The notes beneath the pieces were generated by a model. It made no database searches, was not told the origin of the DNA, and saw nothing but the letters and a program-made list of their open reading frames with translations. Both the position numbers and the translations under genes were made by a program. 64,000 nt of DNA, from the sequence record MT446386.1. The stretch is one strand, 5' to 3'. Positions 1 through 64,000 of this stretch are shown piece by piece; within the stretch, counting starts at the first letter, position 1; the number at the start of each line of letters is the position of its first letter. Origin of the DNA: Escherichia virus TH06.

Positions 1-1
1 T

Positions 2-175
2 AAGCTGACATTTGAATTCCATAACGTAACCAAGCATCATAGCTTACGAGTTCGTGCTGGTATGCGTGTTGGTCAGATGGTTATGTTTGAGCACTCTCAT
101 GCAGGGGAGCACTCCTATGCAGTGAAGGGTCGTTATAATAACTCTGAAGGTGTAGTTGCATCTAAAGGTGTGTAA
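2..175 (+). CDS. 3' end of a small protein gene (5'-partial); C-terminus (NNSEGVVASKGV) resembles the following tandem family, likely a 4th paralog
   Basis: Frame 2 is open from window edge to TAA at 173-175, immediately before ATG 176; shares NSEG motif with ORF 176-373. Confidence 0.3.
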   Translation, partial: KLTFEFHNVTKHHSLRVRAGMRVGQMVMFEHSHAGEHSYAVKGRYNNSEGVVASKGV

Positions 176-373
176 ATGAAAAAGTGGATTGTTCGTGTAC
201 ATGATAACACGACTGGAGAGTTAGTAGCTGTAGATTTTGTTAAGACTCGAGAGCACGCACGTAGGGTCAAAAATCAATACAAATCTACTTTTAGACTTAA
301 TAAGGTTACACTAGGAAAAGCTATCGTGAATAGTGAAGGTGCTTTTTGTGTTAACAGTAAGGTTTATTATTAA
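176..373 (+). CDS. small protein, tandem paralog family A (65 aa)
   Basis: Track ORF; stop overlaps next ATG (TAATG); shares TR..AR..K and C-terminal SKVYY-type motif with next two ORFs. Confidence 0.55.
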   Translation: MKKWIVRVHDNTTGELVAVDFVKTREHARRVKNQYKSTFRLNKVTLGKAIVNSEGAFCVNSKVYY

Positions 374-582
374 TGAGACCGATCACTATGAGACAATTTT
401 GGTTAGCAAAGATTAAGTGGGCATCAGGTGGTATGACTATGACTGCACTACCCACTCGTCAACAGGCTCGAGATTTTAAAAAGTCTATGTTCAATGTAGA
501 CTTAACTAAGAGCATCAGTATTCATAAGGCCAAGGAGTATTCTTCTGGTCGTGTTTATATCAGCGGAAAGGTACATTACTAA
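373..582 (+). CDS. small protein, tandem paralog family A (69 aa)
   Basis: Track ORF; translationally coupled; TRQQARDFKK and C-terminal GKVHY. Confidence 0.55.
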   Translation: MRPITMRQFWLAKIKWASGGMTMTALPTRQQARDFKKSMFNVDLTKSISIHKAKEYSSGRVYISGKVHY

Positions 583-791
583 TGAAAAAGATGTGGGCTA
601 TTCATGTTGTTTGGGATCTTGAGCAACACATGAGAAAAGATAACATCAAATTGTTTGACACTCGCAAAGAGGCTCGTATTGCTAAGAAACAGTTGAAGAC
701 TCTGGGCACAATAGTAAAAAGCGCTGACATACATCGCTGGTATGAAGACCCTAACACTGGTTCTTTTATGTCTAAAGTAATTTACTACTGA
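582..791 (+). CDS. small protein, tandem paralog family A (69 aa)
   Basis: Track ORF; TRKEARIAKK and C-terminal SKVIYY. Confidence 0.55.
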   Translation: MKKMWAIHVVWDLEQHMRKDNIKLFDTRKEARIAKKQLKTLGTIVKSADIHRWYEDPNTGSFMSKVIYY

Positions 792-815
792 TTGGTAGTA
801 GATATGATAACTCTC

Positions 816-824
816 AAATGTATA
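816..824 (+). promoter_or_regulatory. AAATGTATA element, 8/9 match to the TAATGTATA element seen upstream of other genes in this window
   Basis: Located about 40 nt upstream of ATG 864. Confidence 0.2.
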
Positions 825-863
825 TAGAGTACAATAAGAATTTGTATTTTACAGGAGAGAGTT

Positions 864-1193
864 ATGTTAGATTTGAGTAAAGTGGCCCCGCCCACTGAAG
901 AGATTACAAAATCCAAGGTGATGCAACAGTTTTATCATCGTGATATGCTTGGTCGCTTTATCAAGAATCGTGATGTTGTTGCTTGGTCTATTGGTAATCA
1001 GGGATATCTGTTGAAGGTTCTTCAGGTTACAGGCTCAACTGCTAAGCGAGTTAAGGTGTATGACCCTGAAATGGGGCGTTCTAAGTCAGTAGACCCACAG
1101 AACTGCATCGTAATTACCCAGCAGGTAATGGATAATATTGCACGTAACGTTGCTAACTCAGTTGAACTTGATGGAGAAAACCCAAATGCATAA
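864..1193 (+). CDS. hypothetical protein (109 aa)
   Basis: Track ORF with upstream GGAGAG. Confidence 0.5.
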   Translation: MLDLSKVAPPTEEITKSKVMQQFYHRDMLGRFIKNRDVVAWSIGNQGYLLKVLQVTGSTAKRVKVYDPEMGRSKSVDPQNCIVITQQVMDNIARNVANSVELDGENPNA

Positions 1194-1749
1194 GAATGTT
1201 TTTGATTTACCTGAGATTGGTCGTGACAGTTATAGTATGTTAGACCGGTCTGAGCTTTCAATCTCTCGCCTTGAAACAATGCAAGGCATGATTAGTGCAA
1301 ACAGCCTAGAACACATCCTGAGCTGCTTACAAGCTAACATGGAACTATTGCATATCAAAGCTAAAAACTACCACTGGAACGTCTCTGGTGCAGGATTTCA
1401 GGGTGTTCATGGTATGTTTGATGAGCTGGAAGATTACGCACGACAGGTAGGAGATCGTATTGCTGAACGTATGCGTTACCACTGCGTTAAAGTGGATGCT
1501 ACAGCAGCTAATTATCTCTCCCATGCTTGGTTCTCAGAGGGTAATGCTGATCTAGACATGGACGGTATGCTCTCTGATATGTGCATGACCTTGATGTGTA
1601 TTATTGAGAAGATGGATGAGTTTGATGGTGATTTAGCCACCTACCCTGTCGATCAGAGTATGCTTCAAGAAATTAATGAAGGTCTTGGCAAGTATTGCTA
1701 CTTCGTCAAGAGCAACATGTCCCATTCAAGTGGTGATGTGTCTTACTAA
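1186..1749 (+). CDS. Dps/ferritin-like protein
   Basis: Motifs HWNVSGAGFQGVHGMFDELEDYARQVGDRIAERM resemble the Dps ferroxidase region; start moved to ATG 1186 (GGAG 9 nt upstream), overlapping upstream stop. Confidence 0.6.
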   Translation: MHKNVFDLPEIGRDSYSMLDRSELSISRLETMQGMISANSLEHILSCLQANMELLHIKAKNYHWNVSGAGFQGVHGMFDELEDYARQVGDRIAERMRYHCVKVDATAANYLSHAWFSEGNADLDMDGMLSDMCMTLMCIIEKMDEFDGDLATYPVDQSMLQEINEGLGKYCYFVKSNMSHSSGDVSY

Positions 1750-1809
1750 AACCTCCGCCCTGTCTCCTAACCCGAGGTGGGGAGAACTTATTTATAAGGA
1801 TATAGATAT

Positions 1810-1989
1810 ATGTTATCAGCAATCGTATGGGGTATTTGGGCTATCTTTATTGGTGGTGGTATTTATTGGGCTTCTGGTAAGCTTATTGAAGAAACTCCTG
1901 ATAAGAAAGGTGAGATTCAAACAGCATCAACTATCATGGTTATCGTAGCTGTTGTTATCCCGTTCCTGCTTCACCTCTTGACTGCATAA
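1810..1989 (+). CDS. small membrane protein, two predicted TM helices (59 aa)
   Basis: ATG 1810 after AAGGA; protein MLSAIVWGIWAIFIGGGIYW...IMVIVAVVIPFLLHLL; below the track length cut-off. Confidence 0.45.
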   Translation: MLSAIVWGIWAIFIGGGIYWASGKLIEETPDKKGEIQTASTIMVIVAVVIPFLLHLLTA

Positions 1990-1997
1990 GGATTTAC

Positions 1998-2273
1998 ATG
2001 TCTAAAGTAATTAAGTTTTATAGTGATCAGTGTGCTCCATGTAAAGCAATGGCTCCTACCTTTGAGAAGGTTGTTAAGGAGTTTGATGTAGAAGTGGAAG
2101 AGATTAACATCCTTGAAGGTGATGGTCGTGAACAAGCTGTTAAGTATGGTGTACGAAGCATCCCTGCTTTTGTTGTGCCTGACCGTAACAGTGGTGCACA
2201 CTACAGCCTCTCCGGTATGCAGACTGAAGCAAACCTGAAAGCATTTTTGGATACAGCTTTAGGTGTTAACTGA
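1998..2273 (+). CDS. thioredoxin-fold protein (CxxC)
   Basis: CAPC active-site-like motif and IPAFVV cis-Pro-like motif; 91 aa. Confidence 0.55.
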   Translation: MSKVIKFYSDQCAPCKAMAPTFEKVVKEFDVEVEEINILEGDGREQAVKYGVRSIPAFVVPDRNSGAHYSLSGMQTEANLKAFLDTALGVN

Positions 2274-2742
2274 TAAGATAAAAGAAGACCTAGCATATGA
2301 CCCTGATACTGGAATCTTTAGATGGAAGAATACTAAAGGTCGGAGAGTATCAGGGAACATTGCTGGGTGTGTCTCAACATTAGGTTACAGGTACATCTAT
2401 TGTGAAGGGAAATCTTACAGAGCATGTCGATTAGCTTGGTTTTTCTCTTATGGAAAGATGCCTGAGTTTGAGATTGATCACATCAACCAGATTAAACTGG
2501 ATGACTCTCTTAAAAACCTAAGAGATGTTGACCCATCTACAAACTGTCATAACAGAAAACAATACAATAGAGCCGGAAAAGCTGGAAAACTCCCAATGGG
2601 TGTTTACATTAGAGAGACGGCTAGTGGTACAAAATTCAGAGCTATCATCGGAGTTAACGGAAAGACTAAGCATTTAGGAACTTTCCACACTCCAGAGGAA
2701 GCAGAGATTGCTTATAACAAGGAGAAGTTGAAGTATGAATGA
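2263..2742 (+). CDS. HNH homing endonuclease with AP2-like DNA-binding domain
   Basis: EIDHINQIK...NLRDV...NCHNR HNH motif and C-terminal GVY..ETASGTKFRA...G.FHTPEEA; GTG start per track. Confidence 0.65.
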   Translation: MLTDKIKEDLAYDPDTGIFRWKNTKGRRVSGNIAGCVSTLGYRYIYCEGKSYRACRLAWFFSYGKMPEFEIDHINQIKLDDSLKNLRDVDPSTNCHNRKQYNRAGKAGKLPMGVYIRETASGTKFRAIIGVNGKTKHLGTFHTPEEAEIAYNKEKLKYE

Positions 2743-3391
2743 ACAATTACAAGCAACATTGATTGAAGCTATGGGCAGTGATAAAACCGTTGTTAATGCT
2801 GCAAGAGTTTCTTTTGGTGTTGTACGAGAGGGTGATTTGAATGATCGTGATACTCGGCTGATTAACTTCTTGGCTAGAGAGAAACACTGCACTCCGTTCC
2901 GTCATCCACAAGTGTCCTTTCGTTGTAAGGCTCCAATTGCAATCGCTCGTCAACTACAGAAGCATCAGGTTGGATTCTCGTGGAACGAAATGTCCCGGCG
3001 GTATAAAGATGGAGCAGTTGAAGTCTTCATCCCTAAAGAGATTTTTGCGAGACCTTCGGACCTCCATGCAGGTTCAGGGATTCAACTCATCGACGGAGAG
3101 CGAGCTGAAGCATTAATGCTGATTAACGATGCATATGAAGCTTCTCTAGCAGCATATGACAAGTTGATTGAATTTATTGCACCAGAGCAAGCTCGATTTG
3201 TTCTTCCTCAGGGGATGATCACTGAGTGGGTGTGGACTGGTTCTTTGTATGGCTGGTTTGAGTTGTGCCGTCAGCGACTCTCCTCTCACGCTCAATATGA
3301 AGTTCGAGTGTTTGCTAAATCTCTAGATGAAGAGATGGCTAAACTCTACCCAATCTCGTGGGCAGCTCTGAAGAAAACTTTGGAGAGTTAA
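2735..3391 (+). CDS. thyX: flavin-dependent thymidylate synthase (ThyX)-like protein, divergent motif
   Basis: HCTPFRH and KHQVGFSWNEMSRRY resemble the ThyX HxSPFEH / RHR...S.RY signature, with substitutions. Confidence 0.55.
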   Translation: MNEQLQATLIEAMGSDKTVVNAARVSFGVVREGDLNDRDTRLINFLAREKHCTPFRHPQVSFRCKAPIAIARQLQKHQVGFSWNEMSRRYKDGAVEVFIPKEIFARPSDLHAGSGIQLIDGERAEALMLINDAYEASLAAYDKLIEFIAPEQARFVLPQGMITEWVWTGSLYGWFELCRQRLSSHAQYEVRVFAKSLDEEMAKLYPISWAALKKTLES

Positions 3392-3392
3392 A

Positions 3393-3641
3393 ATGGCTAG
3401 TAAAAGTATTTGGATTCTGAGTCGTGTTGAAGAGACAGACAGAGGGGAGTACACAGAAGTGCTTTGCTCTTTCATTACATACCCCACAAAACAACAGCTT
3501 GAAGATGCTGGAGTAGAAATAAATCTTTCTCAATCTCTTTTTGATAAAAAGGTTTCCAAGTCAACAGCCCCATTCTTTGGTTATTACTACACACTTGATA
3601 GTTTGGAGCTACTGATGAATGATTCTTGTTTGGAGAATTAA
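3393..3641 (+). CDS. hypothetical protein (82 aa)
   Basis: Track ORF. Confidence 0.45.
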   Translation: MASKSIWILSRVEETDRGEYTEVLCSFITYPTKQQLEDAGVEINLSQSLFDKKVSKSTAPFFGYYYTLDSLELLMNDSCLEN

Positions 3642-3775
3642 TGTTGGAAGAAGATGACGATGTGTTCTGCACCAAGTGTGGGATGACAGTTGATGATGCA
3701 TATGACCCAAGTGTAGAAATTTGTCCATGTTGCGGAGTATGTGAATATTGCTGTTCCCACAACTCAGAGGATTAG
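3641..3775 (+). CDS. small Cys-rich protein (44 aa), zinc-ribbon-like
   Basis: ATG overlaps upstream stop (TAATG); CTKCG...CPCCGVCEYCC. Confidence 0.35.
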   Translation: MLEEDDDVFCTKCGMTVDDAYDPSVEICPCCGVCEYCCSHNSED

Positions 3776-3787
3776 CAGGAATTCCTT

Positions 3788-4021
3788 ATGAAGATAAAAC
3801 ATATTACAGATATTCAGGAGGCATTTAGAATGCTTCCTCGAAGAGAGAAAGATAAGATTAAGAAGCTTATTCAAGTCTATGGTCATACATCTGAAGGTGA
3901 TGTAGATTATATGCCTGCCACTTTTAGAGAATGCGGAATTGCTCGTAATTTCACATTTGATCGTAAAGTGTTTCAGCAATTCGTTGACCACTGGAGAAAA
4001 GATGGAAAAGAAAGTCTGTAG
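3788..4021 (+). CDS. hypothetical protein (77 aa)
   Basis: Track ORF. Confidence 0.4.
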   Translation: MKIKHITDIQEAFRMLPRREKDKIKKLIQVYGHTSEGDVDYMPATFRECGIARNFTFDRKVFQQFVDHWRKDGKESL

Positions 4022-4187
4022 CTTCTGTAAGAAAGAGAAGACTGTCGCCAACTTTAAACCTAATCCTGTAACCGGTTTGACTCATGTCATGTGTCACTCT
4101 TGCAGGATATACCTTGAAACAAAGCACACCATTAACAGGTTGCACTATTATCACCCAACAACATTCAAATTTAAGGTTGTGAAATGA
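4002..4187 (+). CDS. small zinc-ribbon-like protein (61 aa)
   Basis: Internal ATG 4002 after GGAG; CSFC...CHSC; track ORF 3939 N-terminus overlaps previous gene. Confidence 0.4.
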   Translation: MEKKVCSFCKKEKTVANFKPNPVTGLTHVMCHSCRIYLETKHTINRLHYYHPTTFKFKVVK

Positions 4188-4513
4188 TTGACAGTAATAC
4201 ATTTAGGACTTCAAATGGAAGTGAGATAAGTCCCGCTGAAGTAATAAATCGGCACAGAAGGCAATTGATCATCCATTCCTATTTGTATTACTGGTTGGAT
4301 GACCCTATCTGGTCTGATGATAAATGGCAACAAGTTGCTAATGATCTAGTGGAGCTGCAAGCTCTGTATCCAGAGCCTACCGGAGTCTTTGACGCTGAGT
4401 TCAAAGATTGGGATGGTTCTACAGGAATGCATCTCCCACACAACGAGGCTGTTGCTTGTATGGCGACAGCTGTTTACAGGATTCATAAAGACATGAACCA
4501 TGAAGTGCTCTAG
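4184..4513 (+). CDS. hypothetical protein (109 aa)
   Basis: Track ORF, start overlaps upstream stop. Confidence 0.5.
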   Translation: MIDSNTFRTSNGSEISPAEVINRHRRQLIIHSYLYYWLDDPIWSDDKWQQVANDLVELQALYPEPTGVFDAEFKDWDGSTGMHLPHNEAVACMATAVYRIHKDMNHEVL

Positions 4514-4685
4514 ATGTGAAGGAACAAACCTTCATTTAAGTAACAAGGTTATCAGAGAGCTTGCCAAAGGCTCTCCAACCAAAGGGAAGAACAAACGATT
4601 TACTAACGTCAGGGTTTATACAGCAATCTGCAAAGACTGCTTAACTACTGAGTGTCATTACGAAGAAATTGGAGAGCGTAAATGA
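4500..4685 (+). CDS. small zinc-ribbon-like protein (61 aa)
   Basis: CSRC...CKDC pairs. Confidence 0.45.
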   Translation: MKCSRCEGTNLHLSNKVIRELAKGSPTKGKNKRFTNVRVYTAICKDCLTTECHYEEIGERK

Positions 4686-5419
4686 GTCGTCGTCAATCAC
4701 GGAAAGAATCACGGAAAGACCTTCGTCGGGAAGCACTTGTTACTCGTAAAGGTAAGAGAGAGTATGAAGAGGTGGTTTTAGCAAAGCCTGTAGTTCCTCA
4801 GAACCAGTTTCAGTCTGAGCTACTTAATGCTATCAAGACTAAACAAGTTGTGTTCACAGACGCTCCTGCGGGCTGTGGTAAGACCTTTGTAATCACTTCC
4901 ACGGTTATTGATGCACTGAAGAGTGGTAAGATTCAGAAGATCATCTTGAGTCGACCTTCAGTTGGCATGGGTAACTCTCTTGGGTTACTTCCGGGAGGGA
5001 TGCGTGAGAAGTTTGAACCATACCTTATGCCTATTATTGATGTTATTACTCAGCGATATGGTAAGGGGTTCTATGAATGCCAAATCGGAAATGGTAATAT
5101 TGAATTTGTACCTCTGGAATATCTCCGTGGTCGTTCCTTCAATGATGCCATTGTTATCGTGGATGAGTTCCAGAACACCACTAAAGAGGAAGCCTTCTCC
5201 ATCATGACTCGATTGGGAGAAACCTCTCAGCTGTTCTGCATGGGTGATACAAACCAGCATGATATGCGTGGTCGTGAGAGTGGCCTCACTTGGGCTACTA
5301 ACTTTATTGATGAACACGATCTGTATGAGTTTGCTGAGATTGTAGACGGTGAATCGGATGATATTGTTCGTTCTGGTTTCTGTAAGGCGATTGTTAAAGC
5401 AATGGAAAAGAAAGCTTAA
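4682..5419 (+). CDS. phoH: PhoH-like ATPase
   Basis: Walker A DAPAGCGKTF, LSRPSVGMGNSLGLLPG, IVDEFQN, MGDTNQHD match the PhoH family. Confidence 0.8.
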   Translation: MSRRQSRKESRKDLRREALVTRKGKREYEEVVLAKPVVPQNQFQSELLNAIKTKQVVFTDAPAGCGKTFVITSTVIDALKSGKIQKIILSRPSVGMGNSLGLLPGGMREKFEPYLMPIIDVITQRYGKGFYECQIGNGNIEFVPLEYLRGRSFNDAIVIVDEFQNTTKEEAFSIMTRLGETSQLFCMGDTNQHDMRGRESGLTWATNFIDEHDLYEFAEIVDGESDDIVRSGFCKAIVKAMEKKA

Positions 5420-5430
5420 ACAGTAACTTA

Positions 5431-5439
5431 TAATGTATA
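5431..5439 (+). promoter_or_regulatory. TAATGTATA element, candidate promoter for the phage-encoded sigma factor
   Basis: Exact 9-mer 37 nt upstream of ATG 5476; same 9-mer recurs upstream of three other genes. Confidence 0.4.
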
Positions 5440-5475
5440 CTCCTTAGTGTACACTGATATATTAAGGAGTTTTAA

Positions 5476-5793
5476 ATGGCAGATCATGTAGGAAAGAGAG
5501 ATTATGCACAAGAAAGACGTACCGCAATTGCCCGTGGTGAGACAGGCGTTGGGAGCAAGAGCGGAGATGCTCAGCGCCACCGTGCACGTCGCATCGTTGA
5601 AAAGCGCGATGGAAAAGCTGCTGTCAGAGGTAAAGACGTTGGACACAAACGAGCTGTCAAGTCTGGAGGCTCTAATGCGTCAAGCAACTTACGTGTTGAA
5701 TCAGTCAGCTCAAACCGTTCAAACGGCGGCAAAAGTGGTGATCGAGCTGGAAAAGCAGCTGGAGCACGCAAAGGAGCTTTAAGCTCATCGTAA
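5476..5793 (+). CDS. basic G/K/R/S-rich protein (105 aa); alternative overlapping frame 5504-5782 also open
   Basis: Strong RBS TAAGGAG 8 nt upstream; own upstream element and downstream terminator; locally GC-rich. Confidence 0.4.
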   Translation: MADHVGKRDYAQERRTAIARGETGVGSKSGDAQRHRARRIVEKRDGKAAVRGKDVGHKRAVKSGGSNASSNLRVESVSSNRSNGGKSGDRAGKAAGARKGALSSS

Positions 5794-5797
5794 TATG

Positions 5798-5826
5798 AGG
5801 CCACCCAAATGGGTGGCCTTTTCTTT
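5798..5826 (+). terminator. rho-independent terminator
   Basis: GGCCACCC-AAAT-GGGTGGCC stem-loop followed by TTTTCTTTT. Confidence 0.65.
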
Positions 5827-5861
5827 TATATAAACCAAATTAAACTTCTTAGGTAATAAAT

Positions 5862-6116
5862 ATGTCTATTGTAAAAATCGTAAATATCATTGATGTAACT
5901 CGTACCGGTAAAACTATTAGTTGGAAATTCACCAATAAGCATAGAGGTTCAGAGAACATCATTCGTTCTATGATTCAACAAAACCCAAATACAGCTCGCA
6001 CTAACGTACTCCTTCGCGGAGCTGATGGAAAATTTATCTCTTATAAGAATAAGAACGTAGAAAAATCTTTCCGTGTTGCAGTAGAAAATCTCATCCCATT
6101 CCCTAAAGGAGTTTAA
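5862..6116 (+). CDS. small protein, paralog family B (84 aa)
   Basis: Shares ...LLRGADGKFISYKNKN...PFPKG with the next ORF. Confidence 0.5.
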   Translation: MSIVKIVNIIDVTRTGKTISWKFTNKHRGSENIIRSMIQQNPNTARTNVLLRGADGKFISYKNKNVEKSFRVAVENLIPFPKGV

Positions 6117-6117
6117 T

Positions 6118-6402
6118 ATGAATAAGTTAGCTATGGTTCAGATTCGGGACACATACCCTAACCGCCCGGAGCAGAAACCGCGTACTTGGTCTTATCTGTT
6201 GGCTGAAAGTAAGACTATTGACAAATACGCTGTAGGAATTGATACTATCCCAACCAGTATCACTTTGCTTCCTCACAAAACAGCCAGAACCCATGTGATG
6301 TTACGTGACAGCAAAGGTAAGTTTATCTCTTACCGTGATTCACGAATCAGTAATGAGATTAAAGCTGCTGTAGGATTTTTAATGACATTCCCAAAAGGTT
6401 GA
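6118..6402 (+). CDS. small protein, paralog family B (94 aa)
   Basis: ...MLRDSKGKFISYRDSR...TFPKG. Confidence 0.5.
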   Translation: MNKLAMVQIRDTYPNRPEQKPRTWSYLLAESKTIDKYAVGIDTIPTSITLLPHKTARTHVMLRDSKGKFISYRDSRISNEIKAAVGFLMTFPKG

Positions 6403-6405
6403 GTG

Positions 6406-6564
6406 ATGAAAGAATACATTTACGTAGGACAGCGCTGGTTCGGTGATGAATGGGAAGGTGGATACAGCGTTGTGAAAGCTTTTAAGTCGGAAGAAGATGC
6501 CAAGTCATGGGTCTTAAAAGACGATGTTGGCGAGAGAACTTACATTGAAGTAGAGGTGGAGTAG
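6406..6564 (+). CDS. small hypothetical protein (52 aa)
   Basis: ATG 6406 directly after upstream stop; fills a gap; weak RBS. Confidence 0.3.
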   Translation: MKEYIYVGQRWFGDEWEGGYSVVKAFKSEEDAKSWVLKDDVGERTYIEVEVE

Positions 6565-6565
6565 G

Positions 6566-6979
6566 ATGCCATTACCAACTAGACATCAAAACCGTTTCTT
6601 AGTTCTCAAGTGGGATGATATCGAAATGAATCTCACTGAGCACGAACTAGATTTGTTCCATGAATTATTATCAGAGATTCGCTCTGGTATTCCTGAACGT
6701 CAGTATGTGGTTATCAGTGATAAGCACCCTCAAGAGTTTGAAGAAGCTTGGGGCATGAAGCTGGCCTACATCCAGAGAGCTATTAGAGAAAGAGAAGAAG
6801 TCACTAACCAAAGGGTTGTGGCTCATTTAGTACGAGAGCAGCCTCGTGAGATTAGGTCTTCTTATTCTCCATCTACTTGGGCACAAACAAATGCAGCAAT
6901 GAGAACGTATGCTGTTGATTCCACATCATTGGATGTAGTAGAAGATAACCAAGCATTTACAGATTTACTTTACCAATAA
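6566..6979 (+). CDS. hypothetical protein (137 aa)
   Basis: Track ORF. Confidence 0.5.
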   Translation: MPLPTRHQNRFLVLKWDDIEMNLTEHELDLFHELLSEIRSGIPERQYVVISDKHPQEFEEAWGMKLAYIQRAIREREEVTNQRVVAHLVREQPREIRSSYSPSTWAQTNAAMRTYAVDSTSLDVVEDNQAFTDLLYQ

Positions 6980-6995
6980 TTTAAAGGAGTATAAA

Positions 6996-8840
6996 GTGAG
7001 CAACCCGGACGCTCTTCCATTTTTGACAGAGATGACTGTCGCTGATATAATCTCTAAGCAAGCAAAGCACGGAGTGAGTTTCAACCGAAGAAATGCTCGG
7101 TGGTATGTTCACCTCCTTAAAGAGATTATTGTTAATATTGACAGAGAGCTGATTCCTCTCTTACCTAAGATGAGATTAGATGGCTCTACTTACATGAAGC
7201 CGTTTAAGAAGTCTGGAGCTTTACAGAAGTGGCCTCAAGCCTATTGTGATAGGGTTGGGCTGAAGAGAGAAGATATTGGTGGAGCTTTTACCTGTGTCGA
7301 ATACGTAGACTTTGACCCATCGAAAGATGCACGAGTTAAAGAAGCTCTTATGGATGAGGGCTTTCTTCCTCCAGAGTTTAACGTATCTAAGAAGCCTTGG
7401 AATACTTTCGAAATTAAGAAAGATATGAGAAAGTATGGAACATACCAAGCATGGTATACTGCTTGGATGCGAGGCAATGCTAAGCAGAAGCAGACAGCCG
7501 AGATGGTTGACGCTGATATTAAGAAGTTCTTAGAAAAGCATTTCAGGTTTAAGACTAAGAATTACATGAAGGCTTACGTATTTGGTTTGGGGTTGAACCC
7601 TAATCGCCGTAATCCTGTAACGTTTGATGAGATTAAGAAAGCACTAGCCACATCAAACAAGTGGCCTACAGCTCCTACAAACCTCGAGGAGACTCTTGAA
7701 GAAGGGTTAGGGGGTGAGCTAGGGAGTGTCGGAAGTTTGCTTAAGAGACGCGTTGTAGCGGCTCACAGGCTAGGTCTTATCAGTGGACTCATAGCAAAGG
7801 AACGCGAAGATGGTAAACTTTCGGCAGAAGCTAACAGCTGCGCTACGCCGACTTTTCGATTCAAACATCGTATCGTGGTTAATATTCCCTCCCGTGGTCT
7901 GTTTGGTCACGAGTGTCGCAGTTTGTTTGAGTCTGACTATAACTCAGACAGTGATCACTCTCGTCCTTTCGTTATTACTAACGTTGTTCCTGATGGTTGT
8001 TATATACGAAAAGGTACTAACGTAATTTACGAGAAAGGTAAGCCGGGGAAGAAAGACAAACCTGTAGGCGCTTACAAATATTATATACCCGCTGGTAAAG
8101 AAGTATTCTTAGGGTATGATGGTTCTGGACTTGAACTTCGTATGCTCGCTCACTACCTCATTAAAGAGTGTAGGGATATGCTTGCTGAGGCAATTGAAGA
8201 GAACAACCCAGCTAAGAAAGCTCTGGCAGAACGTGGTTTAGCTTCTGCTATTATATATCGTGATATTCTCCTTGAAGGTGATATCCACTCCCACAACCAG
8301 AAACTTGCTGGTCTTCCTACTCGTGACAACGCTAAAACGTTTATCTATGCATTCAACTACGGTGCTGGCGATGCTAAGCTTGGTTCAATTGTAGGTGGTG
8401 GGGCTGATGAAGGTTCAGTGATGCGAGCACGTTTCTTAGCAGAGAACCCATGTATTGCAATCCTCATTGATCGTATGACAGAGAAAGCTGCTCAAGGATA
8501 CTTGATTGGAGTTGATGGTCGTAAGATTACAATGAGACGGGATGCCACTGGTAAGGTTATGGTTCATAAAGCCCTTAACACACTCCTGCAATGTGCTGGT
8601 GCTGTTGTTATGAAATATGCTATGATGTTCCTTAACAAGTGGATTGAGAAAGATAAGGTTCGTTGTGCTAAGGTAATTGATATGCACGATGAAGGTCAAT
8701 TCTCAGTAAACCGTAATGATGTACAGAAACTCAAAGAACACACTGAGCTTTGTGTTAAGAAAGCTGGCGAGTATCTGAACATGGAATGTCCTCTGGCATC
8801 TGATTGTCAGATTGGACTTAACTGGATGCATACACACTAA
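6996..8840 (+). CDS. family A DNA polymerase (polymerase domain)
   Basis: Motif A YDGSGLELRMLAH, motif B RDNAKTFIYAFNYGAG, motif C VIDMHDEGQ; GTG start after AGGAG; no obvious 3'-5' exonuclease motifs. Confidence 0.85.
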   Translation: MSNPDALPFLTEMTVADIISKQAKHGVSFNRRNARWYVHLLKEIIVNIDRELIPLLPKMRLDGSTYMKPFKKSGALQKWPQAYCDRVGLKREDIGGAFTCVEYVDFDPSKDARVKEALMDEGFLPPEFNVSKKPWNTFEIKKDMRKYGTYQAWYTAWMRGNAKQKQTAEMVDADIKKFLEKHFRFKTKNYMKAYVFGLGLNPNRRNPVTFDEIKKALATSNKWPTAPTNLEETLEEGLGGELGSVGSLLKRRVVAAHRLGLISGLIAKEREDGKLSAEANSCATPTFRFKHRIVVNIPSRGLFGHECRSLFESDYNSDSDHSRPFVITNVVPDGCYIRKGTNVIYEKGKPGKKDKPVGAYKYYIPAGKEVFLGYDGSGLELRMLAHYLIKECRDMLAEAIEENNPAKKALAERGLASAIIYRDILLEGDIHSHNQKLAGLPTRDNAKTFIYAFNYGAGDAKLGSIVGGGADEGSVMRARFLAENPCIAILIDRMTEKAAQGYLIGVDGRKITMRRDATGKVMVHKALNTLLQCAGAVVMKYAMMFLNKWIEKDKVRCAKVIDMHDEGQFSVNRNDVQKLKEHTELCVKKAGEYLNMECPLASDCQIGLNWMHTH

Positions 8841-8845
8841 GGTGA

Positions 8846-9214
8846 GTGATGAAAGAAACCAATATCATCTACAGAACATTGAGATGTTTAGCTAAAGAGA
8901 GGGGGATGGAGGATTTCCTCCTCCAATATTATGAAATAACTAAGACTGGAATTTATCCAAAATGGTTTAGTGAAGATCACGGATTATGCTTCAACTTTCG
9001 CTGTTATAAGAGGTATTACTATTTCACAAAGCATTTAGATATTGACGACATGAAGAATATGTTTAACCAAGATAAATTCTCGGACCATACATACCCTTTT
9101 GGCTGTGACCAATATTTCAGAGATAGGGATAACAGATCACACCACAAGAACCAAAAAAGAATTACTTGGATTAAAGATACACTGAAAACTCTATATAATA
9201 TTGAGGTTGAGTGA
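8846..9214 (+). CDS. hypothetical protein (122 aa)
   Basis: Track ORF. Confidence 0.5.
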   Translation: MMKETNIIYRTLRCLAKERGMEDFLLQYYEITKTGIYPKWFSEDHGLCFNFRCYKRYYYFTKHLDIDDMKNMFNQDKFSDHTYPFGCDQYFRDRDNRSHHKNQKRITWIKDTLKTLYNIEVE

Positions 9215-9405
9215 TGAGTGTTCGTGGTTATTATGAATCTTGGGCCGTCTTCAGCGGTGGCTCCACTCTCGTAGCATTAAATGGTCAACTGTGTATCTTT
9301 GAGACAGAGAACTTAGCAATAACCAAAGCAGCAGAGCTAGTTCGAAAGTTTCCAAACAAGACATTCACAGTTAAAAGGATAGAAGTACCTGCATTGGTAG
9401 AGTGA
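9211..9405 (+). CDS. hypothetical protein (64 aa)
   Basis: Track ORF, start overlaps upstream stop. Confidence 0.45.
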   Translation: MMSVRGYYESWAVFSGGSTLVALNGQLCIFETENLAITKAAELVRKFPNKTFTVKRIEVPALVE

Positions 9406-9588
9406 ATAAATAAGACGAATGAACTATTCTTATTGATTGGTTCGTAACAAGGAGATTGAAGTGGAAGAGATGCCATCGGATTGGTGTTATCGTCAGAGCG
9501 CCATCTGTAATGAACAAGGTCGTCCTGATGAGGCTGAGTTCTATCTAGAGCTAGCCGAACTGTGGAAAGAACGAGAGGAGAAAGAGTG

Positions 9589-9756
9589 ATGGAAGGTATT
9601 TACCGTAAACCGCCTCCAAAATATAACATCCTTTATACTGATGCAACAGGTGAGTTTAGAAGTGTGTTAGTCTACACGGATGAAGAACGAAACCAAATGG
9701 TTGCTGCTATTGAAGCCAATGGTGGTACAATCATGCGAATTTATAACATAACATAA
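9589..9756 (+). CDS. hypothetical protein (55 aa)
   Basis: Internal ATG 9589 of track ORF 9562, preceded by GGAG. Confidence 0.4.
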   Translation: MEGIYRKPPPKYNILYTDATGEFRSVLVYTDEERNQMVAAIEANGGTIMRIYNIT

Positions 9757-9765
9757 GGAATATCA

Positions 9766-9942
9766 ATGACTGCTTCTGAATTAAAAGAAACCCTATCCAC
9801 TGAAGAAGGTAAAGCTTTCTTCTTATCTCAAGTACACTCTATGGGTAAAGATGCCCTTCGCCAAGCAGTCGTTGAGCTTACTGGTGTAGTGATTGACTTG
9901 AGTATTGAAAATGAAACACTTGAAGCTAAAGTGAACAGTTAA
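9766..9942 (+). CDS. hypothetical protein (58 aa)
   Basis: ATG 9766 after AAGGAA; followed by terminator. Confidence 0.4.
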   Translation: MTASELKETLSTEEGKAFFLSQVHSMGKDALRQAVVELTGVVIDLSIENETLEAKVNS

Positions 9943-9948
9943 ATAAGA

Positions 9949-9972
9949 AGCTGCCTTCGGGCGGCTTTTCTT
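9949..9972 (+). terminator. rho-independent terminator
   Basis: GCTGCC-TTCG-GGCGGC stem-loop followed by TTTTCTTGT. Confidence 0.5.
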
Positions 9973-9988
9973 GTCTAAAGGATTTGAC

Positions 9989-10381
9989 ATGAATATTGGT
10001 TTAGATTACGATGACACTTACACCTCAGATAAAAAGCTGTGGCGCTCTGTGGTGGCATTAATGCAAGAAAAGGGCTATGATGTACGCTTTGTAACTTATC
10101 GCTTTGCAGAGCCTAATGGGTACGATAATCACGACATTAAGATTGATGCAGAGTGTTTGCAGATTCCTATCATCTTTTGTAATGGTGTGCAGAAGGATGA
10201 GGTCTGTCGACAGCTAGGTTTCTTCGTAGATATCTGGATTGACGACTTCCCTGTTGGAATCCCCAAAAAGGACCACCTAGACGGTATGCTGAAGGGCGTA
10301 AGACTTAATGACCTTAGGGCAGCACCTCCTGTAGAAATAGCCGCTCCTGTGTACTCTGAAGAGCCTTTGGTGATTCGATGA
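9989..10381 (+). CDS. HAD-like phosphatase (possible nucleotidase)
   Basis: N-terminal IGLDYDDTYT fits HAD motif I (DxDxT); start moved to ATG 9989 downstream of the terminator. Confidence 0.45.
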   Translation: MNIGLDYDDTYTSDKKLWRSVVALMQEKGYDVRFVTYRFAEPNGYDNHDIKIDAECLQIPIIFCNGVQKDEVCRQLGFFVDIWIDDFPVGIPKKDHLDGMLKGVRLNDLRAAPPVEIAAPVYSEEPLVIR

Positions 10382-10554
10382 AGAAGATAATTCTTTGGGC
10401 TTTAGGTATAGCTCTATTCCTGTATCTGATTGATATCGGAGGAGATGCCAGTAGAGAAGACTGTGAAGTGAGATTGTCTCAAGAATTTAAGTCAGAGACA
10501 AAGTGGATTAACGGTCGATGCTATGTAAAAGATTGGGGAAGAACTTCTCGATGA
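10378..10554 (+). CDS. small protein with N-terminal TM/signal segment (58 aa)
   Basis: ATG overlaps upstream stop; MKKIILWALGIALFLYLIDIGG. Confidence 0.4.
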   Translation: MKKIILWALGIALFLYLIDIGGDASREDCEVRLSQEFKSETKWINGRCYVKDWGRTSR

Positions 10555-10712
10555 AAAAGTATAGTGTATGGTTTAACGAAGTAGAAGAAGGTTTTGATGA
10601 AGTTGGAGGATGGGTGAATATCCTAAACACTGACGACATAGAAGAGGCCGAGAAGTGCGCCCTAAACTACAACTCTGGGTATTATGAAAGAAATTGGGAA
10701 TATGAGGAATAA
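10551..10712 (+). CDS. hypothetical protein (53 aa)
   Basis: Internal ATG of track ORF 10518, overlapping upstream stop (ATGA). Confidence 0.4.
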   Translation: MKKYSVWFNEVEEGFDEVGGWVNILNTDDIEEAEKCALNYNSGYYERNWEYEE

Positions 10713-10714
10713 GA

Positions 10715-10936
10715 ATGATTTGGGTTCACACTTATAGAATTGGGAAGAAAGGGCTTACTACTATTCACACATCTGAAGACAGTGCTAAAGCATCTCAGGC
10801 TGTACTGAAAGGAAAGATCACACCTTATGTAGTCGCTGAAGAAAAGAAGAGTCCTCCAGTTTTGGAATACTTAGGAACAGGTAAAGCTTATACAGCACTG
10901 GATGTTATTAACAACAAACAAGGAGATGTGGCATAA
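10715..10936 (+). CDS. hypothetical protein (73 aa)
   Basis: Track ORF. Confidence 0.45.
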   Translation: MIWVHTYRIGKKGLTTIHTSEDSAKASQAVLKGKITPYVVAEEKKSPPVLEYLGTGKAYTALDVINNKQGDVA

Positions 10937-10938
10937 AA

Positions 10939-11154
10939 ATGGAATACATTGATAAATACTCAAGTGAAGACTCAACCAACGCTGAAGTTTTGTTCGTACT
11001 AAAAACAGACTGCCTCGAACATGGTCAGCTCATTAACTTTATGGAGTTGGCAAAACTTAAAGAAGAGATTGATCAACTATACAGCGATGAGCAATCCAGA
11101 TTACTTTCCCTGTCCCTGCTAGGTGACTTAACTTGTGATGGATGTACTATCTAA
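10939..11154 (+). CDS. hypothetical protein (71 aa)
   Basis: Track ORF. Confidence 0.45.
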   Translation: MEYIDKYSSEDSTNAEVLFVLKTDCLEHGQLINFMELAKLKEEIDQLYSDEQSRLLSLSLLGDLTCDGCTI

Positions 11155-11163
11155 GAGGTCTTT

Positions 11164-11667
11164 ATGGCTGAAGTTTATTTTGCAGGGGATGGTCACTTAG
11201 GCCATCGCAACATCTGTAGTTTTCGTAAGCAATTTAAAACCATCGAAGAACACGACAAAGCAATCCTAGCTGCATTTGATCATGTAACTAAGCGTGATAA
11301 AATCTTCTTTACCGGTGATTGGGTGTTTGAAAAGTATGCCCTTGATATCATCGCTGAAGTAAGAGGAGAGAAGCATCTAGTCTTAGGAAACCATGACAGG
11401 TTAGAACTTCTCCCTGATATGATGAAAGTCTTCCGTAGAATCTCTGGTGATTATAAATATAAAGAGTTTTGGGTAACTCATATTCCTATTCACACTGATG
11501 AGATGAGATGGAAGTTTAATATTTATGCTCATACCCATAACCACGTAATTGATGATTGGAGATATTTCTGTACATCAATGGAGCAAATTAACTATAAAGC
11601 TGTTTCTCTGCAAGAGATTAGGAAGGTCTTTGATGAAAGAAGAAAAGAACAAGATCTCGTTATTTAA
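11164..11667 (+). CDS. calcineurin-like metallophosphoesterase
   Basis: GDGHLGH, GDW, GNHD and HTHNH motifs. Confidence 0.65.
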   Translation: MAEVYFAGDGHLGHRNICSFRKQFKTIEEHDKAILAAFDHVTKRDKIFFTGDWVFEKYALDIIAEVRGEKHLVLGNHDRLELLPDMMKVFRRISGDYKYKEFWVTHIPIHTDEMRWKFNIYAHTHNHVIDDWRYFCTSMEQINYKAVSLQEIRKVFDERRKEQDLVI

Positions 11668-11912
11668 AGAACCTGTAGTACATAAAGACTCTATCAGAGA
11701 TCAATATAATGAGATGTTAAAGAAACAAGCTGATTCTAATCTTCGTTATCAGAGGATAGTAGAAAAATCTAACTTTAAAGGTTTACTTGAATGGTAACTT
11801 ATATCCTTTACTTTTTAGCTTTCTTAGGAATAATCTTTTTATCTATTCTTATTGAATTTGGTTTAAGTAAGTTAGTTAATTATTTAGGTAATAAGTAATT
11901 AATATTCTTTTA

Positions 11913-11976
11913 AATAGAGAATCAAAGTCCCTAGGAGTCCCTACAACCTAAATCAAGGATTCCTTAATTCTCTATT
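11913..11976. promoter_or_regulatory. 10-bp perfect inverted repeat (AATAGAGAAT / ATTCTCTATT) flanking a 44-nt segment with internal AGTCCCTA direct repeat
   Basis: Read directly; lies in a 410-bp intergenic region rich in further hairpins and an AT-rich tract. Confidence 0.35.
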
Positions 11977-12145
11977 TTTATCTCGCAGGTGGCTCCTGCC
12001 CTTCGGTACTTGCAAGGGATTCTGTGAATTGCCCAATATACAAGCCTGCAATAACTTTATCAGCTATACAATATATACATTACTAGTGTGATATATCTAC
12101 TACCAAAGATACTTATATTATATAGTACTCTTATCGGTATAAGCG

Positions 12146-12154
12146 TAATGTATA
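12146..12154 (+). promoter_or_regulatory. TAATGTATA element, candidate phage-sigma promoter
   Basis: Exact 9-mer about 60 nt upstream of ATG 12214. Confidence 0.4.
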
Positions 12155-12213
12155 CTATACATAACCGCTCAAAGAGAGCAACAATCTTTCAAATTAAATA
12201 AGGAAATTAAAAT

Positions 12214-12960
12214 ATGTCTATGATTCCAACTATCGCAACCGCTTCCCGTAAATCCAACTACGATGTAATCCCTGATGGTGAGTACGAAGCACGTATCGTT
12301 CGTGTAGTAGGTTTGGGTGTTCACAATCGTGACCCTTGGATTGACCCGAAGACCAAAGCAGTGACTCCTAAGAATCCGGCTTTCCGTATGGATTTAGCTT
12401 TCGAGCTGATTGGTGTTGATGCTACTGGTAAAGATTCCGATGGTAAGGCATTAGAACCACGTCCAGCTTGCCAGTTCAAGAGCTATGATGTAAACCCACG
12501 AGCTAAGAACTCTGGTATTCTTGATCTTTGCAAGATGATTGACCCAAGTATTCAAGCACTGAAAGGTGATCTATCTTGGTTCAAGGATGTTCTGTTAGGT
12601 CAGCCTGTTAACATTCTGGTTAACTCTTACACTAACAAAGCTGGTGAAGTTAAAAACTCCATCAAGACCATTTCTCCAATCCCAACCAAATATCGTGCAG
12701 CAGTTGGTGAAGCTCGTAGTCCTCTGGTATTCTTCGAACCGTATGCTGAAACCGATGAGAACGTAGCATCCTATCAACTGATGTTCCCGTTCCAGCGCAA
12801 CCTGCTTACTCAAGCTAATGACGCTAAGAACATGCCTCTGGCTGGTCGTGAAATTACTCGTGCTTCTGAAACAGAACAGAAAGAAGCTACTCCTTCAATC
12901 CCTACGATTGATAAAGAGCCTGCTTCTACTTACGAAGACGACAACGATAGCCCATTCTAA
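12214..12960 (+). CDS. putative single-stranded DNA-binding protein
   Basis: Acidic C-terminal tail ending DDNDSPF resembles SSB C-termini; own element upstream and terminator downstream. Confidence 0.4.
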   Translation: MSMIPTIATASRKSNYDVIPDGEYEARIVRVVGLGVHNRDPWIDPKTKAVTPKNPAFRMDLAFELIGVDATGKDSDGKALEPRPACQFKSYDVNPRAKNSGILDLCKMIDPSIQALKGDLSWFKDVLLGQPVNILVNSYTNKAGEVKNSIKTISPIPTKYRAAVGEARSPLVFFEPYAETDENVASYQLMFPFQRNLLTQANDAKNMPLAGREITRASETEQKEATPSIPTIDKEPASTYEDDNDSPF

Positions 12961-12981
12961 TAACTCTCCTTGTTATAGCTT

Positions 12982-13005
12982 AGCCACCTCCGGGTGGCTT
13001 TTTTC
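12982..13005 (+). terminator. rho-independent terminator
   Basis: AGCCACC-TCCG-GGTGGCT followed by TTTTTT. Confidence 0.65.
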
Positions 13006-13017
13006 GTTGGAGACAAC

Positions 13018-13368
13018 ATGCAAAACACATTAAGTGATAACTTAGGGTTTATCGTTTTCTCAGCTCTTGTATTCTTTGGTGGTATGAAGTTTAACGAATA
13101 TCAAACAGACAGCAGTAATCTGGACAAAGAGAAGCACCAGCAAGAGTTAGAGATTGAAAGAAGTAGAGCAGCTGATGAAGTTGCTCAGAGAGTTCTTACC
13201 GGTTTATCTAACTGGAAGAAGAACACGGAAACCGTTTATAAAGAGATGCATTATGAGAAAACTAAACCAGTTTTTTATAATGTCTGCGCTAGTGATGAGT
13301 ATGTCAGCTTGTTCAACGAGCGACAACAGCAGGCAATCAATGCCCTTACCAACAAACCTAAAAGCTGA
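13018..13368 (+). CDS. membrane-anchored coiled-coil protein, i-spanin (Rz)-like architecture
   Basis: Start at ATG 13018 after GGAGA; N-terminal TM LGFIVFSALVFFGGM then charged helical region with late Cys. Confidence 0.4.
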   Translation: MQNTLSDNLGFIVFSALVFFGGMKFNEYQTDSSNLDKEKHQQELEIERSRAADEVAQRVLTGLSNWKKNTETVYKEMHYEKTKPVFYNVCASDEYVSLFNERQQQAINALTNKPKS

Positions 13369-13512
13369 ATGTAGGGTTGACCTACCTCTTTTAGAAAGTG
13401 CTCAAGGAAAAGCACTAGCCACTACGTTGGAGTGGTATCAGGACCAGTACACAGAATGTGCTGCTAATCACAATGGATTGTTAGAAGCTCTGAAAGAGCG
13501 TGGAATAGAATA

Positions 13513-13513
<1 letters not shown>
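13253..13513 (+). CDS. putative lipoprotein in +1 frame overlapping the 3' part of the previous gene, o-spanin (Rz1)-like
   Basis: MRKLNQFFIMSALVMSMSAC lipobox-like signal, Pro-containing mature part with Cys; overlapped arrangement. Confidence 0.3.
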
Positions 13514-15005
<1,492 letters not shown>

Positions 15006-15009
<4 letters not shown>

Positions 15010-15899
15010 ATGAAGAGGTAAAAGCTTTAAAGAAAGCTCTTGCAATTAAAATCAAACATTTAAATTTCGTCAGAGATGAGTTGGAGGAGCTATCCAACTT
15101 ATCAGGATATGAGTTACAGAATGAGCTTGTAGAGTTTCAAATCAATATTGATGGCGGTAAATACGTAGAAACAACTAGAGCGATTTTACCTAAAGTTACT
15201 GGTAACAAAACTTCTCCAATAGACTACTCACATGACCACACGGAGCAATTAGAAATGGAATCTCAAGGCAATCCAGCACTGACCAATATGGTGGGAGATT
15301 CCCATTATAAGCCTTTAGTAGTAATTCTTAATGGGCCTCCGGGTTGTGGTAAAGATACGATAGCCAATGCTTGGGTTAATGCCCATTCATACCATCACAA
15401 TTATTCAACCAAATCCTTCAAGGAGCCAATGTACAAGGTAGCTGCTGCTGCACTAGGCATACCTCTAGAAAACTTTCTAGCACGCTATGAAGACCGTGAA
15501 TGGAAAGAAAAACCTAGACCAGAATGGGGAGGGAAGTCTGTAAGAGATTTGATGATTTCTACAAGTGAAGACTTCTTAAAACCTATGTTTGGCAATAATC
15601 ATATGGGGACTCTTGCTGTAAAGAGCATCAAACAAGAAGGGCTAGGTCAGGATGATATTGTCGTGTTTACTGACGGAGGTTTTGATGCAGAGGTACGAGA
15701 ACTAGAAAAGAATTTCCATGTCCAAGTTGTCCAAGTTCTTAGAGATGGTTGCTCTTTTGAGGGAGATTCTCGCTCATATATTGAAGGTGAGCAGAGAAAA
15801 ACATATCTACTGTATAATGACTCAACTGTTGAATCAGCAGTGTTAGATCTAGATTGGATTATTGATCAAGCTCGGGATGATATTTATGGAAGAAGTTAA
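15006..15899 (+). CDS. P-loop kinase, deoxynucleoside monophosphate kinase-like
   Basis: Walker A NGPPGCGKDT, later RDLM and FTDGG segments reminiscent of T4 gp1-type dNMP kinases; ATG 15006 overlaps upstream stop. Confidence 0.5.
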
Positions 15900-16704
15900 G
15901 CTCCCTGAAGTTGCTCTAGTGGATGCTGACGTTCTTCGATATGAAGTGGGTGCTCTTACTCAGGAGCATCCTTTTCTTGACACAGGACGTGTTCCAGTTG
16001 ATTACAATTTCATGATTGAACGACTTCAGTACAAGATTGATACGATCATATCTCGCTCAGGTTGCAGTAAGGTTGTATTCTACTTCAGCGAAGGTGGTAA
16101 CTTCCGTTTCGATGTTGCTAAGCAACAAGACTACAAGGCAAACAGACCTCCCGGAGAAAGACCTTTTCATTGGCAAAACGTTGGTGATTACATTAAAGCC
16201 AAGTACGAATACATTGAGGTCTTTGGGAGAGAAGCTGATGATGCACTAGCTGAAAGGCAACGTAGGGATAAGAATACTATCATCTGTACCAGAGACAAGG
16301 ATTTGTTGATAACTCCCGGATGGCATTATCGCTGGGCTTGTGGAGAAAGGCAGAAAGAAGTCCCTCCTCACTATGTATCTGATTTAGTCTCATGGCAAAA
16401 CTTCTTCTATCAAATGTTGATTGGAGACGGTACGGATAATATTTCCGGATGTGGGGAACGTGAAGAAGTCATGTGGGGTGGTAAGCTTCAGCTTCGACGT
16501 CAAGGAGTAGGGAAGAAGGCAGCAGCTAAATTACTAGCTGGTGTTACAGATAAGTGGACCATGTATCATATAGTACGAATGGAATATTATAAGAAGTTCG
16601 ATACTGAAGATGAAGAGAAGATGCTTGAGAATGCGCGGCTGCTCTTTGTTGGTCAGACTCCTGAAGACCTGTTCGACTGGACATGGTTAGATAAATCTTG
16701 GTAA
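15886..16704 (+). CDS. 5'-3' exonuclease (FEN / RNase H-like flap endonuclease)
   Basis: KANR, EADD, TRDKDLL and GDGTDNISG motifs; start at internal ATG 15886. Confidence 0.7.
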   Translation: MEEVKLPEVALVDADVLRYEVGALTQEHPFLDTGRVPVDYNFMIERLQYKIDTIISRSGCSKVVFYFSEGGNFRFDVAKQQDYKANRPPGERPFHWQNVGDYIKAKYEYIEVFGREADDALAERQRRDKNTIICTRDKDLLITPGWHYRWACGERQKEVPPHYVSDLVSWQNFFYQMLIGDGTDNISGCGEREEVMWGGKLQLRRQGVGKKAAAKLLAGVTDKWTMYHIVRMEYYKKFDTEDEEKMLENARLLFVGQTPEDLFDWTWLDKSW

Positions 16705-16717
16705 TAAGGATATTATA

Positions 16718-16897
16718 ATGGGTAAATTTGATTATCGTTCATATGATGAAAACTACTCCAACCGTGAATCTCGTAAAGACCAAAAGATTAAACATCAACT
16801 GTTTGATCAGAGAACTGGTCGTATTCCTCGTGAGGGTAAGGTGAGCCATCGTGTAAACAAACGAGTTTGGGAAGAAGCTGATTATGGCGAAGTCTGA
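16718..16897 (+). CDS. small hypothetical protein (59 aa)
   Basis: ATG 16718 after AAGGA; fills gap before next gene. Confidence 0.35.
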   Translation: MGKFDYRSYDENYSNRESRKDQKIKHQLFDQRTGRIPREGKVSHRVNKRVWEEADYGEV

Positions 16898-17285
16898 GAA
16901 GACTCGCTGTAGTGGAATGTGGACTGAAGCTCGTTACAACTCTTTCATCAAGTCAGGGATTCGTTCTCTGACTAGAAAGTGGAAGCCCATGTTCGATGCA
17001 CTAGCAGACGCCAAGACAGAGCAGAAGATTAATCCAAAGACAGGTAGACTGGCAATGCACTTTAAGTGTGCCATGTGTGGTTCTGACCACCCTGTAAAGG
17101 ATATGGCTATTGACCACATAGAACCTATAGTTCCTCTTGACCACGAAGCAACTTGGGATGAGATCATCTCTCGTGCTCTGTGTGAGAAAGAAGGTTTTCA
17201 GGTTCTGTGTAAAGACCCTTGTCATAAGATTAAAACAAAAGAAGAGAATGATGCAAGAAAACAATTCAAAAAAGGAAATGAGTGA
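16884..17285 (+). CDS. HNH nuclease
   Basis: CAMCG...DMAIDHIEPI...CKDPCHKIK fits the HNH zinc-finger nuclease motif. Confidence 0.6.
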   Translation: MAKSEKTRCSGMWTEARYNSFIKSGIRSLTRKWKPMFDALADAKTEQKINPKTGRLAMHFKCAMCGSDHPVKDMAIDHIEPIVPLDHEATWDEIISRALCEKEGFQVLCKDPCHKIKTKEENDARKQFKKGNE

Positions 17286-17505
17286 TGATCAAAAATCTAC
17301 GCAACAAGTGCTTCGCTTTCGCTATCGCAATTGGAGAGGCGAGGTTTCTGACCGGTCCGTTATTCCACTCCGAACCTCCGTTGCTAGCTCCCGTTTTCAT
17401 AACGGTGGCAAACCTTGTTGGATTATGACAGCAATAGATGTAGAGAAAGATGAGATTCGAGAATTCAAACTCTCTGACATTATTCAGTATTATGATTTAA
17501 TCTAG
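17278..17505 (+). CDS. hypothetical protein (75 aa)
   Basis: Internal ATG 17278 of track ORF 17137, overlapping upstream stop. Confidence 0.4.
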   Translation: MSDDQKSTQQVLRFRYRNWRGEVSDRSVIPLRTSVASSRFHNGGKPCWIMTAIDVEKDEIREFKLSDIIQYYDLI

Positions 17506-17513
17506 GAACTGAC

Positions 17514-17675
17514 ATGATCACACAAGCAGATAAAAATAAACTCTTCGACTTAATCCATGACCTACTAGAAGCTCAGAGCTTTATTGACAATGCCGATACT
17601 TGGGAGATGGAAGCAGCTGGAAAAGCTTTTGATGAAAGTGAAGAGAAACTTACTAATTTTATAAACACAATCTAG
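17514..17675 (+). CDS. small acidic hypothetical protein (53 aa)
   Basis: ATG 17514 after AGGA; no stops to 17675. Confidence 0.35.
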   Translation: MITQADKNKLFDLIHDLLEAQSFIDNADTWEMEAAGKAFDESEEKLTNFINTI

Positions 17676-17832
17676 GGGGAGTTATATGAATGAAGAAGTT
17701 GTTATTCTTGGAAGTAAATCAGATTGGTTCTACGGAGGCATCTCAGGATGCTTTGAAGATGAACATCCAGACTTCTGAAGAGAATTGGGATGTATGACGA
17801 ATTTGATGGTTTTTAAAACTTAGAAACAAATA

Positions 17833-17869
17833 AAGCCCTCTTGGATTTCTCCTTGAGGGCTTTTCTTTT
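17833..17869. terminator. bidirectional terminator at the convergence of plus-strand and minus-strand gene blocks
   Basis: AAGCCCTC...GAGGGCTT inverted repeat with T-run on plus strand and A-run upstream. Confidence 0.5.
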
Positions 17870-17870
17870 A

Positions 17871-20800
17871 TCACTCCTTAGGTCGAACTCTTACACGGAG
17901 TCTCGATTGACGCTTACTGCGTTCAAGCTTCTCTGACAATGAGCCACGTTTAATCTTCGGCTTCCCTTCGTCATTAAACTTCTCCAAGAACTGCAAGTAC
18001 TCAGTACGATTGGTTGTCTTGTAAGAAGGAATCTTAATATCAGGGTTCTCTTCAATTACACGTCTCATCTTCGCTACATCATCCCTACCAAGCAACTTAC
18101 TCTTAGCCTGTTCAGCTGTAGAACCAAAGATTTTCTCCAGTGCTCTGGATTTGTTACCACCTGCGGAAGAAGCACCAAGTTTAGCAATGGCAGAGTAATC
18201 ATCAGCACTAAACCAAGCTACTGGATTATCACCATACTTCTTCTTGTTTTCAGCAGCAGTCTGCAATGCACGTACAAAGCGACGGTTGTTACCAGCCTTA
18301 TCTGCACCATGAACCCTGTCTAAAACTTCAGCCACACTAACCAACTCATCCAAGCTTTTCCCACTCAAGAAAGCTTTCTCTACTTTATCAGCAAAGACCT
18401 CTTCCTGTTGTTTAATGCTTTCCAAGATATCAGAATTTGCTTGAGATCTTTCATCATCAGGCAGAGCAGAACGAATCTTCTCCATCTCCAACTCTTCCTC
18501 TTGCAGTTTCTTAATATCAGAGTCAACCTTCTGAGCCTCCTCAATAGCCTTCCTGGTATCCGCATCCAAGTTATCAAGCTTACCTTCAGTATCTCCAGTA
18601 ACCTTAACAATCTCTTTCTCGATAGGGGTCATTGATTCATACTTCTTAGCAAACTTCTCAACATCAGCTTCGATACGAGAACGAGCATTCTGATGTTCAG
18701 TAGGAGTCATAGGCTTCTCAAGAAGTGCATAACGGTTATCCATATAGGAACCAGCAAATGCTTCAGCATCCTCTCTAGATATGCCCTTATCTTCCATAGT
18801 ACGCATCAGGCGGCGATGAATGTCATCACGTTGACGTTGTACTGCCATAAGGTCATTCTCACGCTCTTGGGCCGCTTTAAGCTCTTCACTGCGCTTAACT
18901 CTCTTGTCCACATCAAACTTACGGTTCATTTCTTCCGCTTGCTCATACATCTTGTTCCACTTGGCCTGACGAGCATCTTCCTCTGCATCAGTTAAACGAC
19001 GCTGACGATCAAGGTAATCTGACTCGGCGTTGTGGATACGTTCAATGTAACTACGGAACTTCTCTGGAGGAACTGGAGAGTTCTTGTCATGGTGAGCAGC
19101 CAACTGTTTCAATGTACGAGATTCCTGAGCCTCACGAACAGGTTTAGGTAAACCTTCCATCATCTTCTCAATCTCACTCTTCTGAGCTGCAATAGCCTCT
19201 AGAGTTTTACGTTCATTCTCAACAGCAGCCTTAGCATCTGAACGAGCCTGAGCCTTTTTCCTGAGGGTAGCAAGACGTTCTTCACGAGCCTGTAAGTGCT
19301 TAGCAGCAGCTTCGTACTGAGAGTTCTTGTTAGCTTTGTTGAAGGCATTCACTTCTCTGTTGTAGGTGTTAATAAACCCATCCCAAATATCCTTCATCTG
19401 ACCGACTTCCAAAGCCTCTTCCCTACCAGCCTTCTCTGAAGATTTAAACTTCCCATCTACAAAGTCATTCATCAGCTTACGCATAGCATCTTTCTGAGCA
19501 GGACGTAAAGGTTCTGAATCAATCAAAGCATCAATCTCAGACTGAAGCTCTTTCTTCTGGTCAACCAGTTTAGGAGCATCTTTCTTATCGAAAGCTTTGT
19601 TCTCTTCTAGAGCTTGTTGGTACAGTCTATCAAACTCATCCTCACGCTGCTTCTGATACAACCTTTCAGCACGACGTTTCAGACTATCCAAGTTAGTTAC
19701 GTTCCCACCTAAACCTTTCTCTTCAGCACGTAATGCCTTAGTGGCAATGTCTTCTGGCAGACCACGTTCTTTAACCCATTCAGCAAAATTAGTTCGTACA
19801 GTGTTGTTCTTAGCAGTAGCAATACCTTGCTGAGAGGCCAGCTGGTTACGAGCCATTTCTTCATGACGTTCAGTATTGATAGCATTATCTTCCTGACGAA
19901 TACGACGCATCAGTTCCTTAGGATCGCCTTTATAAGCCAAGAAGTTTTCAGCAGTAGCTTTAGCTTTAGCAGCCTTAGAGTACAGAGAACGAGCAAAGCG
20001 TTCTGCACGATCTTTAGTAGCCTGACGAGCAGCACTAGACATAGCAGCTAAACGTTCTACACCACTTGCCGGTTTAACGTCCTGTACAGCTTCCTTAGGA
20101 GCTTTAGGAGCACGAGCAGGTAATGGCTCAGCTTTGACTGTTGGTTCCTCTACGGTTGGTTCTGGAGCCTGTGCGGCCTCTTCTTGAGCACGTTGCTGTT
20201 CCATTGCACGACGCTCCTCTAGAGGGTTACGAGCAGGGAGAGGTTCAGCCTGTGGAGCTTGTTCGACCGGAGCTTCTTGAGCTGCTGCTGCCTCTTCTTC
20301 AGCGCGACGCTGTTCAGCCTGACGGATAGCGCGTCTTTGCGCAACTAAATCACGAGCTGTGAGAGGGGTTTCTTGAGGAGTAGAAGAAGGAAGATTTTCT
20401 TCCGTCACAGTACTAGAAGAAGGCTCCCGAACCGGTTCGGTTTCCACGTCATTTTGCGTCTTAAATTTAATGTCATCAACAACTGGTTCTTCTTCCATCT
20501 TAGCACGAGCTTCATCAGCAGTAGATTTAGCACGAGCAACTTCCAAATCACCACGAGCCAGAGAGCGGATAGCTTCACTATTAGACTCTTGTTGCTTAAC
20601 ACGTTGAGAACGGGCACGCTGAGAAGAGAAGCGATTCAGAGCATATTTAGCAGCACCGAGAGTGTTCATCACCAGACTAGGAGAAGAAGCCTCACGGAAT
20701 CCATCATCAGTCAAGGAAGTCCAACCACGATCTTGGTTGCTCATGAATTTAGCTGTATTGTTCAGAGTGTAAGCATCTTGAATAGGATTAAAACCTTCAG

Positions 20801-22292
20801 GCATACCTTTCAGTTTCTTCAACCCACCGATAGCTTTCTTCATCTCTGGAGAAACATTATCAGCCATCTTCTGTAGTTCAGTAGCTTTCTCTACAAAGTT
20901 ATTAAAATCTTCACCTTCACGAGCTTTGAATCGATTTGCTTCATTGTAGAAAGTCTTGTAAGCATCAATGAAATCACGGTCAGCTTGTGTACGATTCTTA
21001 ATATCAATCGGACTACCAGTAAAATCACCAGAAGCTCGGAGAGAAGTTAATTCACGGTCTAGGTTATCTAGAACATCTGTAAGAGCTTTCGTGTTGTCTT
21101 TGGTGTAGTCAGCCATTGCATCCTTCATAGCAACAGCCTGCTTCTGGTTGTGCTCATTATCAGCAAATGCTTTACCACGAGTCTTAGCAGGAGAAGCTAA
21201 AGGATTAAGGCCCGGAATGTTGGAATGTTCTTTCTGAACAGAAGCAGCTTTCTCAGCACGAACTTGGTCAGTATTAAGAATACGCTGAGCAGCAGGAGAA
21301 TCTACAGCAACAGCATCTGTAATACGGAATCCATTCTCATCCAGAAGGTTAAGAGCAGAAGCAGCGTTAGCAGTTTCAGCTTTAGAGTAAGCTTCTTTCA
21401 GTTCATCAATATTCTTAGCACTACGAATTAGTTCATCATCAGCAGCAATATCAGTCTTCGCATACTCTGGAGTATTCTTGAAGACAGCAGAATCCGGACG
21501 GCTAATCAAACCATGAACCCCACCAACTGCACCACCGAATGCAGCACCCATAGCACCTTCTTCGATAGCACCTTCTAATACATTGGCAAAGGTTGTGTCA
21601 TCTCCGTGCTTATTCTGAGCTTCAGCAGCACCCACAAGAGCACCACCTTTAGCACCAGCCACTGCGTTACTAGCAACGTTCTGACCAATACGTCCAAGTG
21701 TGGACTCAGCTGTACCGACAGCACCTGGAAGGATTCTCTGAGCCGCATAGTTAGCACCACCAACTAAGGCTGCATCTAGAATAGACTTATCTTCTCCCTC
21801 TTCAGGGGTTTGGTCTGCATATGCACGACCTGTCTCACGACCTGCGATGATAGCAGCAGCAGCCAATGGGTTAGCAACTGTCAAACCGATATCACCAGCA
21901 ACGCCAGCATACTGACCGACAGTTTTACCAATCCCATCCTCAATCTTATCCATACGTTCTTTCAGAAGGTTCTGAGAGTTCTCTTGGATACGCTTACCAT
22001 AACTAGTTTGTGCTCCAGCTAGATTCTCACCAATCTCAACTAAACCACCAATACCTTTAGCAGCACTAGCTGCAATATTTGCACCACCAGATTGAAGAGC
22101 ATTTGACACACCTTGAGCAAACTCACCTATAGCACCACGTTCTTCTTGTTGTGGTTGTGCTACTGGTTGTTCCTCAGGAATAGAGCCACCTGCTGCCTTA
22201 TATTGTTCTCTCATTTGAGCTTGTTGCTCCGGAGAGGCATTCAGATACGCAGGAGCTTTGGAAGCTTCTTCCCACGGTTTAATGTTAGCCAT
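17871..22292 (-). CDS. large virion protein (1473 aa), coiled-coil and Ala/Glu-rich; internal virion/ejection protein or tape-measure-like
   Basis: Start moved to MANIKPW (ATG at 22292) 6 nt after GGAGACG; last gene of the late block. Confidence 0.5.
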   Translation of the reverse strand: MANIKPWEEASKAPAYLNASPEQQAQMREQYKAAGGSIPEEQPVAQPQQEERGAIGEFAQGVSNALQSGGANIAASAAKGIGGLVEIGENLAGAQTSYGKRIQENSQNLLKERMDKIEDGIGKTVGQYAGVAGDIGLTVANPLAAAAIIAGRETGRAYADQTPEEGEDKSILDAALVGGANYAAQRILPGAVGTAESTLGRIGQNVASNAVAGAKGGALVGAAEAQNKHGDDTTFANVLEGAIEEGAMGAAFGGAVGGVHGLISRPDSAVFKNTPEYAKTDIAADDELIRSAKNIDELKEAYSKAETANAASALNLLDENGFRITDAVAVDSPAAQRILNTDQVRAEKAASVQKEHSNIPGLNPLASPAKTRGKAFADNEHNQKQAVAMKDAMADYTKDNTKALTDVLDNLDRELTSLRASGDFTGSPIDIKNRTQADRDFIDAYKTFYNEANRFKAREGEDFNNFVEKATELQKMADNVSPEMKKAIGGLKKLKGMPEGFNPIQDAYTLNNTAKFMSNQDRGWTSLTDDGFREASSPSLVMNTLGAAKYALNRFSSQRARSQRVKQQESNSEAIRSLARGDLEVARAKSTADEARAKMEEEPVVDDIKFKTQNDVETEPVREPSSSTVTEENLPSSTPQETPLTARDLVAQRRAIRQAEQRRAEEEAAAAQEAPVEQAPQAEPLPARNPLEERRAMEQQRAQEEAAQAPEPTVEEPTVKAEPLPARAPKAPKEAVQDVKPASGVERLAAMSSAARQATKDRAERFARSLYSKAAKAKATAENFLAYKGDPKELMRRIRQEDNAINTERHEEMARNQLASQQGIATAKNNTVRTNFAEWVKERGLPEDIATKALRAEEKGLGGNVTNLDSLKRRAERLYQKQREDEFDRLYQQALEENKAFDKKDAPKLVDQKKELQSEIDALIDSEPLRPAQKDAMRKLMNDFVDGKFKSSEKAGREEALEVGQMKDIWDGFINTYNREVNAFNKANKNSQYEAAAKHLQAREERLATLRKKAQARSDAKAAVENERKTLEAIAAQKSEIEKMMEGLPKPVREAQESRTLKQLAAHHDKNSPVPPEKFRSYIERIHNAESDYLDRQRRLTDAEEDARQAKWNKMYEQAEEMNRKFDVDKRVKRSEELKAAQERENDLMAVQRQRDDIHRRLMRTMEDKGISREDAEAFAGSYMDNRYALLEKPMTPTEHQNARSRIEADVEKFAKKYESMTPIEKEIVKVTGDTEGKLDNLDADTRKAIEEAQKVDSDIKKLQEEELEMEKIRSALPDDERSQANSDILESIKQQEEVFADKVEKAFLSGKSLDELVSVAEVLDRVHGADKAGNNRRFVRALQTAAENKKKYGDNPVAWFSADDYSAIAKLGASSAGGNKSRALEKIFGSTAEQAKSKLLGRDDVAKMRRVIEENPDIKIPSYKTTNRTEYLQFLEKFNDEGKPKIKRGSLSEKLERSKRQSRLRVRVRPKE

Positions 22293-22330
22293 AACGTCTC
22301 CTTTTATAAATAAAAATGTCCTACCCCCTA

Positions 22331-22339
22331 TATACATTA
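22331..22339 (-). promoter_or_regulatory. TAATGTATA element (minus strand)
   Basis: Plus-strand TATACATTA, about 39 nt upstream of start codon at 22292. Confidence 0.4.
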
Positions 22340-22359
22340 TAGAAGGCAGGACTTAGGTC

Positions 22360-24009
22360 TTATTGAGTAAACCAGCTAGTGTCTTCGACAGCTGATAAAG
22401 CACCATTAAGCTTAGGATTGGTTGCTGCACCACCAACTGCTTCTTCTGCTTGTTCAGAGAAAACACCTAGAGGGTCATAGAAACCACCAGAAGGGATTGC
22501 ACGGTTAACCAATGCAGTAGCTCTCTTCTTATCCATACCAGAACCGATGTAAGCTTCAATCGTAGCTCTCTTAGCATCAGCAACACCTTTCATTGCAGAG
22601 GTGTGACCAACGTTAGCTTGCTTACGAGCATAAGCAAGAGCAGAGTCAGTAGGACGCCATCCAGATTTCAGTGCAAACTTGTTGCCAACACGAACGAAGA
22701 TTGATGGGTCTTCTGCAAAGTGCCCTAAGTCTTCTTCGGTAAGAGAACGAGTAGCACCGATTTCAGCCCTTGCGGAGTTCATGATAGCCTGCATGTAAGC
22801 AGAACGAGCTGTCTGATAGTCTTTATCCTTAACAGCCTTATCAGCCAAATCCAAGTCTTTGTTAGACTGGTTAAACAGGCCACCTTTCTCTGCCCACTGC
22901 TTAGCAACCGTACCTTCAGCTGTGTTCTGAGCAAGACGAACTTCTTTCGGGTTAAAGTTAAAACTCTGAGCAGCTTGCTCAGCACGTTCAGCCTTAACCT
23001 TATCACGATAACCAATCAACTCTTTCTGACGTTCAAAGTTCATGTTAGCCCTTTCTTCAGCGGCACGACGAGTTTCATCAGCACGCTCACGCATAGTTTG
23101 CTCTTGAATCTGTTGACGTCTATCCCATTCAGCATTTTGTCGTTCTTCACGAGCAGCATACAGTGCTTCTTTCTGAGCAGGGTCTACAGCTCTCATCTTC
23201 AGTAGAGATGGGTCTCCGTTAGCAATAGCAGCTGCGATCGAGTCTTGAGAGAAGCCTTGTTCAATCAGAGCATCACGGTTAGCTTCAAGTTGCTTCTTAG
23301 TCTCATCTTGATTAGCCATTCCCTGACCAATCTGGAAAGCTTCAATAGGAGACTTACCTGACATAATGGAAAGACCTACACCCATCAAACCTGTGTAGAA
23401 ACTAGAGTTCTGATAGAATGGTTCTTTCTGTAGTTTGTTCCAAGCTTCCGAAGGGTCTTTAGCTTTCGCAACTTGCAAGATATCGTTGTTAACACGTTCC
23501 TGATCTTTAGCACGAGTAGCAGCAGTCATTCCATCACCAGCGTCTTGTCCTTGAGCAAGAGTATTAATCACACCTTGTGCCTGTTCAACCTGAGAAGGAG
23601 TAAACTCCATAGGACCAGCTTCTAACGGTTTAGTAGGAGGTGTTACCGGAAGAGGTTCTGATTCTGGAGGAATAGAAGAAGGAGAAAGTCCAGCAGCTTG
23701 CATGGTTTCTTGATTCTCAAACTCAGGAAGAGTTACATCCTGTTGTGCTTGAGGTTGTACATCATTTGGGATATCAGAAGGAAGACCATTACTCTGAACA
23801 GGATTCAACATATTCTGATAATCTACTGAAGTTTGACCTACAAGAGAGGAAAGCCCAGCAGGTATAGCAGGACGTTGATACATAGAAATATCTGCTGTCT
23901 GAGTTGGTCTAGCCATATAAGGAGAGGCCGAAGCCGCTCCCGGATTAACACCATAGAAAGTATTTCTCGGGTCACGACTTCTGACCTGAGCGTAAGTTGT
24001 CTGTTGCAT
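22360..24009 (-). CDS. virion structural protein (549 aa)
   Basis: Track ORF in late block with RBS GGAGATAAAT. Confidence 0.45.
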   Translation of the reverse strand: MQQTTYAQVRSRDPRNTFYGVNPGAASASPYMARPTQTADISMYQRPAIPAGLSSLVGQTSVDYQNMLNPVQSNGLPSDIPNDVQPQAQQDVTLPEFENQETMQAAGLSPSSIPPESEPLPVTPPTKPLEAGPMEFTPSQVEQAQGVINTLAQGQDAGDGMTAATRAKDQERVNNDILQVAKAKDPSEAWNKLQKEPFYQNSSFYTGLMGVGLSIMSGKSPIEAFQIGQGMANQDETKKQLEANRDALIEQGFSQDSIAAAIANGDPSLLKMRAVDPAQKEALYAAREERQNAEWDRRQQIQEQTMRERADETRRAAEERANMNFERQKELIGYRDKVKAERAEQAAQSFNFNPKEVRLAQNTAEGTVAKQWAEKGGLFNQSNKDLDLADKAVKDKDYQTARSAYMQAIMNSARAEIGATRSLTEEDLGHFAEDPSIFVRVGNKFALKSGWRPTDSALAYARKQANVGHTSAMKGVADAKRATIEAYIGSGMDKKRATALVNRAIPSGGFYDPLGVFSEQAEEAVGGAATNPKLNGALSAVEDTSWFTQ

Positions 24010-24022
24010 ATTTATCTCCTAA

Positions 24023-24991
24023 TTAAGTACTAGCCAACCCACCGATTACACCCCCAGCTAATGCACCCCAAGGCCCAAAGGAAGAGCCAGCTGCTGCACC
24101 ACTCATAGCTCCACCAAGGAAACCACCTTTGCCACCAGATGTTTTAGTAGTTGTAGTTTGTCCGAGAGCACCGTTAAGTACACCTGCTGCACCGAGTTGG
24201 TTATTGATATCTTGCCATCCCCAATTAGCTGCGTTCTGAGCATTCTGGTAGGCATTATCATATTCATTCTGTTGTTGCTGTTGTTGCTGCAACCCTGCAT
24301 TCCATTGATTCATTATTTGCTGTTGAGACAAATTAGCACCCTGCTGACCTAGGTTAGAAAGGTTAGAACCAATATTAGAAAGACCAGAGAGAGCAGCTGC
24401 CTGATTCTGTCGATTACCAGAGAGGATGCTTTCAGCTTGGCTAATAGCCGAGTTATAGGCACTATTGGTAATATCTGTTGCTTGGCCTTGCATCTGATTC
24501 AGAGCATCACCTTGGGCAAAAGATTTAGCCATACGAGCACCTGAACCTTGTTGACCAGCAAACTGTTGAGCTAACTGAGGAAGAGCATTACGTGCCAAGT
24601 TCTGTTGAACCTGTTCATTATTAGCTGTAATGGCTGCTTGCACAGCGTCATCATCATACAGTTGACCAGCGAGAGCACCAATCTGTTCTCCAGTAATCCC
24701 ACCTTGTCCAGAGAGGCTCTGATAGCCTTTATAGGCATTATCTAGATAACCCAAGCCTTGACCTGCTGCATCCATGTATTGCTGTGAGAGAGTGCCCAAA
24801 GCGCCAGATTGTGCTAGGTTGTTAAGTGCCTCTGTCTGATTATTATTAAACCCTACATTATCTCGATAAACATAATCCCCTGAACTAGTATTACCGATCT
24901 GCTGGTTAAGCTGGTCAATATACTGTTGAATGTATTCAGGGCGAATCATTTGGGAAGTAGTTTTACTACCCCCGCCTCCGAAAAGTCCCAT
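24023..24991 (-). CDS. Q/N/G-rich low-complexity virion protein (322 aa)
   Basis: Compositionally similar to the next ORF; RBS AGGAG. Confidence 0.45.
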   Translation of the reverse strand: MGLFGGGGSKTTSQMIRPEYIQQYIDQLNQQIGNTSSGDYVYRDNVGFNNNQTEALNNLAQSGALGTLSQQYMDAAGQGLGYLDNAYKGYQSLSGQGGITGEQIGALAGQLYDDDAVQAAITANNEQVQQNLARNALPQLAQQFAGQQGSGARMAKSFAQGDALNQMQGQATDITNSAYNSAISQAESILSGNRQNQAAALSGLSNIGSNLSNLGQQGANLSQQQIMNQWNAGLQQQQQQQNEYDNAYQNAQNAANWGWQDINNQLGAAGVLNGALGQTTTTKTSGGKGGFLGGAMSGAAAGSSFGPWGALAGGVIGGLAST

Positions 24992-25003
24992 ATCAAATCT
25001 CCT

Positions 25004-26056
25004 TTAGTTTGCTCCAAATGCCCCTAAGACACCACCTAAGATATTACTACCTGCTGTGGATAACCAGTTAGACTGACCTCTCTGTTGAGAAAGATTAGAA
25101 CCTCCAATCATAGGTCCAGCCATTCCAGATTGCCCACCTGAGTTGTTATAGGAACTCCAAGCATTCTGAGTCTGTTGATTAGGAGAGAAAGCACCCATAC
25201 GACCTGCAATACCTAAACCAGTGATACCAGCACCTAGGAGCTGTTGTCCAGTATTAACACCCGGAGCAGCATTCTTAATTGTATACCCAGCCATTGGGCT
25301 TACACTATTTAATACATTAAGTTGGTTGTTAAGCTGATTCCACCCATACTGCTGAGAGCCAATAGCGTTCTGCCAATTAATATCAGCTTGAGCTTGGGCT
25401 TGTTGCTGTTGTAGATTACCAGCCATGAGTTGATTCTGGATAGCTTGTTGAGTTGCCTGAACACCTTGAGCACCTAGGTTGAGATTCTGTCCAGCCAATC
25501 CTGACTGAGCACCAAGTAAACCTCTCTGGAAGTTTTGGTCTTGTTGAAGAGCACTGATTCCCATATTCTTGCCACTGATAGTACGAGCTAAGTTTGTATT
25601 AGCACTGTTCAGAGCAGCACCTTGAGCAGCAGCTCTACGGAGAGAGCCTGAATCAGAACCATTTCCGAGGGATACATTGGAAGCTGCCTTACTAGTCGCT
25701 TGAGCAAGAGCTGAGTTATTCAATCCTTTACTAAAGTTATTAACACCATCAGCAGTTAGACCACCACCATTGACAATATTCTGATACTGCTGTGCAAGAG
25801 AGTTTAATTGGTCCAACCCTTGCTGTGTACGAGGCGTGTACATATCAGCCAATTGCTTCTGAGTAGTAGAAGCTGCTAAGTTGTTCAGAGCACCCTGTTG
25901 GTTGCCATTAAACCCAGCCAGTTGTTGGGAGATGAATCCCGGATCGTTGTTCTGCATATTCTGAGCATTAGCAACAATCTGCTTCAGCAGGGCATCAACC
26001 TGAGAGGAAGGGGCCACTGTGGTTTTGCTAGAAGCTGATTTTCCAAATAAAGACAT
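25004..26056 (-). CDS. Q/N/G-rich low-complexity virion protein (350 aa)
   Basis: Paralog-like to ORF 24023-24991. Confidence 0.45.
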   Translation of the reverse strand: MSLFGKSASSKTTVAPSSQVDALLKQIVANAQNMQNNDPGFISQQLAGFNGNQQGALNNLAASTTQKQLADMYTPRTQQGLDQLNSLAQQYQNIVNGGGLTADGVNNFSKGLNNSALAQATSKAASNVSLGNGSDSGSLRRAAAQGAALNSANTNLARTISGKNMGISALQQDQNFQRGLLGAQSGLAGQNLNLGAQGVQATQQAIQNQLMAGNLQQQQAQAQADINWQNAIGSQQYGWNQLNNQLNVLNSVSPMAGYTIKNAAPGVNTGQQLLGAGITGLGIAGRMGAFSPNQQTQNAWSSYNNSGGQSGMAGPMIGGSNLSQQRGQSNWLSTAGSNILGGVLGAFGAN

Positions 26057-26075
26057 AAGTCCTCCTTAAAGATTA

Positions 26076-26858
26076 TTACTTTACACCAATGCTAGCCAGA
26101 CGTCTGAGCACTGCTTGTGTTTGTGGACTGTACTGAGAACCTGCTGCATGTGGTGCACTTGCCCTCTGAACTGTTTGAGAAGTGGGAGGTTTACCAGCAA
26201 GCATAGCAGCTACCCCTAATACTGCATTACCAAAGTTCTGTTGAGGTTTCTGATTTTCGCCTTCCTGCACTTCATCAGAGTAAAACTCTACTGGATTTCC
26301 ACCTAAAGCACCTGTCTTAGAAGCAGCAATCTCTGCCTGAGTTGGAGCTTGTGCGGCCTTCTCTCTATCTAACAAGTCAGGACTAAACTGATTGACTGGT
26401 TGAACAGCTTGCAAAGCTCCAACAGGGTTAGCAATCTGAGAAGCTGCATCACCATAGAAAGGAAGAAAGTGTTTGTTGTTCATTGAGTCAAGGGCTTGAG
26501 GTGTAAATCCCTTTTTACCAGCGAACATTTGCTTAGCACCACCGATACCTTCTGAGTAACCAACCATTGCTTTCTTAACATCACCATTAAAAGCCTTTAA
26601 GTTATCTCTAATATAACGAGCACCCATATCAATATTCTTTGCTGGGTCAAGTCTGTCTTCTAGTTTGTAACCGTAATCTTTAGCCAACCCTTTACTAATC
26701 TGCATTAAACCTACAGGACCAGTTCCAGAAGCCACTGTAGGACGACCACTAGACTCTCTTTGGATTACAGCATGAATCAAAGCAGCAGGAATCCCATACT
26801 TCTTTGAAGCCTGTTGAACCATTGGGTCTAGTTCTTCAATACCCATTCTAATTGACAT
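26076..26858 (-). CDS. lytic transglycosylase (SLT domain), virion-associated
   Basis: QRESSGRP...ASGTGPVGLMQIS matches the SLT catalytic region (E-S...GLMQ). Confidence 0.65.
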   Translation of the reverse strand: MSIRMGIEELDPMVQQASKKYGIPAALIHAVIQRESSGRPTVASGTGPVGLMQISKGLAKDYGYKLEDRLDPAKNIDMGARYIRDNLKAFNGDVKKAMVGYSEGIGGAKQMFAGKKGFTPQALDSMNNKHFLPFYGDAASQIANPVGALQAVQPVNQFSPDLLDREKAAQAPTQAEIAASKTGALGGNPVEFYSDEVQEGENQKPQQNFGNAVLGVAAMLAGKPPTSQTVQRASAPHAAGSQYSPQTQAVLRRLASIGVK

Positions 26859-26867
26859 AATAACTCC

Positions 26868-27902
26868 TTATTGTATACTCCTGAATATTTTCCTAGCATC
26901 TAATATCGGAATGCTTAATCCGAGAGCACCACCCCCTCCTAAATCGTATTGGTCACTCCAAGAGTAAATCATCCTACCGAAACCTGTGCTGAAAGAAGAG
27001 CCATTCATCATGTGAGATCTTGTGTGTTGAAAATACCAACCACTAGTCCTGCCTCTTATTGCTCCGGCTCCGTAAGATAGTGGTATCATTGGATAGGCCA
27101 GAGATGTGTTACCACCACTCATAGGCATAAATCCCTCAACACTAAAAGGGGTTCTATATGTAGAAAATACACACTGATACCCATTTGGAGAAAAGATATT
27201 TAAACCTCCATTATGAGTCGGTACTCCAGAACCATCACAGAAGACGGCAATTCTAACACCGCCAATGGATCCTGTTTGGTTTGTGTTACCATTATCATGA
27301 GACCTGTTCTGGTACACATAAACAACCCTATTGGATGGATTGTATAGAAGCCCTGCTCCTCCGTTACTCCAATTTGCGTAGACAGTTGCTCGGCTCATAT
27401 CAAAACCACCAATATCTGGTATTTGAAGAGAACCATTTATGTCACCTTCCCAAGCCCAAATACATTGACCAACAACTCCAGAATCAGAGATTGAGAAATA
27501 GTCAGCAGAGTTGGAGAATGTGATTCCATAGTTCCTATTAGCTCTAGGCCATATTTGATACACATTAAAAGCCATATCAAATATCCAACCGTTTACGTTA
27601 TAGTCCATAGTAACTCTGAAGGTTGAGTTATTAATAACAGATATGTCAGTTATCCAATATACATCAGATGTTAAATTGGGAGGTATGTATCTCTCCCAAA
27701 CAACAGACCCTGTTGGAACTATAACTATCTGACCACTACCATCCCAACCACTTATAGGCAAGTCACAGGTATTTCCACTAAAAGAGAAATTCCCACTGAC
27801 CCTATTTCTGAGTTGAGGGAATGTGCTACCACTATCAATATAAATATCAGCAGGGGCCGCTGGACCCGGACCAACCGGGCGTGTCCATATTCCATATGCC
27901 AT
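26868..27902 (-). CDS. virion structural protein (344 aa)
   Basis: Track ORF in late block. Confidence 0.4.
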   Translation of the reverse strand: MAYGIWTRPVGPGPAAPADIYIDSGSTFPQLRNRVSGNFSFSGNTCDLPISGWDGSGQIVIVPTGSVVWERYIPPNLTSDVYWITDISVINNSTFRVTMDYNVNGWIFDMAFNVYQIWPRANRNYGITFSNSADYFSISDSGVVGQCIWAWEGDINGSLQIPDIGGFDMSRATVYANWSNGGAGLLYNPSNRVVYVYQNRSHDNGNTNQTGSIGGVRIAVFCDGSGVPTHNGGLNIFSPNGYQCVFSTYRTPFSVEGFMPMSGGNTSLAYPMIPLSYGAGAIRGRTSGWYFQHTRSHMMNGSSFSTGFGRMIYSWSDQYDLGGGGALGLSIPILDARKIFRSIQ

Positions 27903-27903
27903 G

Positions 27904-28872
27904 TTACCAACTCCCTATTCTTATGCGAAGAGTTCCACTCCCATCATAAAAATCTATTCTATTACCATTCATCCACAACTGAGAACCACCTGTACCACCC
28001 ATAACAAAATCACCACCAACAGTAAGTCTCCAGTTAGAACCCCACATAGAGCCAGCAGTAATCTTATCCGCTGACAAGTTCTGAATCTGAGCATTGGAGA
28101 TGGATACGTTATCGATCTGTGCCCATTGGATTCTAGCGTTAGCAATCTGAGCTGTTGTGATATTGACATTCTTTATATCAGCAAATTCCATCCTAGCTCG
28201 CCCACCCTCAAACACGAAGGGAGTATTCCCAGAGCTACCATCACCAACAATAAATTTGTTAGCTGTTACTTGGAATTGACTGTTTGTACCATTATTAGTT
28301 AACTTGACCCCAGCATATCTTCCGTTGACTGTAGAGTTAATACCCCACGTAGCTTCATACTCAGAGAGTTTCATATACTGAGAAAGGCTTCCGTTGATAT
28401 TTTGTAGTTCTGTCTGAACAAGAGCAATCTCTTGACCTTGATCGTTAACAATACCTTCTACTGTCTGAATTTTAGTTGTGTTACCTTCGATGCTGGTCTT
28501 AAAACCAGATACAGTGCTTTCTAGCTTCACAGGGGGTTGAACAGAATTATCCCAAATGTCCTCAGTGGACAGGTTCCCCATCTGGGTTTGGATATCTGCA
28601 ATAGCTGTTTCTATCTCTGTAGTAATTCTATTCTCAAGCTCATCAAATTGTAGATTCATTGCATTAAGAGCTTTAATACGAACATCAATCTCTTCGTGAA
28701 TTTCATCTATAGCTTGGAACATTTGGTTAGTAGCTGTGCTAACTTTTTGTAATTCATCATACACGGCTACGTTATATGTTTCTGTGTCCTGTACATTATT
28801 GAGAAACCCAACGTTGTACGGGAGTGTGGTGTTATTGCGACCAGTGTTCTTACGAAAACCACCTGCACCCAT
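27904..28872 (-). CDS. tail fiber-like protein (322 aa)
   Basis: Start moved to MGAGGFRK after GGAGG; N-terminal coiled coil and C-terminal repetitive N/I/Q-rich region. Confidence 0.4.
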   Translation of the reverse strand: MGAGGFRKNTGRNNTTLPYNVGFLNNVQDTETYNVAVYDELQKVSTATNQMFQAIDEIHEEIDVRIKALNAMNLQFDELENRITTEIETAIADIQTQMGNLSTEDIWDNSVQPPVKLESTVSGFKTSIEGNTTKIQTVEGIVNDQGQEIALVQTELQNINGSLSQYMKLSEYEATWGINSTVNGRYAGVKLTNNGTNSQFQVTANKFIVGDGSSGNTPFVFEGGRARMEFADIKNVNITTAQIANARIQWAQIDNVSISNAQIQNLSADKITAGSMWGSNWRLTVGGDFVMGGTGGSQLWMNGNRIDFYDGSGTLRIRIGSW

Positions 28873-28882
28873 AAGTTCCTCC

Positions 28883-28910
28883 AAAACAATAAAAGGGGCA
28901 CGAAGCCCCT
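28883..28910 (-). terminator. intra-operon hairpin with T-run (attenuator-like)
   Basis: AGGGGC-loop-GCCCCT followed by TTTTATTGTTTTG on minus strand. Confidence 0.4.
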
Positions 28911-28915
28911 TGTTG

Positions 28916-31900
28916 TTATCTCCGCCCGCCAACAGCAAACTCTATCGTTAAACCATTGATAGCAGCATTACTGTTAACATCATTATCTATAACATTATAG
29001 AAAAGGTATGGATGGTTCAGCCTCACAGAGACATGCCTGTCAACACCAATTGTATAAGTCTTCGATGTGTGTGGGTGTCCGTATTCATTTGAGAATTGAC
29101 TACCACCAGCTTCAAATATGTAAGTACCTGAACCGGTTGTCTGAGGCCGGAACCTGTTAATATGCTTCTGATTCCACTCATTAGTCACATTATCAAAATC
29201 TATACCAGTCCTCTCCAACCTCATTTCCAGAGGCTTCTCTATAACAACATCATTTAGCCTGTCATAGAAATAATCAAGAGCACCTACATCCACTTGATAG
29301 AATCCCTTCAAGAATGAACCTACTATCGTAACCCTCTGTCTAAAGTTTGTTGCATCCTTTCTCCAAACGAGTTCTTTAATAGATGGGTCATCCCAAGTGA
29401 TTTCTTGGAAGTCAGACCAGATTGGACCTCTTTCTAAAACAGGAGGATCAACCAGACCAATACACTGAGCATATGGTATAGTACGGAAAGACCAAGTATC
29501 AAACTCGTAGTTCCATACAGCAGCTTTAGTACAAGCGAAGCTTTCTTTTGGCTCCCCCGGTCCTACATAGAGAACCCAAACTTCTTTCTTATCCTGATGC
29601 AAGTGCACTCGAGTTGCTAGAGGGTTAACCAGACACACCTCGTTAATCAGCATATTCTTGACACGGTTAGATGCAATTGACTTCTTGGTTGCACCATTAT
29701 GCAAGATTACATCATTCTGAGTAACTACGAAATGACTACCTTCTACTTCAACCACGCACTCAGGAGCAAGGATACCAGAGTCGTTAAAGAGCTTCTTGAA
29801 CATTAGAGGTTGGTACGTGTTATTAGTCGGAGAACCAATATACGTTTCAAACTCTGTATAAACGAACAAGTAATCTTTAAGAGGTAGGATATCAATCAAG
29901 CTACCATTAGAATCTGCTAGATCAATATAACCAGCATACCCATTCTCTAGAGCCTGAGTCTGACCTACGATGTTAGAAGCTAAGTCCGAAGACACAACTC
30001 GATCATAGGCAAAGTCATCCCACAGTGTAGGAGCCTTGTTCTCATTGGCAAAGTTAGACCAACGAAGACGAAGCGGATAGTTAGTGGTAACACCAGAAGC
30101 ATTAGCTTCTCTCATATTCAGAGCAAAAAGACGGTTGTTAAAAGATCTCACTCTCTCACATTTCCAGTTAAACTTCTTGACTGAAGGGTTTCCATCATTA
30201 TCCACAACTGTTTGCTCACCCCATCCCGGAAGATCTACAAAGTATTCTGATTCGAATTCTTTTACCTGAGGAGTTTCATAGTGAGTTGTAGCAACTGCAC
30301 AGTTAGAGATAACAGCATGATACCAAGGATAGTCATCAAAAGCATCGTAATCTTTTTGAGTCATCTGACTAACAGTACAAGTTACGTTAATCTCTCCTTT
30401 ACGAAGAGCAACCAGTTTGATAGATTTACCAGTAACTGAGGTTGTAGAAACATAACCAGTCTTATCAACAGACCACTGATAGGAGTACTCACCTTCCGGA
30501 GAAGCTGTGGCTGTAACAACAATCTCTTCACCAACATCAAGAGAAGCGCTGACAATATCTAAGGTGACAGATGACAAAGGAGTTGCGAGTAAAGAAGCTC
30601 TTGCAAAACCTTCAATGTCATTCACGTTAGAGTAGTCGTAGAAGTTGTTACCTTCATACATCCCTGACGTATCAATACCGGATGTAGGCTCAGCAAAATA
30701 AACCGTCTCTTCACTTTCAGGAGGAGTTACTACTTCTTCCTCTTGAGTTTCTACTGACTCTGACACAGGAGCGGCAAATGCCATAGCACTTGTTCTCATT
30801 GTCCTTCCAGCTAAATCCACACGTACAATACAGACAGCAACTCTGTTACCTTCTTCAGTGGTAGCTGTAATCTCAGTAAAACCAGCAAGTAGAGCGTTGA
30901 TCGTCCCTTGTGTACTAGTCCCTGATACTGTTGCAATATTTGGATTAGAAGAGGTCCAAGTAATATTTTGATTAGGGGCGTTAGCAGGAGAAAGGGTAGC
31001 AGTTAAGATGTACTGAGAACCTCTACTCACAGTAACATCTGACTGGCTTAAAGAGATACTATCAATCTGAGGGATAGAAACAATCTCACAAGAAGCAGTC
31101 TTAGTCCCGTTATCAGCAGTGATTGTTACATTACCTTCTCCATTCGCTGTAATGACAGCAGTTAAAGAGTTGGCGTTAGGGGTTACGGATACAATAGAAG
31201 CGTTACTGCTGGACCAAGTTACAGGAGTCTTGCCAGTAACAGCCGTGAGAGTAGTAGTCCCTCCCTTACGAATTGTAACAGTATCTTGACTCAAGAAGAT
31301 GCCTGAATCACCATCTATGATATTAACAGCAATCTGAGCCACTACGGATTCATTGGCAGTAGAGATAGTTACTACAAGATTACCCTCTTTCTCAAAAGAT
31401 GTTAGAGTAGCAAGTTTAGAGTCACTAGGGTCTACTGTAATACTTCCATAAGATGAGTTACTAACCTCCCAAACAAGATCAGTATTGTTGGCATCAGCAG
31501 GAAGAAGAGAAACCTCTAGATTCTTGGTCTGATTGAAGTTCATTGAGATGGTTGATTCTTTAGGAACAATCTGAGAAACAACCGGATAAATCTTAATTGA
31601 GGCAGAAGCCTTTTTAGTGACTGTAGCAACCTTACGGCTAATATCAGTCAAGCTTTCATCTGTCAGTTTATATAACTTCTTATCCGTACCTACAACAAGA
31701 AAGCTATTACCTGCGCTATAATAATCGAAAGGCATAGAAATGAAAGACAGAGGGGTTAAATCCTTATCTTCATCTACATAAGAAAGAGGGGCATTGCCCC
31801 CCGTCTTAAATACTCTCTGCTCAACAAACCGAGCATTTATAGCATTAGTGAAAGCATTAGGAGCTAAGTCTGTCGGAGCCTGATCAGCGATAACGCCTAC

Positions 31901-31933
31901 AGCACCTAATGACTTTATTGGATACAGCGCCAT
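28916..31933 (-). CDS. large tail/virion protein with Ig-like (BIG2-type) repeats (1005 aa)
   Basis: Repeated T/S/V-rich Ig-like segments in N-terminal third. Confidence 0.45.
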   Translation of the reverse strand: MALYPIKSLGAVGVIADQAPTDLAPNAFTNAINARFVEQRVFKTGGNAPLSYVDEDKDLTPLSFISMPFDYYSAGNSFLVVGTDKKLYKLTDESLTDISRKVATVTKKASASIKIYPVVSQIVPKESTISMNFNQTKNLEVSLLPADANNTDLVWEVSNSSYGSITVDPSDSKLATLTSFEKEGNLVVTISTANESVVAQIAVNIIDGDSGIFLSQDTVTIRKGGTTTLTAVTGKTPVTWSSSNASIVSVTPNANSLTAVITANGEGNVTITADNGTKTASCEIVSIPQIDSISLSQSDVTVSRGSQYILTATLSPANAPNQNITWTSSNPNIATVSGTSTQGTINALLAGFTEITATTEEGNRVAVCIVRVDLAGRTMRTSAMAFAAPVSESVETQEEEVVTPPESEETVYFAEPTSGIDTSGMYEGNNFYDYSNVNDIEGFARASLLATPLSSVTLDIVSASLDVGEEIVVTATASPEGEYSYQWSVDKTGYVSTTSVTGKSIKLVALRKGEINVTCTVSQMTQKDYDAFDDYPWYHAVISNCAVATTHYETPQVKEFESEYFVDLPGWGEQTVVDNDGNPSVKKFNWKCERVRSFNNRLFALNMREANASGVTTNYPLRLRWSNFANENKAPTLWDDFAYDRVVSSDLASNIVGQTQALENGYAGYIDLADSNGSLIDILPLKDYLFVYTEFETYIGSPTNNTYQPLMFKKLFNDSGILAPECVVEVEGSHFVVTQNDVILHNGATKKSIASNRVKNMLINEVCLVNPLATRVHLHQDKKEVWVLYVGPGEPKESFACTKAAVWNYEFDTWSFRTIPYAQCIGLVDPPVLERGPIWSDFQEITWDDPSIKELVWRKDATNFRQRVTIVGSFLKGFYQVDVGALDYFYDRLNDVVIEKPLEMRLERTGIDFDNVTNEWNQKHINRFRPQTTGSGTYIFEAGGSQFSNEYGHPHTSKTYTIGVDRHVSVRLNHPYLFYNVIDNDVNSNAAINGLTIEFAVGGRR

Positions 31934-31942
31934 AATTCCTCC

Positions 31943-32746
31943 TTAGCTAATACGTCTCCAAATGTGAGCTGCTCTGAATGGTGGCAAAGTGTTAATAGGT
32001 TGACGAGAGATATCATCACGACCAAGACTTACACTACCAGAGATTGTATGAGTATGCGTGTCGTTATCAGTTCTCTGACTGTAACCACCACCCGGACTAT
32101 ACCAGTTTGGTGAGCTGTTATGACCACTAGCATCTCCACGACCAAATACCATATTGTGACTGTGGGTGTTACTGGATAAGGAGAAGCTGGAGCCATTAAC
32201 TGTCATCAAAGGTACGTTCTCTGTTCGAATGGTATTGAAGACACGACCACCAGTACCACCTGCTTGGAACTCAACTCTCTGAGCATTAGGGACAGAGCCA
32301 TCAGGGTTTACTACACCAGTACCCATAATGACACCAGTCACTTTAGCCCAAGAACCAAACCCTAAGGAGATAGAATCACCGGGGTTAATATCTTCTTCAG
32401 TGATGTAGTAAGAGCCAATTCGATAGAGCTTATTCTCCATCCAGTTCTTCATGAACGCTTCCATCTGACCTTTAGTGACAACGTCCTTGTCACCAGTTCC
32501 CGGAGTAACGTTCTTGATCATAAGACCACCAACATCCATTGCATCACCAGTAAACTTGAGCTTCTCTGACATAATCTTAAAGGTGTCAGAATCAATATCA
32601 ACTGGCTCTGTGACATTGGGGAATGTGTTCTGTAGTGTTTGTTTAATGAGGCGGATTTGAGCCGCCCCTTCGTAGATGTAATCCCTGTCTCTAGGATAGA
32701 GTGGGTTTAAATCGGTAATAACTACCGCATTAGTTTCGATAGCCAA
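31943..32746 (-). CDS. tail-associated structural protein (267 aa)
   Basis: Track ORF in tail region. Confidence 0.4.
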   Translation of the reverse strand: MAIETNAVVITDLNPLYPRDRDYIYEGAAQIRLIKQTLQNTFPNVTEPVDIDSDTFKIMSEKLKFTGDAMDVGGLMIKNVTPGTGDKDVVTKGQMEAFMKNWMENKLYRIGSYYITEEDINPGDSISLGFGSWAKVTGVIMGTGVVNPDGSVPNAQRVEFQAGGTGGRVFNTIRTENVPLMTVNGSSFSLSSNTHSHNMVFGRGDASGHNSSPNWYSPGGGYSQRTDNDTHTHTISGSVSLGRDDISRQPINTLPPFRAAHIWRRIS

Positions 32747-32758
32747 AAGGCACCTCCA

Positions 32759-33250
32759 TTAATATTTACCTTCGGTGTAAAGATTAGCTTCTGCAACTCT
32801 TCTATTATGAAGACCCTGACTTCTCTGCTTCTCTCCCTTGACCGTTATTTTATCCCAACGAAGAAATTCGGAATAAACATCCCCCTTAACATCTCCATTG
32901 ATTACTTTCCTTAACTTAGATGTGCTCAAAGCACCACTGCCAACGTTGAAGTTGAAAGAAGTGAGTGCATCAAACTCATGAACTAGTAAAGGAACCTTTA
33001 TGTTCTTCTGAGTAGCACGAACAGAGTCTTGTGTGTCTCTATCTAGCAGAGCTAGACAATCCTCTATAGAATACGTTAATCCTTGTCTAACCGGATAACC
33101 ATTCATATCGCGCGTAGCCCCTACACATATAGTCCAGATACCTGCGGAATCTTTATAAGCCTTGGTTCTCATACCCTCATGCTTCATGATGAATTCCATT
33201 CCAGCTGGGCTTAAGTTTAGTTGTACAGGTGGCAATGCGGCGTTATCCAT
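32759..33250 (-). CDS. endolysin, phage lysozyme (GH24-like)
   Basis: HEGMRTKAYKDSAGIWTICVG and FNFNVGSGALSTS resemble the T4/lambda-type lysozyme signature. Confidence 0.7.
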   Translation of the reverse strand: MDNAALPPVQLNLSPAGMEFIMKHEGMRTKAYKDSAGIWTICVGATRDMNGYPVRQGLTYSIEDCLALLDRDTQDSVRATQKNIKVPLLVHEFDALTSFNFNVGSGALSTSKLRKVINGDVKGDVYSEFLRWDKITVKGEKQRSQGLHNRRVAEANLYTEGKY

Positions 33251-33279
33251 TTCTAACCTCCTTTTGTGGTCCCTTTAAA

Positions 33280-33498
33280 TTAAGGTAGTATCTTTCTCAG
33301 AGCGTTAGATTCAGCATCAGGACAAATAACAACTAGATTATTTTGAATGGTTCGCTGCTTACATTGAGAACTAAGTTTCTCTACTGGAGCAGGTGCTGTA
33401 ACTAATGGATGAACTGCGCTTACAGGGATTGCAGTAGATACCACGACTCCTGCACCTAAACAAACTAAACCATATACAGCTTGTTTCATCATTTTCAT
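33280..33498 (-). CDS. small secreted protein (72 aa) adjacent to endolysin
   Basis: N-terminal signal peptide-like MKMMKQAVYGLVCLGAGVVVSTAIPVSA, Pro-rich mature part with 2 Cys. Confidence 0.4.
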   Translation of the reverse strand: MKMMKQAVYGLVCLGAGVVVSTAIPVSAVHPLVTAPAPVEKLSSQCKQRTIQNNLVVICPDAESNALRKILP

Positions 33499-33590
33499 TT
33501 GAGTGTCTCCTATAAATTAACCTCTTGGGATATATTAGTTTCATTACTTACTAAGGGTACTTACTACTAAAGCCCCCGAAGGGGCTTATC

Positions 33591-35759
33591 TTACTTCTCT
33601 GCTAACTTAGCTTCTAGAACTTCAATACGTTTCAACAGGTCTTGAACAACTTGCATGGTGTCGAGGAGCATTGGAGCTGAGTCTAGCTCTTTCTGTTCTT
33701 GTTCTACACCGTCGTTGTCATGGAACTTACGAGTCTTAACATAAAGAGGTTCTACCTTTTCTGCTTGCTGTGCGATAATACCACGACGAGTTCTTCCTTG
33801 TTCGTCATTGTTGTACACGAATGATTTGAAGTCCAAACCTTTAATCGCACGAATTGCTTCATCAGGCGAGAGATCTTGAATGTTGTGTTTCAACCTTTCA
33901 TCTGACACAGGATTCATAGCAAGAGTATAAGTTCCGGTTGAACTTGGCTGCCAAGTGTAGTAGTAAATCTCGTTCCTGTTTGGTCGGAGAGTTAAACGAC
34001 AACCATATTTGTTGTCTTCATCTCCCGAAACATGCCAACAGGAATCAGCAAAAGATCCAGCATCATTGTGAATCATCCCTACATGGGTAGTAGTTTTGTA
34101 TCCACCTTGGGATGCTTGGGAAGCACTCAGTATAGAGTTAAAAGAGTAGTTAGCACCAACCCCTTGGTTGTCTATAGAAAACGTCCCTCTGCGACTTCCT
34201 GTTTCACTCCAAGACATCAATGTTCTAGACCGAGCAACATATCTATCAGAGTTCAGGGTTCCAGAATCGTCAAAAGCTAATTGCTTGGTAACTCCTTTGG
34301 TTTTATTATAAACATTGATAATCCCATAATAAGCTCCGTCGATATAAGCATCAGTTTGGAGCGTAGTAGAGGCTTCTACTTCTGAACCTATTTTATATTC
34401 AGAAACAACTGAACCGCTAGTTACCCTAGTTCCACCAGCAGGACGGTTTGCATCACTGTTAATAACTGACCAAGAGGTGTTAGCAGCAGTAAAACCACCA
34501 TGCGCACGAATAGTCCAAACACCTACAAAGTTACGGGTCAGAATCTCCTCAGTGGAGCGACCATAAATAGGACTGGAACGCGATGCGTCAAAGTTTGTGG
34601 ATATGTATTTACCTCCAGTCCCCACTGGAGCCACATCGTCTGTAGAGGTGATTGATTGAATTGCCCCGTCAGTCGCCACCTGCCCAGGAGCGGAGGCTAG
34701 TGTTACCATTGTGTGAGGGGACGCATATGTGATGTTCGGTGCAGCAGAATCAAACACTTGACCGTTTGCAGCAGAATTACCACCATCACCACGGCCATAT
34801 AAAGCTCTCAGTGACCCCTCTTGGATGCCATTTCGGTCAGGAACACGGAAAGTTGTTGTACCGTTTCCGGTAGAATACCTACCCCTCTGATAGATATTAG
34901 ACAACCAAAGAGAGTCTTCAATTGGGGATAGCAGTTGTGCATAAGCCCATAAATCTGGGTAGTCAGCACGATTCAAAAGCTGCCCATCCGACACAACCTC
35001 AAAAGCTGGGATGAAAGCTCGACTATCACGTAAGTGGAAATCACCAATACCAAAGTTAGAAATACCACTCATGGTAGGACCACCAGAACCACCACCACTA
35101 TTTCGGAGCTGTCTCAGTGTAACCGCATCATAATCTCCAACTGCATCAGGAACAGTAACGGGTTGAGTGAAGGTTACCTTCTGGGTAAGTTGTTTGATAT
35201 CAGAGTTAATCCCTGTACGAGTAACACCAATAGTCCGACCTTTGGAATCTTTGACATAAGAACCAATTGCAGCAAAAGGCAAATCCTCAATCTCTGGACG
35301 ATACCGTTTAGAATAGACCGGATATTTAGTTTCTACTCCAGAGTCGTTCTGGTCTACTACTTGAAGACGACCAGCAGAATGAATCTCTACACCTTGAACT
35401 GAAGAGGCATAGCTACCAATCTTGATTGAGTTATCGGGAGTAACCTTCATCATATCCACAGACTCTACACCATTAGCACCAGTAGATCGGAAAGGTGTAT
35501 CATTCACAACCCAAGGGTCTGCTCTGAATAAAGCACCAGACATAAGAGGTTGAATTGAATCTAACACGTAGTCCTTAGATGCACCTTCTGTTTTAGTTTG
35601 GTATGTAGCAGCTGCATCGGTTTTCTGTAAGTACTTATCAGTCAGATTCACAGCCCCTGCCTGACCATCTACTGTAGAAACACCAACAACTGCCGCATCT
35701 CTGGTCACAACTACGTGGGGCATCATTATGCCAGATTTGGGCATTAATTCTCTAGACAT
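33591..35759 (-). CDS. tail fiber/spike protein with C-terminal intramolecular chaperone (peptidase S74-like) domain
   Basis: C-terminal SDERLKHNIQDL...GIIAQQAEKVEP motif typical of autoproteolytic chaperone domains. Confidence 0.65.
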   Translation of the reverse strand: MSRELMPKSGIMMPHVVVTRDAAVVGVSTVDGQAGAVNLTDKYLQKTDAAATYQTKTEGASKDYVLDSIQPLMSGALFRADPWVVNDTPFRSTGANGVESVDMMKVTPDNSIKIGSYASSVQGVEIHSAGRLQVVDQNDSGVETKYPVYSKRYRPEIEDLPFAAIGSYVKDSKGRTIGVTRTGINSDIKQLTQKVTFTQPVTVPDAVGDYDAVTLRQLRNSGGGSGGPTMSGISNFGIGDFHLRDSRAFIPAFEVVSDGQLLNRADYPDLWAYAQLLSPIEDSLWLSNIYQRGRYSTGNGTTTFRVPDRNGIQEGSLRALYGRGDGGNSAANGQVFDSAAPNITYASPHTMVTLASAPGQVATDGAIQSITSTDDVAPVGTGGKYISTNFDASRSSPIYGRSTEEILTRNFVGVWTIRAHGGFTAANTSWSVINSDANRPAGGTRVTSGSVVSEYKIGSEVEASTTLQTDAYIDGAYYGIINVYNKTKGVTKQLAFDDSGTLNSDRYVARSRTLMSWSETGSRRGTFSIDNQGVGANYSFNSILSASQASQGGYKTTTHVGMIHNDAGSFADSCWHVSGDEDNKYGCRLTLRPNRNEIYYYTWQPSSTGTYTLAMNPVSDERLKHNIQDLSPDEAIRAIKGLDFKSFVYNNDEQGRTRRGIIAQQAEKVEPLYVKTRKFHDNDGVEQEQKELDSAPMLLDTMQVVQDLLKRIEVLEAKLAEK

Positions 35760-35799
35760 TTATTTCTCCTTAAAGCTCCCCGAAGGGAGCATTATTGTT

Positions 35800-38580
35800 T
35801 CATTTAGAAGGCATCTCAACACGAAGGTCAATCCATCTTCCAGAAGGGATATCAATTGGTTCACCATCCACCACACCTTCTATTACATTACTTGCAAAAG
35901 AAGGAACTCCCTCGTGAGTTCGATGGTAAGTTTTCAGAGTAATATCACCTTCTTCATCAACTTCATAATCAACCCAAAGAAGAGGTAATCCGTTAGAGTT
36001 CTGAGGAATAGAAAAACCACCGTCATTACCACCCCAAGAGGCATCTGAGTTAAACCCTAAGACTCCTGAGATTTTATAGACACCAACATCTAATCTTTCG
36101 GTTGTCACTCCTTGGGCTTGGTCATTAGCTTCAGAAGACCCGTCAGATTTTAGTTTGACTATAGGGGATGCAATTTTAACAAAACCATTAACATCTACAG
36201 TGGTGTTCAAGTCCCGTACTAAGAAATCTCTCCAGTTAGTAATCAAAGCTGGGTCATTGGTTCTTTGACGATACCGAGGAGCTTGGTTGGTAATAGTAGA
36301 GAAACCAATCTGAGACCAGTTACCACCGCGACCTCCTTCTGATATAGTCATAATCTCTGCATAAGAATAAGGCGCTCCATTACCTCCGGGGAAAGGGGAA
36401 ACGTCTTGACTATAGAACCCAATACCTGTTGGTAAATCTTCACTGCCATAAAAAGTTGATTGACCATACTGACAATGCATGGCTCCTAATTTTTCAGAAC
36501 CTTCAGCTGGTGTTTTCCCTCCAGTACCACCACTTATTACTGGCAAGGCTATTCTAGAAGAATCAGAGTTATTGAAATACCCCCAATCTGCATCTGTAAT
36601 AAAGAAGGTATGTTCTCCAGAACCATCCAGCAGTTTTGTGTCTGTTGAACTTTGAACAAGCTTATCCACCTTCAGATTGACACGAGCAGCAGCCTCAGAG
36701 GTCGCTCCTGTACCACCTTGTCCTACCCCTAAAGCTCTCCATGCTGAGTCAGCAGAACTATAAGCCCCCCAAGAGGTGTCTGAAATTGTTAAATATGAAG
36801 ATTTACTAGGAGCCATAACTATGGTTTCATTGCTAGGCTGTAAAAATCTCTCCAAATTTAAGCTAATTCGAGCATCGTTTAATGTGGTTGCTCCCGTACC
36901 ACCTGATTCTATAGCAAAAGGTACAACTTCTTCCGTCCCTGCATTAATAGAAGCAACAAGTCCCGAGTTATCCACTTTGAAAGCATACTCCCCGTTAGGA
37001 GATCTATAACTGTTATAAGATTGAGGATCAGCCTGATCATTACATAAAACCCCCTGGACCAACGCCGACCTACGAAGCGAGCCAATATCGGTAACACCTG
37101 TACCACCCTGAGCAACAGAAAGAGGGGTAGTCAATCCACTAAGGGATGTGATATCAGAGTTAGCGCCTGAAGATGCTGCCCCAACATTAGCAGCTGTGAG
37201 GACTACATTACCATTAGCGTCATCAGGGGCTTTTCCGTTTACGGTTACAATGTAAGGAATCTGAGATTGAACACGACCTTTGTAATTAGCATCTTTATCT
37301 GAATCAGGAGACCTGATAGCCTCACCACCAGTCCAGTCAGGAAGTCGGATACTTATAAAGTTAGTAGAATCTGCATCAGTTATACCATCAGCCAGCTTAC
37401 CCCAAGAGAAATATTGACGAGCACCAGATTGCCATTCAGTTTCAGAAACAACAGGAAGTTGTCCACTGACAAGAGATGGACCTAAGTCTGAAGCAGATTC
37501 TTTAGATACTAGACGACCGTCAGCTGGAAGAACACCCGGATAGGAGATATTCTTCGTTGGGTCATAAGGGAACATCACCATCTCACCAAGATACAGAGAA
37601 GGGTTTCCTGTTGGAATAGTAATGTCAATGTTACCACTGGAATCTGGAGAACGGGAGTTAACAGTAAGGATCCTACCTTCAGTTTTAACAGGAGTTAATG
37701 TTTTGTTAGCAGCAACAGTGTAGAACTCATACTTAGTAGCTTCCCAGACTAAGACTTTCTCACCAACTTGACGATACTGAGCGTCAGCATCAGCTTCTGC
37801 TTTTGATTGGTATGTCTTGGTAGTTTTGTCAAACTTGTCGTTAATCTCTTGACGGCTATACTGAGCAACGTTCAGAACATTCCCTAAACCTACCGTCTCT
37901 TTGTTGATTGTTAAGGCAACCTCTCCATCAAGAGCTGGACCACCGTTAATAGAAACAGAACGAACAGACGGGATTAAGTTGGCAATGTTCTCTAGAGTAG
38001 TCTTGTGGACAGTATTATCATCTTTGTCAACATAGAAACCCAAGTCACCTAACTCTGGAACACCGGTAGGTGCTGTATCCAAATCCTTAACAGAACCATC
38101 CTTTCCGGGATCACCTTCTGGGATACCTAGAGAGATTACACCAGTGTTCGGATTAAAAGAGCCAGTAGCCGGAGTTCCCGGAGGAAGTGTGGTTACATCA
38201 ACGGACATTCCTAACAGAACGTCAAGCTGGTTCTGGACTTCAATAAGTTTCTGATTAATTAGAGCTACAGCATTATTCGCATCTGATACCGCTGCGTTAG
38301 TTTGAGCAATCAAACTCATCAGACGAGCATCTTGATCTTTAAAGTCCTGCTTAAGATCTTCGATATCCTGCTTCATCAGAACACCTTGCTGATACAAACG
38401 TTCTACTTCAGCGATCAGGTCATCAATTGTACCAAACTTAGACTCTGCTAACAGTGCCCAATATTTGGAGTCAGCTGCATATTCTGCGGCTTGCTTATAA
38501 GCTCCAATAGAGCCTTCAGTAGCACCAAACTGCCCAACGTTATTCACTGCATCAGGTGCTTGGTTATTATAAACGATCAT
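35800..38580 (-). CDS. tail fiber protein with phage tail-fiber repeats
   Basis: Four copies of a GGTGxT...AR.NL-type repeat (QGGTGATSEAAARVNL, ESGGTGATTLNDARISL and others). Confidence 0.65.
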   Translation of the reverse strand: MIVYNNQAPDAVNNVGQFGATEGSIGAYKQAAEYAADSKYWALLAESKFGTIDDLIAEVERLYQQGVLMKQDIEDLKQDFKDQDARLMSLIAQTNAAVSDANNAVALINQKLIEVQNQLDVLLGMSVDVTTLPPGTPATGSFNPNTGVISLGIPEGDPGKDGSVKDLDTAPTGVPELGDLGFYVDKDDNTVHKTTLENIANLIPSVRSVSINGGPALDGEVALTINKETVGLGNVLNVAQYSRQEINDKFDKTTKTYQSKAEADADAQYRQVGEKVLVWEATKYEFYTVAANKTLTPVKTEGRILTVNSRSPDSSGNIDITIPTGNPSLYLGEMVMFPYDPTKNISYPGVLPADGRLVSKESASDLGPSLVSGQLPVVSETEWQSGARQYFSWGKLADGITDADSTNFISIRLPDWTGGEAIRSPDSDKDANYKGRVQSQIPYIVTVNGKAPDDANGNVVLTAANVGAASSGANSDITSLSGLTTPLSVAQGGTGVTDIGSLRRSALVQGVLCNDQADPQSYNSYRSPNGEYAFKVDNSGLVASINAGTEEVVPFAIESGGTGATTLNDARISLNLERFLQPSNETIVMAPSKSSYLTISDTSWGAYSSADSAWRALGVGQGGTGATSEAAARVNLKVDKLVQSSTDTKLLDGSGEHTFFITDADWGYFNNSDSSRIALPVISGGTGGKTPAEGSEKLGAMHCQYGQSTFYGSEDLPTGIGFYSQDVSPFPGGNGAPYSYAEIMTISEGGRGGNWSQIGFSTITNQAPRYRQRTNDPALITNWRDFLVRDLNTTVDVNGFVKIASPIVKLKSDGSSEANDQAQGVTTERLDVGVYKISGVLGFNSDASWGGNDGGFSIPQNSNGLPLLWVDYEVDEEGDITLKTYHRTHEGVPSFASNVIEGVVDGEPIDIPSGRWIDLRVEMPSK

Positions 38581-38589
38581 ATTATCTCC

Positions 38590-39339
38590 TTATACACGAG
38601 AAGTACGAATACCATAAATATCAGGCAAGCTGCTCTGAAGTCGAGTCATGTTATTCGGAATTGCGATAGGTGAACCTGAGTACTCTTGTTTCTTATTCTG
38701 TTCTACCATTTCATCAAGGATAGCTTTTCCTAATGCTGACCATTTCTGAACACCATTATCATCTTGAACAAAGAGACAAGCATGACGTAGGGTGAAGTAC
38801 AGAAGAAGTTCTGGTGCTATAGTAAGAATAGTACTAGTATCTGTATCTTCATGGAATTCCGGTGGGTCTGCATAATAGCTAAGAATCACTGAGTTTTCTG
38901 CTGGAATCAAAGGGCTTCCATCATCAGGGTAGTACGGAGTATCTGCTTCGATGCTAGGGTAGAAAATGAAACGACTACCGAAACGAGCAAAGTTGACAGG
39001 TTGGTTATTCCAGTGAGATGGGTTAATTGTTCCATGCTGTCTACGATAGCTAATCTCTTCAGGAGAGGTTACTTGGAAGATTGTGCCATCTTTGGCTCTC
39101 ATCATCCATTGAGCTTCTAAGTAATCAGGAGGAATGTAAGCTACTCCATCTTTAATATCTAAATACACTTCTTTTTCCAGAGGAGGAATACGTAAGTTAC
39201 GATAAATCTCTTTCTCTGCAAAGTTAATAAAGTTTGGAATTTGATTAACAAATTCGTCATCGTCCCTATCTGCCCAGAGGGCCACGGCCTTCTTTAGCCA
39301 CCCATAGGTATTGATGGGGTATTGAACGTCAGGCAACAT
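38590..39339 (-). CDS. virion protein, possible head-tail adaptor (249 aa)
   Basis: Start moved to internal ATG after GGAAGGAGG; position between capsid and fiber genes. Confidence 0.35.
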   Translation of the reverse strand: MLPDVQYPINTYGWLKKAVALWADRDDDEFVNQIPNFINFAEKEIYRNLRIPPLEKEVYLDIKDGVAYIPPDYLEAQWMMRAKDGTIFQVTSPEEISYRRQHGTINPSHWNNQPVNFARFGSRFIFYPSIEADTPYYPDDGSPLIPAENSVILSYYADPPEFHEDTDTSTILTIAPELLLYFTLRHACLFVQDDNGVQKWSALGKAILDEMVEQNKKQEYSGSPIAIPNNMTRLQSSLPDIYGIRTSRV

Positions 39340-39841
39340 AGGATACCTCCTTCCAGTTTGTGCCATTGATTATCAGGCTTATTGTACTTGAAGAGACTCC
39401 AAACTTCCTAGCTAAAGCTCTAGCTCCGAACTGTCTGTCCCTCGGTTTATAGTTCTCTAAACAGAAAAGAACTTGTTCTTTAGTAAGCTTGGAATTAGGG
39501 TTATCCTCAAGATTCCTTGGTGTTGAGAGTTTTGTTTCATAAGCATGTACACAGTTTTCTTGTTGAGTACACCACTCTAGATTCTCAATCCTGTTGTCAT
39601 CTTTTATTCCATTCTTATGGTTGACATAGTCCTTCCCTTCTACTTTAGGAAGAAAGAGTTCAGCTATGACCCTGTGCTCTAGGTATGATTTCTTCTTGAA
39701 GGTTAGTACACGATATCCCTTATTATTAATACATCCAGCACGTTGCCTTTTCTGTTTATTGAATATATTACTCATAGACCAGAAAAGATGCCCTGTATTT
39801 GGGTTATATGTAAAAGCTCCTCTGAAATCTGGCATTGCCAT
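39329..39841 (-). CDS. HNH homing endonuclease
   Basis: HRVIAELFLP...VNHKNGIKDDNRIENLEWCTQQEN HNH motif; free-standing inside structural block. Confidence 0.6.
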   Translation of the reverse strand: MAMPDFRGAFTYNPNTGHLFWSMSNIFNKQKRQRAGCINNKGYRVLTFKKKSYLEHRVIAELFLPKVEGKDYVNHKNGIKDDNRIENLEWCTQQENCVHAYETKLSTPRNLEDNPNSKLTKEQVLFCLENYKPRDRQFGARALARKFGVSSSTISLIINGTNWKEVSYVA

Positions 39842-39874
39842 AGGTTGTCCTCCTTGTTATATGTAGACAAAGAA

Positions 39875-39883
39875 TATACATTA
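39875..39883 (-). promoter_or_regulatory. TAATGTATA element (minus strand)
   Basis: Plus-strand TATACATTA, 34 nt upstream of the HNH start. Confidence 0.4.
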
Positions 39884-39910
39884 CACACTGGCTTGTATAG
39901 GTCTTAAAAC

Positions 39911-39935
39911 GAAAAAACCCCGCCCGAAGGCAGGG
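39911..39935 (-). terminator. rho-independent terminator (minus strand)
   Basis: Minus strand CCCTGCC-TTCG-GGCGGGG followed by TTTTTTC. Confidence 0.6.
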
Positions 39936-39942
39936 TCTAGTT

Positions 39943-40455
39943 TTAAGCAGGTGTTACACCAGTAAAAGTGCATGTTGCATTGATGGATGGGTCAGCTGTC
40001 AAACTTGCTTGAACAGTAACTTCGCCACTTGCAGCAGCATCTAAGGTTAACGCACCAGCGGCGCTTACTGTACCAGCTTCTGTAGGGGTTACAACAAACG
40101 TGTAATCCGCAGCAGTAGAATTAGTTACAGTAAACATGGTAGTGAAGTTAGTGGAAGAACCACCAGTTTTACCCGTAATTGGACCCTTAGCTACAATAGT
40201 AGGAGCAGGAGCAACAATTTCAGAAATGGTTGCTGTACCAGAAACACCTTCTAAAGTTGCAGTAATGGATACATCAGTGGATTGAGACGCACTCGGAGCA
40301 GTATACAAACCAGACTGAGTGATAGAACCACCTCCTGTCACTGACCAAGTAAAGCCAGTTGTTTCGGTAGAACCATCACTTTTCTCCGCGCTTGCAGTGA
40401 ACTGCCGAGTAGCCCCTGTCTCTAGACTTGCTAAAGACGCAGGGCTAACAGTCAC
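39943..40455 (-). CDS. Ig-like domain protein, possible capsid decoration
   Basis: T/S/G-rich beta-rich sequence directly downstream of major capsid gene; GTG start. Confidence 0.45.
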   Translation of the reverse strand: MTVSPASLASLETGATRQFTASAEKSDGSTETTGFTWSVTGGGSITQSGLYTAPSASQSTDVSITATLEGVSGTATISEIVAPAPTIVAKGPITGKTGGSSTNFTTMFTVTNSTAADYTFVVTPTEAGTVSAAGALTLDAAASGEVTVQASLTADPSINATCTFTGVTPA

Positions 40456-40466
40456 ACTGTCTACTG

Positions 40467-41525
40467 TTACGCCGCCACCTTTCCCGCGGCAGTGAACAGA
40501 ACGCCGGAAGCGTACGGGTTGCGGTGACGCAGACCAACTTCCATTTCAATCATCCACTTCTCGTAAGAACCGTCTTTAGCCAGTTCAGTGCGTTTCGGAG
40601 CACGCAGAACCATCTGAGTCCAGTCAGCGCTACGGAAGAAGTAAACTGCATCGGTAGGCATCCAACGGTTAACGATGATTTTGTAGCTCTGGCCCAGCGG
40701 GTCAGTGATGCTGTTAACTTCGTAGATGAACTGCTTGGTGTTCTCAAAGATACGCTTACGTGAACCCTGAGTATTTTCTTGCAGACCAGCGAAGATCTTA
40801 GCATGAGCCGGGTTAATCATGATGATATCTGCTTCAGAACCAGCGGTATACAGTTGCAGAGTCATATCAAAGATATCAGCTTCGTCAAAACCAATGTTAG
40901 TGGTCGGGTTAGAAGCATTCTGTGCAACTTTAACAGTTACTGCACCAGTATCCGGGTCAGCAGGACCATTCTTGGTCTTGTCAACAACGCCACCAGCAAG
41001 ACCACCGTGAGCACACAGGAACTGGAATGCACCAGTCTTACGAGCTGCATGAGTGTCGTTCAGACCAACAGTTGCAGGATCAGTTGCAGAGTTAGTCAGG
41101 TACTGATCAGCCAGAACGTCGGTACGAGCCTGACCGGACAGAAGGATTTTCTCGAGGTCACGCTTGATCTCTTTACCTTTCTTCTCCAGCTGATACATCA
41201 GTTCACGACCACGACCGTAGTTAGCGGTGGTGTTAGCAGTATCAGAAACACGAACAACCTTACGCAGAATCTGAGTAACGTTAGATTTGATAACAGTCGG
41301 TTTCATTTCGCCGTCTTCAGCACGAGAGCCTTCGACGTGTGCGTTATTACCGTCAACGCTTGCCAGTGCATCGGTCTGCCAGCTAAAGATAGTCTGGTTG
41401 ATAGACTCTTTACCGGTCATAGATACGAACGGGGTATCCTGAGGGGACAGAACAGAAATCCAGTTAGCAAAAGAAAGTTTTTTACCATTCTGGTCATACG
41501 ATACAAATAAAGTTGGATTAGCCAT
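40467..41525 (-). CDS. major capsid protein
   Basis: 352 aa ORF directly after acidic scaffold gene in the canonical terminase-portal-scaffold-capsid order. Confidence 0.65.
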   Translation of the reverse strand: MANPTLFVSYDQNGKKLSFANWISVLSPQDTPFVSMTGKESINQTIFSWQTDALASVDGNNAHVEGSRAEDGEMKPTVIKSNVTQILRKVVRVSDTANTTANYGRGRELMYQLEKKGKEIKRDLEKILLSGQARTDVLADQYLTNSATDPATVGLNDTHAARKTGAFQFLCAHGGLAGGVVDKTKNGPADPDTGAVTVKVAQNASNPTTNIGFDEADIFDMTLQLYTAGSEADIIMINPAHAKIFAGLQENTQGSRKRIFENTKQFIYEVNSITDPLGQSYKIIVNRWMPTDAVYFFRSADWTQMVLRAPKRTELAKDGSYEKWMIEMEVGLRHRNPYASGVLFTAAGKVAA

Positions 41526-41566
41526 GTTATGTTAGCTCCTATACTATTAATAATTTAATTTGTCGA

Positions 41567-42643
41567 TTAATCTACGAGGAATTTGAATGCGTCTTCGTGA
41601 CTAACGCGACCCTCTGCGAATGCCTTGGCAACCTTAGCGTTGTCGGGCTTATTGGAAGTGCGAGACTTTGCAGCATCAGACTTCACAACCTTGCGTGGAG
41701 CACCGGGACGTTTAATCTTAGCCATCACCTGTTGCTTACCTTTATCAAATTGGTATGCTTTATGGAGAGCTAGGAAAATAGACGGACGGTTTTCCTTCAA
41801 TACTTCTTCTTCAGTAGCACCTAAGTCAATTGCGTATTGCATTAAGTTTTGATATAAGTTTTCATCCCAATTTGGAATCTCGCGTTTCAGAATATTAACA
41901 CATTCAATACTCTTGGCTTGGAAAGCTTCCTGCTCTTTAGCTGCTGCTTCCTGCTTAATACGGACCTGAGCCTGTTCAAGCTGTTGACGGCGAGCTGTGT
42001 ACTTCTCTAGGAAACGTTTGTTTTCAACATATGCTTGAGGATCTTCTACTGCAAGCTTGTCCCAATCAAAACCGTTATAATCTTCAATTACTCGGTCTGC
42101 TTCTAAAGACGCTAGTTCTAATACATCCTTCAAACCTACTACACGTTCCTCGAATGCTTCCATATGACGCTGAAGAGTTGATTCTCGTTCTGTCATATCA
42201 GCACCAGTAAGATAGCCATTAGAAAGTTCTTCAATAGTCATCTCACGTCCATCAGGAAGGGTGATAACGGTTTCGTAGTCTACATCAAAGACTTCACCTT
42301 CACCGTCAGCAGAATCATCTTCATACTCTGCATCGCTTGAATCTTCTTCCTCTTGTTCTTCTGCTTCAGAGGATTCGTCTTCATCTTCTTCGACTTCGCC
42401 TTCCTCTTCACGATCTTCCCAACCATCTTCATCTTCGAACTTAAGCTCATCGCTTTCACCGAGAAGGTCGGTATCAAAGTCGAAATCGTCACCGTCTTTT
42501 TCCGGGAACTCATCGTCAATGTCCACTTCTGGTTCTTGTTCAGATTCTAATCGACCGAGTTCTTCTTTGAAAGAACCTTTCAGGTCATCCAGTTGGAGGA
42601 AAGATTTAAAATCGTTCGGGTCAATATAATTATCTTGTGGCAT
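41567..42643 (-). CDS. scaffolding protein
   Basis: Highly acidic N-terminal region, helical; position between portal and capsid. Confidence 0.5.
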   Translation of the reverse strand: MPQDNYIDPNDFKSFLQLDDLKGSFKEELGRLESEQEPEVDIDDEFPEKDGDDFDFDTDLLGESDELKFEDEDGWEDREEEGEVEEDEDESSEAEEQEEEDSSDAEYEDDSADGEGEVFDVDYETVITLPDGREMTIEELSNGYLTGADMTERESTLQRHMEAFEERVVGLKDVLELASLEADRVIEDYNGFDWDKLAVEDPQAYVENKRFLEKYTARRQQLEQAQVRIKQEAAAKEQEAFQAKSIECVNILKREIPNWDENLYQNLMQYAIDLGATEEEVLKENRPSIFLALHKAYQFDKGKQQVMAKIKRPGAPRKVVKSDAAKSRTSNKPDNAKVAKAFAEGRVSHEDAFKFLVD

Positions 42644-42879
42644 TATGAAACATCTCCTGCACTATTGATAGCAGCTTTTATGACCTCTTTTAAGCTACCA
42701 ACCATTTTATACTTTTGATAACAATCTTCGCGTTTCTTATTCTCATGAGGTTCTGTTTGAACTATCTCTGTCATGAGTCTTTCTTTCAATGCCTCTAATG
42801 CTGCGTCAAGACTGCCGTTAAGGTTGAGAGCCGCCAAAGCGGCGGCGTGCTCTTTATTAAATTGATGTCTAATGTTCAT
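42643..42879 (-). CDS. hypothetical protein (78 aa)
   Basis: Track ORF between portal and scaffold. Confidence 0.4.
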   Translation of the reverse strand: MNIRHQFNKEHAAALAALNLNGSLDAALEALKERLMTEIVQTEPHENKKREDCYQKYKMVGSLKEVIKAAINSAGDVS

Positions 42880-42888
42880 TCGACGTCC

Positions 42889-45132
42889 TTAGTTTTTACT
42901 TCCAAGACGTTTGCCTGGAATCCGTGAATCTTTGAGAGAAGCTTGTTGCTCTTTCTTAGTTACATTAGCTTCTTTCTTTTGGAGTTCCAAAGTTTTATCC
43001 TGAACACGAGCTTGCTGAACAATCTTCTCTTGGTCTACCTGATGAGACATAACCATCTGCAATTCTTTCAGTACAGATTCATACTGACGGACCTGCTGTT
43101 GCATAAGAGCTAACTTGTGCTTAGCTTGTTCCAGAGTAGCATTGTTGTCTTCTTTACGGTTTTCCAGAGTCATTGCATCTGCTGCATTTTCTTGCTTGAA
43201 TTGCAACTCTTCCTGACGTAGACTTAATTCATCCGCAGCTTTCTGCTGTTCGAATGTAGTACGTTCACGTTGGTCGAATGCATCAGCAATCATCTTCTGA
43301 GAAGAAGCCTGTACGTTCTCAACCTGTGCTTTAGTCATCTCGAGCTGGAGGATTTCCATCGGAGAAGGTTCTGGAGGTTGATACTGTTCCAGAGGCAGAA
43401 GGTATTTATGTGTGTCCTTAATGCCCATCAACTCAAAGATCTGTGCAGTCATGTAACGATCTTGCTCCAAACCAAAGAGAGGCGCTAACTGTGCATCTGC
43501 TGCAATCAGCTGTTTCAAGCTAATCAGTTTCTGTGCACGTTCTGCTTTCTCATTAGGAGAGATAGCTACAACAACTTGAAGATTGTGACGAGCTGGCAGT
43601 TGTTTTGGATTTACCTGAATCATACCACGAGGGGTTTGTACCTCGATAGGAACTTCACCATTTTCTCTGATAAGGTTGTAAATACCACGCATCAATTCAA
43701 CCATACCGTTGTGAGCAATGTTACGACATACCATACGGAGGCGGTTCTGTGCAGCATTCATCATCAAGCCTACGGTTGCATAAGCGTTATCATTCTTAAA
43801 CACATCAGGGTTGATACCCATGCCTAGTTTGGTTACACCGGTACGTGTCTCTTTAAGCTCCTCAGACATGCCTAGAAGGCCGTCAATACCTTGAGGTAGG
43901 TTATGGTATGGGAACAGGTCAATAGCGTCCTGACGTTCCATTTCAACCACTCCACCGGGACGGTTATCAAGCAGAGAGCGACGGTCGTATGCACCAACAA
44001 GAGCTTTGTATCGACCATAGTTAGCATTGTTGACGTTATCAATATAACCACGAACTAACGCGGTACGTAAATCTTGAATATCTTTCGTAATGTCATAGAC
44101 CGATTGACCATAGAAGGAACCCGGAATCGGATACGGACAGAAGGTTACAAACGGAATGTGAGTTACTTCTTCAGTGTGAAGGATATGCTCACCAGCTTGA
44201 ATAACCTGATAGAGTTTAGACTCTTTATTCTTATCTAGAACACCAGTACGAATATAGTGCTCATAAACCCAAACCATAGAAGCGATATCTTCGGTATCTG
44301 TACCAATATCAGCATCAATATCCTGACGCCAGTCAGTACGAGACCAAGCAACTGTAGATTGAGTGGTATCCATCGTGTCTGTCCAGTCGTTGAATGCTTC
44401 AATCTCATCTTTAGGGAAGCCCATAGCAACCAGATCTTCTTTAGAGCGACGTACACGATGACAGAAATATTGTGCATCTGCGAAAGAGGTAGCATGTTCA
44501 TCAACAAAGATTTGCTCTGAAGGAACATATTCAACTTTCACACGTTTAACAGTTTGTTCGTAAGTAACTTTAACATCTACTGTACCATCTTCATTTTCTT
44601 CAGTGAAGATTTCCAGATTCTTGAGTCCACCAGCTTCTAATCCCTGAACATATGCAGCCAATGCTTCCGGTGGTACACCTTCAGCCTCTTCAGTTTGAGT
44701 AGAAGTTTGCTCATCCCAATAATACTTGATAAAAGAGTTACGAGTAACTAGACATTCTTGTGCAGCAGAAGAGATAATATTGTATCCCGGATTATCACGC
44801 AGAAGAATTTGGTTAACTAATTTAGTTGCTACATCAGCAGCATCAGAATCCTGTTGGTTGTCAGCTACGAAAGTAACTGCTTCATCACCAGAACAGAATA
44901 CGTTAATAATATCTTGCAATGTACCGTTAACAGATTCCCAAACAGTACGATCTACCCAACTAGAGCTGCCAGCAGTTACTGGTGCAGGTAAGTTACCATA
45001 GAAATATTCCCAAGCTTCACGAGCATAGCCCTTAACAGCCATGTCCACGTAACCTTGAGCGTAATTAAAACGACGTTGAAGGTCAACACGTAACTCGTCC
45101 AACACCTCTTCACTATATTTTTGCTTAGCCAT
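42889..45132 (-). CDS. portal protein
   Basis: 747 aa ORF immediately downstream of large terminase; C-terminal coiled-coil region. Confidence 0.6.
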   Translation of the reverse strand: MAKQKYSEEVLDELRVDLQRRFNYAQGYVDMAVKGYAREAWEYFYGNLPAPVTAGSSSWVDRTVWESVNGTLQDIINVFCSGDEAVTFVADNQQDSDAADVATKLVNQILLRDNPGYNIISSAAQECLVTRNSFIKYYWDEQTSTQTEEAEGVPPEALAAYVQGLEAGGLKNLEIFTEENEDGTVDVKVTYEQTVKRVKVEYVPSEQIFVDEHATSFADAQYFCHRVRRSKEDLVAMGFPKDEIEAFNDWTDTMDTTQSTVAWSRTDWRQDIDADIGTDTEDIASMVWVYEHYIRTGVLDKNKESKLYQVIQAGEHILHTEEVTHIPFVTFCPYPIPGSFYGQSVYDITKDIQDLRTALVRGYIDNVNNANYGRYKALVGAYDRRSLLDNRPGGVVEMERQDAIDLFPYHNLPQGIDGLLGMSEELKETRTGVTKLGMGINPDVFKNDNAYATVGLMMNAAQNRLRMVCRNIAHNGMVELMRGIYNLIRENGEVPIEVQTPRGMIQVNPKQLPARHNLQVVVAISPNEKAERAQKLISLKQLIAADAQLAPLFGLEQDRYMTAQIFELMGIKDTHKYLLPLEQYQPPEPSPMEILQLEMTKAQVENVQASSQKMIADAFDQRERTTFEQQKAADELSLRQEELQFKQENAADAMTLENRKEDNNATLEQAKHKLALMQQQVRQYESVLKELQMVMSHQVDQEKIVQQARVQDKTLELQKKEANVTKKEQQASLKDSRIPGKRLGSKN

Positions 45133-45160
45133 CTATTCTCTCCCTCGGTTGATAGCTTAA

Positions 45161-45186
45161 ATAAAAGAAGGGAGGACAAACCTCCC
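45161..45186 (-). terminator. intra-operon hairpin with T-run between terminase and portal
   Basis: GGGAGG-ACAAA-CCTCCC hairpin, TTCTTTTAT on minus strand. Confidence 0.35.
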
Positions 45187-45193
45187 CCTTACT

Positions 45194-46735
45194 TTAGTAA
45201 CTCTGATTCCATCTGCTTACGTTTGCCTCATACAGAGAAGCACTTCCGTAGCTAACGTCATGCTTAGAGCGACCACGATGTGTAACAGAGCACGCTGAAT
45301 AGCGCATTGCATCCATTAAGTCATCATGTTCTTTAATAATCTTACCAACCTTACGGTGATATCTAGCTTTCTCTTCGAATAGCTTAGCATTAGCGGCTGT
45401 GTTAAAGATTTTAAAGCGTCCACTCATCATTCTTTCTCGGATATCTGTGATTCCCGGTTCTACAAAGAAGTTCTTTTTACCATCCATTCCAATTTTGTTG
45501 TAGAAGGTCTCACTCTGTACGTTAACTCCTGCATTCTTATAGAATTGAGCAACAGATGAGCCACTACCTTTCTCAATATTGTCCGCATCGTGCGGTAGGA
45601 TGACAGGAATCCACTGACCACGACCATTAATAGCTGGAGCATGATACACTGGAGTAAAGCCACCTTCTTTATATGAGTCGTAAACATAGATAGTATCCGT
45701 GTTTGCATCGTAAGCTGTCCAAACAGCAGCAGTTGGGTGATCAATACCAATATCAATTGCACAGACACGTTTCCACGTATCAGGAATTTCGAATGGTTCA
45801 CATTTAATTGTGTCATCCGATACATCATAAATCAAACCACTTCCTAACAATGGCATACCTTTCGAACGCATCTCTAACTGCCACGCTGGAATACCTTCAG
45901 TCATATCTTTTATATCTTGGTCAGTGATATGTCCACCTAGGTCTGCATGAGCATCCCACCAAGAAGCGTTCTGGAAATATAGAGAACCTGTGTTCTCATC
46001 CCCTTCACCTTTCATAAATTTATCTACCAGTTCAGTTAAACCGTTCTCTGGTGTAGCTGTAATTGTAACTAGACCTTTAGTTGTGAGTGTACGTGTGACG
46101 CACTGTGCGAATATAGCCATAGACTCGTATGGATCTTCTTCGTCTAACCAAATGTAGTCAACTGTTGCACCCATCAATGTGTGTTCACCCTGTTGGGTTG
46201 AACGGAATTCTAATGTACTTAAACCGTCAAACTCCCCTCTCTCATTTTGATGTTTGATTTGTACGATTTGAAGTTTGTTACCATCTCGTTCTATCGTGTC
46301 AATGACGATAGCATCACGAGGAATGACACCTGTCCCCAATAAGTTTGTATCCTTTCCGATAGGTGTACCAAACAATTCCTTTTGCAATACTTTCCTTGTG
46401 GAATCCCCTGTAATACCAACTGCCCATGCTAAGATAGGTCTTTTAAATTTATATCCTGTCCACCAAGTTGGGTAGCGACCTGTGACATGACAAGCAAACT
46501 CGTATGCCTCGCTATAAGATTTACCAACACGGTTCGCTGCACACAAGAATCTAAAGCGATGCTTCAATCCTGCTGCATAAAATTTCTTTTGGAAGTCATA
46601 CGCCTTGAAAGACAAAATCTTATTATACTTCCTCCATTGGTCACGCTCTTTCAACATATTCAATAGTGCTTTCTTTTCCTCTACACTAAGATTGTTACCA
46701 GTTAGAGCTTCATAAATTTGTTTATCTAATGACAT
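45194..46735 (-). CDS. terminase large subunit
   Basis: P-loop ANRVGKSYSEAYEF near N-terminus, 513 aa, position upstream of portal. Confidence 0.75.
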   Translation of the reverse strand: MSLDKQIYEALTGNNLSVEEKKALLNMLKERDQWRKYNKILSFKAYDFQKKFYAAGLKHRFRFLCAANRVGKSYSEAYEFACHVTGRYPTWWTGYKFKRPILAWAVGITGDSTRKVLQKELFGTPIGKDTNLLGTGVIPRDAIVIDTIERDGNKLQIVQIKHQNERGEFDGLSTLEFRSTQQGEHTLMGATVDYIWLDEEDPYESMAIFAQCVTRTLTTKGLVTITATPENGLTELVDKFMKGEGDENTGSLYFQNASWWDAHADLGGHITDQDIKDMTEGIPAWQLEMRSKGMPLLGSGLIYDVSDDTIKCEPFEIPDTWKRVCAIDIGIDHPTAAVWTAYDANTDTIYVYDSYKEGGFTPVYHAPAINGRGQWIPVILPHDADNIEKGSGSSVAQFYKNAGVNVQSETFYNKIGMDGKKNFFVEPGITDIRERMMSGRFKIFNTAANAKLFEEKARYHRKVGKIIKEHDDLMDAMRYSACSVTHRGRSKHDVSYGSASLYEANVSRWNQSY

Positions 46736-46804
46736 ACTTCCTCCAATTTAAAAATAGAAAAGGGAAAGTCCCTTCGTCAAAGAACCTCCCCTTCTTTCCT
46801 TTAC

Positions 46805-47278
46805 TTAACTCTCGTCCGCTTCCTCCCCCTTTTCAGCGTCCTCAGAGTTGTCTTCTTCTGGAGGCATAACGTCGATACCAAGTGCTCCAGTCAAGAAGTC
46901 CTTGATTTGTGCATTCAATGATTCTTCGTTGATTACATTCTCTTCCTCAATCTTAACTTCAACAGAGGCCGCCTTAGGATATACCAGATCTGCAACTTTT
47001 GATGCAGCCTTGAATCTAAGATCAGGTGGAATATTAGGATCTTCGTAAATTTGAATTAACACTTCATCAGGAGACAAATGACTTGCAGCAACACGGTCCA
47101 ACATTAATTGTGTCAGTTTACCTCTACTACCTCTGGGTCGTCCGAATTTATTTCCCTTTTGAAACTTCCCATTGCTTGGATTCATACCACGGCCTTCAAG
47201 TTCTTCCGTTACTCCGGGTAATCTTCCTGTAATCTCAGCTACCTGTGCAGGCGTGAGTTCTCCGTTTTCTCCAAACAT
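46805..47278 (-). CDS. terminase small subunit (putative)
   Basis: 157 aa, basic GNKFGRPRGSRG DNA-binding-like segment, strong RBS GAAGGAG, directly upstream of large terminase. Confidence 0.5.
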   Translation of the reverse strand: MFGENGELTPAQVAEITGRLPGVTEELEGRGMNPSNGKFQKGNKFGRPRGSRGKLTQLMLDRVAASHLSPDEVLIQIYEDPNIPPDLRFKAASKVADLVYPKAASVEVKIEEENVINEESLNAQIKDFLTGALGIDVMPPEEDNSEDAEKGEEADES

Positions 47279-47304
47279 TTTATACTCCTTCTACATTATC
47301 AACA

Positions 47305-47329
47305 ACACAAAAAGCCTCCCAACGGAGGC
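47305..47329 (-). terminator. rho-independent terminator (minus strand)
   Basis: Minus strand GCCTCC-GTTG-GGAGGC followed by TTTTTGTGTTG. Confidence 0.6.
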
Positions 47330-47334
47330 AAATA

Positions 47335-47967
47335 TTACTTACAATCACCAACGGACAGGTTAAACATCTTACCTAGAGCAATCGTCTCACCTTCCCACGG
47401 AAGTTCTGCACCCTTCTCTTCCTCTAAAAGAATAGAGCCGTCGACCAAAAATTTTTCGTAGTCTCGCAGTGCGTCGTCTACTAGCTCACTCTTGTGAATC
47501 CATGTAATTGTTTCTGTACCATCCTCTTCGATTCTAACATCACGATGCCATTCATCTTTGGAGGTAATATAATCATGGAGCATTTCGTATTCAGCTTCTT
47601 CAATCATCTCAATCATTGCACGAGCATAGTCAGGGAGGTGATCATGTTTAGTAGATTCGTATTCAACTACTTCCAGAGTAGAAGGCTTAGCCCGTGCAAC
47701 TTCTTCAAGTACTTTTGAGCGATCTTTGTAGTAGTTCTCATATTTATCACCAATAGTACCGACTTGAAGTCCACGGTATTGTTCTACTAAACTCATCATA
47801 TCTTTCTTCTCCGTAATAGTTGGTTTAAGAATACTTCCACTATATAAATCTTGTACAGCCAATCCTGAAACATTTCCCATAGTTTCTAAATGCTGTAAGC
47901 TACAACCAGATCGACATAGCTGTGAATTGTAATCGTTAAGGTCCATCGCTTGGATTAAATTATTCAT
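47335..47967 (-). CDS. hypothetical protein (210 aa)
   Basis: Start moved to MNNLIQ after GGGAG. Confidence 0.45.
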   Translation of the reverse strand: MNNLIQAMDLNDYNSQLCRSGCSLQHLETMGNVSGLAVQDLYSGSILKPTITEKKDMMSLVEQYRGLQVGTIGDKYENYYKDRSKVLEEVARAKPSTLEVVEYESTKHDHLPDYARAMIEMIEEAEYEMLHDYITSKDEWHRDVRIEEDGTETITWIHKSELVDDALRDYEKFLVDGSILLEEEKGAELPWEGETIALGKMFNLSVGDCK

Positions 47968-48214
47968 TTGTATCTCCCTTGCTGTAATCTTTGTATGTTT
48001 CTTTTCTGTAAGTGCGGAATGCTCTGAAGAAGAGCCAACCAAAACTACTTACATCAATTGTAATATCGAAATCTGTTTCATCATCTAAATCAACAAGACG
48101 GCCTAAGCAAGTAGCTTCCATCCCTTCTTCAGAGTCACTGTTGACCACGAAAGCGTATGTCTCCGTTCTGAACCGAGGCACCATCTCTGATAAAAAGTCT
48201 AGTACTAAATTCAT
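47960..48214 (-). CDS. hypothetical acidic protein (84 aa), first gene of the minus-strand block
   Basis: Track ORF with RBS GGAGAAG. Confidence 0.4.
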   Translation of the reverse strand: MNLVLDFLSEMVPRFRTETYAFVVNSDSEEGMEATCLGRLVDLDDETDFDITIDVSSFGWLFFRAFRTYRKETYKDYSKGDTNE

Positions 48215-48237
48215 AATTCTTCTCCTCTGAATAAGAG

Positions 48238-48455
48238 TATAAAGGGCACATCATAAGACCTACCCGTAAAGGCCACCTCACATTAACACCCGTGAGAATA
48301 CCTGTATTCATTTTCGTAGTCTTCTTCAGAGAAGCTACCGTATTCATCTTCTGTCATACATCCCTCTGATAAAGTTAAGACATAAAGGGGACGTCATCTT
48401 TGATGACTACTTCACATTAAGGCACCCCCATAAAGGCCATGTCACGTTAAGGCCT
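48238..48455. repeat. iteron-like imperfect direct repeats (ATAAAGGsCAC...TCACrTTAA units, at least 4 copies)
   Basis: Read directly: copies near 48238-48285 and 48381-48452. Confidence 0.4.
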
Positions 48456-48535
48456 ATCCATCCATGTGCTGTGTTTAAGCTTACCACATTTACTACATCT
48501 CCAAGTGGACTTATAAAGGGTGTGAACTCTTTCAT

Positions 48536-49219
48536 CCCCGTAAGCTTTGCGTATCCGATAGTACTCATGATCACATTTGAATTGCTTAATGATTAACTTA
48601 ATTTTCCACATAAGTTCTCTTTCAACCTTATATATAAGAGTTTAAAATTCTGATTTGACTGAGTAGGGCTAGCCGCTTCCCGCGCGTTTCCTAAAAGGGG
48701 GGAGTCCTCATTTAAAAAAGGGTTATTGGCAATGCCTTTACCTTCCTTTTCAACGTTCCACTTTTCCCCGTGCCTACTCCCCGTTATTCTTTCCCCGTGT
48801 ATACCATCCTATTCATTAGCTACCCGTTTATTTAGTACCCCTTTAAAGAGTGAGAGAAAGGCTATACTCTGATAACGGTCTGTTAAGGCGTGATAATAAC
48901 AGGTCTAATAATACCCCTAGTTACTACCCCATTCCCCCATAGTTACGTTGATAATAGTTTCAATAGTAATGATTATGAGTGCAATAATGATATATGTATT
49001 AATTAAGTGGATGATTGTGTTTCTTTTATTCTTTTCTTTTTCAGCGTGCCTTTGTGAGCGTAGCGAACGTCTTTGATGTTTGAGTTATACAATTATTTAA
49101 GTGGTATATTATTACCGCACTATCTTGCTATGTTTCCCCGTGGTCTGTTCTGCGGTTGTGTGTTCCCCGTTTGCCCTGGTCTGTTGGTCTGCTACCCGTA
49201 GCACCAGCGTAACACCCGT
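48536..49219. repeat. region enriched for the pentamer CCCGT (about 11 copies in under 1 kb, mostly as TCCCCGT) plus GGTCTGTT direct repeats and an AT-rich tract
   Basis: Counted by eye; strongly over-represented. Confidence 0.4.
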
Positions 49220-49336
49220 AGGATTAGTGTTATAAAGTAACAATAGCTAGTAAGCTGATTCTCTGAGTATGGAAAGTTTAGTAAATTAAATTCCTTTAGT
49301 TTTCAGTGAGTTATAAGAAAGTTAGAAAATAAATGG

Positions 49337-49364
49337 TTGACAGGTTTTTCCTTTATTATATAGT
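49337..49364 (+). promoter_or_regulatory. sigma70-type promoter P0 (TTGACA, 16 nt spacer, TATAGT)
   Basis: Consensus -35 and near-consensus -10 about 45 nt upstream of gene 49409. Confidence 0.5.
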
Positions 49365-49408
49365 TGCGATTGTAATTTGTAGTTTTCATCAACCATAAGG
49401 AATATCAA

Positions 49409-50281
49409 ATGTCTAAAGTAGCAATTAACCACTTGAACAAAGCAAACGAAAGTCTTTCCTCTTTAGGCTTAACTGTTGGTAGTCCTGATGCGTGGATGGA
49501 AAACGAAAGCGCACGTAAAGGATTCAAAAACTCTGTAATGCTGGCTTGCTTGATCATTAATTCTACTGCGAACGCTTTACAGTGTGAAGATGAAAGCACG
49601 TTCAAAGAGAACGGTTTTACCGATATGCAGGACGCTATCAATTGTTACATTCAAGCGAATTTGGATAGCTGGAATCAGAAAGATTGGCCTGAGTCATGCC
49701 GTGATGTGAAAGCTGAATTATCCCGCTTGTCTGTCATGGTTGAAGCATGGAACAAGAAAAACAAGAAACAGCCAATCAAGCCTACTGTTGCAAGTAAGAT
49801 TATGAAGTCTGTTAATCTGGCAAGTTATGCACTGGTTGCAGCTATCGGTGTTAGTGCACTGGTCACATCTCTTTCTGATAAGGCTATCGCTAGTCCTGCT
49901 CCTGCAACTGATGCGGCTAGTGTCTTCTCTAGTTCCATCAATAAGGGTTGGATGATTTGCAACGGTGCGGATAGTGACAGCAATAATATCGTGCTAAAGA
50001 TGAAATTTAGCAACGTAACAAATGATGGCGTTCTCTTTCAATCTAAAACGTTAGATAATCAGCCTAACAGTGATCTAGTTCTCAAGCGTACTGATAACGA
50101 TGCGGATATGGTGACATTTGGCACTGTACAACGTTACGAAGACGTTAAAGCTGTAACCAACCTAGTGAGCTATGGCCCGATCAATGAGTCGATGATTGCT
50201 ACAACTGTTTACAATAACGCTGATAACGCTGTTTATACCGTTCACGTTAATTTAGCCAACTGTATTAAGGCTAGTAAGTAA
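49409..50281 (+). CDS. early protein (290 aa), internal hydrophobic segment
   Basis: Track ORF, first gene downstream of P0. Confidence 0.5.
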   Translation: MSKVAINHLNKANESLSSLGLTVGSPDAWMENESARKGFKNSVMLACLIINSTANALQCEDESTFKENGFTDMQDAINCYIQANLDSWNQKDWPESCRDVKAELSRLSVMVEAWNKKNKKQPIKPTVASKIMKSVNLASYALVAAIGVSALVTSLSDKAIASPAPATDAASVFSSSINKGWMICNGADSDSNNIVLKMKFSNVTNDGVLFQSKTLDNQPNSDLVLKRTDNDADMVTFGTVQRYEDVKAVTNLVSYGPINESMIATTVYNNADNAVYTVHVNLANCIKASK

Positions 50282-50306
50282 ATAACCTATTTTCAGGAGT
50301 GTAAAA

Positions 50307-50570
50307 ATGGCTATCAAAGAAGTTAGATTATCTAATGGCTATTCTGTTTTTGTTGGCGATACCGCTATCACGTTTAATCTGCGTCATGGTCAGTTAACGT
50401 TGCCTGTTGTTACTTTCTGCGTTATGGATTTTAAACAGGCTAAAAATTGGCTATCTGCTATCGGCGTTGAAATTAACCGTGATGATTTTCGTTCTATATA
50501 TTTTGACGGTGGCTTGTCACTGGCTAACCTGCTCAATCATGGCCTTGTTGGAGGTGGCACTAATGGGTAA
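50307..50570 (+). CDS. hypothetical protein (87 aa)
   Basis: Track ORF. Confidence 0.45.
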   Translation: MAIKEVRLSNGYSVFVGDTAITFNLRHGQLTLPVVTFCVMDFKQAKNWLSAIGVEINRDDFRSIYFDGGLSLANLLNHGLVGGGTNG

Positions 50571-50817
50571 TGAAACAATCGCACTGATTGACACGCACAA
50601 TTACGGTGGCGTTACGCTCTCCTTTGATGAGTCAATCGACTACACTTATTTGTCCTTTCTAACTAAGGGTGAAATAAAAACTATTAGCTTTCCTGCGGTC
50701 TATTTAGTACAGGATTATCTCACTATTGGGAAGTATTTAGCCCAACGCGGGATTCTTCTGTCGCTGGAAGAAGTGGAACAGGTTAGCGTAGCATTTTTTG
50801 GCGAGGATAGCAACTAG
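50563..50817 (+). CDS. hypothetical protein (84 aa)
   Basis: Internal ATG 50563 of track ORF 50407, after GGAGGTGG, overlapping upstream stop. Confidence 0.4.
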   Translation: MGNETIALIDTHNYGGVTLSFDESIDYTYLSFLTKGEIKTISFPAVYLVQDYLTIGKYLAQRGILLSLEEVEQVSVAFFGEDSN

Positions 50818-50921
50818 TGATTCATGATTATTTTTGGCGTTGCTTGTTCGTTGTTACAGTGGCGTTATTCGTCGCTGATATGCTTTATTCTTATATTCTC
50901 TAACTATAGGTGATTATTATC

Positions 50922-51287
50922 ATGGGTATTATCAAATTTGTAGTAAAAGTATTCGTGGGCTTCTTCCTTGTCGTTCTCCTGCTGGGTGTGCTCCTATCGG
51001 CTATGGGTAGCGTTAAGGCTGCAACATTCTCCCCTGCTACGGTTGACGGCTTGCAATGTACTTATCTTGTAGAAAACTATGAAACCGGTAAAAAGTCACC
51101 TAAAGTTATTATTTTGCATGTAAATGATTTCGATCATGTGCAATCATATGATAAAACTGTTCAACTGGTAAATGAAACAACCGGTAAACAAGTCATGATT
51201 GATCACTTGATGCGCTCATCGTTAACGCTCTTTGATGAGTCCATGAATGAAATTGAATCCGGTAACGGTCAATGTGTAAATCCATAG
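50922..51287 (+). CDS. membrane-anchored protein (121 aa)
   Basis: N-terminal TM GIIKFVVKVFVGFFLVVLLLGVLL. Confidence 0.45.
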   Translation: MGIIKFVVKVFVGFFLVVLLLGVLLSAMGSVKAATFSPATVDGLQCTYLVENYETGKKSPKVIILHVNDFDHVQSYDKTVQLVNETTGKQVMIDHLMRSSLTLFDESMNEIESGNGQCVNP

Positions 51288-51363
51288 GGTTACTATTTCT
51301 GCTTTATTGTGCCGTGGTCATGCCTATGGTCATAATTTATCTGATACTTTAAAACCTTCCTAT

Positions 51364-51388
51364 AAGCCTCGCTATGAGGCTTTTTTCA
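51364..51388 (+). terminator. rho-independent terminator
   Basis: AAGCCTC-GCTAT-GAGGCTT followed by TTTTTT. Confidence 0.65.
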
Positions 51389-51591
51389 TTTCTAGGGTGA
51401 TTGTATGGCTTACTCCCTTTTAGCTCGCTACAGTGCGTTTCAGGCCGCTTATTATTGCTTTACAAGCCGTTTTCTATGATGTATCACGCGCCCCCGCTCT
51501 TTTACCTCCTGATTTCTTCCGGTGTCCTACCGACAATAAAATAAATTCCTTTATAAAACAGTGAGATGAAAAATAATTTGAAAAAAGGGTA

Positions 51592-51619
51592 TTGACATGA
51601 TTTTCCTTTATAGTAATAT
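51592..51619 (+). promoter_or_regulatory. sigma70-type promoter P1 (TTGACA, 16 nt, TAATAT)
   Basis: Consensus -35, A-rich upstream tract; homologous to P0 over about 60 bp. Confidence 0.5.
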
Positions 51620-51748
51620 GAATCCCGTAGTAAGCAGTAAGTAACAACAAGTAGTAAAAACTCCTCGATAGGTGATTAGCATCACGGTAAAAGGCTTCAA
51701 CGGGGAGCGGTAGGAATACCGACAGTAAGACGCACAATGAAGGTGCTA

Positions 51749-51762
51749 CGCTCTTTAAAAAT
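51749..51762 (+). repeat. conserved box CGCTCTTTAAAAAT, copy 1
   Basis: Exact 14-mer present 3 times plus one near-copy within 700 bp. Confidence 0.4.
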
Positions 51763-51797
51763 CAGGCTAGAAAGTGAAAATATTCTTAAAAAGAGTA

Positions 51798-51826
51798 TTG
51801 ACACCAGAAAAAGCCTGATACATAAT
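51798..51826 (+). promoter_or_regulatory. sigma70-type promoter P2 (TTGACA, 17 nt, CATAAT)
   Basis: Followed by GAGCACTCA, shared with P4. Confidence 0.5.
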
Positions 51827-51858
51827 GAGCACTCATTCAGCGATGAATCAAAACATCC

Positions 51859-51872
51859 CGCTCTTTAAAAAT
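51859..51872 (+). repeat. conserved box CGCTCTTTAAAAAT, copy 2
   Basis: Exact 14-mer. Confidence 0.4.
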
Positions 51873-52127
51873 ATGATTTGTCTTACAGGTGGCGGTAACG
51901 TCATTACTATAAGGCGCTTAGTTGATCGCTAGAATTGATTCCTGATTCATACGTGAATAGGCGGACGAAGAGCAACAAAATAAGCCTCATTTGTTCGATA
52001 CTTTCAAATGGTCGATGCTTGAAAGCGCACTAGATTCCTAAAAGACAAATCAGACTTATCATCTTGCCCTTTCGCAAAGATTCAAGCGAGATAAGGGAAC
52101 GGAATAAAAGAAGATGATAAAAAGAGT

Positions 52128-52155
52128 TTGACAAGCTAACACGATGTGTTAAGCT
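52128..52155 (+). promoter_or_regulatory. possible sigma70-type promoter P3 (TTGACA with weak -10)
   Basis: Consensus -35 after AAAAAGAGT, but -10 poor; box copy 3 lies 36 nt downstream. Confidence 0.3.
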
Positions 52156-52168
52156 GTAAATGCTCCAC

Positions 52169-52182
52169 CGCTCTTTAAAAAT
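52169..52182 (+). repeat. conserved box CGCTCTTTAAAAAT, copy 3
   Basis: Exact 14-mer. Confidence 0.4.
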
Positions 52183-52285
52183 ATGAATCATAAGTTTAAG
52201 CCTCACCGCTTAATCCTCAATCAAATAAAGCTGATTGATATATCCTCCCAATAGCGGGAACGACGAAAAAAGATTAAAAAAGTGG

Positions 52286-52314
52286 TTGACAGCGAAAACA
52301 ACATGATTCATAAT
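52286..52314 (+). promoter_or_regulatory. sigma70-type promoter P4 (TTGACA, 17 nt, CATAAT)
   Basis: Followed by GAGCACTCA as in P2. Confidence 0.5.
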
Positions 52315-52404
52315 GAGCACTCACTAAGCAAATCACCGCTTCAGTGAAAAGCGCAACAACGGCTAACAGTTGCATAGCGTGAGAAAGCACGCTGATAGGT
52401 TTAC

Positions 52405-52418
52405 CGCTCTTTAATAAT
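52405..52418 (+). repeat. conserved box variant CGCTCTTTAATAAT, copy 4
   Basis: 13/14 match. Confidence 0.35.
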
Positions 52419-53086
52419 TTAAACATTCTCCTATATCGGTTGAATATGCTTGATGATAATAACCATCGGAAAGCATACCAGATAAAACGGTGTAAGATTC
52501 TCTAAACTATCAGAGAAAACAATCTTACAATCCCTTGCTGGAAACGTCACCACTGATAAACGGATTCATTGAGTGTACGCAAAGACTTAAGCTAATCGCC
52601 CACGGTTAAGGGTAGCGGCGGTCATCGCTAACAAGGCGCTACAGTGAAAGAAGTTAATCAGGGTAGGCAAGCCCGAAGAATTAACGCTCAATTGAGAGCG
52701 GCGGGGAGTGGTTAAAAAGTGGCAAATTGCTATTTAACAATAAGGTTTAGTGTGAACGTTTACGATGTGAATGATTTGAGGCCACTATCGATGGCGTACA
52801 TAGTCAGTTTATGTAGTAAACTTGCCGAAAGATATAAAACGTCAGAACATTAGACGGTCAATGACTCTTTCACAATAGCATCCCGTTGTGGGCGATGGCT
52901 AGTGATTGAGAGTTGATACAAAAGGATAGGCGAGAGCGAAAGCAAAGTAGACGATATTGCCGACGGTTACAATAAACGTAACTAATTAGAGTCGGACGCA
53001 CTGCCTTATTGTGATGATTGATCATCGCTATCAGGTCGGCTTCGTTTATAGCGACTAATTAAAGATACCAGATGAAACATCACGGA

Positions 53087-53134
53087 TAAGGGGGCGGCAA
53101 GGTTAACTCCTGATAAGACCGCCCCGCTTATCAA
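53087..53134. promoter_or_regulatory. long imperfect palindrome GATAAGGGGGCGG...CCGCCCCGCTTATC with GATAAG repeats
   Basis: Read directly; about 100 nt upstream of gene 53236. Confidence 0.3.
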
Positions 53135-53235
53135 TAATTACTTAACAATGAGTGGTTATTGATAAGTTAATAGTGACTTAAACAAGCTCATAGAGAGCGG
53201 GGCAATAGCGCCCTTACAATTGAAAGGTGAATATC

Positions 53236-54135
53236 ATGGCTAAAGTTTTTACTCTGGTTAACGAATCTGGTTTTAATGCACTGGCTAACAACATTCGTAG
53301 CAATAACGCGGCGATCAAACAAGATGTCTCTAACTTCCTGTTAGGGCACTTACAGCACTTCCGCAGTAACGGTAAAAAGCTGGACGTATTGCAGACGGCG
53401 GTTGACTTCTTGTTAACTGAACGTTTTCGTGATATGGATGTGATTGCCACTGCAATTACTTTCTTAACTCCTATCAAGTTTAACACTGATGCGGCAAATG
53501 GTCGTAAAAAGTGGATTAATCTGGAAGGTGAGGCGAAAGCTAAAGAAGACGCGAAAGAAGCGCAAATTAAAACCAAAATGGAACAAAACCGCGCTCGCTG
53601 GTCAAACGCTTTCGAAAACTTTGCTTTAGGCCGTGAAATTGAAGTCGATAACCCTAACTTTTACAAGGGTTGCAATGACAATGTGGCGGCACACCTGCAA
53701 ATCCCGGCGAAAAACAAGGAAGACTTTAACCAAGATATTTACGCTTTGGTTGAACGCTTGAATGCAATCCGTATTGAAGCCAAATTACTGGCTGATGAGC
53801 GCAACGGTGCAACTAGTGATAACACTATCGCCCTGAGTGAAGAAGTAGGAAAGGTTAAGAAATCTTTTGATTCACTCATCAAGAAAGTCACGGCCTCAAC
53901 GGTAGCGATCTCTGATAACTACCTGATGAACGCATCAAGCAAGGAATTAGAATCACTCGATTCATACGCTGATGAAATGGAAAAGACTGTTGCAGCTATG
54001 CAGGAGAAGTTAGAAAGTCTGCGCGGTCGTATCTCTTCAACGGTTGCTACCCGTACCGAACAAGCTGCGAAAGCAGAAGAGGAAGAAGTATTGCGTAAAG
54101 CGGCTGAAATTATGGCGGCACGTCAAGCGGCATAA
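53236..54135 (+). CDS. hypothetical helical protein (299 aa)
   Basis: Start moved to ATG 53236 after GAAAGGTG; preceded by about 0.9 kb without ORFs. Confidence 0.5.
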   Translation: MAKVFTLVNESGFNALANNIRSNNAAIKQDVSNFLLGHLQHFRSNGKKLDVLQTAVDFLLTERFRDMDVIATAITFLTPIKFNTDAANGRKKWINLEGEAKAKEDAKEAQIKTKMEQNRARWSNAFENFALGREIEVDNPNFYKGCNDNVAAHLQIPAKNKEDFNQDIYALVERLNAIRIEAKLLADERNGATSDNTIALSEEVGKVKKSFDSLIKKVTASTVAISDNYLMNASSKELESLDSYADEMEKTVAAMQEKLESLRGRISSTVATRTEQAAKAEEEEVLRKAAEIMAARQAA

Positions 54136-54240
54136 GTAAGACAGTTTAAATAAACATAAGGTGCTATCTTAACGGGTAGCGCCTTTTCTTTTATCAGTGC
54201 ATTGATTCAGTGCATTAATCAAAGAATTTAATCAAAGGTG

Positions 54241-54465
54241 ATGATCATGTTAATTACGCATACCACGATTTATAGGAATCTTGTCAACGGTCAACATTAC
54301 CGCCTATCTAAAAAGTATGGCGTTGAATGTAAATGTGTTATTACCGGTGAATGGTATCCGTCACCAATGAAGATTGAAACGTTGGAACGTGAAGCGATCA
54401 GCTATATTATCACGCAAGAAACAACGTTAGGCCGTATCTTAAGAAAGTTGGGATTGAGAAAATGA
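54241..54465 (+). CDS. hypothetical protein (74 aa)
   Basis: Track ORF, first ATG. Confidence 0.4.
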   Translation: MIMLITHTTIYRNLVNGQHYRLSKKYGVECKCVITGEWYPSPMKIETLEREAISYIITQETTLGRILRKLGLRK

Positions 54466-54686
54466 TATTCAGTAGCAATTTTGGCAAGTGTCCTATTTGT
54501 GAGAAACATCGCAGCACGGGAAACCATCGCAAATGTAGTAAGATATTACAGCGCCAACGTGATAACAACCATTGGGATACTGTACACGCTAATCAGCGTA
54601 AAGAAGAAGTTAAAGAAATGGCTGTTAAAGCATCCTTTGCCCAATCCACCCGTATTGAACACATCCAAAGGTATCAAGCATTATGA
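54462..54686 (+). CDS. small Cys/His-containing basic protein (74 aa)
   Basis: CPICEKH...HRKC. Confidence 0.4.
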   Translation: MIFSSNFGKCPICEKHRSTGNHRKCSKILQRQRDNNHWDTVHANQRKEEVKEMAVKASFAQSTRIEHIQRYQAL

Positions 54687-54892
54687 TCACTAATATTTCA
54701 GAGTTTAAGAAAGCGCCTTCTCGTCTGTTAGGTCGTCGTGTTGTGTATCTTTATAGCAATAAAGGTAAAGCTACAACTGGACGAATTACAACAGTAAGTA
54801 GTGTTACTAAAGGTTTGCTCAAGTTATGTGTAGATATGGACGATGGTACAATCCTGCTACGCAGTTGGAAGTCGTTTAGTTTACTTGATTAA
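54683..54892 (+). CDS. hypothetical protein (69 aa)
   Basis: Track ORF, overlapping upstream stop. Confidence 0.4.
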   Translation: MITNISEFKKAPSRLLGRRVVYLYSNKGKATTGRITTVSSVTKGLLKLCVDMDDGTILLRSWKSFSLLD

Positions 54893-54961
54893 GTTGTTTG
54901 TTCAAGCCTATCACCTTGATGGGCTTGCCCGATATAACTTATCACTAAAAGGAATAAGATT

Positions 54962-55405
54962 GTGGCTAAATCAAAAATCAGCATGAAGGGCGGGCGTTGT
55001 TTTGCTATCTCTGAACTGGAGAAAGAGAAGCCAAAGGCAACCAATCACGTCAGCAAGCGTAGTTTAAAACGTCGTGCTGCAAAGGCTGAGGCTGAATCTC
55101 ATGTTCCTTCTAGTATACCTAAGCGCGTAGGCCATCGCGTTCATCGTGCTGATGCGTTATTGTTAGCTGATCATAAACGATCTTTGTTACAGAGCGGGGG
55201 CGCTAAAACAGAAGAAGAGAAGAAGTTAGAAATCTTCTGTAATGGTCGCACCCGTGGTAAACAGAAGTTTAAGGGTAGCACGAAAGACCCGCAGGCTTTC
55301 CCTAAGACAAGCCAATGCGCACCTGATGTTTTCTACGCAGACAGTAAACATAAATGGGGCGTTGAGAAATACATTGACCCCATCAAAGAGGCAAGGGTTA
55401 AGTAG
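54962..55405 (+). CDS. basic hypothetical protein (147 aa)
   Basis: GTG start after AAGGAA; K/R-rich. Confidence 0.45.
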   Translation: MAKSKISMKGGRCFAISELEKEKPKATNHVSKRSLKRRAAKAEAESHVPSSIPKRVGHRVHRADALLLADHKRSLLQSGGAKTEEEKKLEIFCNGRTRGKQKFKGSTKDPQAFPKTSQCAPDVFYADSKHKWGVEKYIDPIKEARVK

Positions 55406-55422
55406 TAGGAATATAGCCCCTC

Positions 55423-55439
55423 TTTTAGTACTATGACGC
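55423..55439 (+). repeat. conserved 17-nt motif TTTTAGTACTATGACGC, copy 1
   Basis: Identical 17-mer also at 62143-62159; contains palindrome TAGTACTA; followed by a hairpin. Confidence 0.4.
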
Positions 55440-55484
55440 TCTTTCTGTAGCGTCGTGCCCTCTCCCCATTTGAAGATTCCGCAT

Positions 55485-55507
55485 AGCCGCCTTTGAGCGG
55501 CTTTTTG
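55485..55507 (+). terminator. rho-independent terminator
   Basis: AGCCGC-CTTTGA-GCGGCT followed by TTTTT. Confidence 0.55.
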
Positions 55508-55569
55508 CGTTGCTGTAAGTGCATTTGCGAGTGTATTTATAGCAACGGTCATGTGTTGCTTTCAGGTTT

Positions 55570-55596
55570 GCCCCGGCTACGGCTGGGGCTTTTTTA
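55570..55596 (+). terminator. rho-independent terminator
   Basis: GCCCCGGC-TACG-GCTGGGGC followed by TTTTTT. Confidence 0.65.
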
Positions 55597-55644
55597 TGCC
55601 CGTAAAACAGGAGGTATCAAGTTCTGATAACAACGGCCCAGCTA

Positions 55645-56034
55645 ATGTTGACATTGACTATTTATTATGAGGCAGGGAATCAGCCAACCGCATGTAAGGC
55701 TTTAGTTGCGGATACCGTAATAAATAGAATGGCACAACGAAAACTGACCGCTGAACAGGTGATAAGACAAAAGAACCAGTTTGAGTGGATTCCGGTACTA
55801 TTAAAACAGGAGAAACCTTATAAACGTTATGTAAAGCTGATTCGTGATAAAAATCCGATGACTAAGCAAGCCATTGGAGAAAGCGAGCGGCTAGCTAAAC
55901 GTGCCCTTAAGAAGAATTATGTTCCGCTTTATAGTGGGACTTACTTTCAGAGTAAGAGCGAAGGGGTGCCAAAATGGTATGCCAATCCTATGTATTGTGG
56001 TGATTTAGTGTTCGATAATAGCTCTAGGGAATAA
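55645..56034 (+). CDS. cell wall hydrolase, SleB-like (Hydrolase_2-type) domain protein
   Basis: LTLTIYYEAGNQPTACKALVADTVINRMAQ...QKNQFEW resembles the SleB-family N-terminal signature. Confidence 0.5.
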   Translation: MLTLTIYYEAGNQPTACKALVADTVINRMAQRKLTAEQVIRQKNQFEWIPVLLKQEKPYKRYVKLIRDKNPMTKQAIGESERLAKRALKKNYVPLYSGTYFQSKSEGVPKWYANPMYCGDLVFDNSSRE

Positions 56035-56233
56035 TCTCTAGTGCCAGATTTAACAAACTAAATTCCTTTATAAACCAACCACTTAGTAAATTTATTGAAA
56101 AAGATGGTAGTATTCTGGGACTATGGGTAATGCTCTGTATATAGACCCTTTGAAAATTTCTTAGAAAATAAGTTTACTAAATATAACTTACTTAAATAAT
56201 ATTACTTTTAATCTCTGATAAAGGGTAAATAAT

Positions 56234-56530
56234 ATGACTTTAGAGGTATATAAATTCCTTTTTGTAAGCTGTTTAACTATCAGCGTTATAGGGTTTATTG
56301 TTCTCAGAAACAAAGCAGCAAGCTGGGAGAGAATGTATAAATCTCTAGTCCGAGTGGATGAGATGTATAATGAGAAAGTTAAAGTAACACTTAATGATCT
56401 TATTATGCAAGTTGAAGACAGAAATAAGCGTCTTCAGAACCTCAACCATGAAGTATTACGACTTGCTCGTGCTAATGAAGACTTGCGAGTAGCTATTGCT
56501 AAGCAGCAGGAGATTAACAGTGAAAGTTAA
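56234..56530 (+). CDS. membrane-anchored coiled-coil protein (98 aa)
   Basis: N-terminal TM FLFVSCLTISVIGFIVL then heptad-like region. Confidence 0.45.
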   Translation: MTLEVYKFLFVSCLTISVIGFIVLRNKAASWERMYKSLVRVDEMYNEKVKVTLNDLIMQVEDRNKRLQNLNHEVLRLARANEDLRVAIAKQQEINSES

Positions 56531-56756
56531 TATTAAATCTGATCGTACAATGCTTCGATTAAATAACATGAAGCCGGGGGTTCTGTTTGAGCGTAAAGAA
56601 TCCCTTTACATCAGAACCGACACATTGTACGCAGACAATTATGTCAACTGTGTTGATGTGGTAACTGGAAAGCTCATGCCTTTTAAACGGGATGAAGTTT
56701 GCCAAGTACGCAGTGATCTCCATATAACCAACATAGAGGCTAAAGATGAAGATTAA
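56520..56756 (+). CDS. small protein, paralog family C member 1
   Basis: GTG 56520 after AGGAG gives MKVNIK N-terminus like other members; shares G.VF...Y...V.L.TG pattern. Confidence 0.45.
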   Translation: MKVNIKSDRTMLRLNNMKPGVLFERKESLYIRTDTLYADNYVNCVDVVTGKLMPFKRDEVCQVRSDLHITNIEAKDED

Positions 56757-57003
56757 TCTTGAAGTAAATGAACCGTCTTTGTGTGTTGGTGATCTCAAAC
56801 TTGGGGATGTATTCCAAATCAGGGAAACACGAGCAGATTTCTACATGGTTGTTCAGCTATTTACCTCACAGATTGAAGAGACCAAGCCTTCTGATGGGGG
56901 TTGTGTCGTCCTTAGTCTGACAAATAAGCAAGTCCTTAAACTTAGCTCGAAAAGCAAGGTTGTTCTTCTTCATGATGTTGTTATTACTAACAAGGGCAAG
57001 TAG
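56746..57003 (+). CDS. small protein, paralog family C member 2
   Basis: MKINLE..., LKLGDVFQ...FYMVV. Confidence 0.5.
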   Translation: MKINLEVNEPSLCVGDLKLGDVFQIRETRADFYMVVQLFTSQIEETKPSDGGCVVLSLTNKQVLKLSSKSKVVLLHDVVITNKGK

Positions 57004-57222
57004 ATGGAAATTAAAGTAGTTGATTATCCTAAATATGCAAATGCAGAAGATGTTAAAGGTGGTGATGTTTTCTCTTACGACAGACGTTTCTGGCTGATGT
57101 TAGAAGATAAAACTCCCGATGGTTTATGTAAGGCCGCCAATCTGAACAGCGGTTCTGTTGAAGTCTTCGGTCTATCAACCACTGTTATGCCACGCCCTGA
57201 TCTGTGTTTATCCCAAAAGTAA
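57004..57222 (+). CDS. small protein, paralog family C member 3
   Basis: MEIKVV..., VKGGDVFS. Confidence 0.5.
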   Translation: MEIKVVDYPKYANAEDVKGGDVFSYDRRFWLMLEDKTPDGLCKAANLNSGSVEVFGLSTTVMPRPDLCLSQK

Positions 57223-57230
57223 CATCGACT

Positions 57231-57333
57231 TATAGCCCTTGTGTTTATCAGAGGGCTATGTGAGGGTGTTCCTCATTAACTTATTAATTCAGGCATATGC
57301 CACACCGCTAGGGAGAGCTTGCTCGAACATCCG
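57231..57333 (+). repeat. conserved intergenic element, copy A (hairpin ATAGCCC/GGGCTAT, then GCTAGGGAGAG and CTCGAACATCCG)
   Basis: Paralogous to 62693-62804; both follow a gene stop. Confidence 0.45.
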
Positions 57334-57580
57334 GTGTTAGACTAAAACCTGTTCAATTTCGGTAGACTTTCCACTACGTAGGGGTACGTATTGGTTTGGG
57401 ATTCAGGAGATCTCCTAGGGGTAGGAGGTCTTCACCAGTTGGGATAAGAGATAGCTCTAGAACCTGAACTCTTAGGCAGAGAGGGTCGGCAATGAGTACG
57501 CGGTCAGAATTAGCCTCCTGACTAGGGCTATCCCTTATATCAACTGGCAATAATGCCTCCACTAATAAAGAGAGAACGTT

Positions 57581-57721
57581 ATGAAGAAGTCAACCAAGCG
57601 TATGAACCGTCCTGAGCGTATGGATGCAGTAGCAAATGGTGCACTGAAGATCGAGTCTGCCATGCTGCGTCTGATGGGTAACATCCGTAAGCGTCAAGGT
57701 GGTTGGGTTTACAATAACTGA
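57581..57721 (+). CDS. small basic protein (46 aa)
   Basis: ATG 57581, no stops to 57721, followed by terminator; weak RBS. Confidence 0.35.
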   Translation: MKKSTKRMNRPERMDAVANGALKIESAMLRLMGNIRKRQGGWVYNN

Positions 57722-57730
57722 TTTAATAAA

Positions 57731-57764
57731 AGGCTGCCTAGAAATAGGTGGCCTTTGTTGTTTT
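57731..57764 (+). terminator. rho-independent terminator
   Basis: AGGCTGCC...GGTGGCCT hairpin (with G-U pairs) followed by TTGTTGTTTT. Confidence 0.5.
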
Positions 57765-57887
57765 AATTAAGGGTCAACTCTTACTTAAACTAACAACGGG
57801 TGTATGGTATTGACAGGCATCGGCACGGAACTTGTTACCAACAAGGTTGGCGAATCAAGACCTCTGTGAAGCTCCGAAGAAATCAAG

Positions 57888-57914
57888 GCAGGTTCGACTC
57901 CTGCTCCCCGACCA
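57888..57914 (+). other. tRNA-like 3' fragment (perfect T-arm GCAGG-TTCGACT-CCTGC plus acceptor-like tail), no complete cloverleaf found
   Basis: GGTTCGACTCC T-loop consensus; no matching 5' acceptor strand upstream. Confidence 0.25.
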
Positions 57915-57934
57915 AATCAGCAAGAGGTGCTTAT

Positions 57935-58288
57935 ATGAGAAGCATGGTTAAAGATTGGGTAACTAAATCAGGTCTTCGTGCTGTGATTATGCACATGAAC
58001 GACTCCCACTTTTGTGGATATGTAGAGCTACCAGACAGCTTAAAACATAAAAACTTCACCGGATATAACGGGAATGAAGAAGTTTGTTATGTAAGTGTTC
58101 ATGGTGGTGTCACATGGCAAGATACCCTTGAAGAGATGGATGGTTTAGATACAATCGGATTTGATTGTGCCCATGCAGGTGATAAGACACGGTTCAACCC
58201 TAACGGGGTTCCAAGAACAGAAACGTTCTGCATCAACGAATGCGAACAAATGGCTGAACAACTAAGAGATCTCGAATCAAATGTCTAA
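57935..58288 (+). CDS. hypothetical protein (117 aa)
   Basis: Internal ATG 57935 of track ORF 57800 after AGAGGTG; track N-terminus overlaps the tRNA-like element. Confidence 0.45.
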   Translation: MRSMVKDWVTKSGLRAVIMHMNDSHFCGYVELPDSLKHKNFTGYNGNEEVCYVSVHGGVTWQDTLEEMDGLDTIGFDCAHAGDKTRFNPNGVPRTETFCINECEQMAEQLRDLESNV

Positions 58289-58457
58289 GCAAACAATCAA
58301 ACATACGCAAGCTGGTTACTCTTATATCAACTCTCCTTGTTGTGGTGCTCGTGTGAATCTGGTTAAGGAAGAGGTTCGTATCGTTCAGCGTGGCGCTACT
58401 GTTGTCCGTTCATGCTGTGTCTGTGGTAATGACATTTTTATCAAAGGTAAAGTATGA
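58281..58457 (+). CDS. small Cys-rich zinc-ribbon-like protein (58 aa)
   Basis: ATG 58281 overlaps upstream stop; SPCCG...SCCVCG. Confidence 0.4.
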   Translation: MSKQTIKHTQAGYSYINSPCCGARVNLVKEEVRIVQRGATVVRSCCVCGNDIFIKGKV

Positions 58458-58705
58458 AAAACTTCCAAGCTGCACCAATCACGAAAGTTATTTCAGTTGA
58501 TGATGTGATGATGACTGTTCCTCTGAACACTCGTTACATTGCAATTGACAAGATGGGTTATGTATGGGCTTGGAAGATTAAGCCTAGCTATAACGCACTG
58601 TTCGACGAGTTTGTTTGTACTGGTACGTATAGCCCTACGTTCTTGGGTTTGTTTGGAGAGTTCGAAGGTCAGTATAAAATCATCACTCTCCCTGCTTGTG
58701 CTTGA
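58454..58705 (+). CDS. hypothetical protein (83 aa)
   Basis: Track ORF. Confidence 0.45.
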   Translation: MKNFQAAPITKVISVDDVMMTVPLNTRYIAIDKMGYVWAWKIKPSYNALFDEFVCTGTYSPTFLGLFGEFEGQYKIITLPACA

Positions 58706-58712
58706 GGTTAGT

Positions 58713-58877
58713 ATGTTCAAGTGGTTTAAACGTCTATTCCATCTGCACGATTGGGTAATTCTCGAGAAGTATACACTAAAGATCACTGATGATTATGGTG
58801 GTACGAAACATAAAGGTTTACGTTATATCATGCAGTGCAAAACATGTGGTTGTATCACCAAGCGGGATATGATCTAA
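58713..58877 (+). CDS. small protein (54 aa) with C-terminal CxxC
   Basis: Internal ATG 58713 of track ORF 58539 after GAGGT. Confidence 0.4.
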   Translation: MFKWFKRLFHLHDWVILEKYTLKITDDYGGTKHKGLRYIMQCKTCGCITKRDMI

Positions 58878-58885
58878 ATAATTCT

Positions 58886-58961
58886 GCGCTCTTAGCTCAA
58901 TGGATAGAGCAGTAGCCTTCTAAGCTATTGGTTACAGGTTCGAGTCCTGTAGGGCGCACCA
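58886..58961 (+). tRNA. tRNA-Arg (anticodon UCU)
   Basis: 76-nt cloverleaf: acceptor GCGCTCT/AGGGCGC, D-arm GCTC/GAGC, anticodon stem GTAGC/GCTAT with loop CTTCTAA, T-arm ACAGG-TTCGAGT-CCTGT, encoded CCA. Confidence 0.8.
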
Positions 58962-59055
58962 CATTTAGGGCTAGTATGGGTGCGGCACCAGAGTTAGTGT
59001 ATCCCTGTTGAGGCAAGTGCTTTTATAACAGTGGGAATTACTTTCTTAGTGAGCT

Positions 59056-59082
59056 TCTGGTTCGATTCCAGATAGTCCACCA
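59056..59082 (+). other. tRNA-like 3' fragment (T-arm TCTGG-TTCGATT-CCAGA plus acceptor-like tail)
   Basis: GGTTCGATTCC T-loop consensus directly downstream of tRNA-Arg; no complete cloverleaf found in the preceding 115 nt. Confidence 0.25.
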
Positions 59083-59101
59083 AATCTAATAGGAGGTAAT
59101 T

Positions 59102-59401
59102 ATGAGTTGGGGTGGTGTAATATCCTTAATCTGTATCTTCCTTGTCTGTGTGGCCCTTACAGGCTGCGTACAGAGCCGCCCTGATGGGTGGTGTGCAGTA
59201 GCAGTGGATGGTATTTGTGTATCTCGCTGGCATTCAGGAAACAAGATTCCTAGTGGTGAGATTGATATGCGCTACAACGGGGCAACCTGCTCTAATGCTA
59301 ACCCTTCTATCAACGAAGAGAAGTCTACGCCAGACAATGTTGTGATCGATACAGCGTTGTGGTGTGGCGGTTCTGTAACAACAACCGGTAAGGAGTGGTA
59401 A
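59102..59401 (+). CDS. Cys-rich lipoprotein (99 aa)
   Basis: Signal peptide with lipobox LTGC (MSWGGVISLICIFLVCVALTGC); strong RBS AGGAGG. Confidence 0.55.
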   Translation: MSWGGVISLICIFLVCVALTGCVQSRPDGWCAVAVDGICVSRWHSGNKIPSGEIDMRYNGATCSNANPSINEEKSTPDNVVIDTALWCGGSVTTTGKEW

Positions 59402-59402
59402 T

Positions 59403-59564
59403 GTGACTATTGAAGAACTCATTAGAACTCTTGAAAACTTATCTGTTACTTGTGGTCCAGATGCTATCGTCTACATCGAAGAACCTTCAGGGAATGAATA
59501 CCCTGTGAAAGAGGTTCTTGAGTACTCAGTAGGAGATCTTTCATCAGTAACCCTAAGACATTGA
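59403..59564 (+). CDS. small hypothetical protein (53 aa)
   Basis: GTG start after AAGGAG; fills gap. Confidence 0.3.
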   Translation: MTIEELIRTLENLSVTCGPDAIVYIEEPSGNEYPVKEVLEYSVGDLSSVTLRH

Positions 59565-59571
59565 GGTGTAT

Positions 59572-59820
59572 ATGACAGCTCATTATTGGAATACAAAGAA
59601 GCTTCTTGAAGAGATGGCTGGGGGTAGTAAGTTCCAGTTAAACTCCATGCTTCGAATGGATGCCCGCTCTTTACGTTTCCAAGTAAAGATTGGTAACTTC
59701 AGTGATGGACTTTATTATACCTTGAAAGAAAGGATTAAGAAGACTCACTTCATCATATATGGACTCAAACCGAGAACATATGTTAACTACATGTATTGGG
59801 ATACATGCTACGATAATTGA
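59572..59820 (+). CDS. hypothetical protein (82 aa)
   Basis: ATG 59572 after GAGGTG. Confidence 0.45.
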   Translation: MTAHYWNTKKLLEEMAGGSKFQLNSMLRMDARSLRFQVKIGNFSDGLYYTLKERIKKTHFIIYGLKPRTYVNYMYWDTCYDN

Positions 59821-59827
59821 GGTTATT

Positions 59828-60049
59828 ATGTTATTTGAAGCTAAGCAAACATTACCAGTAGTTCCTTTGTCTACACTTCTTAGTGGGAGTGCTTTTAGAC
59901 ATGATAATGGTTTTTGGATTAAGGGCGACCAAGAGGTTGGAGGGTATATTACCTGCATCAACATCTGCAACGGCGTTGTTGACGGATTTCGTCCAGCCGC
60001 TGAAGTCACTCCTCAATCCAACGCAAAGGTTGTAGGTTTAGTTTACTAA
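59828..60049 (+). CDS. hypothetical protein (73 aa)
   Basis: Internal ATG 59828 of track ORF 59759 after GAGG. Confidence 0.4.
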   Translation: MLFEAKQTLPVVPLSTLLSGSAFRHDNGFWIKGDQEVGGYITCINICNGVVDGFRPAAEVTPQSNAKVVGLVY

Positions 60050-60058
60050 GGAGCCTGT

Positions 60059-60232
60059 ATGAGTTGTTTTGGTGGCGGTGAAGTAGATGACGATGATGAC
60101 ATGGAATCCAACGGTACATGCCCTGATTGTGGGTGTGAGACATTTGATGGGGTGTCAGTATATCCTGCCTGTAGTTACTCACCAGTGATCTGTAAAACAT
60201 GTGGAGATCAGCCTTGTGATCAATCTTGTTAA
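60059..60232 (+). CDS. small Cys-rich acidic protein (57 aa)
   Basis: ATG after TAAGGAG; CPDCGC...CKTCGDQPCDQSC. Confidence 0.4.
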   Translation: MSCFGGGEVDDDDDMESNGTCPDCGCETFDGVSVYPACSYSPVICKTCGDQPCDQSC

Positions 60233-60241
60233 GAGAATCTT

Positions 60242-60373
60242 ATGACTGAAGAATTTTTAGAGTGGTTTAGTGACACCTTCAAAGAATACCTATTCACTCC
60301 AGAAAGTTTAGAAGAGTTGAAAACCTACACTTGGTTGGCTTGGAGAGATAGCCGACGAAAAATGAATAAGTAA
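60242..60373 (+). CDS. small hypothetical protein (43 aa)
   Basis: ATG 60242, open to TAA 60371-60373; weak RBS. Confidence 0.3.
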   Translation: MTEEFLEWFSDTFKEYLFTPESLEELKTYTWLAWRDSRRKMNK

Positions 60374-60384
60374 GAGACGATTAA

Positions 60385-60642
60385 ATGGGTTTACTTGATA
60401 TTTTTATCTCAGTTTACTTTATTGGAGTATTCCTCTCTGTTTTAGTGCTGAAACTGCTATACAAGAAAGGTCTACTAAAAGGGGTCATTACAACAGAGTC
60501 TACCAGCTCTGAACCTGATGAGATGATGGTTGTGCTCTTAATTGTGTTGTGGCCTATCTCAATACTGGCAGGAGTTTTTTATCCAATAGGTTTGCTTCTG
60601 TTTAAAGCATATGACGCAGTTATGCATTTTATCTTTAAGTAA
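60385..60642 (+). CDS. small membrane protein with two TM helices (holin-like topology)
   Basis: Two hydrophobic segments separated by a charged loop. Confidence 0.45.
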   Translation: MGLLDIFISVYFIGVFLSVLVLKLLYKKGLLKGVITTESTSSEPDEMMVVLLIVLWPISILAGVFYPIGLLLFKAYDAVMHFIFK

Positions 60643-60932
60643 TATCGTGAAGGATTCTTACGAGAGTCCTTTGAGATAGGACTTCAGATCTCCTATCAAA
60701 CTAACATTCATGTAACTAGCCCATAAGGGCGTTACCCTTTAATAACCCAGCCCACTAAGGGGGCGGGAGTTTAGTGCTGGATTGGCTTTACGCTTATTCC
60801 TACAAAGGCAACCGATTGTTAGATCTTACATGCAATATTAACTAATAGGATAAGGGAGGATTCGTCCCCTCCCCCTATTTTATTGAATCTTTATCTAAGC
60901 AAGTCTTACATAAATATTTAATTGGAGGATGT

Positions 60933-61244
60933 ATGAAAGCTCGAAGAACTATATGGACTCCGATGCAGATTGAAAATCTTCGGAGACTAATCAAAGAGTA
61001 CTCGGTTCAAGAAGTTGCTCAGATTATGAATGTAACGGAGAATGCAGTTAACACAGCTTGTACTAAATTCGGAATATCAAGAGCTTCAGTCCGAGTTAAA
61101 TGGTCTGAAGAAGAAGATCAGTTCCTTATCCGTAATGCTGGGTTCATGCCTATTCAGAGAATGGCTGACATGCTCGGTAGAAGTTATGCTGCTGTACAGA
61201 ACAGGGCATGTATGCACCTTAATATTAGCCTCAAACTTAAATAG
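60933..61244 (+). CDS. DNA-binding protein with two tandem HTH-like repeats
   Basis: Internal repeat W...E.L...I.E-S.QEVAQIMNVTENAV / W.EEED.FL......P.QRMADMLGRSYAAV. Confidence 0.4.
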   Translation: MKARRTIWTPMQIENLRRLIKEYSVQEVAQIMNVTENAVNTACTKFGISRASVRVKWSEEEDQFLIRNAGFMPIQRMADMLGRSYAAVQNRACMHLNISLKLK

Positions 61245-61252
61245 GAATCAAT

Positions 61253-61501
61253 ATGAAGATTACTCACAAGAAAGAAGAAGTGTCCACGGTTGATATCAAC
61301 TCTCTTCCTAGTGGAGCAGTATTTAAATTCCCTGAGAGTTCTACTCTCTATGTCAAAGGGTCTGTGTCTGAAAGTCCTAATGTAACCGTTAACTCCGATC
61401 GAGCAATCACTCTTCGTCTATCTGATGGTAACGTAACAGCCCCTTCTATCTGGTGCCGAGTTGTCCCTGTATCGGCAGAACTTTTGGTGGATAATACATA
61501 A
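61253..61501 (+). CDS. small protein, paralog family C member 4
   Basis: MKITHKK..., LPSGAVFKF. Confidence 0.5.
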   Translation: MKITHKKEEVSTVDINSLPSGAVFKFPESSTLYVKGSVSESPNVTVNSDRAITLRLSDGNVTAPSIWCRVVPVSAELLVDNT

Positions 61502-61746
61502 TGAAAATCATCCCAAAGAAAAAGGATAATACGGTACGATTGGAAACAATCATTCCCGGAAACCCTTTCGTGGTTCAGAACGGAAGTGCCTCTCCTCAGT
61601 ATTACATGAGGGTTGAAAATGCTTCTGGTAACATTCGTATAGCCAGTGGTTGGGTTCCTGTGGTAAACCTTTCCACAGGTGTGTTATCTGTTAAAGGTCT
61701 TGATGATCAGGTAGAAATGATTCGTATGTCAGTGGTTCAGGAGTAG
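61501..61746 (+). CDS. small protein, paralog family C member 5
   Basis: MKIIPKK..., translationally coupled (TAATG). Confidence 0.5.
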   Translation: MKIIPKKKDNTVRLETIIPGNPFVVQNGSASPQYYMRVENASGNIRIASGWVPVVNLSTGVLSVKGLDDQVEMIRMSVVQE

Positions 61747-61751
61747 TGCAT

Positions 61752-62000
61752 ATGAGCATTATTAACATTAAAGTTAAAGACAAAGAGGAAAAAATCCTCC
61801 GCGTCAGAGATCTAAATATGTCAGATGTGTTCACTCTCCAAGAGTGCCAAAATCAAAAGGTTTATATGATGACAGCTAAAAGCAGGGGTTGTCAACCTGC
61901 TGGAGCTGTTAACCTAGGCACTGGAGAACTACGTGTCATCTCTGGTGATATGGTTGTTGGTGAGAAGTTTATTAAGGCTGAAATCATCTTAACTTCGTAG
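61752..62000 (+). CDS. small protein, paralog family C member 6
   Basis: ATG 61752 after CAGGAG; MSDVFTL...VNLGTGELRV. Confidence 0.5.
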   Translation: MSIINIKVKDKEEKILRVRDLNMSDVFTLQECQNQKVYMMTAKSRGCQPAGAVNLGTGELRVISGDMVVGEKFIKAEIILTS

Positions 62001-62142
62001 GAAAACAAATGAGACGTAAAGCATATTCTTATGACGATATGATTAACCAGAAAGGCTTCGGTCAACGACAGCCTGACGGTTCAATTATCTGGTTCGTAAA
62101 CGGACAGAAAAAGGTAGCTAAATAGGCTCTCTTCTCTCCTCC

Positions 62143-62159
62143 TTTTAGTACTATGACGC
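62143..62159 (+). repeat. conserved 17-nt motif TTTTAGTACTATGACGC, copy 2
   Basis: Identical to 55423-55439; followed by hairpin TGCGTAG...CTACGCA. Confidence 0.4.
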
Positions 62160-62231
62160 CTCTCTGTGGGCGGCCCAATTTGCGTAGGGAATTCCCTCTA
62201 CGCAGCCATAACTTTTTAAGGAATTTCCCCT

Positions 62232-62465
62232 ATGTCTAAAGTAAGCGCAATTGATGCAATCCGTCAACCATTCCAGTTCCAATCTAAATCAACCCAAACC
62301 TTCAGTGAGCCTAAGCAAATTCGCTTGGGCGGCACAGAGAAGACTGTGTTTGATCTGGCTAAAAACAAGAGCGTTACTGTAGTTGATGGTGGCACTCTGG
62401 TTAACGTTTCCCATCGCATCCGCACTGGCAAAACTGCCAAAGATCGTGCTAAGAAAGGCGAGTAA
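62232..62465 (+). CDS. hypothetical protein (77 aa)
   Basis: Track ORF. Confidence 0.45.
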   Translation: MSKVSAIDAIRQPFQFQSKSTQTFSEPKQIRLGGTEKTVFDLAKNKSVTVVDGGTLVNVSHRIRTGKTAKDRAKKGE

Positions 62466-62680
62466 TGATAACACTTGTGTCGATCGTTTACAGAATACAC
62501 TACCGTCTAGACAAAGGTAAAACCTATAAGTGCAAGAGTAAGACAGGCAATAGATGCTCTGTAGAAAACAACTCTGGTCAATGGGTGGATGTACCTTGTT
62601 GTTGGTTCAGGAAAGACTTGACTAACAAAGAAATTGACGAAATCCTTAGTGATGGTTTTGTAAAATCAAGTGATTTTTAG
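62465..62680 (+). CDS. hypothetical protein (71 aa)
   Basis: Track ORF, coupled (TAATG). Confidence 0.45.
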   Translation: MITLVSIVYRIHYRLDKGKTYKCKSKTGNRCSVENNSGQWVDVPCCWFRKDLTNKEIDEILSDGFVKSSDF

Positions 62681-62692
62681 TTGTAGTAACGC

Positions 62693-62804
62693 CTATAGCC
62701 TTCTTCGGAGGGCTATGTGAGTTATTCTGACTCAACTAACCTAATCTTGATATATTTCCCGTATGGGGCCGATGCTAGGGAGAGGAACATTCCTCGAACA
62801 TCCG
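62693..62804 (+). repeat. conserved intergenic element, copy B (hairpin ATAGCC/GGCTAT, then GCTAGGGAGAG and CTCGAACATCCG)
   Basis: Paralogous to 57231-57333. Confidence 0.45.
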
Positions 62805-62915
62805 TCGGATAGATATTTTAAGAGCAGGTTATCCACAGATATTGGGTAATATCTTTTTGTGTTTAAAGCTTGACTCTTTTCGGAGAGTCCTTTTTTAAAT
62901 TCAACGAGAGGAAAT

Positions 62916-63068
62916 ATGTCTAAATTAGATTTAAAACTGCTAGCAGCAGCGGTAGTGATTTGTGCACTAGCACTGGTAACGCAGAGAACATCTGGATTTA
63001 TTCAGTGTTTCTTTTCTGGGCAATCCACTTATCAGTGGGTTATTGACGAGTGTAAACAACAGGAGTAA
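62916..63068 (+). CDS. small membrane protein (50 aa)
   Basis: ATG after GAGAGGAAAT; N-terminal TM LLAAAVVICALALV. Confidence 0.35.
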   Translation: MSKLDLKLLAAAVVICALALVTQRTSGFIQCFFSGQSTYQWVIDECKQQE

Positions 63069-63070
63069 GT

Positions 63071-63433
63071 ATGAATACACGTCCCATCAAGGGCAACGTT
63101 AATATTGAAACTCTGAACAAGGTTGCATCAAACCTCGGTGGAATGTCCAACGATGAGCTTGAGCAAGAACTTGCTTGGATTGCAAATGGTATCAAAGTTG
63201 CTAAAGGTAAGATTGCTCGTGAGCAAAGCAACATGAAAGCTCACAAGTATGTCATCCGTCATGCAAACATGTTACCAGAACGGGTTGTACATCTTGCCCG
63301 TAAAAGCTACGCAGACGCAAAGAAAGCTCTGGAAGAAGCTACTTTCCAGAAGCATCAATTTATGAACAACTATCGAAACTTCCGAGATATTCTTTATATT
63401 CGTAAATCGATTGAGTTGATTAAAAACCAATAG
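63071..63433 (+). CDS. hypothetical protein (120 aa)
   Basis: Track ORF. Confidence 0.45.
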   Translation: MNTRPIKGNVNIETLNKVASNLGGMSNDELEQELAWIANGIKVAKGKIAREQSNMKAHKYVIRHANMLPERVVHLARKSYADAKKALEEATFQKHQFMNNYRNFRDILYIRKSIELIKNQ

Positions 63434-63444
63434 AGGTTGGTATA

Positions 63445-64000
63445 ATGTTTCCAGTAACATTAGAAGATACTGAAGGTAATGTTTTAACGGTCAACCCCCC
63501 TTGTTATGGGTTCCTTCAACTTCGCAACTATAATGGCGGCGTTGATGAAAACGACGATGAAGATGATGACTACTTCGACCCTAACATGTATGAGGCAACT
63601 CATGGATGGAATATGCACGTTCGAGTGTGGCATGAAGAAGCCAACGTTCGTAGTGCTGACGGTGAAGAGTTCTTGTTAAGCCGAGAGATGGATATGTGTA
63701 AAATCAAGCATATCTGGAACTCCGGAACTCACATGAAGATGTTAGGTTTTAGACGTTGGCGTGATGAAAAACCTGTATCCGCAGCTTTAGGTTGGGGTGC
63801 TATTGATTACGAAGGCGAGCTTAAAAACAACATTGAACGTTGGAATGACAAAAACCCTGAACATCGAACCACACCTCGTGCTGTACTGGAAGCTATGGAA
63901 GCATTTGTGGACAAAGATCGTCCCTCCTGTTTACGCTGGCACGAAAAAGGTTTTATGGGGGTAGCAACTGAGAACATCCCTGCTGATCGCTGTCTGTTCT
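63445..64000 (+). CDS. hypothetical protein, 3'-partial (runs off the window end)
   Basis: ATG 63445 after AGAGG; frame open to position 64000. Confidence 0.45.
   Translation, partial: MFPVTLEDTEGNVLTVNPPCYGFLQLRNYNGGVDENDDEDDDYFDPNMYEATHGWNMHVRVWHEEANVRSADGEEFLLSREMDMCKIKHIWNSGTHMKMLGFRRWRDEKPVSAALGWGAIDYEGELKNNIERWNDKNPEHRTTPRAVLEAMEAFVDKDRPSCLRWHEKGFMGVATENIPADRCLF

What the first reader, a model, noticed from the sequence alone, without database searches (positions are those of the whole stretch)
48238..49405. Repeat-rich divergent region between the late block and early promoter P0: iteron-like repeats, CCCGT clustering, AT-rich tract
About 1.2 kb with no convincing ORF lies where the minus-strand and plus-strand blocks diverge. 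It holds at least four imperfect copies of an ATAAAGGsCAC...TCACrTTAA unit (48238-48455), about 11 copies of CCCGT (mostly TCCCCGT) between 48263 and 49219 against roughly one expected by chance, GGTCTGTT direct repeats and an AT-rich stretch near 48950-49050. This looks like an origin, a packaging (pac/cos) site, or the genome terminus/terminal repeat.
Basis: seen in the sequence. Interest (0 to 1): 0.6.

Follow-up and report, generated by a model that had tools for sequence, protein, structure and literature searches.

The report
Phage genome-end (terminal repeat) junction
This stretch is where the two ends of a phiEco32-like E. coli phage genome meet in the assembly: it holds the 193-bp terminal repeat already known for this phage group, the early promoters beside it, and arrays of short one-strand repeats that have not been described in the papers I could read.

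Summary
CCCGT occurs 11 times in 48263-49219, all on the + strand, against about 0.4 expected. It is the most enriched 5-mer of the region.

The window is a circularly permuted Kuravirus (phiEco32-like) genome. The experimentally defined 193-bp direct terminal repeat (DTR) of phiEco32 aligns to window 48671-48863. Records of SU10, YF01, 4E8 and NC-B also end at the equivalent of 48671, and KM01 starts at 48863.

So the region is the concatemer junction, in this order:
- small minus-strand genes of the left genome end;
- a weak leftward promoter;
- the DTR;
- 545 bp of non-coding right end;
- the strong early promoter (TTGACA-16-TATAGT, 49337-49364).

"Origin" is untested.

"No ORF" is wrong for the left third, where 48447..48611 encodes a 54-aa protein of a known phage family.

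The "iterons" are six 14-16-bp units, TWAAGGS-N4-YCAY. They lie between small genes that are present in some relatives and absent in others. They resemble in architecture the CCTAAAG arrays at the ends of T7.

[CA]CCC[GA]T sites sit 42 and 71 bp from the left genome end in all 16 phages compared. That fits a role in terminase recognition, which is inferred and not shown.

The core finding is ordinary and already known. The repeat arrays are a modest new detail.

The parts
47960..48214 (-). 84-aa gene, homologue of phiEco32 gene 4. It marks the inner limit of the small-gene region at the left genome end.
   Evidence: ORF list. Matches phrog_12698 at E=2.5e-50. Annotated as phi32_4-like in SGF2.
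48240..48461 (+). Six copies of a 14-16-bp unit, TWAAGGS-N4-YCAY, at 48240, 48267, 48383, 48417, 48431 and 48447, all on the + strand. They lie in the gaps between small minus-strand genes. The last copy overlaps the stop codon of the 54-aa gene.
   Evidence: Other relatives carry 4-7 copies, all on the same strand. Copy number varies, and SGF2, DE5 and Bas94 have three tandem copies with a 14-bp period. Insertion and deletion breakpoints in the alignment fall at the units.
48283..48357 (-). Candidate 24-aa acidic ORF (MTEDEYGSFSEEDYENEYRYSHGC) preceded by a GAGGGA ribosome-binding site. It sits on a cassette that only some relatives carry.
   Evidence: Translation and sequence. The cassette is present in phiEc_1, 1-6bf and phiEco32 and replaced or absent in TH38, SGF2, NJ01 and others. 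Whether it is a real gene is not established.
48447..48611 (-). 54-aa gene, homologue of SU10 CDS1 and phiEc1_0110, with a CxH...CxxC pattern.
   Evidence: Matches phrog_7696 at E=6e-17. Translation. Annotated as a CDS in relatives.
48626..48665 (-). Candidate weak sigma-70 promoter for the 54-aa gene (GTCAAA-17-TATATA). It abuts the left edge of the terminal repeat.
   Evidence: The sequence matches the 'potential sigma-70 promoter upstream of CDS1' in the SU10 S2 table. The block 48631-48660 is 0.87-0.98 conserved in Kuravirus and 0.8-1.0 in the distant lineage. It falls below the threshold of the promoter scan.
48671..48863 (.). Single collapsed copy of the 193-bp direct terminal repeat. 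48671 corresponds to the phiEco32 right genome end and 48863 to the phiEco32 left genome end.
   Evidence: phiEco32 positions 1-193 and 77362-77554 are identical to each other, and both ends align to the window up to these coordinates. Records of phiEco32, SU10, YF01, 4E8 and NC-B end at the 48671 equivalent, and KM01 starts at the 48863 equivalent. The repeat was determined by experiment in phiEco32, by whole-genome nanopore reads in YF01 and by PhageTerm in Paul. The window holds only one copy.
48692..48722 (+). Internal direct repeat TAAAAGGGGGG-N10-TAAAAAAGGG, inside the most conserved block of the terminal repeat. GGAGTCCTCA within it is invariant.
   Evidence: It is the reverse complement of the CCCTTTTTTA-N10-CCCTTTTTTA repeat described in SU10, 21 nt from the repeat end. 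Conservation is 0.9-1.0 in all lineages. It corresponds to the 'highly conserved region ~130-170' of the YF01 paper.
48765..48827 (+). Four oriented YMCCCGT sites inside the terminal repeat (CCCGT at 48767, 48780, 48794, 48823). The six-base [CA]CCC[GA]T matches start 98, 85, 71 and 42 bp before the left genome end.
   Evidence: The -42 and -71 sites are present in all 16 phages compared. The core columns are 0.97 conserved against 0.85 for the rest of the repeat in Kuravirus. In Suseptimavirus-type relatives the flanking sequence has diverged but four ACCC(A/G)T sites remain.
48933..49046 (+). Conserved AT-rich block (48933-49012) followed by a T-rich tract ending in CAGCGT (49018-49046). Function unknown.
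   Evidence: 75% A+T. Conserved in every lineage while its flanks vary. Insertions and deletions not divisible by three rule out coding. No Rfam match.
49101..49119 (+). Conserved imperfect palindrome TGGTATATTATTACCGCA, which reads GGTAAT-TT-ATTACC in the distant lineage.
   Evidence: Conservation is 0.97-0.98 in Kuravirus, and ATTACCGCA is 0.97 conserved in the distant lineage.
49135..49219 (+). Second cluster of four oriented YMCCCGT sites (49137, 49166, 49195, 49215; spacing 29, 29, 20), interleaved with GGTCTG(T/C)T at 49142, 49178 and 49186.
   Evidence: Every relative has 3-5 sites with 28-30-bp spacing. The last site lies 114-126 bp upstream of the early promoter marker in all phages where the promoter is found, while its distance to the terminal repeat varies from 248 to 344 bp.
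49275..49364 (+). Early sigma-70 promoter module: conserved upstream element AGTTTAGTAAATTAAATTCCTTT...CAGTGAG, -35 TTGACA at 49337-49342, 16-bp spacer, -10 TATAGT at 49359-49364.
   Evidence: The promoter scan scores it 11 of 12. It matches the SU10 early promoter upstream of CDS125. It is conserved in all lineages. A 74%-similar copy of the module lies at 51537-51611.
49409..50281 (+). First early gene, 290 aa, homologue of phiEco32 gene 128.
   Evidence: Matches phrog_36409 at E=7e-203.

Best explanation
The region is the concatemer junction of a phiEco32-like (Kuravirus) podophage whose assembly is circularly permuted, so that its two physical ends are joined through a single copy of the terminal repeat.

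By homology, virion DNA begins at 48671 and ends at 48863, and the 193 bp in between is present at both ends.

Left of the repeat lie small left-end genes read leftward from a weak host-type promoter. Right of it lie 545 bp of non-coding leading end and the strong early host-type promoter at 49337-49364.

**Shown here:** homology, shared boundaries, synteny, motif enrichment, and motif conservation in position and strand.

**Inferred:**
- Terminase cuts the concatemer at the two repeat edges, which share a G-S-C-Y|A-G (CTAG-core) sequence in most relatives. The repeat is then duplicated as in T7.
- The oriented YMCCCGT sites, fixed at 42 and 71 bp from the left end and repeating every 29-30 bp, are docking sites for the multimeric small terminase. 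The candidate is the 157-aa product of 46805..47278.
- The second YMCCCGT cluster, which would reach the motor about 470-550 bp before the final cut if packaging runs from the left end, helps termination.
- The TWAAGGS-N4-YCAY units correspond to the CCTAAAG arrays that flank the T7 terminal repeat.

My confidence is about 0.9 that this is the terminal-repeat junction, and about 0.35 that the CCCGT sites are terminase recognition sites.
For: **Identity**
- The query (window 48100-49500, the region plus flanks) is 83-98% identical to Kuravirus genomes.
- The two ends of phiEco32 carry an identical 193-bp repeat, which aligns to 48671-48863.
- Records with annotated or experimentally determined repeats end at the same base: YF01 193 bp, 4E8 206 bp, NC-B, SU10 and phiEco32.
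- KM01, whose ends were set with PhageTerm, starts at the 48863 equivalent.

**Literature**
- The phiEco32 repeat was determined by restriction mapping and primer walking, YF01's by whole-genome nanopore reads, and Paul's by PhageTerm. The same repeat was found in 30 phages.
- SU10 reads drop sharply at both repeat edges, which indicates blunt ends.

**Synteny and promoters**
- The flanking genes and both promoters match SU10 and phiEco32. The large terminase lies 2 kb away.

**Motifs**
- CCCGT occurs 11 times against 0.4 expected, on one strand only.
- Sites at -42 and -71 are present in 16 of 16 phages, including lineages where the surrounding repeat sequence is only about 50-70% identical.
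- Both repeat edges share GSCY|AG.

**Analogy with T7**
- T7 has 14 one-strand C[CA]TAAAG copies with a 13-bp period in and beside its repeat.
- The YF01 authors assign the equivalent 157-aa protein as a PaP3-like small terminase. PaP3 small terminase is a nonamer of helix-turn-helix domains that binds DNA sequence-specifically.
Against: - No reads or virion DNA of this particular phage were available, so its ends are inferred by homology only. The window holds one repeat copy.
- The right repeat edge in the window is GGCT|ATAC, not GGCT|AGC. The shared cut-site motif therefore rests on 4-6 bases.
- The second CCCGT cluster keeps a constant distance to the early promoter, not to the repeat. 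That fits transcription control as well as packaging.
- The 29-30-bp spacing is not a whole number of helical turns.
- The 157-aa protein has no Pfam match, no PHROG function and no PDB sequence match here. Its assignment as small terminase rests on a published HHpred result.
- No binding data exist for any of the motifs.
- Single-stranded DNA of the repeat folds no better than shuffled sequence (z = +1.44), so a hairpin-primed duplication step finds no support.
Confidence: 0.85

Rival explanations
1. The non-coding part is, or also is, the origin of replication. The oriented CCCGT/GGTCTG repeats would bind an initiator like iterons, and the conserved AT-rich block 48933-49046 would be the unwinding element, possibly primed by transcription from the nearby early promoter as at T7 origins.
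For: - An AT-rich block that is 75% A+T and conserved in all lineages.
- Direct repeats on both sides of it.
- The minimum of cumulative GC skew falls at about 49000.
- Three TGGTC pentamers lie in 49140-49190. From my own knowledge, TGGTC is a T7-type primase recognition sequence.
- From my own knowledge, T7 has secondary origins near its ends.
Against: - The skew minimum coincides exactly with the switch from minus-strand to plus-strand genes, which gives the same signal.
- The repeat cores are 5-8 bp, far shorter than the 17-22 bp typical of iterons, and half of them lie inside the terminal repeat at fixed distances from the genome end.
- No initiator-like gene flanks the region.
- A search of the literature I could reach found no mapped origin for this phage group.
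Confidence: 0.15
2. The right-hand CCCGT/GGTCTG cluster is an upstream regulatory array for the early promoter. A host or phage DNA-binding protein would bind it to activate or shut off early transcription. It would have nothing to do with packaging.
For: - The last site lies 114-126 bp upstream of the promoter in all phages where the promoter is found, while its distance to the terminal repeat varies by about 100 bp.
- A CCCGT also lies just downstream of the second, similar early promoter module at 51590-51628.
Against: - The same motif, on the same strand and with the same 29-bp spacing, lies inside the terminal repeat at fixed distances from the genome end, about 500 bp from that promoter.
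- I found no convincing match to any E. coli regulator motif I know. NarL TACYYMT fits only the ACCCAT variants (my own knowledge).
- The constant distance may simply reflect the conserved sequence between the cluster and the promoter.
Confidence: 0.2
3. The left-hand TWAAGGS-N4-YCAY units are not packaging or replication elements. They would be signals attached to each small gene (RNA processing, pausing or translation), or simply the repeated joints at which small gene cassettes are exchanged by recombination.
For: - Each unit or pair of units sits between a stop codon and the next ribosome-binding site on the minus strand.
- Copy number varies between relatives, and breakpoints of cassette gain and loss fall at the units.
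Against: - There is no conserved RNA structure. The alignment fold energy is 0 for 48215-48460 on both strands.
- The units match neither the sigma-70 consensus nor the phiEco32 sigma consensus tAATGTAtA.
- They occur nowhere else in 64 kb, although the genome has many other small genes.
- They are strictly on one strand, and T7 has a similar TAAAG array beside its terminal repeat.
Confidence: 0.3
4. The region is a lambda-type cos site or a headful pac site.
For: It lies about 2 kb upstream of the terminase genes, the usual place for such sites.
Against: Relatives have defined, blunt ends with a 193-bp direct repeat. They have neither cohesive ends nor permuted ends.
Confidence: 0.03

Closest known systems
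The 193-bp direct terminal repeat of phiEco32-like phages (Kuravirus: phiEco32, SU10, YF01, Paul)
   Same: The sequence is homologous over the whole repeat (the two phiEco32 ends align at about 90% identity across the junction). It has the same two boundaries, the same flanking genes and promoters, and the same internal TAAAAAAGGG repeat.
   Different: Nothing essential differs. The window carries one collapsed copy because the assembly is permuted. Its right edge reads GGCT|ATAC, as in TH38 and YF01, rather than GGCT|AGC. The oriented CCCGT arrays and the 14-16-bp units are not mentioned in the papers I could read. I could not obtain the original phiEco32 paper.
The T7 concatemer junction: 160-bp terminal repeat with arrays of short repeats inside and beside it, called SRL and SRR from my memory of Dunn and Studier 1983
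   Same: - A short direct terminal repeat.
- Strictly one-strand short repeats both inside and beside the repeat. In T7 the period is 13 bp and the core is C[CA]TAAAG, with 14 copies in the first 361 bp. Here the period is 14-16 bp and the core is C(A/G)TAAAGG.
- Several hundred bp of non-coding leading end followed by strong host-type early promoters, plus a leftward host promoter.
   Different: - These phages have no phage RNA polymerase. They use host polymerase with a phage sigma factor, so the T7 polymerase pause at the junction and the phiOL/phiOR promoters have no counterpart.
- A second motif (YMCCCGT) is dominant here.
- Here the TAAAG-type units are interleaved with small genes.
- No sequence homology to T7 was tested or is claimed. 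The shared TAAAG core may be a coincidence.
Lambda cosB: several small-terminase binding sites just inside the end that is packaged first (from my own knowledge)
   Same: There are several short oriented sites within about 100 bp of the cut, on the side that leads toward the terminase genes.
   Different: The ends here are blunt with a 193-bp redundancy rather than 12-nt cohesive ends. The sites are 6-8 bp rather than 16 bp. No binding has been shown.
Iteron-type replication origins of plasmids and phages
   Same: Direct repeats lie next to an AT-rich tract.
   Different: The repeat cores are much shorter. They are split between the terminal repeat and a cluster that keeps a constant distance to a promoter. 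No initiator gene is adjacent.

Membership tests
Kuravirus (phiEco32-type) direct terminal repeat / concatemer junction | Full-length sequence homology to the experimentally defined 193-bp repeat, with the same two boundaries | tested here: met
   Both phiEco32 ends align up to 48671 and 48863. Five further records end or start at the same bases. The alignment of 18 phages is.
Kuravirus (phiEco32-type) direct terminal repeat / concatemer junction | Position between the small left-end genes (next to the terminase module) and the first early gene with its host-type promoter | tested here: met
   Gene 4, CDS1 and gene 128 homologues and the large terminase are all present. Both promoters match the SU10 table.
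Kuravirus (phiEco32-type) direct terminal repeat / concatemer junction | The repeat is physically present at both ends of virion DNA, with defined blunt ends | not testable with these tools
   No reads or virion DNA are available, and the window holds a single copy. This feature is shown for the relatives phiEco32, YF01, Paul and SU10 in the literature.
T7-type concatemer junction with short-repeat arrays | Short direct terminal repeat with one-strand arrays of short repeats inside and beside it | tested here: met
   Window. T7.
T7-type concatemer junction with short-repeat arrays | Phage RNA polymerase promoters and a polymerase pause site at the junction that take part in processing | tested here: not met
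   This phage group has no phage RNA polymerase. Transcription uses host polymerase with sigma-70 or the phage sigma. Only host-type promoters were found. GGTCTGTT resembles the T7 pause core ATCTGTT (my own knowledge), but the copy next to the repeat (48877) is not conserved.
T7-type concatemer junction with short-repeat arrays | Duplication of the repeat during concatemer processing (nicks at both edges plus strand-displacement synthesis) | not testable with these tools
   This is inference only. Single-stranded DNA of the repeat shows no special hairpin (z = +1.44).
Iteron-type replication origin | Three or more direct repeats of about 17-22 bp, an adjacent AT-rich unwinding element, and a matching initiator gene | tested here: inconclusive
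   An AT-rich block is present. The repeats are present but their cores are 5-8 bp, and half of them lie in the terminal repeat. No initiator-like neighbour was found. No replication data exist.
Lambda-type cos or headful pac site | Cohesive single-stranded ends (cos), or circularly permuted, terminally redundant ends (pac) | not testable with these tools
   This cannot be measured here. Published data on relatives show defined blunt ends with a 193-bp repeat, which contradicts both.

The most novel reading that the evidence does not exclude
The two families of strictly one-strand short repeats form a previously undescribed recognition code for concatemer processing in this phage group. One family is YMCCCGT, at fixed distances from the genome end with a 29-30-bp period. 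The other is the 14-16-bp TAAAGG units. In this reading, the shared TAAAG core and 13-16-bp period of the T7 arrays, which to my knowledge have no established role, reflect a common mechanism in podophages with short terminal repeats. That mechanism could be inherited or could depend on a host factor.
Probability: 0.15. Interest if true: 0.5.

Novelty: already known. Interest (0 to 1): 0.22.

Why it matters
Knowing that 48671 and 48863 are the likely physical ends lets this genome be re-opened and annotated correctly, with the 193 bp added at the second end. It also explains the gene-poor, repeat-rich look of the region without invoking anything new.

The only part that could interest a specialist is the position-invariant, one-strand motif arrays around the repeat and their architectural likeness to the T7 end arrays. 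They offer concrete, mutable candidate sites for studying how terminal-repeat podophages recognise and duplicate their ends. That step is still poorly understood, even in T7.

Tried and rejected
- **Non-coding RNA.** An Rfam scan of 47500-50000 at E<=1 found nothing. The consensus fold of 12 relatives gives only -3 to -5 kcal/mol for the right part and 0 for the left units. My column-shuffle z-scores from that call are not meaningful and I do not use them.
- **Hairpin in the terminal repeat.** The single-stranded DNA fold has z = +1.44, so there is none.
- **Hidden genes in 48864-49336.** The 42-44-aa ORFs there are broken by insertions and deletions not divisible by three in relatives.
- **Left units as promoters.** They match neither sigma-70 nor the phiEco32 sigma consensus tAATGTAtA. 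The TAATGTGA strings in the window are not conserved in relatives.
- **Terminal redundancy inside the window.** There is no second copy of the repeat.
- **The 13-mer CCCGTGGTCTGTT at 7891, inside the DNA polymerase gene.** About two exact 13-mer matches are expected by chance for a region of this size, so I dropped it.
- **A more distant relative, phage 7-11.** It has no comparable arrays, and its record ends are not known to be physical ends.
- **EK010.** It proved to belong to the lineage already sampled, so it adds no independent test.
- **The 157-aa protein against PDB sequences.** Nothing significant.
- **Literature.** The phiEco32 genome and transcription papers are not held. Searches found nothing on a phiEco32 origin or on a function for the T7 short repeats.
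- **Host regulator sites (DnaA, IHF, CRP, PhoB, CpxR, NarL).** I compared these by eye against consensus sequences from my own knowledge and found no convincing match. No tool was used.
Full report
**What the window is.** The query (window 48100-49500, the region plus flanks) matches 93 phage records, almost all Escherichia or Shigella phages of the genus Kuravirus (phiEco32-like, subfamily Gordonclarkvirinae), at 83-98% identity. The window is the reverse complement of the phiEco32 record. The late genes, including the large terminase at 45194..46735 with Pfam Terminase_6N/6C, are on the minus strand up to 48611. The early genes start on the plus strand at 49409.

**Checking the observation.**
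- CCCGT occurs exactly 11 times between 48263 and 49219, all on the + strand. About 0.4 are expected per strand from the rest of the window, and 0.64 from base composition. Poisson P is about 4e-13.
- An unbiased k-mer scan makes CCCGT the most enriched 5-mer of the region. TCCCCGT occurs 6 times against 0.02 expected. ATAAAGG is the most enriched k-mer in the left part and GGTCTG in the right part.
- GGTCTGTT is at 48877, 49142 and 49178. The AT-rich tract (48940-49045) is 75% A+T.
- The left-hand repeat is real, but it is a 14-16-bp unit, TWAAGGS-N4-YCAY. It has six copies at 48240-48447, all on the + strand. The pattern TAAAG G[CG]....TCA (written without the space: TAAAGG[CG]....TCA) occurs nowhere else in 64 kb.
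- The statement that there is no convincing ORF is wrong for the left third. 48447..48611 (-) encodes a 54-aa protein of phrog_7696 (E = 6e-17) that relatives annotate as CDS1. A 24-aa acidic ORF lies at 48283..48357.
- The non-coding stretch is 48612-49408.

**What it is.**
- The two ends of the phiEco32 record carry an identical 193-bp repeat. The left end aligns to the window up to 48863 and the right end from 48671, so the repeat corresponds to 48671-48863.
- Records of phiEco32, SU10, YF01 (annotated 193-bp direct terminal repeat), 4E8 (206 bp) and NC-B end exactly at the 48671 equivalent. KM01, whose ends were set with PhageTerm, starts at the 48863 equivalent.
[quoted passage not shown] YF01's was determined from whole-genome nanopore reads and Paul's by PhageTerm. 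The same 192-193-bp repeat was found in 30 phages.
- In SU10, reads drop sharply at both edges, which indicates blunt ends. An internal repeat CCCTTTTTTA-N10-CCCTTTTTTA was also noted there. Its reverse complement is window 48692-48722.
- The window contains only one copy of the repeat, as expected for a permuted assembly with the repeat collapsed.
- The region is therefore the concatemer junction: left genome end, terminal repeat, right genome end.

**Anatomy, left to right in the window.**
1. 47960..48214 (-): gene 4 homologue.
2. 48215-48446: a mosaic segment. Small gene cassettes are present, absent or swapped between relatives. The segment is punctuated by the 14-16-bp units, whose number varies from 4 to 7 per phage, with three tandem copies at a 14-bp period in SGF2, DE5 and Bas94.
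3. 48447..48611 (-): the 54-aa gene.
4. 48626-48665 (-): the 'potential sigma-70 promoter upstream of CDS1' of SU10. It is very conserved but below the threshold of the promoter scan.
5. 48671-48863: the terminal repeat. Its most conserved block is 48685-48735, followed by four YMCCCGT sites.
6. 48864-48930: the most variable stretch.
7. 48933-49046: a conserved AT-rich block and a T-rich tract.
8. 49101-49119: a conserved imperfect palindrome.
9. 49135-49219: four more YMCCCGT sites, interleaved with GGTCTG.
10. 49275-49364: the early promoter module, TTGACA-16-TATAGT, scoring 11 of 12. It matches the SU10 promoter upstream of CDS125.
11. 49409: start of the gene 128 homologue.

**Comparative evidence on the motifs.** I aligned 18 junctions.
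- Both repeat edges share G-S-C-Y|A-G. The left edge reads GGGGCT|AGCC or AGGC. The right edge reads GAAAGGCT|AGC in most phages and GGCT|ATAC in the window, TH38 and YF01.
- Relative to the right edge, which is the phiEco32 left genome end, [CA]CCC[GA]T sites lie at -42 and -71 in all 16 phages examined. That includes the Suseptimavirus-type lineage (NC-B, Bas86, Bas87, SU7) and 4E8. Two more sites lie at -85/-98 in Kuravirus, or at -99/-114 in the divergent lineage.
- In the divergent lineage the surrounding repeat sequence is only about 50-70% identical to the window, yet four ACCC(A/G)T sites persist.
- Within Kuravirus the core columns are 0.97 conserved against 0.85 for the rest of the repeat.
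- The right-hand cluster has 3-5 sites with 28-30-bp spacing in every phage. Its last site is 114-126 bp upstream of the early promoter in all phages where the promoter is found, whereas its distance to the repeat varies from 248 to 344 bp.
- Only three minus-strand copies occur anywhere in these spans, one each in TH38, Bas90 and Bas94.

**Comparison with T7.** I fetched the T7 ends to test a resemblance I had recalled. T7 has 14 copies of C[CA]TAAAG in its first 361 bp, all on one strand: three inside the 160-bp repeat and eleven just beside it with a 13-bp period. Three more lie beside the right-hand repeat. About 900 bp of non-coding leading end follows, with host-type promoters that include a leftward one.

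The Kuravirus junction has the same architecture. Its left units share the TAAAG core and a similar period. From my own knowledge, the names SRL and SRR and the lack of an established role for these arrays come from Dunn and Studier 1983. I found no paper in the library that addresses their function.

**How it most likely works.** The following is inference.
- In the concatemer, one repeat copy separates neighbouring genomes. Terminase cuts at the two CTAG-core edges, and the repeat is duplicated as proposed for T7 (the models are summarised).
- The early genes and their strong host-type promoter lie at the 48671 end. That end should therefore enter the cell first and be packaged last, and packaging should start at the 48863 end, the one that leads toward the terminase genes.
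- The four oriented sites at 42-98 bp inside that end are then placed like lambda cosB sites (my own knowledge). I propose that they dock the multimeric small terminase.
- The candidate is the 157-aa product of 46805..47278. The YF01 authors assign its equivalent as a PaP3-like small terminase. PaP3 small terminase is a nonamer of helix-turn-helix domains with sequence-specific binding.
- The second cluster would be met about 470-550 bp before the final cut.
- I put about 0.9 on the junction identity and about 0.35 on the terminase-site role.

**Rivals.**
- *An origin* cannot be excluded. There is a conserved AT-rich block flanked by repeats, and the skew minimum is near 49000. However, the skew follows gene orientation, the repeats are short, half of them lie in the terminal repeat, and no initiator gene is nearby.
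- *The right cluster may regulate the early promoter.* Its distance to the promoter is constant.
- *The left units may be signals attached to each small gene, or recombination joints.* They sit between a stop codon and the next ribosome-binding site, and cassette breakpoints fall at them. Against this, they have no conserved RNA fold, no promoter consensus, and occur nowhere else in the genome.
- *Cos or headful pac sites* are contradicted by published end structures of relatives.

**Verdict.** This feature is already well documented for phiEco32-like phages, and the window's sequence is 90-98% identical to deposited genomes. The only new detail is the description of the one-strand motif arrays, their fixed positions relative to the genome end, and their likeness to the T7 arrays. 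Interest is low to modest.

Noticed in passing
window 49282-49356 and 51537-51611: The early promoter module is repeated at 74% identity about 2.2 kb downstream. The second copy reads TTGACA-17-TAATAT at about 51593-51621. The module consists of an upstream AAATTCCTTT...CAGTGAG element, TTGACA, and a TTTTCCTTTA spacer. This suggests an extended shared promoter architecture, and it corresponds to the promoters SU10 lists between CDS120 and CDS121.
   Followed up: partly
window 48215-48446 (with L009-L020): This segment is hypervariable between close relatives. Small ORF cassettes, including a 24-aa acidic peptide at 48283..48357, are present, absent or swapped. The breakpoints fall at the 14-16-bp TAAAGG units.
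   Followed up: partly
L007 (NC-B) 1-250, L008 (SU7) 1-53, L019/L020 (Bas87/Bas86): By the conserved edge sequences, the terminal repeat of the Suseptimavirus-type lineage should be about 250 bp. NC-B is annotated with 194 bp. SU7 is published with 53 bp, which equals only the last 53 bp of that 250-bp stretch. The SU7 authors themselves cautioned about their value.
   Followed up: partly
window 7891-7903: The 13-mer CCCGTGGTCTGTT at 49137 recurs exactly inside the DNA polymerase gene (6996..8840), followed by a second TGGTC. About two exact 13-mer matches are expected by chance for a 1.2-kb region searched against 64 kb, so this is probably coincidence.
   Followed up: yes
window 47335-48042 (-): The longest ORF for the gene 5 homologue, labelled 'ABC transporter' in records and PHROGs, starts at a TTG that overlaps the preceding gene by 83 nt. 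The family profile aligns only from residue 26, and relatives annotate a shorter gene, so the real start is probably near 47967.
   Followed up: no
window 48447-48611 (-): The 54-aa product has a C-x-H ... C-x-x-C pattern, which may be a small zinc-binding fold. Its function is unknown (phrog_7696).
   Followed up: no
L025/L026 (EK010, NC_070981) record ends: Both ends of the EK010 record carry about 100 bp of the same repeat-internal sequence, and the right end has unrelated bases after the repeat edge. This looks like an assembly artefact rather than true termini.
   Followed up: no

What the first reader, a model, noticed from the sequence alone, without database searches (positions are those of the whole stretch)
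49288..49364. Duplicated promoter module (P0 and P1) with shared upstream element AAATTCCTTTA..CAGTGAG
P0 (49288-49364) and P1 (51543-51619) share AAATTCCTTTA, then CAGTGAG, an A-rich tract, TTGACA, and TTTTCCTTTAT in the spacer. A third copy of AAATTCCTTTAT occurs at 56050. This implies promoter duplication and a shared upstream factor-binding or UP element.
Basis: seen in the sequence. Interest (0 to 1): 0.4.

Follow-up and report, generated by a model that had tools for sequence, protein, structure and literature searches.

The report
Paralogous early phage promoters, conserved upstream site
Two host-type early promoters of a phiEco32-like coliphage are old copies of one ~90-bp cassette whose conserved upstream block looks like a DNA-bending (IHF-type) site next to a UP element; this is a tidy but fairly ordinary piece of phage promoter architecture.

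Summary
P0 (49288-49364) and P1 (51543-51619) match at 54 of 75 ungapped positions; the next best match in 128 kb is 40. AAATTCCTTTA occurs exactly three times, all on the + strand (0.06 expected). The third copy is at 56060, not 56050.

The window is a phiEco32-like Kuravirus. P0 is the published sigma-70 early promoter upstream of the gene-128 homologue, about 670 bp from the genome end. P1 heads the 1.85-kb ORF-free spacer and is missing from the SU10 promoter table.

The A-rich tract is a UP element: 12 of 14 in register for P1, 8 of 14 for P0.

The farther block (-100 to -59) is as conserved across three genera as the -35 and -10 hexamers, while its flanks are not. Positions invariant among P0 orthologues are the ones shared with P1 (odds ratio 7, P = 4e-4). 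Indels between this block and the promoter come in steps of about one helical turn.

In the distant 7-11 and A24 phages the homologous element is always a perfect IHF consensus, WATCARNNNNTTR. In this window it scores 8/9 (P0), 7/9 (P1) and 8/9 (third copy).

My best reading is a duplicated cassette: architectural (IHF-like) site, UP element, core promoter. Function is untested. The case is ordinary in kind, with modest novelty.

The parts
49272..49298 (+). P0 conserved upstream block (-100..-74): gaaagtttagtaaattAAATTCCTTTA. It contains the longest invariant run of the whole region, AGTAAATTAAATT (49280-49292).
   Evidence: MAFFT alignment of 19 phages. Mean column conservation is 0.91, against 0.64-0.68 in the flanks.
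49301..49313 (+). P0 IHF-consensus-like core TTTCAGtgagTTA, 8 of 9 specified positions of WATCARNNNNTTR. The A/T tract AAATT ends 8 nt upstream of it.
   Evidence: C, A and the middle T of TTR are invariant; both R positions vary only between G and A.
49315..49331 (+). P0 A-rich tract at -57..-41, a weak-to-moderate UP-element match (8/14; 9/14 when shifted by 2).
   Evidence: consensus AAAWWTWTTTTNNNAAA taken from PMC2412878.
49337..49364 (+). P0 core promoter: TTGACA, a 16-nt spacer containing TTTTCCTTTAT, then TATAGT. The start site is predicted near 49371 (inferred, not mapped).
   Evidence: It is orthologous to the SU10 early promoter '76677-ttgacagccttttcctttaatatatagt' upstream of CDS125.
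49409..50281 (+). First gene of the P0 operon, the phi32_128 homologue (290 aa, unknown function). The operon continues to about 51287.
51364..51390 (+). Intrinsic terminator that closes the P0 operon.
   Evidence: It matches the SU10 terminator at 74441.
51543..51568 (+). P1 upstream element: AAATTCCTTTA, then 2 nt, then the core AAACAGtgagATG (7/9 to WATCARNNNNTTR).
51570..51586 (+). P1 UP element AAAATAATTTGAAAAAA, 12/14 in exact register (13/14 when shifted by 1).
   Evidence: The background fraction of window positions scoring 12 or more is 9e-5.
51592..51619 (+). P1 core promoter: TTGACA, a 16-nt spacer with TTTTCCTTTAT, then TAATAT. The start site is predicted near 51626 (inferred).
   Evidence: Present in phiEco32 and SU10 but absent from the SU10 promoter table.
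56060..56085 (+). Third, upstream-half-only copy: AAATTCCTTTA, then 2 nt, then AACCAAccacTTA (8/9). It lies in the intergenic region between the gene-117 and gene-116 homologues, with no good -35 downstream.
   Evidence: It is a conserved island in ECBP2, where the flanks have diverged.
56252..56262 (+). Fourth, one-mismatch copy AAATTCCTTTT, inside the first codons of the gene-116 homologue.
51749..52414 (+). Context rather than part of the duplicated module. Spacer promoters P2 (51798-51826), P3 (52128, poor -10) and P4 (52286-52314), plus four boxA-like CGCTCTTTAA elements at 51749, 51859, 52169 and 52405. One boxA follows each of P1-P4 and none follows P0.

Best explanation
P0 and P1 are paralogous copies of one ancestral early-promoter cassette of about 90 bp, read by the host sigma-70 RNA polymerase at the start of infection.

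From upstream to downstream, each cassette holds:
2. An A+T-rich UP element for the alpha C-terminal domains (-57..-41).
3. A consensus -35 TTGACA, a 16-nt T-rich spacer and a good -10.

The upstream block is proposed to bend the DNA in helical phase with the promoter, so that upstream DNA wraps onto the polymerase and initiation is boosted.

P0 lies about 670 bp from the genome end and drives a short four-gene operon closed by a terminator. P1 is the first of four spacer promoters. Each of those four is followed by a boxA-like element, and together they feed the long early transcript.

Shown here: the homology of the two modules, conservation of the block, its phasing, and the consensus matches.

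Inferred: promoter activity of P1, binding by the alpha C-terminal domains, and binding by IHF. I put the IHF identity alone at about 0.35-0.4.
For: - Homology of the two modules: 54/75 ungapped against a next-best 40. BLAST finds both places in relatives.
- Core promoters score 11/12 and 10/12 to the consensus. P0 is orthologous to the published phiEco32/SU10 early promoter.
- UP element: P1 scores 12/14 in register, against a background of 9e-5.
- Conservation: block -100..-74 scores 0.91, as high as the -35 and -10 hexamers (0.92), while flanks score 0.64-0.68. The longest invariant run, AGTAAATTAAATT, lies in this block.
- P0-invariant columns are the ones shared with P1: odds ratio 7.0, P = 3.6e-4 for upstream columns only.
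- ECBP2, KBNP1711 and EcoN5 keep the block although their -35 has decayed to TTGTCG.
- Phasing: SU7 has an 11-bp insertion between block and UP element. The core-to-(-35) distance is 36 in Kuravirus, 34 in A24 and 45 in 7-11.
- Cross-family homology: in 7-11, SE131, pSal01, A24 and ECO319P1 the element reads ...TAAATTC(C/T)(C/T)TTATAAATCAGTGAGTTA. All 13 unique copies are 9/9 matches to WATCARNNNNTTR.
- Those perfect sites number 2-4 per terminal region where 0.05-0.14 are expected, P <= 0.0025 each.
- blastn links the 7-11 region to Kuravirus P0.
- The IHF consensus and the optional A-tract half-site are as described in 10.1101/382655.
Against: - In this window the IHF core is imperfect: P0 8/9, P1 7/9. 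Matches at that level are common by chance.
- phiEco32's own P0 is only 7/9 (ATG in place of TTR).
- The N4 (TGAG) and the CCTTTAT stretch are also conserved. IHF alone would not require that, which hints at shared descent or at a more sequence-specific factor.
- A-tract phasing is unremarkable: 75th to 96th percentile.
- The full upstream element of P1 is missing from many relatives, which carry a TTGCAA-type promoter there instead. EP335's P1 reads AAAAACCTTTA.
- The third copy has no convincing -35/-10, so the block can exist without a promoter.
- No transcription-start or protein-binding data for P1 or the block were accessible. Pavlova 2012 and Savalia 2008 are not held.
Confidence: 0.6

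Rival explanations
1. The upstream block is an operator for a different sequence-specific protein. Candidates are a phage early protein conserved in both phage families (for example one that autoregulates or shuts off P0 and P1), or another host protein such as H-NS or Fis. On this view the resemblance to the IHF consensus is incidental.
For: - Conservation extends beyond what IHF needs. TGAG in the N4 positions, CCTTTAT and TAAATT are all kept across families.
- Copies occur 53 bp apart in tandem in Grimontviridae.
- Copies also occur away from promoters, as the third and fourth copies.
- TAAATT resembles the core of the published H-NS high-affinity motif (own knowledge, not tested here).
Against: - No DNA-binding domain was found in the P0-operon proteins or neighbouring early proteins by Pfam or PHROGs.
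- All 13 Grimontviridae copies satisfy the IHF consensus exactly, and that consensus was defined independently of these phages.
Confidence: 0.22
2. The block acts without a dedicated protein. It would be a distal alpha-CTD contact, or intrinsically bent or easily wrapped A/T-rich DNA, that extends the UP element.
For: - The most conserved stretch is pure A/T: AGTAAATTAAATT.
- Indels of about one helical turn preserve the face of the helix.
- Strong phage early promoters are known to use upstream A/T-rich DNA (own knowledge).
Against: - AA/TT periodicity near 10.5 bp is not exceptional: P1 is at the 75th percentile and P0 at the 96th for AA only.
- The conserved G/C-containing core (TCAGTGAG) is not explained by this view.
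Confidence: 0.1
3. The similarity is only the residue of a duplication or gene conversion, and the block beyond the UP element has no function.
For: - P1's full element is restricted to a subset of relatives. EP335 shows a recombination breakpoint exactly at the module's 5' edge.
- The window's P1 spacer is closer to P0 than in relatives, which is compatible with conversion.
Against: - The block is a conservation island in P0 across three genera and is recognisable in another family.
- Shared columns coincide with columns constrained among orthologues.
- The block survives where the -35 has decayed.
Confidence: 0.06
4. The motif works in RNA. AUUCCUU(U) is complementary to Shine-Dalgarno-like AAGGAAU or UAAAGGG sequences of downstream genes (gene 128, gene 116) and would mask their ribosome-binding sites.
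For: - The gene-128 RBS reads AAGGAAT (49398-49404) and the gene-116 RBS reads ATAAAGGG. Both are complementary to the motif.
- The third and fourth copies lie in transcribed DNA.
Against: - At P0 and P1 the motif lies upstream of the predicted start sites. P1's copy sits behind a terminator, so it is not in the relevant transcripts.
- The fixed 49-nt distance to the -35 in all phages argues for a role at the DNA level.
Confidence: 0.02

Closest known systems
Early sigma-70 promoters of phiEco32 and vB_EcoP_SU10 (Pavlova et al. 2012; Mirzaei et al. 2014, PMC4281155)
   Same: P0 is the orthologue of the promoter upstream of phi32_128 / SU10 CDS125. The operon, the terminator and the array of promoters in the gene 125-124 spacer are the published layout.
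   Different: P1 is not among the three spacer promoters listed for SU10, although SU10 carries the sequence. The accessible papers do not mention the P0/P1 paralogy, the conserved upstream block or the boxA-like repeats.
Phage lambda PL: stimulation by IHF together with a distant UP element (Giladi et al. 1998, listed in the references of PMC1784095)
   Same: A strong early phage promoter read by host sigma-70 polymerase, with an IHF-type site upstream of about -60 and A/T-rich DNA beyond it.
   Different: IHF binding here is only inferred from sequence. The core is imperfect in this window. There is no repressor or operator context.
E. coli rrnB P1/P2 region (UP element, upstream Fis sites, boxA antiterminator in the leader; own knowledge)
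   Same: A near-consensus UP element (P1, P2), an architectural-protein-like site upstream of it, and boxA-like CGCTCTTTAA(A/C)AA shortly downstream of the promoters.
   Different: The upstream site resembles IHF, not Fis. No sequence homology to E. coli was found. Antitermination has not been tested.
Tandem early promoters A1, A2, A3 of phage T7 (own knowledge)
   Same: Several strong host-type promoters clustered near the genome end that presumably enters first. They are A-rich upstream of -35; P2 even shares AAAAAGAGTATTGAC with T7 A1 (from memory).
   Different: The T7 promoters are not known to share a conserved element at -100..-60. Here the copies are 2.2 kb apart, with an operon between them.
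Promoter-early stem-loop (PeSL) cassettes of T4-type phages (own knowledge)
   Same: Repeated early-promoter modules flank variable gene cassettes. Here the P0 cassette is translocated in EcoN5 and P1 is swapped in other clades.
   Different: No stem-loop partner is present. Breakpoints do not generally fall on the motif; EcoN5 keeps more than 100 nt upstream of it.

Membership tests
Sigma-70 (housekeeping) promoter | -35 hexamer close to TTGACA and -10 hexamer close to TATAAT, separated by 16-18 nt | tested here: met
   P0 is TTGACA-16-TATAGT (11/12). P1 is TTGACA-16-TAATAT (10/12).
Sigma-70 (housekeeping) promoter | Transcription start mapped about 7 nt downstream of the -10, dependent on sigma-70 holoenzyme | not testable with these tools
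   Literature states that phiEco32 has four sigma-70 early promoters, one of them upstream of gene 128. The primary papers are not held. P1 is not in the SU10 list.
UP element (alpha-CTD site) | A/T-rich sequence at -57..-41 matching AAAWWTWTTTTNNNAAA | tested here: met
   P1 scores 12/14 in register, against a background of 9e-5. P0 scores only 8/14 (z about 2), so it is met for P1 and weak for P0.
UP element (alpha-CTD site) | Stimulation depends on the alpha C-terminal domain | not testable with these tools
   Needs in vitro transcription with alpha-CTD-deleted polymerase.
IHF binding site | Core consensus WATCARNNNNTTR | tested here: inconclusive
   Window: P0 8/9, P1 7/9, third copy 8/9. 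Homologous sites in five Grimontviridae phages: 13 of 13 are 9/9 and enriched (P <= 0.0025). The middle T of TTR, which is the critical position, is invariant in P0.
IHF binding site | [quoted passage not shown] | tested here: met
   The A/T tract (T)AAATT ends 8 nt upstream of the core in P0, P1, the third copy and the 7-11 group. The comparison with lambda H' spacing is from memory.
IHF binding site | Binding and sharp bending by IHF, with an effect lost in ihfA/ihfB mutants | not testable with these tools
   No experimental data were found.
rrn/lambda-type boxA antitermination signal (context of P1, not of the duplicated module) | boxA sequence (CGCTCTTTAACAA-like) in the nascent RNA shortly after the promoter | tested here: met
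   CGCTCTTTAA occurs 4 times, on the + strand only, where 0.1 is expected. One copy follows each of P1-P4, and the pattern is conserved in all relatives. The consensus itself is own knowledge.
rrn/lambda-type boxA antitermination signal (context of P1, not of the duplicated module) | NusB/NusE-dependent read-through of terminators | not testable with these tools
   Not tested. PMC8948821 says the antitermination strategy of the related phage 7-11 remains to be defined.
T4-type PeSL mobile promoter cassette | Early promoter paired with a stem-loop that flanks swapped genes | tested here: not met
   No paired stem-loop is seen in the sequence next to the motif copies, and the terminator scan places none there. 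Recombination breakpoints are mostly not at the motif.

The most novel reading that the evidence does not exclude
C3-morphotype podophages of two families (Gordonclarkvirinae and Grimontviridae) share an ancient cis-regulatory cassette that imitates a ribosomal-RNA promoter region. It combines an architectural-protein (IHF) site phased with a UP element and a consensus core promoter, followed by rrn-type boxA antiterminators. On this reading, host IHF and the Nus factors are required host factors for early gene expression, which would answer the open question of how these phages antiterminate their long early transcripts.
Probability: 0.25. Interest if true: 0.55.

Novelty: new member of a known kind. 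Interest (0 to 1): 0.3.

Why it matters
phiEco32-like (Kuravirus) phages are therapy candidates and a model for phage-encoded sigma factors, yet their early, host-dependent step is only sketched.

If the upstream block is a real IHF-type or other factor site, early expression, and so host range and infection efficiency, would depend on a host architectural protein. Such cassettes would also be useful as compact, very strong promoters.

The paralogy gives a natural experiment, because the same upstream module sits on two different core promoters, once with boxA downstream and once without.

In kind, however, this is standard bacterial promoter architecture: UP element plus bending site.

Tried and rejected
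- Chance similarity: rejected.
- Known RNA family in or around the modules or in the spacer: none at E <= 1.
- Host origin of the module: no match in 5,426 E. coli genomes.
- Protein-coding explanation:
  - No ORF covers the P0 block.
  - The minus-strand ORF over P1 (annotated only in phage Paul) has no Pfam or PHROG family.
  - The mini-ORF ATGGAAAGTTTAGTAAATTAA is not conserved, because its ATG is lost in relatives.
- Phage-sigma (gp36) promoter tAATGTAtA at any copy: absent. The third copy has only cTcTGTATATA.
- CRP and Fis sites: looked for by eye against remembered consensus sequences. There was no convincing match, and no formal scan was possible.
- Origin of replication: DnaA boxes cluster next to the sites in A24 and ECO319P1 but not near P0 in this window.
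- Intrinsic curvature: the A-tract periodicity test was unremarkable.
- Candidate phage regulator: none recognisable among the P0-operon or nearby early proteins.
- Primary phiEco32 papers: PMC3275717 and PMC2587145 are not held.
- Related loci: IMG/VR gave only 4 via gp128, so relatives were taken from GenBank phage records instead.

Full report
**What the window is.** The region is 98.4% identical to Escherichia virus TH38 and about 90% identical to phiEco32 and vB_EcoP_SU10 (Gordonclarkvirinae, Kuravirus). The window's + strand corresponds to the phiEco32 minus strand. The phiEco32 right genome end maps to about window 48671. The genes downstream of P0 are the homologues of phi32_128 to phi32_125. 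A 1.85-kb stretch without annotated genes follows, then phi32_124.

**The observation.**
- The two modules align without gaps at an offset of 2255 nt, with 54 of 75 positions identical.
- Sliding the P0 75-mer over both strands of the window gives a mean of 20.3 identities (sd 3.9) and a next-best score of 40.
- With the -35 hexamer masked, the score is 48/69, against a maximum of 36 elsewhere.
- AAATTCCTTTA occurs exactly three times, all on the + strand, where 0.06 is expected.
- The third copy is at 56060-56070, not 56050. It shares only the upstream half of the module.
- A one-mismatch fourth copy lies at 56252.

**What is already known.**
[quoted passage not shown] - Its Table S2 lists those sequences. 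The first is P0. The three spacer promoters correspond to window 51798, 52128 and 52286.
- P1 is not listed, although SU10, phiEco32 and five other relatives carry it almost unchanged.
- The two primary phiEco32 papers are not held, so I cannot say whether P1 was mapped there.

**Anatomy.** In what follows, the first T of TTGACA is taken as -35.

| Element | P0 | P1 |
|---|---|---|
| Core promoter | TTGACA-16-TATAGT | TTGACA-16-TAATAT |
| UP consensus match at -57..-41 | 8/14 | 12/14 in register |
| AAATTCCTTTA | -84..-74 | -84..-74 |
| CAGTGAG | -68..-62 | -68..-62 |

- The UP consensus AAAWWTWTTTTNNNAAA comes from PMC2412878. Only 9e-5 of window positions score 12 or more.
- AAATTCCTTTA and CAGTGAG lie beyond the canonical UP region.
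- The motif starts exactly 49 nt before TTGACA in every phage that has it.

**Is the far-upstream block under constraint?** I fetched the region from 19 relatives in three genera: Kuravirus, Suseptimavirus and Nieuwekanaalvirus.
- In P0 the block from -100 to -74 has mean column conservation 0.91. That equals the -35 and -10 hexamers (0.92). Sequence further upstream scores 0.64 and the transcribed leader 0.68.
- In the MAFFT alignment the longest invariant run of the whole 194-nt region is AGTAAATTAAATT, at 49280-49292.
- Columns invariant among P0 orthologues are strongly enriched for identity with the P1 consensus. For upstream columns only, the odds ratio is 7.0 and P = 3.6e-4. What the paralogues share is what selection keeps.
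- ECBP2, KBNP1711 and EcoN5 keep the block although their -35 has decayed to TTGTCG.
- SU7 carries an 11-bp insertion, one helical turn, between the block and the UP region.

**A more distant family.**
- Upstream of the first early promoter of Salmonella phage 7-11 (Grimontviridae) I found GAAAATAAATTCTCTTATAAATCAGCGAGTTAG. This is clearly the same element.
- blastn links that region to Kuravirus P0 (84.6% over 52 nt, E = 2e-4).
- SE131, pSal-SNUABM-01, Cronobacter phage A24 and ECO319P1 have it too. It occurs there as two or three tandem copies, 53 bp apart.
- Every one of the 13 unique copies is a perfect match to the IHF core consensus WATCARNNNNTTR (consensus and optional A-tract half-site as described in 10.1101/382655).
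- Such perfect sites number 2-4 per terminal region where 0.05-0.14 are expected (P <= 0.0025 in each phage).
- For comparison, the whole 64-kb window has 11 perfect sites against 8 expected, and none of them lies at P0 or P1.
- At the homologous register the window scores 8/9 for P0 (TTTCAGtgagTTA), 7/9 for P1 (AAACAGtgagATG) and 8/9 for the third copy (AACCAAccacTTA).
- ECBP2's third copy reaches 8/9 with a different mismatch (AATCACctacTTA).
- Within P0 orthologues the C, the A and the middle T of TTR are invariant, and both R positions vary only between purines.
- The A/T tract ends 8 nt upstream of the core.
- The distance from core to -35 is 36 nt in Kuravirus, 34 in A24 and 45 in 7-11, so again the steps are about one helical turn.

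**Interpretation.** The most economical reading is a duplicated early-promoter cassette made of an architectural site, a UP element and a core promoter. The site is positioned so that a sharp bend centred near -75 wraps upstream DNA onto RNA polymerase. This is the logic described for lambda PL, where IHF acts with a distant UP element (Giladi et al. 1998, cited in PMC1784095).

I am confident of the paralogy, the sigma-70 nature of the promoters and the constraint on the block. I am only moderately confident that the protein is IHF, for four reasons:
- The window's cores are imperfect.
- phiEco32's own P0 is 7/9.
- Positions IHF should not care about (TGAG, CCTTTAT) are also conserved.
- The third copy has no usable -35/-10.

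A different host or phage protein remains a serious rival. No DNA-binding domain was recognisable in the P0-operon or neighbouring early proteins. Intrinsic curvature finds little support. A purely neutral relic is contradicted by the conservation pattern.

**Distribution of P1.** Only about a quarter of related genomes cover the whole P1 region (23 of 77 records).
- ES17, IME267, KBNP1711, Bas89 and SU7 have a TTGCAA-type promoter at that place. It carries a UP-like tract but at most remnants of the upstream element.
- EP335 has P1 with a recombination breakpoint exactly at the module's 5' edge, and its motif reads AAAAACCTTTA.
- P1 is therefore an exchangeable module. The identity of its spacer with P0 (TTTTCCTTTAT) is specific to this phage and TH38.

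**Context.**
- P0's operon ends at an intrinsic terminator at 51364-51382.
- Each of the four spacer promoters is followed by CGCTCTTTAA(A/T)AAT. There are four copies, on the + strand only, where 0.1 is expected. All relatives conserve this, and A24 has it too.
- In SU7 and TH42 the element reads GCTCTTTAACAATTTATC, which I recognise as the E. coli rrn leader boxA (own knowledge).
- P0 has no such element downstream.
- This suggests a division of labour. P0 gives a short, terminated early operon. P1-P4 give an antiterminated long early transcript. That bears on the statement in PMC8948821 that the antitermination strategy of these phages remains to be defined.
- I found no paper in the held library linking phiEco32-like phages to boxA or IHF.

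**Verdict.** In kind this is known promoter architecture. The specific conserved upstream element, its cross-family homology and the unlisted promoter P1 appear to be undescribed. Interest is modest.

Noticed in passing
window 51749-51758, 51859-51868, 52169-52178, 52405-52414 (+ strand): Four boxA-like elements CGCTCTTTAA(A/T)AAT, where 0.1 is expected. One lies downstream of each spacer promoter P1-P4 and none follows P0. They are conserved in all relatives, and in SU7 and TH42 they match the E. coli rrn leader boxA over 18 nt (from memory). This points to Nus-factor antitermination of the long early transcript.
   Followed up: partly
L021 (EcoN5) 4239-5864, compared with window 49288-51287: In phage EcoN5 the whole P0 cassette (promoter plus the homologues of genes 128-125) sits between the gene-120 and gene-117 homologues, not at the genome end. 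The cassette behaves like a mobile, moron-like unit. Its -35 there is TTGTCG, but the upstream block is intact.
   Followed up: partly
window 54190-54235: Tandem 13-14-nt units TATCAGTGCATTG / ATTCAGTGCATTA / ATCAAAGAATTTA / ATCAAAGGTGATG lie just after the gene-124 terminator-like hairpin. The first unit is a perfect IHF consensus, and the second carries the same ATTCAG variant as P0.
   Followed up: no
window 51390-53226: A stretch of about 1.85 kb free of ORFs, conserved in all relatives and transcribed from up to four strong promoters. It has no Rfam match at E <= 1, and its function beyond carrying promoters and boxA elements is unknown.
   Followed up: partly
window 49125-49200: Pyrimidine-rich imperfect repeats (CCCCGTGGTCTGTTCTGCGG, CCCCGTTTGCCCTGGTCTGTTGGTCTGC) lie between the terminal repeat and P0. 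They may be a packaging or ejection signal.
   Followed up: no
L025 (A24) 60-100 and L026 (ECO319P1) 300-490: Several perfect DnaA boxes (TGTGGATAA / TTATCCACA) cluster next to the IHF-consensus sites upstream of the early promoters of the Crifsvirus phages. The arrangement looks like a replication origin. No such cluster lies near P0 in the window.
   Followed up: partly
window 51474-51737 (- strand): An 87-codon ORF on the opposite strand overlaps P1. A shorter version is annotated as a gene in phage Paul (CPT_Paul_130). It has no Pfam or PHROG match and is probably spurious.
   Followed up: partly
window 51786-51841 and 52274-52329: Spacer promoters P2 and P4 are also paralogues of each other (56 nt, 75% identity; TTGACA-17-CATAAT followed by GAGCACTCA). 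P2's -35 region, AAAAAGAGTATTGACA, resembles T7 A1 (from memory).
   Followed up: no

What the first reader, a model, noticed from the sequence alone, without database searches (positions are those of the whole stretch)
51290..53235. 1.9 kb ORF-free region: four tandem sigma70-type promoters, a conserved 14-nt box (x4) and a ~0.9 kb leader without ORFs
Between the terminator at 51364 and the gene at 53236 I find no ORF over about 20 codons. Four near-consensus promoters (TTGACA at 51592, 51798, 52128, 52286, each preceded by an A-rich tract; P2 and P4 share CATAATGAGCACTCA) are interleaved with CGCTCTTTAAAAAT (51749, 51859, 52169; variant at 52405). The box sits at different distances from each promoter, so it is not simply part of them. 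Candidate roles: short phage RNAs with a common 3' or processing signal, an operator for a phage or host factor, an RNA polymerase sink, or an origin.
Basis: seen in the sequence. Interest (0 to 1): 0.7.

Follow-up and report, generated by a model that had tools for sequence, protein, structure and literature searches.

The report
Phage rRNA-operon-like leader: boxA plus giant RNA
The repeated 14-base box matches the host "boxA" signal that makes E. coli RNA polymerase resist premature termination, and the "empty" 0.9 kb behind it encodes a previously undescribed, elaborately folded ~800-base RNA at the head of this phage's early genes.

Summary
The window is a phiEco32-like coliphage, and 51290-53235 is the spacer between phiEco32 genes 125 and 124.

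- **Promoters:** already published for SU10 and phiEco32.
- **The box:** all four copies match the functional gamma-proteobacterial boxA consensus GYTCTTTAANA, the NusB/NusE(S10) site of rrn operons, lambda nut and T7. In 19 related phages there are 80 matches, all on the transcribed strand and all inside this spacer. The core never varies; the flanks do.
- **The leader:** a large structured RNA with 232 base pairs in two ~300-nt domains plus hairpins. Compensatory changes occur at 71 pairs in 19 phages and 156 in 27 sequences, far above shuffled and slid controls. It has no Rfam family, no conserved ORF and no E. coli homologue.
- **The cassette:** promoter, boxA, RNA, orphan gene 124, strong intrinsic terminator. 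It persists in metagenomic phages whose gp124 is only 46-70% identical.

Best reading: an rRNA-operon-like unit. BoxA recruits host Nus factors, so RNA polymerase can transcribe and fold a long untranslated RNA without Rho termination. The RNA's own job is unknown. Nothing was tested experimentally.

The parts
51364..51390 (+). Intrinsic terminator ending the upstream short early operon (genes 128-125)
   Evidence: Annotated as a terminator in SU10 (PMC4281155 S2 Table).
51592..51619 (+). Promoter P1 (TTGACA-16-TAATAT) with an upstream A tract
   Evidence: 10/12. Conserved in 6 relatives.
51749..51762 (+). boxA copy 1 (CGCTCTTTAAAAAT)
   Evidence: Matches GYTCTTTAANA (PMC5725501).
51798..51826 (+). 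Promoter P2 (TTGACA-17-CATAAT)
   Evidence: 11/12. Listed for SU10 in PMC4281155 S2 Table.
51859..51872 (+). boxA copy 2
51873..52120 (+). Optional structured RNA module B. It is closed by helix 51874-51884 / 42-52052 (i.e. 52042-52052), which starts 1 nt after boxA 2.
   Evidence: nearly invariant in 10 of 19 phages, with 7 of 760 cells unpaired. Cleanly absent in 9 others.
52128..52155 (+). Promoter P3 (TTGACA-16-TGT-TAAGCT: perfect -35, weak extended -10)
   Evidence: Listed for SU10.
52169..52182 (+). boxA copy 3, followed by a small hairpin module that is conserved in all 19 phages
52286..52314 (+). Promoter P4 (TTGACA-17-CATAAT), the universally conserved promoter of the cassette
   Evidence: Also present in the distant metagenomic loci about 100 nt upstream of the last boxA.
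52376..52393 (+). Covarying hairpin NNGUG-AGAAAG-CACNN, 12 nt upstream of boxA 4 (the position that boxB occupies in rrn leaders)
   Evidence: AGCGTG/CACGCT, AGTGTG/CACACT, GAAGTG/CACTTC and GAGGTG/CACCTC variants.
52405..52418 (+). boxA copy 4 (CGCTCTTTAATAAT). In every relative it lies at a fixed distance from gene 124: -826 to -837.
52418..52716 (+). Structured RNA domain I, closed by the long-range helix 52418-52430 / 52704-52716
52717..53012 (+). Hairpin 52717-52735 plus structured RNA domain II, closed by helix 52737-52746 / 53003-53012
53013..53214 (+). Row of 3' hairpins of the RNA, including 53091-53125 and 53132-53161
   Evidence: Helices 32 and 34 stay 98-100% paired across 27 sequences.
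53236..54135 (+). Gene 124 (299 aa; orphan protein, phrog_13018), always co-transcribed with the RNA
54158..54195 (+). Strong intrinsic terminator directly after gene 124, conserved with covarying stems in all phages examined

Best explanation
The region is the non-coding head of the main early transcription unit of a phiEco32-like phage, and it is built like a bacterial rRNA operon.

1. A bank of strong sigma70 promoters (P1-P4) fires early in infection.
2. Each transcript soon carries a perfect host-type boxA (GCUCUUUAANA).
3. Inferred: NusB-NusE(S10) bind boxA and nucleate the Nus complex (NusA, NusG, SuhB) on E. coli RNA polymerase.
4. Inferred: the modified polymerase resists Rho. Rho would otherwise stop transcription of 0.85-1.6 kb of untranslated RNA.
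5. Inferred: by holding the boxA-proximal 5' strand at the RNA exit, the complex also helps the long-range helices to form.
6. The cargo is a conserved ~800-nt two-domain structured RNA, plus optional upstream modules. Gene 124 and an intrinsic terminator follow it.

Shown here: the box is a perfect boxA under strict, strand-specific selection; the leader is a real structured RNA on the + strand; and the cassette promoter-boxA-RNA-gene124-terminator is conserved. Inferred: Nus binding, Rho evasion, and the RNA's role. My guess for that role is an abundant early RNA acting in trans or together with gp124, but it is unknown.
For: **boxA identity**
- All four boxes match the published functional consensus GYTCTTTAANA (PMC5725501).
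- There are 6 matches in the window against 0.53 expected.
- Copies in relatives are identical over 17-20 nt to the E. coli rrnB leader TGCTCTTTAACAATTTATCAG.
- Lambda nutL reads CGCTCTTAAAAAT. T7 has CGCTCTTTAACAA 63 nt after its third tandem early promoter.

**Selection on the box**
- The 19 spacers hold 80 consensus matches, all on the + strand. There are none elsewhere on + in 111 kb. The core is invariant while the flanks vary and the modules are shuffled.
- Eight distant loci each carry 1-3 copies on the + strand only, the last one 870-936 nt before the gene-124 homologue.
- The other early promoter (49337) has a 45-nt leader, translated genes and no boxA.

**The RNA**
- 232 pairs, 98.8% of cells paired, and 71 covarying pairs against 32.8 +/- 3.3 in shuffles and 4-10 in slid controls.
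- With 27 sequences, 156 covarying pairs against 84 +/- 5.
- 461 G-U cells against 18 A-C cells; alifold energy -233.8 on + against -149.1 on -.
- Single-sequence z-score -7.9.
- As conserved as gene 124 but without codon periodicity, and no conserved ORF.
- A long-range helix starts directly 3' of boxA 2 and of boxA 4.

**Precedent**
- BoxA protects long untranslated CRISPR transcripts from Rho (PMC7665894).
- rrn complexes depend mainly on boxA and deliver the 5' strand to its distant partner (PMC8632103).
Against: - There are no experimental data. Transcription starts are predicted, or taken from the SU10 table. Nus binding and Rho sensitivity are untested.
- The two primary phiEco32 papers could not be read, so prior mention of the box cannot be excluded.
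- The RNA is G>C, 53% paired, and has no unpaired run longer than 15 nt. It may therefore be a poor Rho substrate even without boxA.
- From my own knowledge (Albrechtsen et al. 1990), rrn-type boxA complexes do not read through intrinsic terminators efficiently. BoxA alone therefore does not explain expression of the genes beyond the terminators at 54158, 55485/55570 and 57729.
- BoxA 3 lies only about 8 nt from the predicted start of P3.
- No boxC-like GU-rich element follows the boxes.
- Nus factors at boxA can also act negatively, as at suhB (PMC5725501).
Confidence: 0.65

Rival explanations
1. The structured RNA, with boxA as its tether, is itself a cis-acting processive antiterminator. 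It would be a much larger analogue of HK022 put or B. subtilis EAR. It stays on the polymerase that made it and lets that polymerase pass the intrinsic terminators of the early region, without an N-like protein or with gp124 in that role.
For: - The layout promoter-boxA-RNA-first gene-terminator mirrors lambda PL-nutL-N-tL1.
- A strong terminator follows gene 124 in every phage, and the next gene has no evident promoter.
- Promoter-like sites are scarce downstream: 13 against 23.6 expected.
- Further terminators lie at 55485, 55570 and 57729.
- The 7-11 paper states that an antitermination strategy for such long early transcripts 'remains to be defined' (PMC8948821).
- No known antiterminator protein was found among 20 early ORFs.
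Against: - At 800 nt the RNA is about ten times larger than any known cis-antiterminator RNA.
- No Rfam match to EAR or any other family.
- gp124 has no ARM-like or other recognisable fold.
- Terminator efficiency in vivo is unknown.
Confidence: 0.2
2. The leader is only a long 5' UTR of gene 124. Its structure stabilises the early mRNA or tunes gp124 translation, and it has no independent function.
For: - No terminator separates the RNA from gene 124.
- RNA and gp124 always co-occur.
- RNAalifold pairs the bases just 5' of boxA 4 with the gene 124 Shine-Dalgarno region (helix 1).
Against: - Helix 1 has no covariation and is broken in several sequences: 84% paired in A2.
- Maintaining 230 base pairs over this evolutionary depth is far more than known stabilisers or translational operators need.
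Confidence: 0.15
3. The multi-copy boxA array on very abundant transcripts is a decoy. It titrates NusB/S10 (and SuhB) away from host rrn operons and contributes to host shut-off.
For: - Each phage carries 3-6 consensus-strength copies behind strong promoters.
- Several copies mimic the rrn flank as well.
Against: - Distant relatives manage with 1-3 copies.
- The last copy has a fixed position relative to the RNA, which argues for a cis role.
- From the literature, phiEco32 already has gp79 for shutting off sigma70 transcription (PMC8948821).
Confidence: 0.07
4. BoxA and Nus factors act negatively here, as at suhB. They would repress translation or promote Rho-dependent attenuation, limiting gp124 and early gene expression.
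For: Nus factors bound at boxA repress suhB and other genes (PMC5725501).
Against: - In those cases boxA lies within about 50 nt of the start codon. Here the nearest copy is 830 nt away.
- Four tandem strong promoters argue for maximal expression, not restrained expression.
Confidence: 0.05
5. The boxes and spacer work at the DNA level, as an operator for a phage protein, a replication origin, an RNA polymerase sink or an injection-stop region.
For: - Non-coding DNA rich in strong promoters near a genome end resembles the T7 and T5 leading ends.
- The region lies about 3-4 kb from the right end of phiEco32.
Against: - All 80 boxes are in one orientation and identical to the host RNA element.
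- No DnaA boxes or iterons are present.
- The conservation pattern is G-U-tolerant, strand-specific base pairing, which DNA-level selection does not produce.
Confidence: 0.03

Closest known systems
E. coli rrn operon leader and spacer antitermination (boxB-boxA-boxC, rrn antitermination complex)
   Same: - Tandem strong sigma70 promoters with upstream A tracts.
- BoxA identical to rrn over up to 20 nt.
- A hairpin just 5' of the last boxA.
- More than one boxA per unit.
- BoxA immediately precedes a long-range helix that encloses a large untranslated structured RNA.
   Different: - Four boxA copies, each with its own promoter.
- No boxC.
- The cargo is an unrelated ~800-nt RNA.
- The unit continues into protein-coding genes and lies in a virulent phage.
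Phage T7 early region (promoters A1, A2, A3, then CGCTCTTTAACAA, then gene 0.3)
   Same: - A virulent podovirus with tandem host-type early promoters; AAAAAGAGTATTGAC is shared with P2.
- The promoters are followed by a consensus boxA before the first early gene.
   Different: - T7 has one boxA and a leader of about 110 nt.
- It has no large structured RNA.
- The T7 boxA is not annotated in the record, and I found no accessible paper that tests it.
Lambda nutL / N antitermination
   Same: - Promoter, boxA, first early gene, terminator.
- Box 1 and nutL share ATGAAGGTG...CGCTCTT(T)AAAAAT.
   Different: - No boxB hairpin with a GAAGA-type loop 3' of the boxes.
- No N-like protein was recognised.
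- The boxes carry the full consensus (CGCTCTTTA), not lambda's weakened CGCTCTTA.
BoxA-protected CRISPR arrays (Stringer et al. 2020, PMC7665894)
   Same: A boxA placed upstream of a long untranslated transcript to prevent Rho termination.
   Different: The cargo is a single ornate RNA rather than repeats. The phage also has multiple copies and multiple promoters.
Large ornate bacterial and phage RNAs (GOLLD, ROOL; PMC5737381, 10.1101/2024.12.08.627333)
   Same: - Size class of 600-800 nt.
- Multi-domain, covariation-supported structure.
- Association with phages.
- Unknown function.
   Different: - No covariance-model match.
- Found in a virulent coliphage.
- Positioned as the 5' leader of an early operon behind boxA.
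- Restricted to one phage lineage.

Membership tests
boxA (NusB/NusE-binding antiterminator RNA element) | Sequence matches the functional gamma-proteobacterial consensus GYTCTTTAANA | tested here: met
   4 of 4 boxes match. There are 80 of 80 matches in 19 relatives with an invariant core, and all 8 distant loci carry matches.
boxA (NusB/NusE-binding antiterminator RNA element) | Lies in the sense strand of a transcript, downstream of a promoter | tested here: met
   All copies are on the + strand, 40-190 nt downstream of TTGACA promoters. The promoters are listed for SU10. Transcription starts were not mapped here.
boxA (NusB/NusE-binding antiterminator RNA element) | Single-stranded in the RNA | tested here: inconclusive
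   The consensus fold leaves boxA 4 unpaired except for a weak, non-covarying pairing with the SD region. The other boxes were not rigorously tested.
boxA (NusB/NusE-binding antiterminator RNA element) | Bound by NusB-NusE, with boxA-dependent suppression of Rho termination | not testable with these tools
   Needs EMSA or ChIP and terminator read-through assays.
rrn-type nut-like site (boxB-boxA-boxC) | Hairpin 5' of boxA | tested here: met
   A covarying hairpin at 52376-52393 lies 12 nt upstream of boxA 4. This does not hold for boxA 3.
rrn-type nut-like site (boxB-boxA-boxC) | GU-rich boxC 3' of boxA | tested here: not met
   The sequences 3' of the boxes are A/U-rich (TTTAAACATTC, ATGATTTG, ATGAATCA).
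rrn-type nut-like site (boxB-boxA-boxC) | Precedes a long-range helix enclosing a large structured untranslated RNA | tested here: met
   Helix 52418-52430 / 52704-52716 starts at the last base of boxA 4. Helix 51874-51884 / 52042-52052 starts 1 nt after boxA 2.
Lambda-type nut site | BoxB hairpin with a GNRA-like pentaloop 3' of boxA, plus an N protein with an arginine-rich motif | tested here: not met
   No such hairpin follows any box. No N-like protein was found among gp124 and 20 early ORFs.
Known RNA families (Rfam 15, including GOLLD, ROOL, EAR) | Covariance-model match | tested here: not met
   Nothing at gathering thresholds except a tRNA elsewhere in the window. At E<=10 only miRNA and snoRNA noise appeared.
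Conserved structured RNA (generic criterion) | Compensatory base changes above controls, strand specificity, no coding signal | tested here: met
Replication origin | DnaA boxes or iterons plus an AT-rich unwinding element | tested here: not met
   No DnaA box lies in the region. The only repeats are the promoters and boxes.

The most novel reading that the evidence does not exclude
A virulent coliphage carries a mimic of a host rRNA operon. Consensus boxA elements hijack the ribosomal antitermination and RNA-chaperone machinery to make a large ornate RNA of a new class. That RNA, alone or as an RNP with the orphan protein gp124, either reprograms RNA polymerase to run through intrinsic terminators over tens of kilobases (an RNA-based, N-independent processive antiterminator) or acts in trans on the host early in infection.
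Probability: 0.3. Interest if true: 0.85.

Novelty: new variant of a known kind. Interest (0 to 1): 0.75.

Why it matters
- phiEco32-type phages are a studied model for phage control of E. coli RNA polymerase (own sigma factor gp36, inhibitor gp79), and they are used in therapy collections. How their very long early transcripts avoid termination has been left open. The 7-11 paper says so explicitly for its own phage.
- A consensus boxA array gives a directly testable answer, using standard E. coli nus, suhB and rho genetics.
- Separately, an ~800-nt RNA with 150+ covarying base pairs in a plaque-forming coliphage is a rare, genetically tractable entry into the biology of large ornate RNAs. Most of those come from uncultured or hard-to-manipulate organisms and still lack known functions.
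- It also shows that 'ORF-free spacers' in phage genomes can hide major RNA genes.

Tried and rejected
- **Rfam:** gathering thresholds and E<=10 found no family.
- **tRNA/tmRNA scan:** none in the region.
- **Host origin or mimicry:** blastn against 5,426 E. coli genomes found no match.
- **Origin hypothesis:** no DnaA boxes or iterons.
- **Hidden small proteins:** no conserved ORF.
- **gp124 function:** no hit in Pfam, PDB sequences, Foldseek PDB or BFVD. The AlphaFold model is good (pLDDT 82), so gp124 is an orphan fold.
- **Antiterminator among downstream early proteins:** PHROGs recognised nothing.
- **Salmonella phage 7-11:** it has its own ~1.05 kb ORF-free region before its first early gene. 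That region has no boxA and no nhmmer similarity, and its gp151 is unrelated to gp124.
- **IMG/VR scan:** a conserved 24-mer found only 5 contigs, 4 of them known isolates.
- **Primary phiEco32 papers:** Savalia 2008 and Pavlova 2012 are not held.
- **Literature searches:** phiEco32 + boxA, Kuravirus + RNA-seq and T7 + boxA returned nothing relevant. One broad search was uninformative.
- **Covariance model:** not built. The RNA exceeds the 400-column limit, and nhmmer plus MAFFT already recovered the distant homologues.
Full report
**What the window is.** The region 51290-53235 matches 96-100 phage records, all E. coli or Shigella podoviruses of the phiEco32 group (Gordonclarkvirinae: Kuravirus, Suseptimavirus, Nieuwekanaalvirus). 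Identity is 97% to TH38 and 93% to phiEco32 and SU10. In phiEco32 it is the unannotated spacer between genes 125 and 124, about 3-5 kb from the right genome end, and it is read leftward in that record.

**Checking the observation.** All stated coordinates hold.
- The terminator hairpin lies at 51364-51382.
- TTGACA lies at 51592, 51798, 52128 and 52286.
- P2 and P4 score 11/12 against consensus and P1 scores 10/12. P3 has a perfect -35 and only an extended -10, TGT-TAAGCT.
- The box is exact at 51749, 51859 and 52169 and has one change at 52405. All four copies are on the + strand.
- Allowing up to 2 mismatches gives 5 matches in the window against 0.73 expected.
- Mechanical ORFs of up to 47 aa on + and 87 aa on - exist, but none is conserved.
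- Substitutions in the leader lack the every-third-base pattern seen in gene 124.

[quoted passage not shown] Its S2 Table lists the equivalents of P2, P3 and P4 (PMC4281155). The promoter array is therefore not new. I could not read Savalia 2008 or Pavlova 2012. No held paper contains both 'phiEco32' and 'boxA'.

**The box is boxA.**
- All four copies are perfect matches to GYTCTTTAANA, the functional boxA consensus derived for gamma-proteobacteria by Baniulyte et al. (PMC5725501).
- BoxA is the single-stranded RNA element bound by NusB-NusE(S10) (PMC3177189).
- The E. coli rrnB leader reads TGCTCTTTAACAATTTATCAGAC. Lambda nutL reads CGCTCTTAAAAATTAAGCCC. T7 has CGCTCTTTAACAA 63 nt after A3, the last of its three tandem early promoters.
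- Some copies in relatives are identical to rrnB over 17-20 nt, flank included: Bas88 and the metagenomic loci L029 and L034.
- Across 19 phage spacers there are 80 consensus matches, all on the transcribed strand. None occurs elsewhere on that strand in 111 kb, and 4 occur on the other strand.
- The nine core bases are invariant in 80 of 80 copies, whereas the bases on either side vary freely and whole promoter-box modules are gained, lost and shuffled.
- The other early promoter of this phage (49337) drives translated genes through a 45-nt leader and has no boxA. BoxA therefore goes with the untranslated RNA, not with early promoters as such.

**The 'leader' is a large structured RNA.** An alignment of 19 phages (A1, window 52396-53245) gives an RNAalifold structure of 232 pairs in 37 helices.
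- Consensus energy is -233.8 kcal/mol, and 98.8% of cells are paired.
- 71 pairs carry compensatory double changes, against 32.8 +/- 3.3 in column shuffles (0 of 500 reach 71). Shifting partners by 1-3 columns gives 4-10 such pairs and 34-47% pairing.
- The signal is strand-specific: 461 G-U cells against 18 A-C cells, and the minus strand folds to only -149.1.
- The single-sequence MFE is -255.6 kcal/mol with z = -7.9.
- The architecture, in order: boxA 4; domain I (52418-52716, closed by a 11-pair long-range helix that begins at the last base of the box); a hairpin; domain II (52737-53012, closed by another long-range helix); a row of hairpins to 53214; then the Shine-Dalgarno sequence of gene 124.
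- The upstream segments are structured as well. A 250-nt module after boxA 2 is closed by a helix that starts 1 nt after the box. It is present and nearly invariant in 10 of 19 phages and cleanly absent in 9.
- The boxA 3 - P4 - boxA 4 stretch is universal and has covarying hairpins. One of them lies 12 nt upstream of boxA 4, where rrn leaders carry boxB.
- There is no Rfam family, no tRNA and no E. coli homologue.

**Depth and context.**
- gp124 (phrog_13018, function unknown) occurs only in the same ~97 phage records. The large protein collection also holds homologues at 46-70% identity on metagenomic phage contigs.
- Eight such loci were fetched. In the loci with enough upstream sequence there are few or no called genes for about 3 kb upstream of the gp124 homologue. 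Each has 1-3 boxA matches on the + strand only, the last one 870-936 nt before the start codon.
- In the three loci checked, a P4-like promoter (TTGACA-17-CATAAT/GATAAT) lies about 100 nt upstream of that last box.
- All eight have an nhmmer-detectable homologue of the RNA, with E-values from 6e-104 to 4e-14.
- In the 27-sequence alignment, the structure projected from A1 keeps 90% of cells paired. 156 of 232 pairs carry compensatory changes, against 84 +/- 5 in shuffles and 64-94 in slid controls.
- A strong intrinsic terminator (11-12 bp stem plus T run) follows the gene-124 stop codon in all but one of the 16 phages examined (L033 lacks a clear T run). Its stems covary, and the next gene follows with no evident promoter.
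- The conserved unit is therefore promoter(s) - boxA - ~0.85 kb RNA - gene 124 - terminator.

**How it most likely works.**
- From established knowledge: boxA RNA binds NusB-NusE and nucleates a complex with NusA, NusG and SuhB that protects polymerase from Rho on untranslated RNA. Formation of the rrn complex depends mainly on boxA. The complex holds the 5' nut-like element at the RNA exit, so the adjacent strand can be 'delivered' to its distant partner (PMC8632103).
- The same device protects long untranslated CRISPR transcripts (PMC7665894).
- The phage unit has every sequence-level ingredient of that system: strong tandem promoters, consensus boxA, a long untranslated RNA, and long-range helices starting right after the boxes.
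- I therefore read it as an rRNA-operon-like unit that borrows the host Nus machinery (confidence 0.65).
- What the RNA does once made is not shown. Its size, the strength of its promoters and its strict linkage to gp124 suggest an abundant early RNA, or an RNP. A purely cis role as a 5' UTR is possible.

**Open problem and rival.**
- From my own knowledge (Albrechtsen et al. 1990), rrn-type complexes are poor at reading through intrinsic terminators.
- Yet the early region has terminator-like hairpins at 54158, 55485, 55570 and 57729, and fewer promoter-like sites than chance.
- No N- or Q-like protein was recognised, and gp124 is an orphan fold.
- The RNA itself, or the RNA with gp124, may therefore be the missing antiterminator. 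This would be a put/EAR-like mechanism on a much larger scale, in a lambda-like layout (PL-nutL-N-tL1).
- For the related phage 7-11, the authors state that an antitermination strategy 'remains to be defined' (PMC8948821).
- 7-11 has its own ~1 kb ORF-free leader, but with no boxA and no similarity to this RNA.

**Verdict.** The promoters were already known. The box is a new example of a known element (boxA) in a phage group where I found no report of it. The leader is a new structured-RNA family. The combination is a new variant of boxA/Nus-protected non-coding transcription. All functional steps are inferred from sequence and remain to be tested.

Noticed in passing
window 51737-51762 vs lambda nutL (L004 719-760, minus strand): The bases just upstream of boxA 1 read ATGAAGGTGCTACGCTCTTTAAAAAT. 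Lambda nutL reads ATGAAGGTGACGCTCTTAAAAAT. The shared 9-mer ATGAAGGTG lies outside boxA and may reflect common ancestry or an unrecognised functional flank.
   Followed up: partly
window 51495-51504: A boxA-like variant, CCGCTCTTTTACCTCC (2 mismatches to the consensus), lies between the gene-125 terminator and P1. It is conserved in several relatives (TH38, MN05, EcoN5, O18-011, IMEP8, NJ01). Its role is unknown.
   Followed up: no
L022 (Salmonella phage 7-11, NC_015938 88864-89916, minus strand): 7-11 has its own ~1.05 kb ORF-free stretch before its first early gene (gene 151). That gene also starts ...TATCATGGCTAAA. There is no boxA, no nhmmer similarity to the Kuravirus RNA, and gp151 is not similar to gp124. 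Only 3 distinct relatives exist, so structure was not tested.
   Followed up: partly
L028, L029, L031, L032, L034, L035 (metagenomic phage contigs): Distant relatives have few or no called genes for about 3 kb upstream of the gp124 homologue. They seem to lack the gene 128-125 operon. The part upstream of the first boxA was not analysed and may hold further RNA modules.
   Followed up: partly
window 53236-54135: gp124 gives a confident AlphaFold model (pLDDT 82; helical with a small sheet and a long C-terminal helix). It has no structural neighbour in the PDB, and in BFVD it matches only its own family.
   Followed up: yes
window 54158-57756: Several intrinsic-terminator-like hairpins lie on the + strand (54158, 55485, 55570, 57729) inside the early gene block. 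Sigma70 promoter-like sites there are fewer than in shuffled sequence (13 against 23.6).
   Followed up: partly
window 48700-49330: An ORF-free, repeat-rich stretch (CCCCGT-type motifs) lies between the minus-strand genes and the early promoter at 49337. It is probably the genome terminus or terminal repeat, so the window is a permuted assembly relative to phiEco32.
   Followed up: no
window 51680/53078, 52073/52578, 52090/53085, 52337/52637, 52475/53065: Short 13-15 nt motifs recur between the upstream modules and the large RNA, for example ATACCAGAT[A/G]AAAC and GATAAGGG. This hints that the modules arose by internal duplication.
   Followed up: no
window 58886-58961: A tRNA-Arg(TCT) gene lies within the early region.
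   Followed up: no
window 29371 and 45328: Two further matches to the boxA consensus (GTTCTTTAATA) lie on the + strand. At 45328 the only long ORF overlapping the site is on the minus strand; the context of 29371 was not examined. They are probably chance.
   Followed up: no
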